Assembly: GCF_000025665.1 (NCBI RefSeq)
Contig: NC_013926.1
Location: 660,001 to 692,000, forward strand
Direction: 5' to 3'
Origin: Aciduliprofundum boonei T469
GTDB taxonomy: Archaea > Thermoplasmatota > Thermoplasmata > Thermoplasmatales > Aciduliprofundaceae
Length of the DNA: 32,000 nucleotides
This document shows positions 1 through 32,000 of the stretch, piece by piece. Numbering within the stretch: position 1 is the first letter of the stretch; each line of letters opens with the position of its first letter. The position numbers and the translations under genes were made by a program. The notes under the pieces were generated by a model. It was given only the letters and a program-made list of their open reading frames with translations. It ran no database searches and had not been told where the DNA came from.

Positions 1-1
1 T

Positions 2-304
2 ATTATCGTTAACATCTCCGCAAGTCCCATTACTTCCAGAGCCATGTTTGAAAAGATTATACCAGCGAGGGCCATAGAGAACACTGTATTTTTTGTTTAT
101 GTGAATTGGGCTGGATTGCAGCGCACCATGGAGTTCTGGGGCGGCTCTATGTTCTATTCTCCAAGGGGAAAGCTTCTATACAAAGCGCCTTATTTTGAGG
201 AAGATATTCACACGGTTGAAATAAACTTGGATGATATTGCCCTCGCTAGAAGAGTAAGACCCACATTGAGAGATACGAGAAAAGAATTATTCTCCTTCGT
301 TTAA
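2..304 (+). CDS. carbon-nitrogen hydrolase (nitrilase superfamily), C-terminal part; the 5' end lies upstream of the window
   Basis: The frame is open from base 2 (IIVNISASPITSRAMFEKIIPARAIENTVFFVYVNWAG...), so tracked ORF 44..304 is only the tail. The ARAIEN / VNxxG block is typical of CN_hydrolase C-terminal halves. Confidence 0.7.
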   Translation: MIVNISASPITSRAMFEKIIPARAIENTVFFVYVNWAGLQRTMEFWGGSMFYSPRGKLLYKAPYFEEDIHTVEINLDDIALARRVRPTLRDTRKELFSFV

Positions 305-1495
305 AACCTTTGAGGCCTTTGAGAATATAAGGGCTATGGAGAGAAATATGAGCACTGAAGATGAGAAAAGTATTATGGGGATTATTCCAAAGTAGTTTAT
401 TAGGAGACCTATGACAACAATCGAAATTAGAGTTGCTCCTTGGATTATCGCTCCTTGAGCGCTAAATACTCTTCCTCTAAATTCCTCCTTTATGGCTTTT
501 TGGAATATGGCAGTAGCCGGGGCGTTTAGATAACCTACAAAGTAGCCAATCATGAACCCTCCAAATATTAGTGCAACCCAGGGAGTTGGTAAGATACCCA
601 GTATTAGAATCATAATTCCTATTCCCAATATCCCAGTCAGTACCATCTTTCCTGGGGAGAATCTTCCTGCGAGGAATCCTGTTGAAATTGAGCCTACAAC
701 TGTACCGATACCGAATAGAACTTCTAGGGCTCCATAACCTCCGACTCCCATATGCACAACATCCCTTATGTATATGGAGAACGCCACATTTAAACCACCG
801 ACAAAGAGCATAACTATGGAAAATATGAGAATCAGCAATCTAACAGTTGGATTGTTCCATATGTATTTTAATCCATCAATTAGCTCTTCCAGCGGTTTTT
901 TCATCTCCTTCCTTGCTTTATGCTCATAAATCATAAGAGATATCATAATTGCTGAGAATACATAGGAAGATGAGTCAAATATGAATATCCATGTGTACCC
1001 AAGAATGTAAATCATTGGAGTTGCGATAACTGGGCCTAAAATAACTGAGAGCATATAGGTCATCTGTGAGAATGAATTTGCCTCTACCAAGTTTTCCTCT
1101 TTCATGATCTCTGGGATTATAGATGCTCTTGCTGGGTAGAAAAATCTTGAGACCGTTGCAAGGAGAAACACAACAATTGCTAATTGAATCACGGATGTGC
1201 AGAATATGAAGAATAAAGCTAAAAATGCCCGAATCAAATCCGCAGCTATCATGGTAAGCTGCTTGTTCCATCTATCAACAAATACTCCCACGAAGGGGCC
1301 AAATAGTAGTACGGGGAGCGAGGAAGAAGCCATGACAATGCTAAGGTCCAAAGCAGTACCTTTCCAAGAGAATACAACCAAAACTCCTAATCCGAAAAAT
1401 GCAACTTCATCACCTATATTTGATACAATTTGACCAATCCACAATTTTAGAAAATTTCGATTCTTCAGTACTATGCCCATTCCTTTAAGGCTCAC
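287..1495 (-). CDS. MFS transporter (DHA3/EntS-like)
   Basis: About 12 hydrophobic segments. The N-terminus (NRNFLKLWIGQIVSNIGD) and the FVDRWNK loop are typical of MFS_3. Position 1495 is a GTG; an in-frame ATG at 1480 (MGIVLKNRNF...) is an equally plausible start. The 3' end overlaps the convergent nitrilase tail by 18 nt. Confidence 0.8.
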   Translation of the reverse strand: MSLKGMGIVLKNRNFLKLWIGQIVSNIGDEVAFFGLGVLVVFSWKGTALDLSIVMASSSLPVLLFGPFVGVFVDRWNKQLTMIAADLIRAFLALFFIFCTSVIQLAIVVFLLATVSRFFYPARASIIPEIMKEENLVEANSFSQMTYMLSVILGPVIATPMIYILGYTWIFIFDSSSYVFSAIMISLMIYEHKARKEMKKPLEELIDGLKYIWNNPTVRLLILIFSIVMLFVGGLNVAFSIYIRDVVHMGVGGYGALEVLFGIGTVVGSISTGFLAGRFSPGKMVLTGILGIGIMILILGILPTPWVALIFGGFMIGYFVGYLNAPATAIFQKAIKEEFRGRVFSAQGAIIQGATLISIVVIGLLINYFGIIPIILFSSSVLIFLSIALIFSKASKVLNEGE

Positions 1496-1545
1496 AGGCG
1501 GATATGATTGTTTTCTTATTTTAATATTAAGGAAAGTTTTATGGT

Positions 1546-2883
1546 ATGAGTAGCGATTCCCTGCATATGAACGATATGCAAGATATGCTCCGCGCTATGA
1601 AACTTGATTCTTGGGAAGAACTTTTTAAGGATATTCCCAAGGAAGCAAGGAAGGATGGAATAAACATACCGAGCATGGATGAGTATGAGCTTTTCCGCTA
1701 CGCTAAAAAATTGGCAGATAAGAACAAGGATTTTTTCCAGATGCCAAATTTCCTAGGTGCTGGCGTGTATTTCCATTTCATACCCCCAGCCGTTTTATCT
1801 CTAGCTTCAAGATCTGAGTTTTACACCTCCTATACCCCTTATCAGGCTGAAATCTCGCAAGGAATGCTTCAAGTCCTATTTGAGTATCAGAGCTTGATAG
1901 CAGAGCTCACAGGCATGGATGTGGCCAACTCCTCCATGTACGATGCCTCCACCTCCCTTGGTGAGGCTGCAAGAATGGCAAACAGAATAAACAGGAGAAG
2001 GGAGATTCTCGTGCCAGAGAACCTGCACTGGGAGAAGGAGAGCGTGCTGAAAAATTACATAGCGGGATTGGGGATGAAGGTCAAAAAGTATCCCCTTAAT
2101 GAGAGAAGTATGGTGGATCTAGATGGATTATCTTCTATGATTACCAAGGATACTGCGGCAGTGTACGCTGAGAACCCTAACTTTTTCGGGATAATTGATG
2201 AGAATGTTGTACATCTAAGAGAGATCGTTGGAGATTCCATACTGATAGTGGGCGTGAATCCCATATCCCTGGGAGTGCTCAAGCCTCCTGGAGAGTACGG
2301 TGCGGATATAGTTATCGGCGAGGGCCAAATATTGGGCAATCCCATAAGCTTTGGAGGACCTCTGTTAGGCATATTTGCCACTAAAATGAAGTATGTGCGC
2401 AAGATGCCGGGCAGACTCATAGGAATGACCAAGGACGCTGAGGGAAGAAGGGCATTTACAATGACATTGCAAACCAGAGAGCAGCATATTCGCCGTGGAA
2501 AGGCAACGAGCAACATATGCTCTAACGAAGCTCTGTGCGCGCTTATGAGCACTCTATACCTTGCATATCTAGGCTCTAATGGATTGAGGAAAGTGGCAAA
2601 GAAGAATATGGAGAATGCAAAGAAATTAATGCATATGCTCAAGAGTGAAGGATTTGACGCTCCTCATTTCGATGCGCCCCATTTTAACGAATTCCTACTT
2701 GATTTGCCCAAGAATCCGCATCTTGTTAATAAAGCACTTATCGCGAAGGGTGTGCAGGGTGGCTATCCCATAAACGAGGGTTGTTTCAGGGGAATAGGCC
2801 ATGCTATGCTTCTCTGCACCACAGAGATTCACGAGGATGAAGATATGCGAAGATTGGTAGAAGCTTTGAAGGAGGTGCTTTAA
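1546..2883 (+). CDS. gcvPA: glycine dehydrogenase (decarboxylating) subunit 1
   Basis: 445 aa. Contains YTPYQAEISQG, EYQSLIAELTGMDVANSSMYD and REQHIRRGKATSNICSNEAL blocks diagnostic of the P-protein alpha subunit. Sits immediately upstream of gcvPB. Confidence 0.95.
   Translation: MSSDSLHMNDMQDMLRAMKLDSWEELFKDIPKEARKDGINIPSMDEYELFRYAKKLADKNKDFFQMPNFLGAGVYFHFIPPAVLSLASRSEFYTSYTPYQAEISQGMLQVLFEYQSLIAELTGMDVANSSMYDASTSLGEAARMANRINRRREILVPENLHWEKESVLKNYIAGLGMKVKKYPLNERSMVDLDGLSSMITKDTAAVYAENPNFFGIIDENVVHLREIVGDSILIVGVNPISLGVLKPPGEYGADIVIGEGQILGNPISFGGPLLGIFATKMKYVRKMPGRLIGMTKDAEGRRAFTMTLQTREQHIRRGKATSNICSNEALCALMSTLYLAYLGSNGLRKVAKKNMENAKKLMHMLKSEGFDAPHFDAPHFNEFLLDLPKNPHLVNKALIAKGVQGGYPINEGCFRGIGHAMLLCTTEIHEDEDMRRLVEALKEVL
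2653..2682 (+). repeat. in-frame tandem 15-nt duplication inside gcvPA (FDAPH FDAPH)
   Basis: tttgacgctcctcat / ttcgatgcgccccat. The two copies differ only at third codon positions, in 4 of 5 codons. Confidence 0.9.
2871..2877 (+). promoter_or_regulatory. Shine-Dalgarno site for gcvPB
   Basis: GGAGGTG lies 6 nt upstream of the ATG at 2884, inside the end of gcvPA. The gcvPA stop TAA directly abuts the gcvPB ATG. Confidence 0.7.
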
Positions 2884-4329
2884 ATGTACAGGCAGGCAAG
2901 GTACGATGAGCCCTTGCTTAAGGAGATGCACAGCGAGAATGATGTAGAGATAGAAATAGAAGTGCCCGAGGTATTGAAGAGAGAGAAATTGGAGCTGCCC
3001 AACATACCAGAATATGAGGTGGTTCGTCATTATACCAGGCTCTCGCAGATGAATTATGGGGTGGATATCAACACATACCCTCTGGGATCCTGCACGATGA
3101 AATACAATCCCAAGCTCAACGAGGAGATTGCAAGAATGTTCTTCTATCTTCACCCTTATCAGGATGAGAGTACGGTGCAGGGAGCATTGCAGATCATGTA
3201 CGAATTGCAAGAGATGCTGAAAGAAATAACTGATATGGATGCATTTACGCTGCAGCCTGCAGCAGGGGCACATGGAGAATTCACAGGTATGCTTCTTGTT
3301 AGAGCCTATCATGAATTTAGGGGAGAATTAGAGAAGAGGCGCAATGTTCTCGTGCCAGACTCTGCGCATGGTACAAATCCTGCCAGTGCGGCCATGGCCG
3401 GGTTTAATGTGATCGAGATACCATCTAACAAAGAAGGTATGGTTGATTTAGAAGCTTTAGAAGCTGCAACGGATGAATCAACAGCTGCATTCATGATAAC
3501 AAATCCAAACACTCTGGGCATATTTGAGGAGGATATATTGGAAATTGCCAAGATCATGCACAAGAACGGTGCGTTGCTCTACTACGATGGTGCAAATCTC
3601 AATGCCATCATGGGCATAACCTCACCGGGCATAATGGGATTTGATATAGTGCATCTGAATCTGCACAAGACCTTCTCCACGCCCCACGGTGGTGGTGGAC
3701 CTGGCTCCGGGCCTGTTGGCGTTCGTGGTGAGCTTGTGGATTTCTTACCCGTTCCTATTGTGAATTACGATGGAGAGAAGTATTTCTTAGATTACAATGT
3801 AAGGCATACCATAGGCAAAGTGCGTAGCTTCTATGGCAATTTTGGAGTTCTGGTAAAAGCCTGGGCCTACATAAAGCGCTTGGGAGGAGAAGGATTGAGA
3901 GATGCGGCTATACGCGCTGTGGTCAATTCAAATTATTTAAAGGAGAGAATAAAAGAGCACTACGAGCTTCCCTACAAGGATCTGAGAAAGCATGAATTTG
4001 TGGTCAGGCCCAAGAATGCCACTGCCCTAGATGTGGCAAAGAGGTTGCTGGACTTCGGCGTGCACGCGCCAACTGTGTATTTTCCACTCATAGTGCACGA
4101 AGCCCTGATGATCGAGCCCACAGAAACGGAGACGAAGGAGAATCTTGATAGATTTGCAGAGATAATGATAAGAATTGCAAAAGAGGCGGATGAGGAGTCA
4201 GAGCTTTTGCACGAGGCACCGCATAACACGTCCATTGGAAGAGTGGATGATATCCTCGCCAACAGAAAACCGGTACTAACTTGGAAAATGTACAGGGAGA
4301 TGAAAGAAAGGGGAGAAATAGACTACTGA
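2884..4329 (+). CDS. gcvPB: glycine dehydrogenase (decarboxylating) subunit 2 (PLP-binding)
   Basis: 481 aa. Contains [22 protein letters not shown] and the [21 protein letters not shown]-lysine block characteristic of the P-protein beta subunit. Confidence 0.95.
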
Positions 4330-4874
4330 GGAGAATAGGGCTTGTAGAGCTTATGCTCTATTCCCAAGGAATCCAAAATTTTTCCTACAATGTAATTCAC
4401 AACATCATCTATTTTTTTAGGTTTCAAATAGAATGCAGGTACAGGAGGTAGAATATCGACACCTATTTTTGAGAGCTTGAGCATGTTTTCAAGGATAATT
4501 GGGCTAAGAGGCGTTTCTCTTGGTACCAAAATTACCTTTCTTCTCTCTTTTAAAGCCACGGAGGCAACGCGAGTTATGAGATTATCCGCTATGCCGCAGG
4601 CTATTTTTGATAATGTACTCGTAGAGCATGGTACTATTACCAAAGAATCAAACCTCGTAGTTCCAGAGGCAATATCCGCATCCATTTCGTTGTTATTGTA
4701 AATTCTTGAGGATAAATTTATTAGGTCCTCCTCTTTGTAATCTGTCTCGTATTTTATAATCTTCTTAGCGTTTTCGGAGAGTATTAAGGAGACATCATGA
4801 GCTTTTAAACTTTCCAGAAGTTTTATTCCCAGTATGCTGCCTGATGCACCTGTTATACCAACGATTATTTTCAT
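4323..4874 (-). CDS. ubiX: flavin prenyltransferase UbiX
   Basis: Taking the ATG at 4874 as start gives [21 protein letters not shown]..., the canonical flavoprotein N-terminus. [21 protein letters not shown] and LVPRETPLS blocks match the UbiX/Pad1 family. The tracked start at 5060 adds 62 unsupported residues and collides with the divergent nhaP start. Confidence 0.88.
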
Positions 4875-4953
4875 GATGGAACAAAATGATAAGAAACTTA
4901 AATAATATTCGGTTGAGATATGTATATATACGAGCAATATATCTCCCCCTTCG
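4875..4953. promoter_or_regulatory. divergent promoter region between ubiX and nhaP
   Basis: A 79-nt AT-rich spacer with TATA-like tracts (cttaaataatatt) and a perfect palindrome, GTATATATAC, at about 4921..4931. Confidence 0.4.
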
Positions 4954-6249
4954 GTGATATCATTGGATTTCAACATATCTTTGGTACTGCATTCCGAGGT
5001 GGATGTAGTCGCATATGCTGTTCTCATAGTCCTTTTATTTGGCATAATATCACTTCTCATTAGTAGAAGAACTAAGATATCCTACATACCCATACTCATT
5101 CTTTTTGGCATTCTAATAGGGCCCGTGTTGGGCATGATTAATAGAAAATTAGCTTTGAGTTTGTTTGAATATGTAAGAGTTTTTGGTCTTTTTATGATTC
5201 TATTTGCTGAGGGGTATCATTTGTGGAGGTCTCTTTTAGTTAAAAACTTTACCACGATAGCCCTTCTCGATACCATAGGTCTTTTGATAACTGCCCTCTT
5301 AGCAGGTTTTATTTTCTCGCTAATCTTCCATGTACCATTCACAGTTGGATTCCTCTTTGGTGCTATAGTGTCTGCAACTGATCCCGCTACTCTTATACCC
5401 CTATTCAAACAGCACAAGGTTGATAGAAACATAGAAACGGTTATAGTTACAGAATCTATCTTTAATGATCCTCTGGGTGTGGTGCTTACATCTCTTGCTC
5501 TTGCTTTCGTCATGCCCCAAGCACCCAGTGCACAGCCAGTAGAAAAATTAGCAGAGTATGTAACTCTCTATCCCGCTGCGATTTTGTATTTTCTTTATCA
5601 GGTGGGAATGTCCATAGTGATAGGTGCAATTGTTGCTTGGATAGGATATGAGGGAATAAAGAAGATAAAACTCAGAAAATCTCCATATGTGGAAATCTTA
5701 GCAATAACTCTGGCTTTTGGTGGATTTGTGTTAGGAGAGGTTGTGGGTGCCTCGGGATTTCTGGTTGCAACAGTGATAGGAATCTTGCTGGGTAATTATG
5801 ATGATTTCTTCCATGATAACTCCCCCGAAGTCCAGCATGCTGTGAGGTGGCACATGCATTTTAACGATGTTCTTGCCATGCTTGGAACTATATTCATATT
5901 CATACTTTTAGGAGCCAGTTTGAATCTCTCTATGCTGGATCCACTGATGATTTTGTACGGTTCAATAATAGCCCTTTTCATAGTATTCGTTGCCAGGCCT
6001 GTGGCGGCCTTGGTCATACTGCCTAAATGGAAATTCAAGAAATACCTATTCATCTCTTTAGAAGGGCCTCGTGGAGTTGTACCTTCGGCCTTGGCCAGCA
6101 TGCCTCTTATGCTTGGAATAGCGTATAATAATACTCAGATGATACACTGGGGTGAGCTCATTTTAAGCACTACGATTATAACGGTGCTGTTGACAGTGAT
6201 AATAGAGACCCTGTGGGTTCCCTATTTGAAAAAGAAGCTTCTTAGTTAA
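4954..6249 (+). CDS. nhaP: Na+/H+ (cation:proton) antiporter, CPA1 NhaP type
   Basis: Polytopic membrane protein. ATDPATLIPLF and ESIFNDPLGVV (the ND motif of electroneutral CPA1 exchangers) are present. The 4954 start is a GTG and is uncertain by a few codons. Confidence 0.85.
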   Translation: MISLDFNISLVLHSEVDVVAYAVLIVLLFGIISLLISRRTKISYIPILILFGILIGPVLGMINRKLALSLFEYVRVFGLFMILFAEGYHLWRSLLVKNFTTIALLDTIGLLITALLAGFIFSLIFHVPFTVGFLFGAIVSATDPATLIPLFKQHKVDRNIETVIVTESIFNDPLGVVLTSLALAFVMPQAPSAQPVEKLAEYVTLYPAAILYFLYQVGMSIVIGAIVAWIGYEGIKKIKLRKSPYVEILAITLAFGGFVLGEVVGASGFLVATVIGILLGNYDDFFHDNSPEVQHAVRWHMHFNDVLAMLGTIFIFILLGASLNLSMLDPLMILYGSIIALFIVFVARPVAALVILPKWKFKKYLFISLEGPRGVVPSALASMPLMLGIAYNNTQMIHWGELILSTTIITVLLTVIIETLWVPYLKKKLLS

Positions 6250-6288
6250 TCCAAAAGTTTTATTTTCTATAACAAATTTAATCTTACT

Positions 6289-7059
6289 ATGATAGCTTTG
6301 ATCTCATTACTTTTAGTGATACTCTTCTCCGTAATTTTTGTTAGAATAGGGGCAGTGGCTCTGGAGATGACAGGTTTATCAAGAGAAGTGGCTGCATTTC
6401 AGGCACAGTCAGCATACACGGGAGTTGGATTTACTACATCAGAATCGGAGTATGTGGTATCGCATCCTGTTAAAAGAAAGATAATTAGAACGCTGATGTT
6501 TGTAGGTAGTGCGGGGATAGCATCGGCTATTGCTATGCTGTTTCTTAGTTTTGTTGGAAAAACAGAGAAAGAGAGTTTGGATAGTTTAATATATTTGGGA
6601 ATAGGTCTTATTTTACTTTACTTCTTTGCCCGATCAAAATTTATTGACAGGGGATTAAGGTACATAATAAAGAAATCACTGCGGAAATTTACAAAGTTGC
6701 ATGTTTATGATTATGAGCTTCTCTTGGGGCTTTCTAAAGGATACTCTATTGGTCAATTTAAAGTTAGGCGCAATAGTTGGCTGGCAAATAGAAAGCTCGA
6801 ATCTCTTAAGTTGAAAGAAGAAGGTATTCTAGTTTTGGGTATTCACAGGAAGAGCGGAGAAAGAGAGATCTTTATAGGTGCTCCGAAAGGGGAGGTTACA
6901 ATAAATCCTGGGGATGTACTCGTGTGCTATGGACCCGATGAAGGCATAAAGAGGCTGTCTCACAGAATAAAGGGTAAGAAGGGAGATAAAGAGCATAGAG
7001 AGGCCGTGAAGATGGAAAAGCTCAGGCAGATGGAGGAGAAAATGGAGATATCCAAGTAA
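6289..7059 (+). CDS. small membrane protein with a C-terminal RCK_C (TrkA-C) domain
   Basis: Three predicted TM segments in aa 1-115. The C-terminal half (WLANRKLESLKLKEEGILVLGIHRKSGEREIFIGAPKGEVTINPGDVLVCYG) matches the TrkA-C fold pattern. See the finding on its pore-loop-like segment. Confidence 0.7.
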   Translation: MIALISLLLVILFSVIFVRIGAVALEMTGLSREVAAFQAQSAYTGVGFTTSESEYVVSHPVKRKIIRTLMFVGSAGIASAIAMLFLSFVGKTEKESLDSLIYLGIGLILLYFFARSKFIDRGLRYIIKKSLRKFTKLHVYDYELLLGLSKGYSIGQFKVRRNSWLANRKLESLKLKEEGILVLGIHRKSGEREIFIGAPKGEVTINPGDVLVCYGPDEGIKRLSHRIKGKKGDKEHREAVKMEKLRQMEEKMEISK

Positions 7060-7065
7060 TTCCAT

Positions 7066-7075
7066 TATTTTTTTA
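7066..7075 (+). terminator. oligo-T tract after the RCK_C gene (archaeal-type terminator candidate)
   Basis: A T7 run at 7068..7074 lies 9 nt after the stop codon. It overlaps the AT-rich promoter region of the MTAP gene. Confidence 0.35.
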
Positions 7076-7106
7076 TGTTTAAATCCTATACTCCACTGGT
7101 GATACT

Positions 7107-7880
7107 ATGCCAAAGATAGGTATAATTGGTGGCTCTGGGGTTTACGGGGTTTTCAATCCAAAGGAGAGTGTAAAGGTTCATACCCCCTACGGTTTACCCT
7201 CTGGCAATGTGGAGATCGGTGAGATAAATGGCGTTGAAGTTGCATTCATTCCTCGCCACGGAAAAGGGCATTATATACCTCCGCACAAGGTTAATTATCG
7301 AGCAAATATATTTGCACTGCATTCGCTAGGAGTGGAGAGAGTGATAGGAATAAGCGCTGTGGGCTCTTTGAGGGAGGATTACAGGCCTGGAGATATTGTA
7401 ATAACTGATCAGTACATAGATTTCACCAAAAAAAGAGAATACACATTCTACGATGGTCCTAAAGTGGTGCATATAAGCATGGCTGATCCTTTCTGCCCAG
7501 AGTTAAGAAATGTGTTCATAGAAACCACGAGGGCATTGGGCTATCCTATGCATGATAGGGGAACTTATGTCTGCATTGAGGGACCAAGATTCTCCACCCG
7601 AGCAGAGAGCAGAATGTTCAGGCAGTTTGCGGATATAATTGGTATGACTCTCGTGCCTGAGGTGCAATTGGCAAGGGAGTTAGAGATGTGCTATGTAAAC
7701 ATCTCTACCATAACCGATTACGATGTTTGGGCTGAGAAGCCTGTCACAACGGAGGAGGTTATGCGCGTTATGAAAGAAAATGAGGAAAAGGTGAAGAGGA
7801 TATTGGAAAAGGGTGTGCCAATGATTCCCAAGGAAAGGCATTGCGGATGCAAAGATGCCCTGAAAGGAGCTGAAATATGA
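7107..7880 (+). CDS. mtnP: S-methyl-5'-thioadenosine phosphorylase
   Basis: [42 protein letters not shown] and IGMTLVPE blocks match the MTAP/PNP family. The C-terminal HCGCKD contains a CXC motif, as described for hyperthermophilic archaeal MTAPs. Confidence 0.92.
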
Positions 7881-9394
7881 GCGAGCATGTAGAGCTTGCA
7901 AGAAAATCTCTATTTTCGCTATCTTACAATGTGGTTGGTGGTATAGTTGGCTATATAACCATGTTTTTTGCCTTGCGTCTTGTTGGGCAGGAGGCTTGGG
8001 GTATATATGGTTCAGCCCTTGCAATTGCGGGATTATTGAGCATTATTGCCACCTTGGGATTGGATGGCACCCATATAAAGATGATGACAAAGCTTAAAGA
8101 TAAAGCCCAGTGTATGGGAGCTTATATTCTGTTAAAAGGTCTATTTGGATTCTTGTATTTATCTCTCTCATTTTTAGGGTTTTTTGTCATAGGCGATATT
8201 CTCGGATATAAATTTGAGTCCATATACCTTGCAAGGGCGGTTTACATAACAATATTTGGATTTTTCATAGGTTCTATTGCCAATATATTCAAGACCACAT
8301 ATCAGGTAAAGCTTCAAGCCAGGAGATCTTTAGCTCCTATGTTTGTGCAGCTTTTTGTCCAAGATATTTTTATCTTGATATTTTCAATATCTTATTATTT
8401 TTATCAATCTGTATCTCAGAGCTATGTTGGTGTTTTGTTTGCATTTGCGTATCTTTTAGGCAATGTTGCAAAGTTCTTTGTTTATTTAGTTTGGACATTT
8501 AAGGATGAGATCTCATACAGATTTCCCGAAAAGAAAGTTATTAGGGAATACTTGCATTTTACCATTCCGTTGGCTCTTTTGGGTGGTGTTGGTATCATTC
8601 AGGCGTATACAGATAGAACAATGCTCCAGTTTTTCTGGAACGCTACAGAAGTGGGCGGTTATTTCTCTGTTCAGAAAATAGCACTATCTGTAATATACCT
8701 TGGTGGTGCTCTCGTGTTCTTTCTTTACCCAGCCCAATCAAAATACTACGAGGAAAAAAAGAAAAGCGAGTTTTTCTTATTAACCAAGAAAGCCGAGAGA
8801 TACCTATCGTTATTCATTTCTCCCTTCGTATTTTTTACCTTTGCAATGGCTCCAGAAATATTGAATTTGTTTAAACATACATTGATTTCCTACTCCACTC
8901 CATTGATTATATTGATGATATATGCTTACTTGAATGTAATAAACAGGCCCTATGGTTCCCAGATGACCTCTGCCAATTTGCCTCATGAAGTTTTGAGGGT
9001 TGGCTTGCTCCAAGCAACTGCCAATGTTGTTCTAAACGCAATTTTCATACCTAAATCCATAGCCGGCATACCTCTATTTGGATGGAAAAGTACAGGAGCT
9101 GCGTTGGGTACCTTGTTTTCTTTCTTGATAGGATTCATTTATTTCAGGTACCGCGTGTGGAGAATTTTAGGTACAAAATACGAAATTCGCATACTCTATC
9201 ATATCCTAGCTGGAACAGTAGCTGTTCTTCTTTTTTATCTCCTAAAGCATTTCACAGGTCCTCTTTATCCTTGGTATCTCCTTGGCGGCTCTTTTATTCT
9301 GTTTGTCGGGATATACGTGGGTATTTTGTATTTACTTGGTGAATTTGGCAAAGAAGAATGGCAGCTTTTGTGGAGAATTTTTAGAGGTTTTTAA
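7877..9394 (+). CDS. polysaccharide/oligosaccharide flippase (MOP superfamily, Wzx/AglR-like)
   Basis: 505 aa with about 14 hydrophobic segments and the size and topology of Polysacc_synt proteins. The start overlaps the MTAP stop (ATGA). Confidence 0.7.
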
Positions 9395-9395
9395 A

Positions 9396-9409
9396 TTTTT
9401 ATTTTTAAG
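9396..9409 (+). terminator. oligo-T tracts after the flippase gene
   Basis: atttttatttttaag (two T5 runs) begins directly after the stop at 9392..9394, at the convergent junction with the next gene. Confidence 0.3.
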
Positions 9410-10829
9410 AAATTAGCCCTATTTTTAATAAGCTTTTCTCTTCCCTATTTTTCCTCACATCTATAACCTGACCTGTTATTTCTGTGGTGATAAGCAATAG
9501 CGTTGCATAGGCCACGGTTTCGGGCTTTAAGAGAGTTTCGAGCGGCTCTTTTCCGAAATTTTTGAATCTCATAGGAGTTGCAGTTCTTTCTGGGCATATA
9601 GCATTAACTTTTATACCCAATTCATAAACCTCATCAGCTAAGGCCTGCATTAAGTTTACCACCGCTGCTTTTGTGGAGGAATATATTGAATATCTCTCTC
9701 TTCCCCTAGTATAAGAGCTAGAAGTAAAAAGAACTAAATGCCCTCTTGTAGTTTGAAGATAGGGTATACTTGCCTTCGCCACATTCACTGTGCCATAATA
9801 ATTTGTATCAATTATCTGGTGTATATCTGTTAAATTCATATTCTTTAAAAAGCCCATTATAAGAATCCCTGCCGTATTTATGACAGCATCAATTTTTCCA
9901 TATTTTTCATTAACCTTTTCAAGAGCGGATACCACATTCTCAAAATTAGTTATATCAACTCCATTTTTTCTTGAAAATGAATATGGTACCCCACCATATT
10001 TCTTTACGAGGGTGTATATCTTTTTACCAATACCACTGCTCCCACCAAAGATTATAATAGTTTTCCCTTTTAATTTTTCAAGGGAATGAAGAATATAATT
10101 CTTGTCAGAAAATGATAATATCGTTCTTTTTAGCTGAAATAGCCTATCTGCCAGATATATCTCACTCTGATAAGTGATTTTTATATTGTTGATATCCCCT
10201 GCTACAGTCTTAACAGGACCTAATCTGTACTCTAGAAAGAGCGAGCAATCATCTGTAAAGTTATTTTTTCCATCTTTTTCTGCTAATTGATGGGCTTTTA
10301 ATATAGAATCTCTCCAAAATCCTTGAGGTGTTTGCCCTCTTCTAAGTTTACTTCTATCAGGTATATCCTCAATTTCATCATTTTCTCTTATTCTTACTAT
10401 AGTATCTGCTGTCGGAATTACAGTATCTACTGCAGGATATACTTTCAAAGCATCAATAATTCTTACTATTATCTCTTTGGTTACAAAAGGTCGTACAGCA
10501 TCATGGATAAGAACGTAACGGACATTTTCATCTGTAGCATATACACCTATCCTGGAACTTTCTTGTCTTGTGTTACCTCCATAAAGAACTTTTTTCACTT
10601 TTTTGTAATCATTTTTCTTAAATAACTCTAAAAAGTACTCATACCATTCAGGATTGACTACTACAAATATTTCATCCACAAATGCACAATGCTCAAATAC
10701 ATCTAGGGTATGCTCAATTATTGTTTTTCCTGCCACCTTCATAAATTGCTTTGGTTTTTCCATTCCAAACCTTATCCCAGATCCACCTGCTAGGATTATA
10801 GCAACTGTTTTTTCTAATTTCGGAGACAT
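9405..10829 (-). CDS. bifunctional IspD/TarI-like cytidylyltransferase + short-chain dehydrogenase (Bcs1-like CDP-ribitol synthase)
   Basis: The N-terminal half (AIILAGGSGIRFGMEKPKQF, IHDAVRPF, RGQTPQGF) matches the IspD/TarI family. The C-terminal half (IIIFGGSSGIGK, NTAG, YSSTKAA) is a classical SDR with a YxxxK motif. The domain order and the 474-aa length match Haemophilus Bcs1. A GGTGA Shine-Dalgarno-like site lies just upstream of the ATG. Confidence 0.8.
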   Translation of the reverse strand: MSPKLEKTVAIILAGGSGIRFGMEKPKQFMKVAGKTIIEHTLDVFEHCAFVDEIFVVVNPEWYEYFLELFKKNDYKKVKKVLYGGNTRQESSRIGVYATDENVRYVLIHDAVRPFVTKEIIVRIIDALKVYPAVDTVIPTADTIVRIRENDEIEDIPDRSKLRRGQTPQGFWRDSILKAHQLAEKDGKNNFTDDCSLFLEYRLGPVKTVAGDINNIKITYQSEIYLADRLFQLKRTILSFSDKNYILHSLEKLKGKTIIIFGGSSGIGKKIYTLVKKYGGVPYSFSRKNGVDITNFENVVSALEKVNEKYGKIDAVINTAGILIMGFLKNMNLTDIHQIIDTNYYGTVNVAKASIPYLQTTRGHLVLFTSSSYTRGRERYSIYSSTKAAVVNLMQALADEVYELGIKVNAICPERTATPMRFKNFGKEPLETLLKPETVAYATLLLITTEITGQVIDVRKNREEKSLLKIGLIS

Positions 10830-10870
10830 AAATTCTCACCTACTGATTGATAAAAATATAGGTATATTTA

Positions 10871-10966
10871 ATTTTTTAGAATGTTCTCAACAATTTCTAT
10901 AACTCTATCCGATGCCCTACCATCCGGATTACCGTGGATAAAATGCAAGCATTCTTTGTAAATGTA
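10871..10966 (-). pseudogene. orphan C-terminal gene fragment (glycan-enzyme-like tail, no start codon)
   Basis: My hand translation of the minus strand gives YIYKECLHFIHGNPDGRASDRVIEIVENILKN followed by a stop at 10868..10870. The frame has no ATG and closes at a stop at 11024..11026. The NP-DG-x-AS-x-R-[IV] tail resembles C-termini of UDP-GlcNAc 2-epimerases and TagF-family enzymes. Confidence 0.35.
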
Positions 10967-10986
10967 GTAGGAAATCCTAGTGAGTA

Positions 10987-12180
10987 TTATCCCCAGAAAT
11001 ATTTTATAATTCTCTCCCTCGCTTTATTATCTTTATAAGTAAACATTACATCTCTCAGCCAAAGTCTCTCTTTTTCCCACTTTTTAGGATCATTTATTGC
11101 GCCCTCTAAAGCATTTATGAGGGGTGGGATGTCTTTCACCTTATCTCCTGGTGTCCATAATTCAAAAGGTTCAACTACAAAGCCTCTTTTTTTCCTGTAT
11201 TCTTCTATATCAGGGATATAGTAAATGATAGGTCTGTTTAGAAGCAGATACTCTATCCAGACCGAGGAATAGTCACTAATTAAGATGTCTATGGCTTTGA
11301 AAAACTCGTTAATGGTAAAGTTATTTTTTCGAAGTACATCATTAGAGAGAATTTTTATATTCTCGATACCTCTTTTCTTAAGAAGATCTCTGAAATACAC
11401 TTCATCTTTTCTATGAGGTTTAAAAACAAAAAGAATATCATTTATTTTTAGGAATTTGATAAAATCATCATTTTTTATAATTTTCATTATTTGGTTTTTT
11501 GTATATAAATTATTAAAAGATCTAAAAGTCGGAAGATAGAATAATTTATACTCAAATGTGTCAATAGATACCTTTAATGCATCTTCAAGTAACTTGAGAG
11601 AATACTTTTCGCCTATCTCAAAAATAATATCATCTCTAGGCATACCTGTAATAATTATTTTAAATGGATTAATTTGATAAAATGATGAATGTAGGACTCT
11701 TGTAAAATGGGATGTAGTAACAGCATAATCAAAATACTTCCATGTCTCTGGCATTATTGTAGCGTCCACATAAGCTCCCATCTTCTTTTGAAGCGGAATA
11801 CCATGATCTAAAAGTATTTCTATTTGATTCTTACTTTTCCACCAAGCCCCACCAGTTACGGAGGTCACAAAATATCTTGCTTTTGTTATATATTTTAACA
11901 TATCCTTTGTGTTTTTTCGAAAAATAGCTATACCCCCATCACGCACAACACGTTCGAAGCCATCAGGGGTATCTACGATCCATACACATTGAAAATCTTC
12001 ACATATTTTAGTTTCCCGCATTTTTTGATAAAGATAATATGGGTTGTCATAATAATCATATTGTGAATAGAATAAAATAATATCTTTCTTGGGTATTATA
12101 TTATTCAAGGATTTTATTAATCTCTTGGCAATCTTTGAATCTTTCATAATGTCCCGTATTTCTCTTTTTTTATTAAACAT
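10987..12180 (-). CDS. CDP-polyol:polyol-phosphate transferase (TagF/TarL family, Glyphos_transf)
   Basis: LFYLPTFR (family motif YxPTxR), KPH, ISDYSSVWIEYLLLNRPIIYY (family motif DYSSxxFDYxxLxRPIIFF) and a C-terminal KDNKARERII are present. Confidence 0.8.
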   Translation of the reverse strand: MFNKKREIRDIMKDSKIAKRLIKSLNNIIPKKDIILFYSQYDYYDNPYYLYQKMRETKICEDFQCVWIVDTPDGFERVVRDGGIAIFRKNTKDMLKYITKARYFVTSVTGGAWWKSKNQIEILLDHGIPLQKKMGAYVDATIMPETWKYFDYAVTTSHFTRVLHSSFYQINPFKIIITGMPRDDIIFEIGEKYSLKLLEDALKVSIDTFEYKLFYLPTFRSFNNLYTKNQIMKIIKNDDFIKFLKINDILFVFKPHRKDEVYFRDLLKKRGIENIKILSNDVLRKNNFTINEFFKAIDILISDYSSVWIEYLLLNRPIIYYIPDIEEYRKKRGFVVEPFELWTPGDKVKDIPPLINALEGAINDPKKWEKERLWLRDVMFTYKDNKARERIIKYFWG

Positions 12181-12258
12181 TTCTATTGAAAACTTTGGAA
12201 GGTAACCTTTTTATAATCTATTTGTATTGAAAGCTTGATTATATATGAGGCGATAGAT
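12181..12258. promoter_or_regulatory. divergent promoter region (TagF-like gene / nucleotidyltransferase gene)
   Basis: A TATA-like ctttttataatc lies at 12207..12218. GAGG at 12247..12250 sits 8 nt before the ATG at 12259. Confidence 0.45.
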
Positions 12259-13263
12259 ATGGTAGTAGGGATAATATTGGCAGGCGGCTATGGAAAGAGA
12301 TTGAAGCCCATAACAGACTATGTACCGAAGCCCTTGGTGGAGATAAAAGAAGGTTATACAATTTTAGACAAGCAAATATTGGATTTGAAGTATGCAGGTG
12401 TAGATGAGGTATACCTGCTTGTGGGCTATTTGTGGGAGAAGATAAAGGAAAGGTATGGGGATATGTGGAATGGAGTTAAGGTAAATTATTTAGTGGAAGA
12501 TGAGCCTAGAGGGACATTGTGGGCTTTAAGAAATGCATTTTCAAAATTGGAAGAGGATGCGGTTGTCAGAAATGGAGATGTGGTGGCAGATTTCAATATA
12601 AGGGAAATGCTTGAGAGAGCAAGAAAGAATGAGAATGCCTTGCTGACCATAGCAGGTACCAGAATGCGCTCGCCCTACGGCATAATAGATTTCAAGGACG
12701 ATTTAATACTCTCCTTCAGGGAGAAACCCGTATTGGATTACTACATAAATGCAGGGATTTATTACATAAAGAAAGAGACCTATGAGTATTTCAATAGGGA
12801 GTTTACGGATAAGGCTGTGGAGCGCACGGTATTTCCACTTTTAGCAGAGATGAGGAAGGCATACATATTCCGCGAAGACAATGTATTCTGGCAGAGTGTG
12901 GACAGTTTGAAGGATTTGGAGAGGGTAAGAGAGGAGTACAAGAACAGGGAAGACAAGCCGTGGGGGTATGAGAAGATGATAATATTGACTGATAAGTACA
13001 TGGTAAAAGAGCTGTACATAAAGAAGGGATATGAGACCTCAATGCACTATCATCCAAGGAAGGATGAGACAATGCACATAATGTATGGGCAGGGATATAT
13101 AGAAGTGGAGGGCGAGAAAAATGTGGTGCGTAAAAACGATGTTTTCAGGATTCCACCGAATAAGAAGCATAGGATAGTGGCAGTGGAGAATATGCTTCTC
13201 TACGAGTATTCAACTCCTCATCCTGATGACACTGTACGGTTGAAAGATCCTTATGGTCGATAA
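12259..13263 (+). CDS. sugar-1-phosphate nucleotidyltransferase with a C-terminal cupin (ManC-like)
   Basis: MVVGIILAGGYGKRLKPITDYVPKPL is the NTP_transferase signature. The C-terminus (KPWGYE...HYHPRKDETMHIMYGQGYIEVEG...IPPNKKHRI) is a type II PMI-like cupin. I prefer the ATG at 12259, which has a GAGG site, over the tracked TTG at 12235. Confidence 0.8.
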   Translation: MVVGIILAGGYGKRLKPITDYVPKPLVEIKEGYTILDKQILDLKYAGVDEVYLLVGYLWEKIKERYGDMWNGVKVNYLVEDEPRGTLWALRNAFSKLEEDAVVRNGDVVADFNIREMLERARKNENALLTIAGTRMRSPYGIIDFKDDLILSFREKPVLDYYINAGIYYIKKETYEYFNREFTDKAVERTVFPLLAEMRKAYIFREDNVFWQSVDSLKDLERVREEYKNREDKPWGYEKMIILTDKYMVKELYIKKGYETSMHYHPRKDETMHIMYGQGYIEVEGEKNVVRKNDVFRIPPNKKHRIVAVENMLLYEYSTPHPDDTVRLKDPYGR

Positions 13264-14468
13264 TCACTTATGATTCTTTTAATGAAATTTACCATGTTTT
13301 TTGAAACGTTTTTAACACTATTCTCTCTCATTATATTAAGTGCTGTGTTTAATAGAGCGTTATATTTCGGGTAATTATTTAAAACACACATTGTACAGGA
13401 TGTAATTACACTTTGAAGACTATCTTTTGTATATCTTATCACATTTTCTCTAAAGTTGTAATGTGGGGCATAGCTCTTAGGTATTAATATAGGAACTCCA
13501 TAAGAAATCGCATCGTTTATTGCTCCTGAAATTTTATATGTGCCATACACAGCATTGGCAGAATCTGGCAAGATTACAAAGTGAGCTTTTAGAAGCCATT
13601 TTTCGAATATCTTCTCATCTACAAATTCTTTAAAGCGAATTATGATCTCACCATTTGGATCAATTTTCTCAATTCTGTGTTTAATATCATCATCCATCAT
13701 TCTACCCAAAAGAATTAATTTGGCTTTTGTGCGTAAACTTGGATTTTTATCTATAGCATTATGAAATGAATCGATGATATGTAAGTAATCTTTACCATAT
13801 TTTTGTATCACTTTTCCAGGTACTACAAAATAGACAGATTTTTTAGATTTAACTGGTTTTATATCTCTTCCAATTCTTGAAGGTATTACAATATGTGGCT
13901 TATTTTTGAGAGATGGAGGTATTTTAACATATTCTCCAAGGGTGATAAAACCGGATATTCTCTTGGAGACATATAAGTTATATAGTAAATCCAGAAATTT
14001 CCTTTCTTTTATATTTCTTAGGTTAAGACTATGAATAAACCATAGTAGATTCCAGAAATGTGCATTATGAATTATGATAACAAACTTTTTGTTACTCCTC
14101 CATCCCCACTCAAGGAGAGGATGAAAAAAAGGAGGCTCTGTGAGGGTATTTATTATAATTACATCAGGATTTAATTTTTTCACTTCATACTGTAAGTTTT
14201 CTCCCTCTTCTTGTAGCTTTAAAAAAAGTTTAGGATAGTGTAATAGCTTTCTCTTCTCTTTTGACCAAGTATATCTATAAGAATTTTTAATTATTATTAG
14301 GTTCAGTTTATCACTGTATGCAAATTTACTTTTTTCTATAACTCCACGAGATGCTATAACAGTTATGTCATATATATCAGAAAGTGACTCCCCTATTTCA
14401 TACATAGTATTAAGAACATCATGATGCCAAAAAGCTTCTATAATGGCAATCTTTGGTTTTTCACTCAT
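13251..14468 (-). CDS. putative GT-B fold glycosyltransferase (divergent)
   Basis: Two Rossmann-like halves are visible (KIAIIEAF..., NPDVIIINT, IIIHN; then VYFVVPGKV...KAKLILLGR...AHFVILPD...ISGAINDAISYGVPILIP). No canonical EX7E motif is present. An AGGAGG site precedes the ATG. It overlaps the convergent cupin gene by 13 nt. Confidence 0.45.
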   Translation of the reverse strand: MSEKPKIAIIEAFWHHDVLNTMYEIGESLSDIYDITVIASRGVIEKSKFAYSDKLNLIIIKNSYRYTWSKEKRKLLHYPKLFLKLQEEGENLQYEVKKLNPDVIIINTLTEPPFFHPLLEWGWRSNKKFVIIIHNAHFWNLLWFIHSLNLRNIKERKFLDLLYNLYVSKRISGFITLGEYVKIPPSLKNKPHIVIPSRIGRDIKPVKSKKSVYFVVPGKVIQKYGKDYLHIIDSFHNAIDKNPSLRTKAKLILLGRMMDDDIKHRIEKIDPNGEIIIRFKEFVDEKIFEKWLLKAHFVILPDSANAVYGTYKISGAINDAISYGVPILIPKSYAPHYNFRENVIRYTKDSLQSVITSCTMCVLNNYPKYNALLNTALNIMRENSVKNVSKNMVNFIKRIISDYRP

Positions 14469-14485
14469 AAATTTCCTCCTAAAAA

Positions 14486-15289
14486 TTAAGAGAAAATCTC
14501 TCTATATCCAGCCTTCTCCGCATCTTCGCTGAATCTCTTTATTCCCTCCTCAGTCTTAGGGTGGAGTAACATAGATTCTAGAACCTTGAAAGGAATAGTC
14601 GCTATATGCACACCGATCATCGCCACTTCACGCACCTGCCTAGCATTGCGAATGCTGGAAGCTATAACCTCTGTATCATAATCATAATTCTCTAAAATCA
14701 TAACAGTTTTCTCCACTAAATCAGAGCCGCTTCTTATACCATTATCATCCACACCCTTGCCATCCCATGGATAGTAATCTCCCTTTTGAAAATCCACTCC
14801 TGCCTTTAAACCCAGTTTTACTGTACGAAGATAATCGTCTATACGCCCTGCAAATGGGCTTACATATCTAGCACCCGCTTTAGCAGCTAACAAAGCCTGC
14901 TCGGGGGTCATTATCAGCGTGCAATTCACGGGTATACCCTCCTCGCTCAATGCTTTTATCGTCTTAAGTCCTTCATAGTAACCCACATACGTGTTTATAG
15001 GAATCTTTATAACCACATTATTGGCAATCCCATTGAACTTATCATAGAGGATTTCAGCTTCCCTTATCATATCCTCAGCCTTAACACTCATCACCTCTAA
15101 GCTAACAGGCTTATCGGGACCTGCAACTTTCAGAATTTCAGAAATATAATCCTCCAGTTGCATATCCCTTGCCTCGCTCTCAACAGCCTTTCGAATTAAG
15201 GATGGATTTGTAGTTACCCCATCCACAATACCCCAAGAGATTGCTTCCTTTATCTCGCTAATCTTAGCCGTGTCTATGAATATTTTCAT
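14486..15289 (-). CDS. tal: transaldolase / fructose-6-phosphate aldolase family (short type) with an internal insertion
   Basis: MKIFIDTAKISEIKEA..IVDGVTTNPSL, the VVIKIP Schiff-base lysine block and YVSPFAGRIDD are present. At 267 aa it is longer than the usual 215-225 aa. Confidence 0.88.
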   Translation of the reverse strand: MKIFIDTAKISEIKEAISWGIVDGVTTNPSLIRKAVESEARDMQLEDYISEILKVAGPDKPVSLEVMSVKAEDMIREAEILYDKFNGIANNVVIKIPINTYVGYYEGLKTIKALSEEGIPVNCTLIMTPEQALLAAKAGARYVSPFAGRIDDYLRTVKLGLKAGVDFQKGDYYPWDGKGVDDNGIRSGSDLVEKTVMILENYDYDTEVIASSIRNARQVREVAMIGVHIATIPFKVLESMLLHPKTEEGIKRFSEDAEKAGYREIFS

Positions 15290-16233
15290 TTTTTCACCTC
15301 CTTCAGAAAAGAGAGCATATGTTTAGATATACCCTCCTCATCCATATCATAATACTTCAGCAATGCATCCCATTTTCCACTTCTTCCAAAAATATCCTTC
15401 ATACCATGCCTCTTCATAGGCACTGGATAATTTTCTACAAGCACTTCAGCAACTCTGGAGCCTAGACCGTTGTAAATGTTATGATCCTCTACAGTCATTA
15501 TTGCACCTGTATCTCTAGCAGCCTTAACAATTATATCCTTATCAATTGGCTTTATGGTGCTCATATTGATCACGCGAATATCATAACCCTCTTTTTCCAA
15601 TATTTCTGCTGCAAGAAGAGAGTAAGATATCTCAATTCCCGTGGCAATTATAGTCGCATCGGCGCCCTCTCGCATAACAATTCCCTTGCCAAATACAAAC
15701 TCATCATTCTCGCCAGTTAAATTCGGCAAAGCAGTTCTCGTCAATCTAACATAAAAGGGTCCTTTTTCCGAGGCAACATATCTTATTACCCGACGAACTT
15801 CATTCGAATCAACCGGCACTATCACCCGCATGTTTGGCAGTCCACACATAAGTCCAATATCTTCCATCATCTGATGACTTGCTCCATCTTCGCCCACAGT
15901 CACGCCACCATGCGTTGCAACAATTTTCACATTCAATTTGGGATATGCTATGCTCTGCCTAACCTGATCATAGGCACGACCTGTGGCAAATACAGCGAAG
16001 GATGATGCAAACACGGTTTTTCCACTTCTAGCAAGGCCAGCAGCAATGCCCATCATATTCTGCTCTTGCAACCCCACATTGAAAAACCTCTCTGGATATT
16101 CCTTGCCAAACATTGCTGTCTTGGTAGAGGTGCTCAGATCGGCATCTAGAACAACGATGTCCTCTCTCTCCCTTCCGAGTTCAACAAGAGTTTTTCCATA
16201 TGCCTTTCTTGGAGATTCATATTCCCATTTCAT
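15286..16233 (-). CDS. transketolase, C-terminal subunit (pyrimidine-binding + C-terminal domains)
   Basis: FNVGLQEQNMMGIAAGLA, THGGVTVGEDGASHQ and PNMRVIVP blocks are present. ATGA overlaps occur on both sides. Confidence 0.92.
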   Translation of the reverse strand: MKWEYESPRKAYGKTLVELGREREDIVVLDADLSTSTKTAMFGKEYPERFFNVGLQEQNMMGIAAGLARSGKTVFASSFAVFATGRAYDQVRQSIAYPKLNVKIVATHGGVTVGEDGASHQMMEDIGLMCGLPNMRVIVPVDSNEVRRVIRYVASEKGPFYVRLTRTALPNLTGENDEFVFGKGIVMREGADATIIATGIEISYSLLAAEILEKEGYDIRVINMSTIKPIDKDIIVKAARDTGAIMTVEDHNIYNGLGSRVAEVLVENYPVPMKRHGMKDIFGRSGKWDALLKYYDMDEEGISKHMLSFLKEVKK

Positions 16234-17093
16234 ATTCTTCGCCTCTCTTCCTCAAGTTCTTTTAGGGCCTGCACATATTCTTCTTCACTCTGGGGAGGTT
16301 TGCCATGATACTTTGCTGTGTTCTCCATATAACTCACACCCTTGCCCTTTACAGTATGGGCAATTATAACTGTGGGTTTTCCCTGTGTTTTCTTCGCTTC
16401 TTCTAGAGCACGGATAAGTTGAACAACATCATGACCATTAATACTCAGCACCCTCCATCCAAATGCATTCCACTTCTCTTCCAGTGGATCTAGCACGACC
16501 ATTGTGTCTGTGAAATCATCCAACTGAATTTTATTCCTATCCACTATTGCTATTAAATTGTCCAATTTTCTTGTGGCTGCAGTCATGGCTGCCTCCCATA
16601 TGTTTCCCTCTTCAATCTCCCCATCTCCAAGGAGGGCATAAACCCGATAATCCTTATTATCCAGTTTGGCAGCCAAGGCCATTCCTATGGCAGCACTTAA
16701 TCCTTGACCTAACGAGCCTGTGCACATATCTACTCCTGGAACCATTAAGGATGGATGACCCTGCAAGAATGATTCCACCTTACGAAATTTCATAAGTTCT
16801 TTCTCTGAAAAAAATCCGCGCATTGCAAGGGCAGCGTAATAGGCTGGGGAGGCATGTCCCTTGCTTAGAACGAATCTATCTCTGTCCTCCCATTCTGGGT
16901 TCTTAGGATCTATCTGCAATTCATGAAAATACAGAACAGCCAAAATGTCCGCGGCGCTAAGCGCACCACCAGGATGCCCGGATTGAGCAGCATATACCAT
17001 CTTTATAACCCAAGTGCGGATTTCATTGGCTTTAAGTTTTAATTCTCGAATTGTGTTTTCGGATATTTCTATCATATGGGAAGGGTATTTCAC
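16230..17093 (-). CDS. transketolase, N-terminal subunit (TPP-binding)
   Basis: SGHPGGALS, SKGHASPAYYA and LGDGEIEEGNIWEA (the GDG-x-E-G TPP motif) are present. Position 17093 is a GTG embedded in a GGAGGTG tract. The ATG at 17075 (MIEISENT...) is an alternative start. Confidence 0.92.
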   Translation of the reverse strand: MKYPSHMIEISENTIRELKLKANEIRTWVIKMVYAAQSGHPGGALSAADILAVLYFHELQIDPKNPEWEDRDRFVLSKGHASPAYYAALAMRGFFSEKELMKFRKVESFLQGHPSLMVPGVDMCTGSLGQGLSAAIGMALAAKLDNKDYRVYALLGDGEIEEGNIWEAAMTAATRKLDNLIAIVDRNKIQLDDFTDTMVVLDPLEEKWNAFGWRVLSINGHDVVQLIRALEEAKKTQGKPTVIIAHTVKGKGVSYMENTAKYHGKPPQSEEEYVQALKELEEERRRI

Positions 17094-17114
17094 CTCCTTT
17101 AATTATAATTTTCG

Positions 17115-18200
17115 CTATGGTGGCACGAATCTCCTCAATCTCTTTAGCATCTCTAATTTCTCCTTTCCCCCTATGTTTGCCTCTTCAATGCTGAGCTGCA
17201 AGATCTCTATGCTTTTATCATAAGCTCTGCGGTCAACGGGTTTTGGAACGCCATCCTTGCCACCGAGAGCGAAGGAATATTTAACAGGATCCTTCCAGGA
17301 GATTTCAGTGCCGTATATTACCTCTGCTATGTATGCAAGGGCACGAACTGTGGATGGGCCTATACCCTTTATGCCTATCAACTCCTCATAATTTCTTGGC
17401 TGAATCTCATAGGCTTTGAACAATGCACTCCAATTTATTGTCCAGGGCATTGTCAAAGTTTTTGTGCCTGTAAAATCGTCCAGCGTTTTCTGCTTTCTGT
17501 CTTTTACCTCGGCTATCATATTTTTGAGCTTTTGGGGATTATCATTCACGATGTCTACAGATACTTTTCGTGCATCTTCACTCTTTCTTGCACTCATATC
17601 AAGCACTTTTTTCTCCAAAGTATCTGATATTATGCCGCTTCGTGGATCATTTACAAAGTTCTTTATCCCGTAGAGCCAGTGGTATCTTCTTGCATACCTG
17701 CTCTTCTCATTCATCCCCTGCTGGATAACAACCCACCTGCCATGCTCGTCTATCACCATTGCGTGGTGATAAAGCTGGTATCCATCTTGGAGCACCGTAT
17801 TGTCAACCTTCGCAACCATTTTGCTCGCATACTTCAATTTTTCAATCTTTTGAGAGGATATGCTGAATTCTTCTCCAATATTCTCAATCTCTTTTGGAGT
17901 TCTTCTGGATACAGCTCCCTTGCCGCCTACAACAATGAGTCCATCCTCCGGCTTAAGAGCTTGCTTTAATGCGCCCATGGTCACAGTGGTAGTGCCTGAA
18001 GAGTGCCAGTCAAAACCTATGACGCAGGAAAACGCCTGAAACCAATAAGGGTCAGATAACCTCCTCAATACCTCATCTGTTCCATACTCCATTTCTATGA
18101 TTTTTATTATCTCCCTTGAAAGGGGAACCATTCTCTTAAATAGCCATCTTGGTGCATGCCCGGGATGCAATGGTAAATTTGCTATGCCGCTTCTCTCCAT
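17115..18200 (-). CDS. DUF763-family protein containing a helix-hairpin-helix motif
   Basis: The N-terminus (GIANLPLHPGHAPRWLFKRM...LSDPYWFQAFSCVIGFDWHSSGTTT) matches my recollection of DUF763 (PF05559). LIGIKGIGPSTVRALAYIAE at aa 273-293 (17322..17384) is a textbook HhH motif. Confidence 0.7.
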   Translation of the reverse strand: MERSGIANLPLHPGHAPRWLFKRMVPLSREIIKIIEMEYGTDEVLRRLSDPYWFQAFSCVIGFDWHSSGTTTVTMGALKQALKPEDGLIVVGGKGAVSRRTPKEIENIGEEFSISSQKIEKLKYASKMVAKVDNTVLQDGYQLYHHAMVIDEHGRWVVIQQGMNEKSRYARRYHWLYGIKNFVNDPRSGIISDTLEKKVLDMSARKSEDARKVSVDIVNDNPQKLKNMIAEVKDRKQKTLDDFTGTKTLTMPWTINWSALFKAYEIQPRNYEELIGIKGIGPSTVRALAYIAEVIYGTEISWKDPVKYSFALGGKDGVPKPVDRRAYDKSIEILQLSIEEANIGGKEKLEMLKRLRRFVPP

Positions 18201-18206
18201 TTTCCC

Positions 18207-18947
18207 CTACACCAGGACTATTCCATTTTTATCTACATTGTATCTGAATATACCCACCTTCTCGGGATGATTGCGGACCTTCTTCACAATTAGATATTTT
18301 TCGAATCCGTTCTCTATTCTCCTCATCTCCAATTCCAAAATTATATCGACTATTTCCTCTATTCCACTTTGCGAAGTTGTGTCGTAAACATTGTTGAGCA
18401 TAGTGATTAGGGCAACACCACCATAATACTGAGCGTGCGCTTTTATCGTTCTGAGAGCGGATATGACCTTTGTTCTATCATAATTGTTCATAAAGAAATC
18501 AAGGGAATCTATGACTATACGAAACGGAGGCTTTAATTTGGAAATCTCATATGTAACCTTGGTGAGAAAGTTTACCTCCTTTTCCTCCTTTTTTCTTGCT
18601 GGCTGAAATAACTCGTTTATGGGTATGCCCTCTTCCCTGTACCTGCTTATTATGAGTTCCTTCTCCAGAACCTTCTGGTAGTATTCAACACCTATATTCA
18701 CAATTTTTATATTGGTATCCCATCCAAAATCCCTCATTGTTGCTATTATATCCTCATCTCTCTCAATAGTGGTAAAGTATATCACATTCTCCTTGCCCAC
18801 ACCTGCAGCTGCAAATTGCTTGGCAAAGAGCTCAGTTCCAGAGCCTGGAGAACCGTAAAGAAGAATTGTGTAGCCCTTTGGAATTCCGTTCATAAGGGCC
18901 TTGTTGAGAGTTTCTATGCCCAGAGTTGTGGTTTCATATGCACTCAT
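18207..18947 (-). CDS. KaiC/RecA-superfamily protein with a degenerate Walker A (predicted pseudo-ATPase)
   Basis: It has the KaiC-like layout (GIETLNKALMNGIPKGYTILLYG...), but the P-loop reads GSPGSGTE (18831..18854) and lacks the invariant Lys. A Walker B-like RIVIDSLD is retained. The family MRGxxH motif is replaced by VRNHPE. Confidence 0.75.
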   Translation of the reverse strand: MSAYETTTLGIETLNKALMNGIPKGYTILLYGSPGSGTELFAKQFAAAGVGKENVIYFTTIERDEDIIATMRDFGWDTNIKIVNIGVEYYQKVLEKELIISRYREEGIPINELFQPARKKEEKEVNFLTKVTYEISKLKPPFRIVIDSLDFFMNNYDRTKVISALRTIKAHAQYYGGVALITMLNNVYDTTSQSGIEEIVDIILELEMRRIENGFEKYLIVKKVRNHPEKVGIFRYNVDKNGIVLV

Positions 18948-19519
18948 TTCTCCTCCCCTCCTGCATCGTAAGCATCATCGCATACTAAGTTGAGCATATT
19001 TATCATCTCTTCGCTATTCTGCTCTTTCATTGAAATTATAACCATGTAGGATTCCCAGCTGCGCAGAGAAGTCACAAATATGTGCAAAAACTCAGATAGA
19101 ATTTTCAAATCGTTGTGGATTGCCATGGAATTAACAGAATCCAAAACCACTATGGCTTTTTTATCGTTATATTTTCGCAGCAGGTATTCTATTTTTAACA
19201 TTACATTTTCCAGCATCGTGGGACTCTCAATGTACAGGAATTTATCGGACATCTCTCCGGCGTTGGCCATTAAGTGTGATATGGTATCCACGAAAAATAC
19301 GCGGGATGTATCCACGCCCAGAATCTCAAGCAGGCCAACTATGTTCTTAGAAGGAATGGTGGAGGAAATATAGAATACATACAAATCATCCTTGGTTGCA
19401 AATATGTCCACAATGGCACGGAGAGCATCAAAATAGGTGTTTACATCCACATATAGAGCCAAAGAAGAGGCAGGGGGTAATTCGCTTAGTTTATCAACAA
19501 TATTTGATGATACACTCAT
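18944..19519 (-). CDS. truncated KaiC-like domain protein without a P-loop
   Basis: 191 aa. There is no glycine-rich loop where Walker A is expected (SSLALYVDVNTYFDAL). It keeps the strand-DS Walker B-like AIVVLDSVNS and the FVDTIS strand. It is start/stop coupled to both neighbours. Confidence 0.6.
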   Translation of the reverse strand: MSVSSNIVDKLSELPPASSLALYVDVNTYFDALRAIVDIFATKDDLYVFYISSTIPSKNIVGLLEILGVDTSRVFFVDTISHLMANAGEMSDKFLYIESPTMLENVMLKIEYLLRKYNDKKAIVVLDSVNSMAIHNDLKILSEFLHIFVTSLRSWESYMVIISMKEQNSEEMINMLNLVCDDAYDAGGEEK

Positions 19520-20319
19520 TATCGCACCTCCACACTTCCGCCCTTGAGCAATGGGGCCAATAGTATTCCAATGGGGGTCAAGTCCAACACATATTTTGCC
19601 CTGGAGTGGGTGGTACCTCTCATTTTTATTACTTGAATTGTGCGCAGCAAATCTCCTCTCCTCTCTAAATTACCCATCAATATGATTCCGTCAGCAATTG
19701 CCTCTTCCACCCCGTATTGAGAATAGCCGGCTGCAGAGGGTAAGAGTTCAGAAACCAACAAGGTTGTACAGCCCATATCTGATAAGGCCTTTCCAAGTTG
19801 AAGGATGAACTCTCTAATCTGCTCTCTTGAAGTTAATCTATAGCATATGGAAGTTATGCTATCTATAACCAATCTTTTTATCCCGAGTTCTTTCACCATC
19901 TTTATTATCTGCTCTACCAGTATGTTTACATCTTCTAGGGTAAATTCTAATTTTTCAAGCCCCAGCTTCACATAAATCTCCTGCAAATCCACGAATATTA
20001 GCTTTTTCTCCTTAACTAAATTTTTATCAAAAAATTCGTAGGTACTCATATTCTCTATCAATTTCTCAGGAACTTCTGTCACGGATATGTACATTGATCT
20101 CTCACCCATAAGAGCCCCTCTGGTTAAGAATTCTAAGCTCAGAGTGGTTTTTCCCGTACCACAAGAGCCAGTTATTAGAATAGTATTACCCCTAGGAATT
20201 CCCCCATTCAATATATTATCCAATCCCTCGATTCCCGTTTTGCACCTCTCTCTCGTGATTATCATTACAGGATAGTAAATTCTTAACCCTATATCTAATT
20301 TTCTAAGTTGATATTTCAT
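19519..20319 (-). CDS. single-domain KaiC-like ATPase (intact motifs)
   Basis: TGIEGLDNILNGGIPRGNTILITGSCGTGKTTLS carries Walker A (20146..20169). Also present are YISVTEVPE, the Walker B RLVIDSITS and IKMRGTTHS. An internal M19 (MIITRERCKTGIEGLD) is an alternative start. Confidence 0.85.
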   Translation of the reverse strand: MKYQLRKLDIGLRIYYPVMIITRERCKTGIEGLDNILNGGIPRGNTILITGSCGTGKTTLSLEFLTRGALMGERSMYISVTEVPEKLIENMSTYEFFDKNLVKEKKLIFVDLQEIYVKLGLEKLEFTLEDVNILVEQIIKMVKELGIKRLVIDSITSICYRLTSREQIREFILQLGKALSDMGCTTLLVSELLPSAAGYSQYGVEEAIADGIILMGNLERRGDLLRTIQVIKMRGTTHSRAKYVLDLTPIGILLAPLLKGGSVEVR

Positions 20320-21536
20320 TTAAATTTGATGAATACAAATATCGCCACTGCTCCTGCCATGAGATATAGTGCTCCCGAGAGTATGAACAATACTGCTGGC
20401 TCTATATGATAAACATAGCCTCCTATTGCACTGAATATCATTGCTGCTATGTAAGAAAGGAATAAGAACACTCCAGTGTACCTGCCCCTGTTTTCTATAC
20501 CCACATAATCTGCAATTAGTCCATTGCTGGATGGCTGCATTATAGCTTGGGCTGAGCCCGTTAGTATTGCATAGGTGAATAAAGCTATGGTGGAGGGTAT
20601 GATAAAAATAAATATGGAGAGTGCAGCCAAGAAAATGCCGAGAGTGAAAAATTTCTCCTTACCCAAGATATCCGCCTTTTTGCCAACGGGTATGCCCACC
20701 ACAACCACTATGATTGTGATTAATCCCATGGCAATTCCGTAAATTAATGGAGAAGTGTAAGTGTAGGAGTATTTGACTATAAAATATCCAATCATGCCCC
20801 CAGCGGAGGATAAAAGCATATTGACTATAAGCAATCCCTTTGCTCTGGATTTTATCTTCCCTAAAACCTTAAAGCTTTCCAAAAATCTCTTCCTGTGCTC
20901 CTTTTTGACTTTCATAGTTTCTTTGAGTTTGAATCTTATTATGGCTGATACAAGAGATAGGGCAAAGAGGGCAAAGTATCCCACTCTCATCCCAGGGACT
21001 ACCCCATATCTGTAAATTAGAAATCCGCCGATTATGGGTCCAAATATTGCGGGAATCATAGATATGTTTGTTATTGCAAAACCTTCAGCCCTTCTATTTT
21101 CTGGGAGAGAATCCATCATTATGGAGAACAGTGCAGGTTGGTATAGTAAGGCTACATTTGAAATTATCAGTCCTAAAATGATCCATTGCCAAGATGGGGC
21201 AACTGCAAATATTAATGTTGAAAAAGCCATAACCGTTGTGAAAATAACTATCATTTTTCTCCTCCCATATGCATCTGCCAAGTATCCTCCGGGAATCTGA
21301 AGCAGGGCCATCATACCAAATGTTAGGGCTCCCATAAATCCTAAAATGAGGTCACTGGCACCAAGAGCAGAGAAGTAAATTCCGTTAAATCTCATAACTA
21401 CGCTGTGACCGAAATTGAGAAGAAGCCAAGTTATGAATAAAACTCCTATATTTCCCTTAAGTATTGTGCGAAGATCATTTACGAAGTTTTTGAGATGTAA
21501 TATGAAATTTCTGAAGTATCTCATTTGCATGCTCAT
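20316..21536 (-). CDS. MFS transporter
   Basis: About 12 TM segments with the motif-A-like GGYLADAYGRRKM loop. The tracked start at 21590 overlaps the divergent regulator gene, so I prefer one of the ATGs at 21536, 21530 or 21524. The stop overlaps the KaiC-like start (ATGA). Confidence 0.8.
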   Translation of the reverse strand: MSMQMRYFRNFILHLKNFVNDLRTILKGNIGVLFITWLLLNFGHSVVMRFNGIYFSALGASDLILGFMGALTFGMMALLQIPGGYLADAYGRRKMIVIFTTVMAFSTLIFAVAPSWQWIILGLIISNVALLYQPALFSIMMDSLPENRRAEGFAITNISMIPAIFGPIIGGFLIYRYGVVPGMRVGYFALFALSLVSAIIRFKLKETMKVKKEHRKRFLESFKVLGKIKSRAKGLLIVNMLLSSAGGMIGYFIVKYSYTYTSPLIYGIAMGLITIIVVVVGIPVGKKADILGKEKFFTLGIFLAALSIFIFIIPSTIALFTYAILTGSAQAIMQPSSNGLIADYVGIENRGRYTGVFLFLSYIAAMIFSAIGGYVYHIEPAVLFILSGALYLMAGAVAIFVFIKFK

Positions 21537-21598
21537 GCACAAGCTATTATTTATCCTTTTGGAAGCAAGTTTTAAATTTAATGCTCTCATGGATTTTT

Positions 21599-22273
21599 AT
21601 GGAACTTCGAGAGAAGATAGCAGGGGAAATAGTTTTATCTTCCAAACCCGGGGCTACTATGAGAAAGTGGAGGGAGATGTTTGGGATATCTCAGCAAGAG
21701 TTGGCAAGATATCTTGGGATGTCTTCATCTGTTATAAGCGATTATGAAAGTGGCAGGAGAAAATCTCCTGGAGTTGGGACAGTTAGAAAATTTGTCAATG
21801 CCCTCATAGAAATAGATGAAGCCAAGGGTGGGGAGAAGGTGAAACAGCTATCATCCACTTATGGGGAGGAAGCCATTTTGGATATGGGGGAGTTTCCTTA
21901 CCAAATAAGCGTGGAGGATTTTATGGATTTGATTGATGCTAAGATAACAAATGAGGGAGAGTTTAAAAGACAGATTTACGGTTATACGATTTTAGATAGT
22001 TTAAAGGCAATACTCCATTACAGCTCCTTTGACTATTTGAGAGTTTATGGATGGAGCATCGATAGGGCGTTGATATTTACGGGAGTGTATTATGGGCGCT
22101 CTCCCATGGTGGCCATTCGAGCTCATCCTCTGAAACCCAGTGCGGTTGTTTATGTCTCTCCTCGCAAGGTTGATGAGCTTGCTATAAAACTTGCAACTAT
22201 TGAAGATATCCCTCTTGCAGTTACTGAGCTCGATGTTAAAGAGATAAAGAAGAGGCTTAGGGAAATAGGCTGA
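21599..22273 (+). CDS. XRE-family HTH transcriptional regulator with an uncharacterised C-terminal domain
   Basis: MRKWREMFGISQQELARYLGMSSSVISDYESGRRKSPG is an HTH_3 motif. The roughly 150-aa C-terminal domain has no function I recognise. I chose the ATG at 21599 (MELREK...) over 21581. Confidence 0.75.
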   Translation: MELREKIAGEIVLSSKPGATMRKWREMFGISQQELARYLGMSSSVISDYESGRRKSPGVGTVRKFVNALIEIDEAKGGEKVKQLSSTYGEEAILDMGEFPYQISVEDFMDLIDAKITNEGEFKRQIYGYTILDSLKAILHYSSFDYLRVYGWSIDRALIFTGVYYGRSPMVAIRAHPLKPSAVVYVSPRKVDELAIKLATIEDIPLAVTELDVKEIKKRLREIG

Positions 22274-23753
22274 GCTCCTCTATATCCTTTGTTATATCTC
22301 CCCTGTCAATCTTTGTCTTTATCTCTTCAATGTAGTATGAAAACACATCGTCATGGGTGAATTTTTCAATGTTTATCATCTTCATGGCTTTTTTCACAGA
22401 AGTTGCTGAAGAGCCAGAAATGTGAAGCGCTTGATTTGCGCAGAGGTATTCTATTGCGATAATGTACTTCACATTTTCCACGATCTCTCTCAATTTTTGA
22501 GCTGCGTTCATGCCCATACTCACATGATCCTCCTGATTGGCACTGGTTGGTATACTATCTGTGCTAGCGGGATGCGCTAAAATCTTGTTTCTGTTGCATA
22601 GGGCTGCTGCAGTGTATTGGGGAATCATCAAGCCCGAATTTGTGCCGCTATTCTCTATTAAGAATGAAGGTAAATTGCTCAACTTTGAATCCACTAGCCT
22701 TGCTATTCTTCTCTCTGCCATATTACCGAGATCCGTTAGCGCAATTGATAAGAAATCCATAGCTAGGGCTATGGGCTCTCCATGGAAATTTCCTCCGGAT
22801 ATGGGCTCATCAAAGACCAATGGGTTATCAGTAGCAGAATTTATCTCTCTCTCCATTATAATCTTTACATAATCAAGGGTATCAAGCACGGCCCCGTAAA
22901 CCTGGGGCAAGCATCTGAGGGTATATGCATCTTGCACTCTCTCTTTTCTTGCCCTTTCCACGATTTTGCTATCTTTTAACAATTCTCTCATAATTTTTGC
23001 AATTTTTATCTGCCCGGGATGTGCTCTTGCTTTCATGATTCTATCATCCAATGCTTTATCAGTGCCTTTTAAAGCTTCAAAGCTCATTGCTGCGCTTAGA
23101 AGTGCATTTTTAATGAGATCGTATGAATCGTAAACGGCAATGCTTCCATAGGCGGCCATTACTGCTGTTCCATTTAAAAGTGCTAGCCCCTCTCTCTCCT
23201 CAAGCTTCAACGGCTCTAAACCAGCCAATTTTAGAGCTTCTGCTCCTTTCATCACATCTCCCTTATATTTTGCGTAACCCTCTCCGAGCATAACGAGGGC
23301 TATGTGGGCAAGGGGAGCTAAATCACCGCTGGCTCCAACACTGCCGAATTTTGGAACTAAGGGGATAATGTTTGAATTCAGCATTTCAACAAGCATTTTT
23401 ATTACTTCTAATCTCACCCCTGAGAAGCCCTTTAAAAGGCTATTTGCCCTGATGAGCATGGCGGCTCTTACAATTTCATCATCCATGTACCTACCCACGC
23501 CAGATGCATGACTTCTAACAAGGTTAATCTGCAACTCTCTCGCTTCATTCTTTGGTATTTTTACTTTTACTAACTCTCCTAATCCGGTGTTTATGCCATA
23601 TACCACTTTATCCTCTTTTAAGATTTTATCGATAACCTCTCTTGATTTTAGAACTTTTGGAATTGAGGACTCTGCGATTTTCACTCTATCTCCAAATCTT
23701 GCAACTTTAACAACATCATCAATTTTTAAATTCTCACCATCAATTTCAACCAT
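22257..23753 (-). CDS. hutH: histidine ammonia-lyase
   Basis: 498 aa. GSVGASGDLAPLAH carries the Ala-Ser-Gly MIO triad (23325..23333). NLVRSHASGVG has the Ser-His pair typical of histidine-specific enzymes (TAL has His-Leu, PAL has Phe-Leu). NGTAV, RCLPQV and QEDHVSMG blocks are also present. Confidence 0.9.
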   Translation of the reverse strand: MVEIDGENLKIDDVVKVARFGDRVKIAESSIPKVLKSREVIDKILKEDKVVYGINTGLGELVKVKIPKNEARELQINLVRSHASGVGRYMDDEIVRAAMLIRANSLLKGFSGVRLEVIKMLVEMLNSNIIPLVPKFGSVGASGDLAPLAHIALVMLGEGYAKYKGDVMKGAEALKLAGLEPLKLEEREGLALLNGTAVMAAYGSIAVYDSYDLIKNALLSAAMSFEALKGTDKALDDRIMKARAHPGQIKIAKIMRELLKDSKIVERARKERVQDAYTLRCLPQVYGAVLDTLDYVKIIMEREINSATDNPLVFDEPISGGNFHGEPIALAMDFLSIALTDLGNMAERRIARLVDSKLSNLPSFLIENSGTNSGLMIPQYTAAALCNRNKILAHPASTDSIPTSANQEDHVSMGMNAAQKLREIVENVKYIIAIEYLCANQALHISGSSATSVKKAMKMINIEKFTHDDVFSYYIEEIKTKIDRGDITKDIEELSLFP

Positions 23754-23783
23754 AAATGGAGAATGGAGGGCTTGTTAAAAAAT

Positions 23784-24398
23784 TTATTTCTTTGCCTTAA
23801 TTCTCTTTATCTCCAGATATATGACTATTCCCAGAGCGAATACAGTTGCAGCAGTGAGGAGATAATACTCGTATGGAACACTTTGGCTTTCCTCAACAGG
23901 GGGCGGGGGATAAACAACGTGATCGAGAAATATGAATTCTTGCTTGGAGATATCGGCTATACCTGCGTAGGCATTTACTGTATAATTGCCTGTTATATTT
24001 TCAAAGAAGGATCTTGGCACAAACCATGTCAATTGTGAAGTGTTTATTGTGTAGTTAACAATATGCGGTTTTTTTCCTAACATAACATACCCGAGGGGCT
24101 TAGAGCCGTTGTTGCTGACTAAGAAGCAGTGTACATAATATGAATCGCTGGTTATATTCACATCGTACTCCTTTATATATCCCTTCTGAGGAGCAACATT
24201 AATCATGCCCCAAACTACTATGGTAATCTTCACCGTTGTTGCATTCTCCCGTCCAAATACCTTTAATATGTCATAATCCACATATTTATCTGTGATTTTT
24301 GGAGAATTAACTTCAAAATTTATGGTGGATGCGGATGCCATTGGAAGAAAAAGTATGAGAAGGGCTCCTAAAATTACATAAATCGCTTTCATTTTCAT
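23784..24398 (-). CDS. secreted, C-terminally membrane-anchored protein rich in N-glycosylation sequons
   Basis: It has a signal peptide (MKMKAIYVILGALLILFLPMASAS), seven N-x-S/T sequons (NAT, NIT, NGS, NYT, NTS, NIT, NYT), a PPPP linker, and a C-terminal TM helix with a basic tail (LLTAATVFALGIVIYLEIKRIKAKK). I recognise no homology. Confidence 0.6.
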   Translation of the reverse strand: MKMKAIYVILGALLILFLPMASASTINFEVNSPKITDKYVDYDILKVFGRENATTVKITIVVWGMINVAPQKGYIKEYDVNITSDSYYVHCFLVSNNGSKPLGYVMLGKKPHIVNYTINTSQLTWFVPRSFFENITGNYTVNAYAGIADISKQEFIFLDHVVYPPPPVEESQSVPYEYYLLTAATVFALGIVIYLEIKRIKAKK

Positions 24399-25726
24399 CT
24401 ACTTACCGGTGCTATTTTTAGATTTTCAAATAGCATATCTGGCATAACACCATTGCCCATAACAACTATCTTTCTCTGCTCTCTGGATATATCTGCCACA
24501 TTTCCAAGGAGTGAATATACATTTCCCGATAGCATAAATACTGTGGAGCCAACGAGTTTACCATCTTCTATTTTGAATGCAGGGTTTGCCACCACTGAGA
24601 AATCACCGGTATCTGGATTGCTTGAATGCGCGCCTTGGAATCCTGAAATCAAGAAACCATCTTTTATCTCTCCTATGAGCTTCTCTTTTTCTTTATTCCC
24701 ACTTTCTATGACTAGATTATGCACTCCAATTCCAATACCTCCAGTGGAGAAATTTCTTGTACCGTTTCCAGTGCTACCCTCACCACTTATATTTCCCCAG
24801 TAGTTATCCCACAAAAATCCTTTGAAGATTCCTTTTTCGAATATTTTGTTCACTCTTGCGGCAACTCCTTCATCATCTGCTATTATCGGATTTGTACTTA
24901 TAGGATGCCAAGGATCATCGTATATCGTTATCTTCTCATCAAGAATTTTTTGCCCAACTTTATCGCTCAGGGGTGTGGTATTTTTAACCTTTCTCTCACC
25001 GTTTATGGCTGGAATTAAGGTGAAATACAAAAGCTCTGCCAGAGCCAATGGCTCTATTATTACATTTCCCTCCGTCTTATTGCTTTTTTTCATAGTATAA
25101 GCGTACTTTAATTTTTCTAGAATTGAAGAAACTATGAAATTCTTATCAAGGTTCATGTCTCTTCTAACATCAAAATCCATGATGCCTGGAGTAACGGAAT
25201 TTCCCATACGGCCTGCAACATAGAGATACATAAAGGTGGAGCCAAATTCTTGCATAATATCTATTCCGTGGGAATTTAAAATTCTCATCTCGAGCCAGGA
25301 GCCTCCAGCGGCACCGCCTGCCACCATTGCCCTCTTATCTCTAGTCCTAACATCCTTAATCGCATCGTTTAGAAGATTCACAAAGAAATCTGGACTTGCA
25401 TCTTTTATCTCGTAATTGCTCTCTATCTCTGGAGCATTGTATTTCTGTTCCTTGGGCAATTCTACCCATTTTTCGTCCCTCTCATTTGCCATAGCATTCT
25501 TGGCGGCTTGCTCAATTCCCCTCTTTATCTCTCCTTCATCATCGCTATCTACTATGAAAATTCCAATTTTTTTATCTTTAATTCCCCTTATCACTGTTAA
25601 TGCTCTATATCCTACGCTGGACATGGAAATCTGATTGAGCTCCACATCCACAGATACCTCCTTTCTTCTGTATTTTGCAATTTCGAGTTCATCAAAAAAT
25701 CTCTCTCCATAATTTATAAGATTCAT
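24395..25726 (-). CDS. pmbA: PmbA/TldE-family metalloprotease subunit (no HExxxH)
   Basis: It shows the PmbA_TldD layout, with a C-terminal GFQGAHSSNPDTGDFS and ENLKIAPV-type ending. It is coupled by ATGA overlaps to tldD upstream and to the glycoprotein gene downstream. Confidence 0.8.
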   Translation of the reverse strand: MNLINYGERFFDELEIAKYRRKEVSVDVELNQISMSSVGYRALTVIRGIKDKKIGIFIVDSDDEGEIKRGIEQAAKNAMANERDEKWVELPKEQKYNAPEIESNYEIKDASPDFFVNLLNDAIKDVRTRDKRAMVAGGAAGGSWLEMRILNSHGIDIMQEFGSTFMYLYVAGRMGNSVTPGIMDFDVRRDMNLDKNFIVSSILEKLKYAYTMKKSNKTEGNVIIEPLALAELLYFTLIPAINGERKVKNTTPLSDKVGQKILDEKITIYDDPWHPISTNPIIADDEGVAARVNKIFEKGIFKGFLWDNYWGNISGEGSTGNGTRNFSTGGIGIGVHNLVIESGNKEKEKLIGEIKDGFLISGFQGAHSSNPDTGDFSVVANPAFKIEDGKLVGSTVFMLSGNVYSLLGNVADISREQRKIVVMGNGVMPDMLFENLKIAPVSR

Positions 25727-27093
25727 TGCTGACCACCTACCACTATACCCTTATCAAATCTCATATGCGGCCCTCCAGAGCTAACAAATGCAGTTTGACC
25801 CTTTCCACACCGGCCCATTTCAAGGCCAAAATCTTTACCTACAGCACTTATCTTTTTCAAAGCATCTATTGCTATCCCGCTTATGCTCGTATCTTTTATG
25901 CTCTCTGCGAGCTCTCCATTGCGTATTATGTACCCCTCCTGTACGCCCACTTGGAAAGATGAGTTAAGCTCGGCTTGCCCTCCACGGAAATCCACGAGGT
26001 AATAGCCGAATTTTATCCCCTCAAGCAGTTCCTCGAAGCTATGATCTCCCCTTTCAAAAACCGTGTTTCGCATTCTTATTATCGGTGGTACGGTGTAATT
26101 TTCAGCCCTAGCATGGCCGTTTGGCTCCATTCCCCAGCGAGCTGCATACTCCCTGTTTAGCATAATTTCTGTGAGAATACCATCTTTTATTATGTGCACA
26201 TCTTTAATTTTTGTACCCTCATCATCGTAAACATTGTTGCCAAATCCATTCTCTACGATTCTATCGCTCATATTCACGAATTCCGGGGCAATCTGCTTTC
26301 CTATTAAATCTCTGAAGGGGGAGTTTATGGTCAGGTCAGCCTCTGCCAAATGCCCCAGGGCCTCATGTGCGATTATCCCAACTATTATCGGACCTGCCAC
26401 TATGGGATATTCACCTCTCTTTGGCGAGACACCATTTAACTGAGCATTTAATTTTTTCAAAACTCTTTTAGAAACTTTTTCAACACTCTCCTCTTGGAAT
26501 AATTCCCAGCCCATATCAACGCTTCCAATTTCATCCCTTGCTGCAGCCATGCCCTTCTCGTTCTTTCCAGTGGCCCAGATGTACTGCCAAACATAGCCCA
26601 TATCCCATACTATTTTTGTACCTTCAGATGTGTATAGAACCTTTGTACCAGAAGTATCTTGGTAAATTATTCTGGTGGATTTTACATTTTTATCATTCTT
26701 CAACTCCCTTTCCAAATCTTTCATTCTTTTAACTTTTTCCTGCACGTCCACCTCTTCTGGCTTGATCCTCATCTTGCTTTTAACCTCATCCTCAATAATA
26801 TCAATATCTGCAAGATTAATTTTCTCATATCTTCCCCGAGATGCGGCTTTAGCCATCTTATATGCTTTTTCTATTGCATTTTTCAGCTCCTCAATTTTTG
26901 TGGTGGAAGAGAATCCCCAGGCACCCTCGGCTAAGACACGAATCCCAAAGCCCGAGGATTTCAAGGATGTGAAAGTGGAAAATGTACCATCTTTAAGCTC
27001 TATATTTAATTTTGATAGTTCCTCACCTCTTATCTCCACATACTCTGCCTTTATATTCTTATTTGCCCAATCAATTATTCCATCTAAATCCAT
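25723..27093 (-). CDS. tldD: TldD-family zinc metalloprotease
   Basis: AHEALGHLAEAD is the HExxxH zinc site. DDEG, RMRNT and a GKGQTAFVSSGGPHMRF-type C-terminus are typical of TldD. Confidence 0.85.
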   Translation of the reverse strand: MDLDGIIDWANKNIKAEYVEIRGEELSKLNIELKDGTFSTFTSLKSSGFGIRVLAEGAWGFSSTTKIEELKNAIEKAYKMAKAASRGRYEKINLADIDIIEDEVKSKMRIKPEEVDVQEKVKRMKDLERELKNDKNVKSTRIIYQDTSGTKVLYTSEGTKIVWDMGYVWQYIWATGKNEKGMAAARDEIGSVDMGWELFQEESVEKVSKRVLKKLNAQLNGVSPKRGEYPIVAGPIIVGIIAHEALGHLAEADLTINSPFRDLIGKQIAPEFVNMSDRIVENGFGNNVYDDEGTKIKDVHIIKDGILTEIMLNREYAARWGMEPNGHARAENYTVPPIIRMRNTVFERGDHSFEELLEGIKFGYYLVDFRGGQAELNSSFQVGVQEGYIIRNGELAESIKDTSISGIAIDALKKISAVGKDFGLEMGRCGKGQTAFVSSGGPHMRFDKGIVVGGQQ

Positions 27094-27220
27094 ACAATCA
27101 CCAGAGGATAGGATATCAAAGGATTCTATAAATTATTTTCTTATAGATGCAAATTTGCGAAAAATTTAAATAAATACATGAAATATACATTATTTAGCCA
27201 ATAAAAAGGAGGTATTATGT
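27094..27220. promoter_or_regulatory. divergent promoter/operator region between tldD and the RHH-proteasome-alpha-like gene
   Basis: A 127-nt AT-rich spacer containing a TATA-like aaatttaaataaata; an inverted repeat CTATAA-n9-TTATAG (27126..27146); AAATTT-n5-AAATTT (27151..27167); ATACAT-n5-ATACAT (27174..27190); and a GGAGGT Shine-Dalgarno site at 27208..27213, 7 nt before the ATG at 27221. Confidence 0.5.
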
Positions 27221-27922
27221 ATGAGTGAGATAAGAATAGTGATACCGGATAAGGTAGATAGGTACCTTGATTCTTTAGTGCGCACGGGAATGTTCTCTTC
27301 CAAGGCTGAGCTTTTCAGGGCGGCCCTTATGGAGTACCTTGAAGAAATATCCTCTGTGGCCAAAGACTACGATTCCAAGCTTATGTTCTCTCCTGAAGGT
27401 AGGATATACCAGTTGGAATATGCAAAGGAGGCATCCTTGAGAGGAGTGCCTGTTGTGGCAATTACTTATTCCTCAGGCATACTATTTATGAATCCAGATT
27501 TAAGTGATGGGGACATTGAGTATGCGGATAAAATATATTCAAATGGAGAGATTATAGCAGCCTTCTCAGGCCTTGCTGCTGATGGCTTGTATGTCATGAG
27601 CAAGATAAGGAAAATGAAAGGAGAGATGCGAACTCTCCTTTTTGAGCTCTCCAAAATATTCTGGGAATTTACAACCAAGATGGGCTATAGACCCCTGGGA
27701 GCAAGCGTAATGGTTGGATTTAAAAAAGAGAAAAAAATAGCAGTTTTTGATCCCTCAGGCAGCTATCATTTTGCAAACTACTGGGCAATAGGAGATGGAG
27801 AGAAAGATATTATGGAGATTTTGAGGGGGAAATATAGAAAAGATATGAGCAAAGAAGAAGCTTTGAAACTTGCGCTAAATGCACTTGGTAATCCTCAGAA
27901 GTACAAATTTGAAGCTCTTTGA
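27221..27922 (+). CDS. ribbon-helix-helix (CopG-like) domain fused to a truncated proteasome alpha-subunit-like domain
   Basis: aa 3-42 (EIRIVIPDKVDRYLDSLVRTGMFSSKAELFRAALMEYLEE) follows the RHH strand-helix-helix pattern. aa 49-71 (DYDSKLMFSPEGRIYQLEYAKEA) is the alpha-subunit N-terminal signature. Collinear GLAADG, YRPLGASVMVG, FDPSGSY and AIGDG blocks follow. Confidence 0.75.
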   Translation: MSEIRIVIPDKVDRYLDSLVRTGMFSSKAELFRAALMEYLEEISSVAKDYDSKLMFSPEGRIYQLEYAKEASLRGVPVVAITYSSGILFMNPDLSDGDIEYADKIYSNGEIIAAFSGLAADGLYVMSKIRKMKGEMRTLLFELSKIFWEFTTKMGYRPLGASVMVGFKKEKKIAVFDPSGSYHFANYWAIGDGEKDIMEILRGKYRKDMSKEEALKLALNALGNPQKYKFEAL

Positions 27923-27964
27923 TTTTTCAGAAAATCTTAATACTATCTTTGCACATATTCAAAG

Positions 27965-28933
27965 GTGAAAAGGGTAACGGTTATTGCTCAGAAAAAAGAG
28001 CTTGAAAAGGTTAAAAATGCAGCGGAGAATTTGATTTACAATGTGGAGGATTTAGAAAATGGCCTCGTTCGCTTGGATATATATGTGAATGATGCTCTTC
28101 TGGATGATTTGATACCCAAGTTGCAGGATTCTGTAGATTTGAGACACAGGGAAAGCGTTATTGAAGTGGTCTCTCCAGATTTTGTTATATCCTCTTCTCT
28201 GCAAAAGAGAGAAAAGAGTATAAAGAAAGAGGGAAGGGCGACTGTGGAGGAGCTTTTAGCATCTTCAAAGAAATATACAAGAATCGATTTTGGAAAAACG
28301 ACCTTAATAATCATTGCGGGTATAATCGCTCTAATAGGACTTTTTATGAATAATGTACCAATTATAATAGGAGCCATGCTTCTCTCTCCTCTCCTGGGTC
28401 CGATTTACAGTTTTGTTATAAACATATCTGTGGGAAGAAGCAAGGATGCATGGTTGAGTATGTTGAATATGGGCATCATGCTGATTCTCGTGATCGTGAC
28501 TTCGTACATAGCAACTCTCTTGATATCTATTTTTATTCCTGTATATCTCACCCCGGAGATTTTGATGAGATTTGATACAAATCCCATATACATCTTAATG
28601 GCCATCCTTCTTGGATTTGCAGCCGTATTTGCATATGCTAAAGGGCTATCGGAGAGCATAGCGGGTATAGCTATAGCTGCAGCCCTATTGCCACCACTGG
28701 TAGTTTCTGGCATTGCCCTAGCAATGTATCTGGATTACGCTGCCAAACCCCTTCTACTGAGCATGGAAAACATCGTAGGTCTGATAACCGGTGGGCTTAT
28801 GGCAATAATTGTTCTGAGAATTGAACCAAGGAGATATTATGAAAAGGCAAAGGCCAGAAAAATGCTTCACAGATTGTATCTTACCCTCACCTCCCTCCTG
28901 GTGATTCTCATTTTGCTTTCCTTGTTGCTATAA
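27965..28933 (+). CDS. DUF389-family membrane protein
   Basis: It has an N-terminal soluble domain of about 110 aa followed by TM segments, with the hallmark IIGAMLLSPLLGPIY and AAALLPPL motifs. The start is a GTG. Confidence 0.7.
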   Translation: MKRVTVIAQKKELEKVKNAAENLIYNVEDLENGLVRLDIYVNDALLDDLIPKLQDSVDLRHRESVIEVVSPDFVISSSLQKREKSIKKEGRATVEELLASSKKYTRIDFGKTTLIIIAGIIALIGLFMNNVPIIIGAMLLSPLLGPIYSFVINISVGRSKDAWLSMLNMGIMLILVIVTSYIATLLISIFIPVYLTPEILMRFDTNPIYILMAILLGFAAVFAYAKGLSESIAGIAIAAALLPPLVVSGIALAMYLDYAAKPLLLSMENIVGLITGGLMAIIVLRIEPRRYYEKAKARKMLHRLYLTLTSLLVILILLSLLL

Positions 28934-28967
28934 AAAGTATTATCTACATTTAGCCCTTTTTCCAACT

Positions 28968-29702
28968 ATGCTCCTTGTTAAACTCGGAGGAAGCGTGATA
29001 ACGGATAAAAGGATATATCGCAGATTTAGAGAATCTGCTGTAGAAAGAATAGCAGCACGATTGCCTAGAGAGAATTTGTTAATTGTTCATGGAGGTGGCT
29101 CTTTTGGGCATCATTTGGCCAAAGAATATGCGATAACATCTGGCTTTGAAAAGGAGAAAAGAGAAGGATTTGCTAAAATTGGATTTGATATGGAGGAATT
29201 GAATTTGAGAATTATGGATATTCTTATTGAGAGAAATATTCCTGCAATATCTTTGCCCCCTCACGCGTTTTTCATCTATGGGGAAGAGCCAAGAATGGAT
29301 GTATTTCGCAAAGCTGTAGAGCTTGGATTCGTGCCTGTTACTTATGGGGATATAATTTTTGATAAAAGGCAGGGCATAAATATATGCTCTGGCGATTATT
29401 TAATGTACCATCTTGCTAAAGAATTTAAACCTGGGAAAACCATATTTCTTACGGATGTTGATGGAATATACGATAGAGATCCTGCTCAAGATGGGGCTAG
29501 ATTGATAAGGAAGCTGAACAGGGATGTTGAGCCGAGCACAGCGATAAAGGTGGATGATGTTACTGGAGGCATAGCATACAAGATTGAGATGATGAGGAAA
29601 ATAGCAGATTATAGCAAAGTGTATGTTATAAATGGTTTTCATCCAGAGAGGATAAATAAGGTTATGAATGATGAAGAGTTCATAGGGACGGTGGTTGAAT
29701 GA
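28968..29702 (+). CDS. ipk: isopentenyl phosphate kinase
   Basis: MLLVKLGGSVITDK...LIVHGGGSFGHHLAKEY shows the amino-acid-kinase fold with the IPK His motif. TDVDGIYDRDP is present. It is coupled by ATGA to the type-2 IDI gene. Confidence 0.88.
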   Translation: MLLVKLGGSVITDKRIYRRFRESAVERIAARLPRENLLIVHGGGSFGHHLAKEYAITSGFEKEKREGFAKIGFDMEELNLRIMDILIERNIPAISLPPHAFFIYGEEPRMDVFRKAVELGFVPVTYGDIIFDKRQGINICSGDYLMYHLAKEFKPGKTIFLTDVDGIYDRDPAQDGARLIRKLNRDVEPSTAIKVDDVTGGIAYKIEMMRKIADYSKVYVINGFHPERINKVMNDEEFIGTVVE

Positions 29703-30712
29703 TTGAGAATCGCAAGTTAGAGCACATAAAAATATGCGCTGATAAGGATGTTAATTCCCATCACAATTACTGGAATGATGTAGTGTTAAAGCACGAAACT
29801 ATCCCCAAAGTTGATATGGAAAATGTAGAACTGAGTGTGGAATTCTTAGGAAAGAAGTTAAATTATCCGATTATAATAGATGCAATGACGGGGGGACATA
29901 AGGTTGCAAAGCTCATTAATGAAAATCTGGCGGCTGCGGCGGAAGAGCTTGGAATAGGCATGGCTGTTGGCTCACAGAGAGCCGCAATAGAGAATACAAA
30001 GCTGGAAGATACATATTCTGTGGTGGCAAAATACGATATGCCCTTGAGAATAGGAAATCTGGGTGCACCTCAATTTGCGTTGGGGTATGGAGAGGAGGAG
30101 GTAAAAAAGGCCATTGAGATGATTGATGCCCATGCCATAGATATTCACTTCAATTATTTGCAGGAGGCAATACAGCCTGAGGGAGATACGAAGGTTGGCA
30201 ATTTAAGGGAAAATCTTGCAGAACTTGCCAGGAAATATAAGTTGATAGCGAAGGAAACAGGTGCTGGTATAAGTAGAAATGCAGCTGAATTTTTCAAAAA
30301 TGCTGGATTTAAGGCCATTGATGTTAGTGGCGTGAGCGGTACAAGCTTTGCAGCCGTTGAATACTACAGAGGTGGAGAAGAAGGTAAGCTCTTCTGGGAC
30401 TGGGGATTACCTGCACCATACTGCATATTGAGCTTGAAAGACTTAAATATGCCTCTAATAGGCTCTGGGGGTATAAGAAATGGACTCGATGCCGCCAAAG
30501 CCATAGCTTTAGGTGCGGATGTAGTTGGTATAGCCAGGATTTTGCTCAAGCCTGCTATGAAATCCAAAGAGGATGTGATAAAGGTACTGGAGAGGATAAT
30601 AAAAGAGCTCAGAATCGCTGTGTTTTTAATTGGAGCAGAGAGTGTGAAAGAGTTGAAAAACGCCAAATATGTGGTTAGGGGTGAGCTTGCCCAATGGTTG
30701 AGACATTGTTAG
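29699..30712 (+). CDS. fni: isopentenyl-diphosphate delta-isomerase, type 2 (FMN-dependent)
   Basis: NRKLEHIKIC, MTGG, AVGSQRAA, KETGAGIS, SGVSGTSFAAVE and GSGGIRNGLDAAKAIALGADVVGIAR blocks are present. Confidence 0.92.
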   Translation: MIENRKLEHIKICADKDVNSHHNYWNDVVLKHETIPKVDMENVELSVEFLGKKLNYPIIIDAMTGGHKVAKLINENLAAAAEELGIGMAVGSQRAAIENTKLEDTYSVVAKYDMPLRIGNLGAPQFALGYGEEEVKKAIEMIDAHAIDIHFNYLQEAIQPEGDTKVGNLRENLAELARKYKLIAKETGAGISRNAAEFFKNAGFKAIDVSGVSGTSFAAVEYYRGGEEGKLFWDWGLPAPYCILSLKDLNMPLIGSGGIRNGLDAAKAIALGADVVGIARILLKPAMKSKEDVIKVLERIIKELRIAVFLIGAESVKELKNAKYVVRGELAQWLRHC

Positions 30713-31269
30713 ACTCTCCCTGTCCTATTTGTGGAAAGAAAACTCTTCTTTATCGTGCCGAGGAATTAAACCTGCCGCATTTCGGAAAATGCTTGGAGAC
30801 AACCATTATATGCAAGAGCTGTGGATTCCGCCATGCCGATGTAATGATGCTTGAAGTTCACGATGCTATGGAATATAAGGTTAGCATAGAGAGCGAGAAA
30901 GATATGTACATAAAGGTTGTGCGCTCCACATCGGGTACACTTCTCATACCCGAAATAGGTGCAAAATTAGAACCAGGGCCTCTATCGGAAGCGTTTATAA
31001 CCAATGTGGAAGGAGTGCTGAATAGATTTGTAGATATTCTCGTGCAAATTATGCATGATAGCCCTGAGAAAAAGGATGCAGTTCTAGAAATTTTGCGTAA
31101 AATAGGTTACATAAGGCACGGGCGTATGAAAGCCACTCTAATAATAAAAGATCCTCTTGGCAACAGTGCAATCATAAGCGATAAAACAGAGAAGAGAAAA
31201 TTGAGCGAGGAGGAAACAAAAGAGCTGAAACTCGGAGAATTTGCCATCGATATCAGTGCTTTGAAATGA
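30694..31269 (+). CDS. ZPR1-type zinc-finger protein
   Basis: CPICGKK...n25...CKSCGF forms a C4 finger, followed by a beta-rich domain, as in archaeal ZPR1-like proteins. It overlaps the fni 3' end by 19 nt. Confidence 0.65.
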   Translation: MVETLLDSPCPICGKKTLLYRAEELNLPHFGKCLETTIICKSCGFRHADVMMLEVHDAMEYKVSIESEKDMYIKVVRSTSGTLLIPEIGAKLEPGPLSEAFITNVEGVLNRFVDILVQIMHDSPEKKDAVLEILRKIGYIRHGRMKATLIIKDPLGNSAIISDKTEKRKLSEEETKELKLGEFAIDISALK

Positions 31270-31303
31270 GAATTTTTAAATAACCAAATACTTTTCTTAG
31301 GTT

Positions 31304-32000
31304 ATGGAATTTCCGAAGGAGAACTTCAGTGAGTGGTACAACGAGGTTATCGAGACAGCAGGACTTGTTGATAAAAGATATCCTGTTAAGGGAATGCATG
31401 TATGGCTCCCATATGGATGGCAGTTGATGCGCAATATAGATGAATATTTTCGCAAAGTTTTTACGGAGCATAAGCACCAGGAAGTTTATTTTCCATTGTT
31501 GATTCCCGAAACTGAGTTTAAGAAGGAGGCAGAGCATATAGAAGGATTTGAGAATGAAGTTTATTGGGTTACCCATGGTGGTTTGGATCCATTGGATGTG
31601 AAGTTGGTAGTTAGACCAACAAGCGAGACAGCCATGTACCCCATGTTCTCCTTATGGATTCGTTCTCATGCAGATTTACCTCTTCGTATATTCCAAATAG
31701 TGAATGTGTTTAGGTATGAGACAAAACAGACCCGCACATTTATAAGGGTTCGAGAGGTACATTTCTTTGAATCTCATACAGCACATGCAACTGCTGAAGA
31801 ATCCGAAGAGCAGATAAAAGATAACATAGAGATATGGAAAAAGGTTGCGGATAAGCTTGCGCTACCCTATGTTTTAGTTCGTAAAACTGATTGGGACAAG
31901 TTTCCGGGAGCGGCATATTCTATTGGGGCTGAGACGATTATGCCCTCTGGCCGAACTTTGCAGATTGCCACAATTCACCAGTATTTTCAGAATTTCTCAA
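31304..32000 (+). CDS. proS: prolyl-tRNA synthetase, archaeal/eukaryotic type; N-terminal 232 codons, continuing past the window
   Basis: This gene is missing from the ORF track because there is no stop in the window. My hand translation gives [49 protein letters not shown]...[60 protein letters not shown]..., which contains the class II motifs of archaeal-type ProRS. Confidence 0.9.

Follow-up and report, generated by a model that had tools for sequence, protein, structure and literature searches.

A probable KaiC-type regulatory operon of three genes and its neighbours in Aciduliprofundum and other Thermoplasmatota

Gene order and junctions at the locus

The window, a stretch of 32,000 nt from the genome of Aciduliprofundum boonei T469 (NC_013926.1, positions 660,001 to 692,000), carries on its minus strand five ORFs in a tight row, in the order MFS transporter, KaiC-1, middle gene, KaiC-3 and DUF763 gene, and the question is whether all five form one system or only some of them belong together. 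The first-pass annotation had described five near-gapless genes, and the ORFs confirmed this description. The details of three junctions also hold in the sequence: the stop of KaiC-1 overlaps the start of the middle gene in TAATG (19521..19517), the stop of the middle gene overlaps the start of KaiC-3 in ATGA (18947..18944) with the purine-rich GGAGGGGAGGAG just before it, and a gap of 6 nt (18206..18201) separates KaiC-3 from the ATG of DUF763 at 18200. A Shine-Dalgarno-like GGAGGTG is located 5' of the middle-gene start.

The fourth junction requires a different interpretation. An in-frame ATG and the TGA stop of the MFS gene do share ATGA (20319..20316), as had been noted, and the longest ORF of KaiC-1 extends to 20319; however, residues 1 to 18 of this ORF stand opposite gaps in most sequences of an alignment of 59 homologues, and homologues of KaiC-1 are 248 to 255 amino acids long and begin where this ORF has Met19 (ATG 20265). 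The probable KaiC-1 gene thus occupies 19519..20265 (minus strand), and the apparent ATGA coupling probably arises only from taking the longest ORF as the gene. Between the two genes we found a BRE/TATA-like element, TTAGAAAATTAGATATAGG (20288..20306, minus strand), with the MFS stop codon 9 nt before it and the probable start of KaiC-1 22 nt after it. This element is invariant in the window and in three related loci (L001, L088 and L090) while its flanks diverge, and it has a single occurrence in the window, where 0.01 would be expected. Distant lineages (for example, L002, L082 and L084) have equivalent GAAA and TA-rich boxes 25 to 35 nt 5' of KaiC-1. The element is a putative promoter. With the start at Met19, the MFS stop would be followed by a promoter-bearing gap of 50 nt, so that the MFS gene and KaiC-1 would not be coupled.

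The spacing of the genes was otherwise of little help. Overlapping or abutting genes are the norm in the window, where they make up 11 of the 20 same-strand neighbour pairs in the ORF list and 8 of the 16 same-strand junctions outside the cluster, and the next gene after DUF763, tktN, is only 21 nt away. Spacing alone therefore cannot delimit a five-gene unit. The close packing of unrelated flanking genes against the three KaiC-like genes (hereafter, the triad) would be explained by the compactness of this small genome.

One intact and two degenerate KaiC-like proteins

KaiC-1 is a single-domain KaiC-like ATPase (Pfam KaiC, PF06745, 6.5e-59) with intact catalytic motifs, including the Walker A sequence GSCGTGKT. 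Its relatives in PDB are KaiC CI, PH0186, PH0284 and SSO2452, and the Walker A motif GSxGTGKT, the glutamate of SVTE, the Walker B motif RLVxDS and the KMRGT segment are kept across the 59 homologues.

The middle gene (18944..19519, minus strand) encodes a stand-alone inactivated KaiC domain (iKaiC) of the DUF7090 type, in which the P-loop, the catalytic glutamate and the C-terminal K-x-R segment are all missing. The protein matched DUF7090 in Pfam (7.9e-8; 32.7 bits, cutoff 27), and its match to KaiC was below the threshold. The AlphaFold2 model (pLDDT 89) has PH0284, KaiC CI, FlaH (4yds), RecA and Elp456 as its best Foldseek matches, with TM scores of at most 0.74, and the protein is thus predicted to adopt the KaiC/RecA fold. 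The motifs ESPTMLE and LDSxNSxAIHN...SEFLH are invariant in 71 homologues. Elsewhere, domains of this type are fused to receptor-type proteins with TPR and Ig-like domains, and also to DUF835 proteins.

KaiC-3 (18207..18947, minus strand; Pfam KaiC, 4.2e-28) is a full-length KaiC-like protein with an insertion of about 25 residues and a degenerate Walker A motif, GSPGSGTE, which has lost the lysine. The degenerate motif is itself conserved (family consensus GxPGsGtElfAKQFA), and the three-family alignment showed that KaiC-3 still has the Walker B aspartate, a glutamate that follows strand 2 and also the K-x-R segment. The first-pass description of one active and two degenerate KaiC-like proteins was therefore correct with respect to the Walker A/P-loop motifs, and none of the three proteins reached the cutoffs of the NCBIfam KaiC subfamilies. 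Homologues of KaiC-3 form 323 clusters; among the 120 listed, the named ones come from Thermoplasmata or related archaea and carry the labels 'RAD55 family ATPase', 'RecA-superfamily ATPase' and 'recombinase RecA'. These database names are generic COG0467 labels.

Conservation of the triad and its neighbours

The order of the triad was found to be conserved in divergent Thermoplasmatota metagenomes, with KaiC-1 followed by a truncated iKaiC gene without the P-loop and usually by KaiC-3 with GxPGSGTE. The middle gene directly follows KaiC-1 in every locus with upstream sequence. Among the 50 informative loci, defined as those whose downstream sequence is 1 kb or longer, KaiC-3 is the third gene in 27, and the other 23 have a two-gene variant without KaiC-3. 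The internal junctions range from -17 to +4 nt across the loci. With median identities to distant lineages of 66% (KaiC-1), 49% (middle protein) and 55% (KaiC-3), all three proteins are under purifying selection. The conserved order and the tight junctions across Thermoplasmatota uphold the earlier claim that the three paralogues are a coupled unit.

Downstream of the triad, genes for archaeal type IV pilins, assigned to Pilin_N above the Pfam cutoff, lie on the same strand within 3 kb in 43 of the 50 loci. The metagenome loci are partly redundant, 52 of them falling into a single middle-gene cluster at 75% identity; of the 11 clusters at this level, 8 have KaiC-3, 6 have pilins and 1 has DUF763. 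The gap between the triad and the pilin genes is usually 100 to 900 nt, suggesting a separate pilin promoter. No pilin genes were found near the triad in the Aciduliprofundum clade or in its two nearest relatives (the L084 and L092 groups). The link between pilins and the triad is one of gene adjacency alone.

The MFS gene (20316..21536, minus strand; Pfam MFS_1, 2e-38) and the divergent gene for an XRE-type HTH protein (21599..22273, plus strand; Pfam HTH_3, 5.2e-12) showed a much narrower distribution. An MFS gene is found upstream of the triad in L001, L088 and L090 only and is absent there from all lineages outside the Aciduliprofundum clade in the metagenome-scan loci; L002 has in its place a gene for a secreted-type protein of 562 amino acids. 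XRE homologues lie near the triad in L001 and L088 and in no other triad locus, so that the suggestion of XRE as a candidate controller has no comparative support. If all five genes under XRE were one system, in which a membrane transporter is linked to a KaiC ring and to an output that binds DNA, their common direction, their tight spacing and the recurrence of the order XRE, MFS, triad and DUF763 in L001 and L088 would be expected. However, these loci are close relatives, with protein identities of 78 to 96% and synteny reaching into unrelated flanks, MFS, XRE and DUF763 are missing from all other triad loci, and the conserved promoter-like element splits the MFS gene from KaiC-1. In addition, 78 of the 80 DUF763 loci examined from all archaeal phyla have no triad. 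Such a system is very improbable, and these comparative data appear largely to have refuted it already. The first-pass annotation had proposed a neighbourhood analysis as a check on whether the five genes or a core subset of them is conserved; the core of three KaiC-like genes is, and the quintet is not. Judged from gene order, only the three KaiC-like genes would be a conserved operon, and MFS and DUF763 would be local neighbours.

DUF763 (17115..18200, minus strand; Pfam DUF763, 4.7e-134) deserves separate consideration. As a single gene of the housekeeping type, it is highly conserved, stands alone across the archaea and is present even in DPANN genomes, and no conserved neighbourhood was found among its archaeal loci. 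It adjoins the triad in 2 of the 80 DUF763 loci (L001 and L002) and in 3 of the 80 metagenome-scan loci (L088 to L090), and in every lineage outside the Aciduliprofundum clade represented in these loci it is absent from beside the triad. In all five of these clade loci and in the window it starts -4 to +6 nt from the end of KaiC-3, and the clade loci have no conserved internal promoter between the two genes, suggesting that DUF763 probably shares a transcript with the triad, though only in this clade. It could accordingly be asked whether DUF763 was recruited there as an effector or output of the triad in place of the pilins. Elsewhere, DUF763 sometimes lies beside signalling genes: in one Thermoplasmata lineage it is near a stand-alone REC gene followed by a double-KaiC and PAS or a PAS-DUF835 protein, and in Hadarchaeum it is near REC and histidine kinase genes. 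However, most DUF763 loci have no signalling neighbours, the REC cases come largely from one lineage, the gene is of the housekeeping type, and the closeness is weak evidence because tktN lies only 21 nt on its other side. We consider such recruitment improbable. In the window, DUF763 occupies the place 3' of the triad where the pilin genes are usually found.

The helix-hairpin-helix (HhH) motif earlier ascribed to DUF763 was partly borne out; the match is under the Pfam cutoff (18.7 against 24 bits), and the GIKGIGPSTVRAL motif is conserved. This motif, together with an EndoIII-like gene adjoining DUF763 in five loci (Asgard, DPANN and an unclassified archaeon), the RecA fold of the triad proteins and the RAD55 and RecA labels of the KaiC-3 homologues, would suit a triad of recombination or repair mediators, like RadB or the Rad55-Rad57 type of RecA paralogues, acting on DNA with DUF763 as a partner. 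We regard this as hardly credible, since KaiC-1 is far closer to KaiC than to RadA in PDB (1e-58 against 3e-4) or to RadB (28.6 bits in NCBIfam radB, whose cutoff is 172), the labels are generic, and the conserved genomic partners are pilins and not repair genes.

A predicted KaiC/iKaiC complex and related systems

The explanation that we favour, and hold to be fairly probable, is a three-gene regulatory operon of the KaiC type encoding a KaiC/iKaiC ATPase complex, with unrelated flanking genes at this locus and pilins as the usual neighbours elsewhere. The operon would be transcribed from its own promoter into a leaderless or short-leader mRNA, and translational coupling would yield the three proteins in fixed proportion. 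In the resulting complex, ATP would be bound and hydrolysed by KaiC-1 alone, possibly with autophosphorylation, and KaiC-3 and the middle protein, a domain type fused to receptor-like proteins in other archaea, would be pseudo-ATPase partners or adaptor subunits. The output would most likely be surface functions related to pilins or type IV pili, as with other KaiC-family regulators in archaea. In the Aciduliprofundum clade, the housekeeping DUF763 gene would have come to sit behind KaiC-3 and the MFS gene before the promoter, neither taking part in the conserved mechanism.

The conserved tight coupling of the triad and the purifying selection on it fit stoichiometric co-production and make a hetero-oligomer plausible. 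An obligatory ring of three subunits is weakened by the common two-gene variant. It is also possible, although we think it rather unlikely, that there is no mixed ring, and that KaiC-1 forms a homo-hexamer to which the pseudo-ATPases attach as transient regulators or client adaptors, KaiB-like in role. Homologous single-domain proteins crystallise as homo-oligomers (six chains in PH0284; hexamers of KaiC CI), KaiC-3 is dispensable in the 23 loci above, the middle protein is without the C-terminal third, a part involved in ring contacts, and its domain type is also tethered to receptor-like proteins. Against this, the conserved translational coupling suggests a fixed stoichiometry, and KaiC-3 retains the K-x-R segment. 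In KaiC-type rings this segment reaches the neighbouring nucleotide site, and that of KaiC-3 could do the same with a neighbour subunit in the mixed complex. Elongator Elp4-Elp5-Elp6 (PDB 4ejs), in which one hetero-hexameric ring is built from three RecA-fold paralogues whose nucleotide sites are degenerate, is a precedent for such a complex and for the 2:2:2 arrangement proposed earlier. It differs in being eukaryotic, unrelated in sequence (13% identity) and tRNA-related in function; unlike Elp456, the triad, known from genes alone, has one subunit predicted to be fully catalytic.

The closest known counterparts are the archaeal KaiC-like ATPases and iKaiC proteins proposed as signalling hubs (Makarova, Galperin and Koonin, mBio 2017; as cited in PMC5847659). 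There, too, genes for inactivated KaiC-domain proteins accompany that of a single-domain KaiC-like ATPase, and the iKaiC domain is also fused to input domains; the function is a predicted one. KaiC-family genes beside archaeal pilin and type IV pilus genes have also been predicted to be regulators (Makarova, Koonin and Albers 2016, PMC4858521), and the triad shares this adjacency to pilins. Unlike those loci, the triad has stand-alone pilin genes as neighbours, with no assembly ATPase or TadC nearby in the loci with called genes and listed Pfam families, its KaiC gene is accompanied by one or two pseudo-ATPase paralogues, and the clade of the window has no pilin gene nearby. In Haloferax volcanii, there is experimental evidence that the single-domain KaiC-like protein CirA regulates a type IV-filament system (archaellum genes) in a pilin-dependent pathway and is disrupted by Walker A mutations (PMC10983859); cirA lies within the arl cluster as a lone gene, with no inactivated paralogues next to it, and the four cir genes of this species are dispersed and form no operon (PMC3941300). 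The KaiC domains of cyanobacterial KaiABC are the closest sequence relatives of KaiC-1, which has a single domain, unlike the CI-CII arrangement of cyanobacterial KaiC. The annotated ORFs of the window include no KaiA or KaiB family, and nothing points to a clock function. Finally, ArlH/FlaH, from the motor of the archaellum, has a KaiC-like fold, and FlaH, a structural match of the middle protein, also matches KaiC-1 and KaiC-3 weakly in sequence. The NCBIfam ArlH model, with a cutoff of 215 bits, gave scores of only 45.6 and 52.9 bits, and no arl genes were found in the window or in related loci with annotated genes.

Five minus-strand genes and a conserved three-gene core

The first-pass annotation described five minus-strand ORFs joined into one translationally coupled module, and all five are present in the sequence: an MFS transporter gene (20316-21590 as the longest ORF, with a start at 21536 in the first pass; Pfam MFS_1), KaiC-1 (19519-20319 as the longest ORF; Pfam KaiC, 6.5e-59), a middle gene for 191 amino acid residues (18944-19519; Pfam DUF7090 and a sub-threshold KaiC match), KaiC-3 (18207-18947; Pfam KaiC, 4.2e-28) and a DUF763 gene (17115-18200; Pfam, 4.7e-134). 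A gene for an HTH_3 protein of the XRE type lies divergently upstream of the MFS gene. The sequence also contains the described junction strings ATGA, TAATG and a second ATGA, along with the purine tract and the gap of 6 nt. In the ORF list of the window, same-strand neighbours overlap or abut in 11 of 20 pairs, and in 8 of the 16 pairs outside the cluster. Since tight pairs are this common, spacing alone is uninformative; in a compact archaeal genome it says little unless comparative data accompany it. The co-directional run also goes on past DUF763 into tktN, 21 nt further on, and then into tktC and a gene for transaldolase, so that a boundary at five genes is arbitrary.

Homologues of the middle protein with 44-60% identity were found within triads of a KaiC gene (about 250 aa), a middle gene (about 190 aa) and a second KaiC gene (about 245 aa), whose flanks are unrelated. 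A profile scan of metagenome contigs yielded 80 further loci. KaiC-1 precedes the middle gene in every locus with upstream sequence, and among the 50 informative triad loci (those in which the sequence continues for 1 kb or more downstream) KaiC-3 follows it in 27 and is missing from 23. The triad junctions mostly range from -11 to +4 nt and are conserved in relatives. At 75% identity the middle proteins fall into 11 clusters, with KaiC-3 in eight, pilins in six and DUF763 in one. Compared with distant loci, the window proteins show a median identity of 66% (KaiC-1), 49% (middle protein) and 55% (KaiC-3), indicating that both degenerate proteins have been kept under selection.

The outer genes gave a different picture. 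Among the metagenome triad loci, MFS and DUF763 genes accompany the triad only in three Aciduliprofundum-like contigs (L088-L090), and in the clade locus L002, which has the triad and DUF763, a gene for a 562-aa secreted-type protein stands at the MFS position. A system joining MFS, KaiC and DUF763 proteins is thus unsupported, as MFS and DUF763 adjoin the triad only in the Aciduliprofundum clade. The XRE protein had been proposed as controller; across the DUF763-scan and metagenome loci, L001 and L088, both of this clade or similar to it, were the sole loci with a homologue close to the triad, so that XRE was rejected as a conserved partner and lacks comparative support as a controller. Of the proposed five-gene coupling, the KaiC-1/middle and middle/KaiC-3 junctions stand, being tight and conserved in relatives; the KaiC-3/DUF763 junction is tight in one clade only, and the MFS/KaiC-1 junction probably does not hold. 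The operon call, though attractive, was wrong.

Several smaller features of these loci were recorded. Taken as longest ORFs, the divergent XRE and MFS genes run into each other at the 5' end (21581-21599 and 21536-21590), so at least one of them must start further in (XRE at Met7, 21599; MFS at Met19-23). At its 3' end, the XRE gene shares 17 nt (22257-22273) with a convergent gene for histidine ammonia-lyase. In one lineage (L092, 2330-2914, with L093 and L094), the middle gene is followed after 4 nt by a gene for a 194-aa CPxCG-related zinc-finger protein (PF19769, 2.4e-48), which takes the place of KaiC-3 or a pilin. In 28 Thermoplasmata triad loci, a 430-aa fusion of an OMP-decarboxylase/HUMPS-family domain and an RraA-like domain is encoded divergently just upstream of KaiC-1 (for example, L124, 5049-6341, and L082, 4829-6127); this is probably lineage synteny and not a functional link.

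One intact and two degenerate KaiC-like proteins

KaiC-1 is a KaiC-like ATPase of the single-domain archaeal type (PF06745, 199.5 bits against a cutoff of 26.6) with intact motifs: GSCGTGKT (GSxGTGKT in the family), SVTE, RLVIDS (RLVxDS in the family) and KMRGT are conserved in 59 homologues. In a PDB search it was closest to KaiC domains, PH0186, PH0284 and SSO2452. A circadian KaiC, defined by a duplicated CI-CII structure (about 500 aa) and a KaiB partner with or without KaiA, was rejected, as KaiC-1 has a single domain of 248 aa and scores 121.8 bits against the NCBIfam circ_KaiC cutoff of 546. No member of the KaiA or KaiB families was found among the annotated ORFs of the window.

KaiC-3 also matches PF06745 (98.7 bits) but lacks the competent Walker A lysine. 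Its Walker A sequence is GSPGSGTE (GxPGSGTE in the family), in which the replacement of Lys by Thr is conserved family-wide; the Glu after strand 2, the Walker B Asp and the K-x-R segment are kept, and there is an insertion of about 25 residues. Judged from these motifs, KaiC-3 is a pseudo-ATPase of the KaiC fold and not an active KaiC. The middle protein belongs with the inactivated KaiC homologues (iKaiC; DUF7090/DUF7504), its DUF7090 score being 32.7 bits against a cutoff of 27. It has VDVNTYFD at the P-loop position, has no catalytic Glu and ends ahead of the K-x-R segment, while its motifs ESPTMLE and SEFLH are invariant among homologues. The AF2 model (pLDDT 89) gave Foldseek matches to PH0284, KaiC CI, FlaH, RecA and ring subunits of Elp456, with a probability of 1.00 and TM up to 0.74 for PH0284 and KaiC CI. 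The description of the three proteins as one active and two degenerate KaiC-like proteins is therefore borne out by the intact motifs of KaiC-1, the lost lysine of KaiC-3 and the missing P-loop of the middle protein.

For none of the three does a curated NCBIfam KaiC, ArlH or RadB model reach its cutoff. Identity with ArlH/FlaH (45.6 and 52.9 bits against 215; no arl genes in the window) and with RadB/Rad55-type mediators (28.6 bits against 172 for radB, 20.8 against 361 for radA) was rejected.

We also searched 1.84 billion representatives with the middle-protein profile, which matched 704 at E <= 1e-10 and 34 at E <= 1e-30. In the wider set, the domain occurs as the C-terminal module of receptor-type proteins of 900-1770 aa with TPR and Ig-like CARDB, NPCBM_assoc or TRAP_beta domains, and it is also paired with DUF835 (P0388, P0393, P0395, P0430 and P0452 have one or the other arrangement). 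These architectures suggest that the C-terminal domains may be receptor-tethered versions of the same adaptor, and they fit an adaptor or signalling role of the stand-alone middle protein.

Start, promoter-like element and pilin neighbourhood of the triad

The stop/start overlap of MFS and KaiC-1 is probably not real. KaiC-1 probably starts at Met19 of the long ORF (ATG at 20265), 50 nt downstream, with a promoter-like element in between. In the alignment of 59 KaiC-1 homologues, residues 1-18 of the window protein stand opposite gaps; close relatives are 248-255 aa long, which matches a Met19 start; and the PDB and Pfam matches of the long ORF begin at residues 24-26. Note that choosing the longest ORF can produce false overlaps of this kind. 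Between the MFS stop and ATG 20265 lies TTAGAAAATTAGATATAGG (20288-20306), which does not vary between the window, L001, L088 and L090 even as its flanks diverge. It has a layout of GAAA plus TTAGATATA and is centred some 29 nt before the ATG, and we infer from this layout and position a putative archaeal BRE/TATA promoter giving a leaderless or short-leader mRNA. Equivalent boxes are found at the same distance upstream of KaiC-1 in distant lineages (for example, L002, L082 and L084). TTAGAAAATTAGATATAGG occurs once in the window, and a repeated operator was rejected on this count.

In 43 of the 50 informative loci, one to three genes of about 165 aa, with above-cutoff matches to Pfam Pilin_N (the N-terminus of archaeal type IV pilins), lie on the same strand within 3 kb downstream of the triad. 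The gap is usually 100-900 nt, suggesting that the pilin genes have promoters of their own. No pilin-profile match was found in the 32-kb window, L001 or L002, and the KaiC-pilin neighbourhood was not encountered in the window's clade. The usual tie of the triad to pilin genes agrees with published work that associates KaiC-family ATPases with type IV pilus systems of archaea (PMC4858521), and with CirA, a KaiC-like regulator in the control of pilin-dependent motility (PMC10983859). The cir genes of H. volcanii were rejected as a precedent for the tandem arrangement, being dispersed across the genome.

The best-supported reading of the triad is a putative regulatory complex of KaiC and iKaiC proteins that would have a promoter of its own and is usually tied in the genome to pilins. 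KaiC-1 would be the sole catalytic subunit, and the two pseudo-ATPases would be its partners. All three proteins might share one ring, as in Elp456, for which the conserved coupling of the triad junctions and the K-x-R segment retained in KaiC-3 would speak; against it stands the two-gene variant (23 of 50 loci), which indicates that KaiC-3 is not obligatory. Alternatively, the pseudo-ATPases might bind to a KaiC-1 homo-hexamer. A fuller scheme, which we consider quite improbable, would combine an Elp456-like mixed ring, with ATP turnover at KaiC-1 only and pseudo-ATPases that set the asymmetry and dock partners, with a switch that would govern pilin-related behaviour at the cell surface throughout the Thermoplasmatota and was rewired onto DUF763 in Aciduliprofundum; if true, it would provide a first functional lead on the DUF763 family.

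KaiC-like ATPases and their inactivated homologues were reportedly proposed as archaeal signalling modules in 2017 by Makarova et al., and we file the triad as an instance of this already proposed kind. If the regulatory-complex reading is right, it would add another concrete, well-delimited module of a type proposed as a major archaeal signalling currency, and would offer a testable set of three small soluble partners, with pilins as the likely target class, in a poorly studied phylum.

DUF763 and the remaining window

The DUF763 protein matches PF05559 over its full length (447.1 bits, profile positions 1-319 of 319) and is 78% identical to AciM339_0352, with whose genome the whole region is syntenic. 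The family is near-universal in archaea, has no assigned function and looks to be a conserved protein of high priority. A profile scan with one genome per species gave at least 581 loci, and the best 80 of these, at 49-60% identity, come from Thermoplasmatota, methanogens, Bathy-, Had- and Altiarchaeota, Asgard archaea and several DPANN lineages. When all ORFs around these best 80 loci were searched with the window proteins, the triad adjoined DUF763 only in L001 and L002, both of the Aciduliprofundum clade. A conserved DUF763 neighbourhood was also rejected, since the clustered neighbours in this set were lineage-local syntenies only: REC (nine loci), Pelota with a 660-aa protein (seven to eight) and an EndoIII-like gene (five).

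In the window and five related clade loci, DUF763 follows KaiC-3 at -4 to +6 nt. A candidate internal promoter in the 3' end of KaiC-3, TAGATAAAAA at about -30, was rejected, as it is not conserved in L001, L089 and L090. From this spacing and the lack of a conserved internal promoter, DUF763 is likely co-transcribed with KaiC-3 in the Aciduliprofundum clade, and we rate its position there as hitch-hiking in a compact genome. That DUF763 is instead a lineage-specific output of the triad appears unlikely, even though in a few other lineages it stands beside signalling genes, namely REC leading to a double-KaiC+PAS or PAS-DUF835 protein, or REC with a histidine kinase. Such neighbours (L021, 6415-12125; L015, 3068-8066; L005, L040 and L044; L061, 7998-10713) may point to a repeated linkage between DUF763 and signalling genes.

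In one Thermoplasmata lineage, the gene after DUF763 encodes a stand-alone response-regulator receiver; in L021 and L015 this gene is followed by one for a radical SAM protein, and then by the gene for the double-KaiC+PAS protein in L021 and for the PAS-DUF835 protein in L015. In a Hadarchaeum, REC and histidine kinase genes follow DUF763. An endonuclease III-like gene (HhH-GPD type, identity judged from sequence) lies within two genes of DUF763 in five loci across Asgard, DPANN and an unclassified archaeon (L008, L023, L059, L075 and L079). Together with an HhH-like motif in DUF763 itself, this neighbour hints at a nucleic-acid role. A sequence search of the PDB with DUF763 found no match, and Foldseek with its AF2 model (pLDDT 77) gave none below E = 0.6. 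DUF763 is not arCOG04290, which is a PIN/Zn-ribbon family.

In the gap from the stop of DUF763 to the start of tktN, CGAAAATTATAATTAAAGG (about 17095-17114) shares with the KaiC-1 element its BRE/TATA-like layout and its distance to the ATG, and this resemblance suggests that the transketolase and transaldolase genes begin a new transcription unit. No Rfam match to a structured RNA was found in the window. At 9405-14468, where the GC content drops to 0.32-0.37 from about 0.40, lies a block of four genes of the surface-glycopolymer type, for an IspD-SDR fusion, a TagF-like glycerophosphotransferase, an NTP-transferase-cupin protein and a 405-aa protein without a Pfam match. Aciduliprofundum sp. 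MAR08-339 lacks the block at the syntenic position, its transaldolase gene directly abutting the Polysacc_synt gene, and the block is probably a strain-variable cell-surface island.

What the first reader, a model, noticed from the sequence alone, without database searches (positions are those of the whole stretch)
27221..27922. RHH DNA-binding domain fused to a truncated proteasome alpha-subunit-like domain
One uninterrupted ORF joins two modules that I do not know to occur together. The first ~45 aa (IRIVIPDKVDRYLDSLVRTGMFSSKAELFRAALMEYLEE) have the beta-strand/helix/helix pattern of CopG/Arc/MetJ repressors. Directly after comes DYDSKLMFSPEGRIYQLEYAKEA, which is the conserved N-terminal signature of 20S proteasome alpha subunits (YDR..FSPEGRLYQVEYA). 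Alpha-like blocks then follow in the correct order: GLAADG, YRPLGASVMVG, FDPSGSY, AIGDG. Compared with canonical alpha subunits, the short gate-forming N-terminal tail is replaced by the RHH domain. An internal segment of roughly 10 aa appears to be missing. The protein also ends about 35-40 aa early, at ...ALNALGNPQKYKFEAL. The gene is not in the usual archaeal psmA neighbourhood. It is divergently transcribed from a tldD-pmbA protease operon and lies 42 nt upstream of a DUF389 membrane protein. I see two hypotheses. It could be a transcription factor that uses an alpha-ring-like oligomerisation or sensor domain to control proteolysis genes. Alternatively it could be an alternative alpha-type subunit that tethers or caps the 20S particle.
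Basis: partly seen in the sequence, partly recalled or inferred. Interest (0 to 1): 0.8.

Follow-up and report, generated by a model that had tools for sequence, protein, structure and literature searches.

The report
DNA-binding protein built from proteasome alpha subunit
This archaeal gene fuses a small DNA-binding domain to a trimmed, non-catalytic copy of the proteasome alpha subunit; it belongs to a conserved family I found no description of, present in Thermoplasmatota and Asgard archaea, and it carries what looks like its own repressor binding site in its promoter.

Summary
ORF 27221..27922 (+, 233 aa) joins an N-terminal ribbon-helix-helix (RHH) domain to a proteasome alpha-subunit fold. 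It is not an artefact: 29 reference genomes (GC 35-71%) keep the same fusion. It is not an orthodox PsmA: it scores 91-99 bits against curated cut-offs of 219-287, lacks about 10-12 aa in H1/H1-H2 and the C-terminal S10+H5, and lies outside the exosome operon that holds canonical psmA. New here: (1) a longer sister group with the same RHH on a full-length alpha domain occurs in Asgard archaea, and the two groups cluster together (92% bootstrap); (2) family promoters share AT(A/C)C(A/G)T hexamers phased at 11 bp between the TATA box and the start codon (27 of 33 promoters against 0.3% of background windows; no tandem copy elsewhere in about 548 kb); (3) no neighbour is conserved, and TldD/PmbA adjacency is confined to Aciduliprofundum. 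Best reading: an autoregulated RHH transcription factor that uses an alpha-subunit-derived domain for oligomerisation or partner docking. What the alpha domain does is not resolved. Eight literature searches found no description of the architecture.

The parts
27221..27922 (+). Complete RHH-alpha fusion gene (233 aa plus stop codon)
   Evidence: ORF list. Full-length homologues in 41 clusters and 29 genomes.
27221..27349 (+). Ribbon-helix-helix domain, aa 1-43: extended strand aa 3-8, helix A aa 10-21, G23 turn, helix B aa 28-43
   Evidence: Pfam RHH_1 scores 23.1-26.3 bits against a cut-off of 20.5. 14 of 28 family members hit RHH_1 and 15 of 28 hit the ParD RHH model. hhalign against the NikR N-terminus gives E=8e-5, in register from residue 1. 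Helices are as in the model. M1, E3, R5, G23, K28, A29, E30 and R33 are invariant in both the short and long forms.
27350..27367 (+). Short linker, aa 44-49, replacing the free N-terminal gating tail of canonical alpha subunits
   Evidence: Alignments A1 and A3. The model's pLDDT is lowest here, at a block mean of 53.
27368..27436 (+). Alpha-subunit N-terminal signature and helix H0, aa 50-72 (YD...FSPEGRIYQLEYAKEA)
   Evidence: Pfam Proteasome_A_N scores 36 bits against a cut-off of 27.7. D51, P58, G60, R61, Q64, Y67 and A68 are 100% conserved and E66 is 98% conserved in the short family.
27443..27919 (+). Trimmed proteasome alpha core, aa 75-233: S1-S4, short H1 (aa 119-129), H2, S5-S8, H3, H4, S9; S10 and H5 are missing
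   Evidence: Pfam Proteasome covers profile positions 4-171 of 189. Secondary structure from the model, Foldseek hits, alignment with canonical PsmA and the long forms.
27605..27628 (+). Site of the deletion of about 10-12 aa in H1/H1-H2 loop relative to canonical alpha subunits (aa 129-136)
   Evidence: Gap columns in A1 and A3. The Asgard long forms and canonical PsmA keep this segment.
27157..27172 (+). Putative archaeal promoter: purine-rich BRE-like stretch GCGAAAAA followed by the TATA box TTTAAATA (27165-27172)
   Evidence: Read directly from the sequence. A TATA-like A/T box lies 0-18 nt upstream of the first hexamer in the aligned family promoters. Its function is inferred.
27174..27201 (+). 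Candidate operator: ATACAT (27174-27179), ATACAT (27185-27190) and a degenerate third unit AGCCAA (27196-27201), with an 11-bp period
   Evidence: It is the only match in the 32-kb window. Hexamers sit at -47, -36 and -25 across the family, are 59-fold enriched, and are spaced only 11 or 22 bp apart. All 22 tandem matches lie upstream of family genes, with none elsewhere in 1.1 Mb of strand sequence. 27 of 33 promoters score at least 14 of 18, against 0.3% of background windows.
27208..27213 (+). Shine-Dalgarno-like GGAGGT
   Evidence: Read from the sequence. GGAGG or GGAG is conserved at this position in most family promoters.
27217..27222 (+). Inverted hexamer copy ATGTAT overlapping the start codon (position -4)
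   Evidence: A(C/T)GTAT occurs at -4 in 13 of the 30 promoters scored. Related copies occur at -4 in the Asgard loci L044, L045, L048 and L049.
27923..27927 (+). T5 run immediately after the stop codon, a possible archaeal oligo-T terminator
   Evidence: Read from the sequence. Its function is inferred. It fits the finding that the gene stands alone in other lineages.

Best explanation
The gene encodes a member of a conserved archaeal family, apparently undescribed, in which a ribbon-helix-helix DNA-binding domain replaces the gating tail of a non-catalytic paralogue of the proteasome alpha subunit. It most likely works as an autoregulated transcription factor. Dimers of the RHH domain would bind two to four AT(A/C)C(A/G)T hexamers phased one helical turn (11 bp) apart. 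These hexamers lie between the gene's own TATA box and its start codon, so binding there should block TFB/RNA polymerase recruitment and repress the gene. The alpha-derived domain keeps the residues that canonical alpha subunits use for ring contacts and for the HbYX pocket. It would supply higher-order assembly, bringing several RHH dimers together for cooperative binding, and possibly a docking surface for a proteasome-related partner. The Thermoplasmatota short form, including this gene, has lost part of H1/H1-H2 and S10+H5, so it is probably not a structural subunit of the 20S particle. What is shown: the architecture, the fold, conservation of the family, conservation of the operator, and the absence of a conserved neighbour. 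What is inferred: DNA binding, repression, the oligomeric state, and any link to the proteasome.
For: Both domains pass Pfam's curated cut-offs, and the fold matches 20S alpha chains. The fusion is conserved in 41 protein clusters and 29 genomes with GC 35-71%. A full-length-alpha sister group occurs in Asgard archaea. The short and long forms group together on the alpha domain alone (92 of 100 bootstraps) and share derived residues: RPLG in place of RP[YF]G, K/R-D in place of GG127-128, and loss of R10 and Y160. The RHH is the best-conserved part of the protein. For the operator: the hexamer occurs at 14.1 per kb upstream against 0.24 per kb in background, at fixed positions -47, -36, -25 and -4, with spacings of only 11 or 22 bp. 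All 22 tandem matches lie upstream of family genes and none elsewhere. 27 of 33 promoters score at least 14 of 18, against 0.3% of background windows. The same register is seen in Asgard loci. The gene stands alone with variable neighbours. It fails the PsmA equivalog cut-offs. Canonical psmA sits in the exosome superoperon in Thermoplasmata. P17, G19, R20, Q23 and Y26 are 100% conserved, E25 is 98% conserved, and K66 is kept in 96% of short forms. PMC3493965 names Pro17 and Gly19 as the invariant HbYX-pocket residues.
Against: There is no direct evidence of DNA binding, and another factor could recognise the conserved hexamers. Sequence support for the RHH is modest: Pfam misses it at E<0.01 in all 8 full-length members scanned, the best solved relative (ParD) reaches only E=0.05, and the monomer model shows no N-terminal strand and has pLDDT 64-81 there. 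An alpha-type heptamer has an odd number of subunits, which does not fit obligate RHH dimers, and the oligomeric state could not be modelled. No second target promoter was found, so a regulon beyond self-regulation is unproven. I could not show that a canonical psmA is present in the same genome.
Confidence: 0.6

Rival explanations
1. It is a proteasome-state sensor. The alpha-like domain joins, or competes for, real proteasome partners: canonical alpha rings, the beta ring, or the HbYX tail of Cdc48/VAT. Free RHH-alpha, and hence transcription of its targets, would then report proteasome assembly or load. That would be an archaeal counterpart of the feedback control exerted by Rpn4 or Nrf1 in eukaryotes.
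For: The ring-contact and pocket residues of alpha subunits are kept: D9, P17, G19 and Y26 at 100%, E25 at 98%, and K66 in 96% of short forms. Thermoplasmata lack PAN and rely on HbYX-bearing Cdc48 (PMC3493965). The Asgard long forms keep a complete alpha fold. The family has persisted in two phyla, which implies that selection acts on the alpha domain and not only on the RHH.
Against: No operator was found upstream of the canonical psmA loci fetched or anywhere else in the fetched DNA, although whole genomes could not be scanned. K66 is not kept in the Asgard long forms (E in 73%). The short forms have a remodelled H1/H1-H2 and lack S10+H5. No physical interaction has been tested.
Confidence: 0.2
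2. It is an alternative alpha-type structural subunit that assembles on beta rings, alone or mixed with PsmA. Its RHH would plug or gate the pore, or tether the 20S particle to DNA.
For: It has the alpha-subunit fold with H0 and the P17/G19/K66 pocket. The RHH sits exactly where the gating tail would be. The Asgard long forms keep all the alpha elements.
Against: It scores far below the PsmA equivalog cut-offs. The short forms have lost about 10-12 aa of H1/H1-H2, the side that faces the beta ring in canonical alpha subunits (recalled from Löwe 1995 and Groll 1997), and also S10+H5. The 100%-conserved canonical GG127-128, Y/F132, Y160 and R10 are all replaced. The gene is never next to psmB or in the psmA operon. 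The conserved promoter operator points to a transcription-factor role.
Confidence: 0.12
3. The N-terminal domain is a protein-protein module, like an antitoxin or a dimerisation handle, and not a DNA reader. The conserved upstream hexamers would then belong to another regulator or to core promoter and leader function.
For: The closest solved sequence relatives are ParD antitoxins, and only marginally (E=0.05). The sequence signal for the RHH is weak in many members.
Against: No toxin-like partner gene is conserved next to it. E3 and R5 on the predicted DNA-reading strand are invariant in both phyla, alongside a conserved hexamer core. Phased repeats in their own promoter are the classic arrangement for autoregulatory RHH repressors such as Arc, Mnt, CopG and omega (recalled knowledge).
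Confidence: 0.06
4. It is an assembly, frameshift or annotation artefact that joins two separate genes.
For: None was found.
Against: The same uninterrupted fusion occurs in 29 independent genomes with GC 35-71%, in 41 short-form clusters and about 50 long-form clusters from NCBI, JGI, ENA and Logan assemblies.
Confidence: 0.01

Closest known systems
Archaeal 20S proteasome alpha subunit (PsmA; TIGR03633 / NF003075)
   Same: It has the same fold, with Foldseek E about 1e-16, and the Proteasome_A_N signature with helix H0. P17, G19, R20, Q23, E25, Y26, G34, G80, D84, R130 and G166 are conserved, as is K66 in the short forms. It is non-catalytic, like all alpha subunits.
   Different: A 49-aa RHH plus linker replaces the 7-12-aa gating tail. 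It scores 91-99 bits against cut-offs of 219-287. About 10-12 aa of H1/H1-H2 are deleted, and S10+H5 are missing. R10, GG127-128, Y/F132 and Y160 are replaced. It is a stand-alone gene, not part of the exosome superoperon.
NikR (RHH fused to a C-terminal ACT-like tetramerisation and sensor domain)
   Same: The overall logic is the same: an N-terminal RHH followed by a larger C-terminal domain that sets the oligomeric state and can sense a signal. The family's RHH profile aligns in register with the NikR N-terminus (hhalign E=8e-5). NikR is also the weak NCBIfam hit NF002169.
   Different: The C-terminal domain is an Ntn-hydrolase-fold proteasome alpha paralogue, not an ACT-like nickel-binding domain. 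The operator is a set of phased direct repeats, not two distant half-sites (NikR operator layout recalled, not tested). No ligand is known.
Arc / Mnt / CopG / omega-type autoregulatory RHH repressors
   Same: It has an RHH fold and repeated short sites in its own promoter, spaced about one helical turn apart, that overlap the core promoter. Self-repression is the expected outcome.
   Different: Those proteins are 45-80 aa and consist of little more than the RHH. This one carries a 185-aa alpha-subunit domain, is archaeal, and would act on a TATA/TFB-type promoter.
Divergent proteasome homologues with new roles (Anbu, BPH, Connectase)
   Same: They are precedents for proteasome-fold proteins that left the canonical 20S particle (PMC5666114; Connectase and BPH recalled from Fuchs et al.).
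   Different: Those derive from the beta/HslV side of the family and are enzymes or enzyme-like rings. None is fused to a DNA-binding domain. The Anbu paper's text has no mention of 'ribbon' or 'DNA-binding'.

Membership tests
Ribbon-helix-helix (CopG/Arc/MetJ, Pfam RHH_1) DNA-binding domain | Sequence match to an RHH profile above the curated cut-off | tested here: met
   RHH_1 scores 23.1 bits for the whole protein and 26.3 bits for aa 1-48, against a cut-off of 20.5. 14 of 28 family N-termini hit RHH_1 and 15 of 28 hit the ParD RHH model at E<=1. hhalign against the NikR RHH gives E=8e-5. The signal is weak in many members.
Ribbon-helix-helix (CopG/Arc/MetJ, Pfam RHH_1) DNA-binding domain | Strand-helix-helix topology of about 45 aa, with a glycine turn and a conserved N-cap on helix B | tested here: inconclusive
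   The model has helices at aa 10-21 and 28-43 and an extended N-terminus, but no strand is called in the monomer. That is expected, because the ribbon forms only in a dimer. G23, K28, A29 and E30 are invariant.
Ribbon-helix-helix (CopG/Arc/MetJ, Pfam RHH_1) DNA-binding domain | Obligate dimer through an antiparallel two-stranded ribbon that enters the major groove | not testable with these tools
   Only single-chain prediction was available.
Ribbon-helix-helix (CopG/Arc/MetJ, Pfam RHH_1) DNA-binding domain | Repeated operator sites in the regulated promoter, often the gene's own | tested here: met
   AT(A/C)C(A/G)T units phased at 11 bp lie at -47, -36 and -25, with an inverted copy at -4. 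27 of 33 promoters score at least 14 of 18, against 0.3% of background windows. There are no tandem copies elsewhere in the fetched DNA. Binding itself was not tested.
Canonical archaeal proteasome alpha subunit (PsmA) | Score at or above the curated cut-off of the NCBIfam PsmA models | tested here: not met
   TIGR03633 gives 90.8 bits against 287.35, and NF003075 gives 99.1 bits against 219.
Canonical archaeal proteasome alpha subunit (PsmA) | Alpha-subunit fold with the N-terminal signature and helix H0 | tested here: met
   Pfam Proteasome_A_N and Proteasome both pass their cut-offs. The top Foldseek hits are 20S alpha chains.
Canonical archaeal proteasome alpha subunit (PsmA) | Short free N-terminal gating tail with the YDR motif | tested here: not met
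   49 residues (RHH plus linker) precede the YD. R10 is 100% conserved in canonical PsmA but is S/R/T in the short forms and D in the long forms.
Canonical archaeal proteasome alpha subunit (PsmA) | Complete core including full H1/H1-H2 and C-terminal S10 and H5 | tested here: not met
   There is a gap of about 10-12 aa in H1/H1-H2, and the protein ends after S9. Pfam covers only profile positions 4-171 of 189. The Asgard long forms do meet this feature, covering 3-188 of 189.
Canonical archaeal proteasome alpha subunit (PsmA) | HbYX-pocket residues Pro17, Gly19 and Lys66 | tested here: met
   In the short family P58 and G60 are 100% conserved and K104 is 96% conserved. The role of the pocket residues is from PMC3493965 and, for Lys66, from recalled knowledge.
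Canonical archaeal proteasome alpha subunit (PsmA) | Gene located in the exosome/psmA superoperon | tested here: not met
   Canonical psmA is followed by SBDS, Rrp4, Rrp41, Rrp42 and L37ae in L040 and L047. The fusion gene has variable neighbours and none of these.
Canonical archaeal proteasome alpha subunit (PsmA) | Assembles into heptameric rings on PsmB rings | not testable with these tools
   No multimer modelling or biochemistry was available.
NikR-like two-domain RHH regulators (functional analogy only) | N-terminal RHH plus a C-terminal domain that oligomerises and binds a ligand | tested here: inconclusive
   The domain order matches. The C-terminal domain is unrelated to the ACT-like domain of NikR. 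Oligomerisation and ligand or partner binding were not tested.

The most novel reading that the evidence does not exclude
RHH-alpha is an ancient, dedicated link between the proteasome system and transcription, shared by Asgard archaea and Thermoplasmatota. Its alpha-like domain would form alpha-ring-type assemblies or engage genuine proteasome partners (alpha or beta rings, or HbYX ATPases such as Cdc48/VAT). Its availability for operator binding would then report the state of proteasome assembly or load. This would be the first prokaryotic proteasome feedback regulator, and a ring-forming transcription factor built from a protease subunit.
Probability: 0.2. Interest if true: 0.85.

Novelty: new variant of a known kind. 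Interest (0 to 1): 0.72.

Why it matters
Proteasome alpha subunits are regarded as purely structural gatekeepers of the 20S particle, and I know of none fused to a DNA-binding domain. A conserved family joining an alpha subunit to an RHH would show that this fold has been re-used for gene regulation. The family has a recognisable operator in its own promoter and occurs in two distant archaeal phyla, one of them the Asgard lineage closest to eukaryotes. It also gives a concrete way into a question that is open in archaea: how, or whether, expression of the proteostasis machinery is fed back to transcription. The work is directly doable. The operator is defined to the base, Aciduliprofundum boonei is cultivable, and the protein is small. 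Current databases label these proteins 'peptidase', 'proteasome subunit alpha' or 'hypothetical', and those labels should be corrected.

Tried and rejected
1. I tried to prove that a canonical psmA sits in the same assembly as the fusion. Look-ups of canonical PsmA P0136 and P0114 returned other assemblies (GCA_021818705.1 and GCA_964468585.1). Cluster membership gave almost no accession numbers. tblastn of T. acidophilum PsmA against all fetched loci found canonical copies only in loci fetched for that purpose or in non-family lineages. Co-occurrence therefore remains an inference from the universality of PsmA and from the fusion's failure of the PsmA models.
2. I looked for regulon members. 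Exact tandem operators were found only upstream of family genes, but only about 10 kb on each side of each gene was available. I rejected a metagenome-wide pattern scan because chance matches (roughly 1 per 10^9-10^10 bases per strand) would swamp the signal.
3. Conserved neighbours: none. The one cluster spanning divergent loci is a radical-SAM-like protein (CxxxCxxC motif read from the sequence), present in only 4 loci.
6. I noticed that residue 6 of the RHH strand (T against I/V) tracks G against A at hexamer position 5. I rejected this as evidence because both also track genome GC content.
7. The bacterial-type promoter and terminator scan is uninformative for an archaeon.
8. Eight full-text literature searches for the architecture returned nothing relevant.
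Full report
**1. The observation.**
Pfam finds three domains, all above their curated cut-offs:
- RHH_1 at aa 8-42 (23.1 bits; 26.3 bits when aa 1-48 are scanned alone; cut-off 20.5)
- Proteasome_A_N at aa 50-71 (36.0 bits; cut-off 27.7)
- Proteasome at aa 75-223 (67.6 bits; cut-off 22.4)

The best solved relatives are archaeal 20S alpha chains (3h4p_A, E=1.9e-19). An AlphaFold model built on a 41-sequence family alignment has mean pLDDT 86.5. Its top Foldseek matches in the PDB are all 20S alpha chains, at E about 1e-16 and TM 0.64-0.69. The neighbours are also as described: TldD and PmbA transcribed divergently, and a DUF389 membrane protein 42 nt downstream.

**2. It is not an orthodox PsmA.**
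Against NCBI's curated archaeal alpha-subunit models it scores 90.8 bits (cut-off 287.35) and 99.1 bits (cut-off 219). Alignment with canonical PsmA shows three differences:
- 49 residues (RHH plus a short linker) replace the 7-12-residue gating tail.
- About 10-12 residues are missing from H1 and the H1-H2 loop.
- The chain ends after strand S9, so S10 and helix H5 are absent. The model's secondary structure agrees.

In canonical alpha subunits H1/H2 face the beta ring; this is recalled from Löwe 1995 and Groll 1997. PMC11391049 supports the complementary point that beta-subunit H3/H4 form the beta-beta ring interface.

**3. It is not an artefact, and not a one-off.**
A search of 5.8 billion proteins returned 41 clusters of 231-248 aa (plus one 186-aa fragment). 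They cover 92-100% of the query at 36-91% identity. Sources name them 'peptidase', 'hypothetical protein' or '20S proteasome alpha/beta subunit', from Thermoplasmata, Thermoplasmatota or Euryarchaeota MAGs. Canonical PsmA appears only at E about 1e-14.

A scan of one genome per GTDB species found 29 loci with the complete fusion. The nearest, at 89-90% identity, are Aciduliprofundum MAGs, so the window is from an Aciduliprofundum (DHVE2) archaeon. All 29 proteins begin M-x-E-[ILV]-R, and their genomes range from 35% to 71% GC. That rules out a local assembly or frameshift error.

**4. A sister group in Asgard archaea.**
An exhaustive profile search of 1.84 billion cluster representatives found 64 proteins at E<=1e-30. 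About 25-30 of the listed matches span the profile from its first position, so they carry the RHH plus the alpha domain. Several are 276-301 aa long. In these, the same RHH precedes a complete alpha domain with H1-H2, S10 and H5 intact. Pfam covers profile positions 3-188 of 189 in P0178.

Searching with these long forms gave about 50 clusters. Where sources name them, they are 'Candidatus Hodarchaeota' and 'Promethearchaeota'. One locus lies next to Arf-like GTPase and arrestin genes.

On the alpha domain alone, the short and long RHH forms group together against canonical alpha subunits in 92 of 100 bootstrap NJ trees. This is a distance tree with long branches, so it needs caution.

The two forms share derived residues that canonical PsmA lacks:

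| Position (T. acidophilum numbering) | Canonical PsmA | RHH-alpha forms |
|---|---|---|
| RP[YF]G motif, residue 132 | Y/F 100% | L 96-100% (RPLG) |
| G127-G128 | G 100% | mostly K/R-D |
| R10 | R 100% | lost |
| Y160 | Y 100% | lost |

Both keep P17, G19, R20, Q23, E25, Y26, G34, G80, D84 and R130 at 94-100%. Lys66, the HbYX-pocket lysine, is K in 96% of short forms but E in 73% of long forms. The fusion therefore arose once, and the trimming is a later Thermoplasmatota feature.

**5. The RHH assignment.**
The N-terminal 47 residues are the best-conserved part of the protein. M1, E3, R5, G23, K28, A29, E30 and R33 are invariant in both phyla. Sequence support from public models is only moderate:
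- 14 of 28 N-termini hit RHH_1 and 15 of 28 hit the ParD RHH model at E<=1, and the leading families are all RHH types.
- The family profile aligns in register with the NikR RHH (hhalign E=8e-5) but poorly with CopG.
- The best solved relative is ParD, at E=0.05.
- Pfam misses the domain at E<0.01 in all eight full-length members scanned. This explains why no database annotates the architecture.

**6. A conserved operator.**
Aligning the 160 nt upstream of the family genes showed short repeats between a TATA-like box and the Shine-Dalgarno sequence.
- ATAC(A/G)T occurs at 14.1 per kb in the 80 nt upstream, against 0.24 per kb elsewhere in the same loci. It sits at fixed positions -47, -36 and -25. 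Every spacing between copies is 11 or 22 bp. An inverted copy A(C/T)GTAT overlaps the start codon at -4 in 13 of 30 promoters.
- Generalised to AT(A/C)C(A/G)T, all 22 tandem matches (two units 11 bp apart) lie within 90 nt upstream of a family gene. None lies elsewhere in 1.1 Mb of strand sequence.
- A three-unit model scores at least 14 of 18 in 27 of 33 promoters, against 0.3% of 90-nt background windows. The mean is 15.3 against 10.2 +/- 1.1.
- Four Hodarchaeota-type loci have ATCC(G/A)T-type hexamers at -36 and -25 and an inverted copy at -4, the same register. Two divergent long-form loci have ATCCAT-type units followed by two ATGGAT inverted copies 11 bp apart.

In the window the elements are as follows:

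| Element | Coordinates |
|---|---|
| TATA box TTTAAATA | 27165-27172 |
| ATACAT | 27174-27179 |
| ATACAT | 27185-27190 |
| Degenerate unit AGCCAA | 27196-27201 |
| GGAGGT | 27208-27213 |
| Inverted ATGTAT | 27217-27222 |

Sites between the TATA box and the expected transcription start are where archaeal repressors typically block polymerase recruitment (recalled knowledge). Phased repeats in their own promoter are the classic arrangement of autoregulatory RHH proteins. This is strong comparative evidence for DNA binding and self-regulation, but it is not a binding experiment.

**7. Genomic context.**
The gene stands alone.
- In three distant Thermoplasmatota members and three Asgard members the neighbours all differ.
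- All-against-all clustering of ORFs within 4 kb of the gene in 33 loci found no cluster in more than 5 loci, all of them close relatives.
- TldD/PmbA adjacency occurs only in the window and the two Aciduliprofundum MAGs. DUF389 occurs only in the window and L007.
- Canonical psmA in Thermoplasmata sits in the exosome superoperon, followed by SBDS, Rrp4, Rrp41, Rrp42 and L37ae.
- The rest of the window holds ordinary housekeeping genes and no proteasome or Cdc48 genes.

**8. Interpretation.**
The best-supported reading is an autoregulated RHH transcription factor whose effector or oligomerisation domain is a proteasome alpha paralogue.

The alpha domain's retained H0 and YD/P17/G19/Y26 cluster, and K66 in the short forms, suggest that alpha-type lateral contacts or an HbYX-type pocket still matter. 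PMC3493965 states that Pro17 and Gly19 are the invariant pocket residues and that Thermoplasmata lack PAN and rely on Cdc48.

Whether the protein forms rings, how an odd-numbered ring would fit obligate RHH dimers, and whether it touches real proteasome components could not be tested here. The more exciting variant, a proteasome-state sensor feeding back on transcription, is not excluded. It has no direct support either: no operator was seen outside the family's own promoters, in the limited DNA available.

**9. Novelty.**
Eight full-text searches found no description of an RHH-proteasome-alpha fusion. The broad census of proteasome homologues in the Anbu paper does not mention one. Source names never mention an RHH. 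I rate it a new variant of known kinds (an RHH regulator; a proteasome alpha paralogue) with an unprecedented combination, a defined candidate operator, and an unexpected Asgard-Thermoplasmatota distribution.

**10. Limits.**
- Co-occurrence with a canonical psmA in the same genome was not shown.
- Regulon discovery needs complete genomes.
The PsmA one proved 99% identical to the PDB chain.

Noticed in passing
P0183 (207 aa; not in the window): This is a short alpha-like protein with the family's RPLA/RPLG-type motif, the H1-H2 deletion and the short C-terminal end, but with no RHH; it starts about 10 residues before the YD motif. It could be a truncated gene call or a real RHH-less derivative.
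   Followed up: no
window 27217-27225: An out-of-frame ATG at 27217 opens a three-codon mini-ORF (ATG TAT GAG TGA) overlapping the real start at 27221. The ATGTATG/ACGTATG string is conserved in many family members, so it may be an operator unit, a translation-start context, or both.
   Followed up: partly
window 23784-24398 (-): A 204-aa ORF with no Pfam match has a hydrophobic N-terminus and a hydrophobic C-terminal segment followed by basic residues, which suggests a secreted or anchored protein. It overlaps the end of pmbA by 4 nt, so it may be co-transcribed with tldD-pmbA.
   Followed up: no
window 9405-12180 (-): An IspD-like cytidylyltransferase is fused to a short-chain dehydrogenase (474 aa), next to a CDP-glycerol:poly(glycerophosphate) glycerophosphotransferase-family gene. 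This looks like a teichoic-acid-type (TarI/TarJ plus TagF-like) polyol-phosphate polymer cluster in an archaeon.
   Followed up: no
window 18207-20319 (-): Two KaiC-family ATPase genes flank a DUF7090 gene and lie next to a DUF763 gene, with overlapping or abutting stop and start codons, so they look like one operon.
   Followed up: no
window 4323-5060 (-) and 4954-6249 (+): The flavoprotein ORF and the Na+/H+ exchanger ORF overlap head-to-head by about 100 nt as listed. The GTG start of the exchanger, or the flavoprotein start, is probably called too far upstream: the Flavoprotein match begins only at aa 63.
   Followed up: no
window 13251-14468 (-): A 405-aa ORF has no Pfam match at E<=1e-5. 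It lies between a sugar-nucleotidyltransferase/cupin gene and the transaldolase-transketolase genes.
   Followed up: no
L040 4001-8720 and L047 3001-6708: In Thermoplasmata MAGs canonical psmA is followed by SBDS, Rrp4, Rrp41, Rrp42, L37ae and, in L040, Pcc1 and prefoldin beta: the classic exosome superoperon. In L040 an FtsZ gene lies about 440 nt upstream.
   Followed up: partly
L046 9006-11535: Immediately downstream of a divergent long-form RHH-alpha gene lie an Arf/Roc-type small GTPase fusion (471 aa) and an arrestin-domain protein. Both are eukaryote-signature proteins typical of Asgard genomes.
   Followed up: no
L045 13142-15538 and 1-749; L048 2416-3507: In two Asgard loci other protease genes lie within a few kb of the RHH-alpha gene: a LonB/LonC-type gene and M42/TET peptidase genes. 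Like TldD/PmbA in Aciduliprofundum, this may be coincidence, and no single protease family recurs.
   Followed up: no
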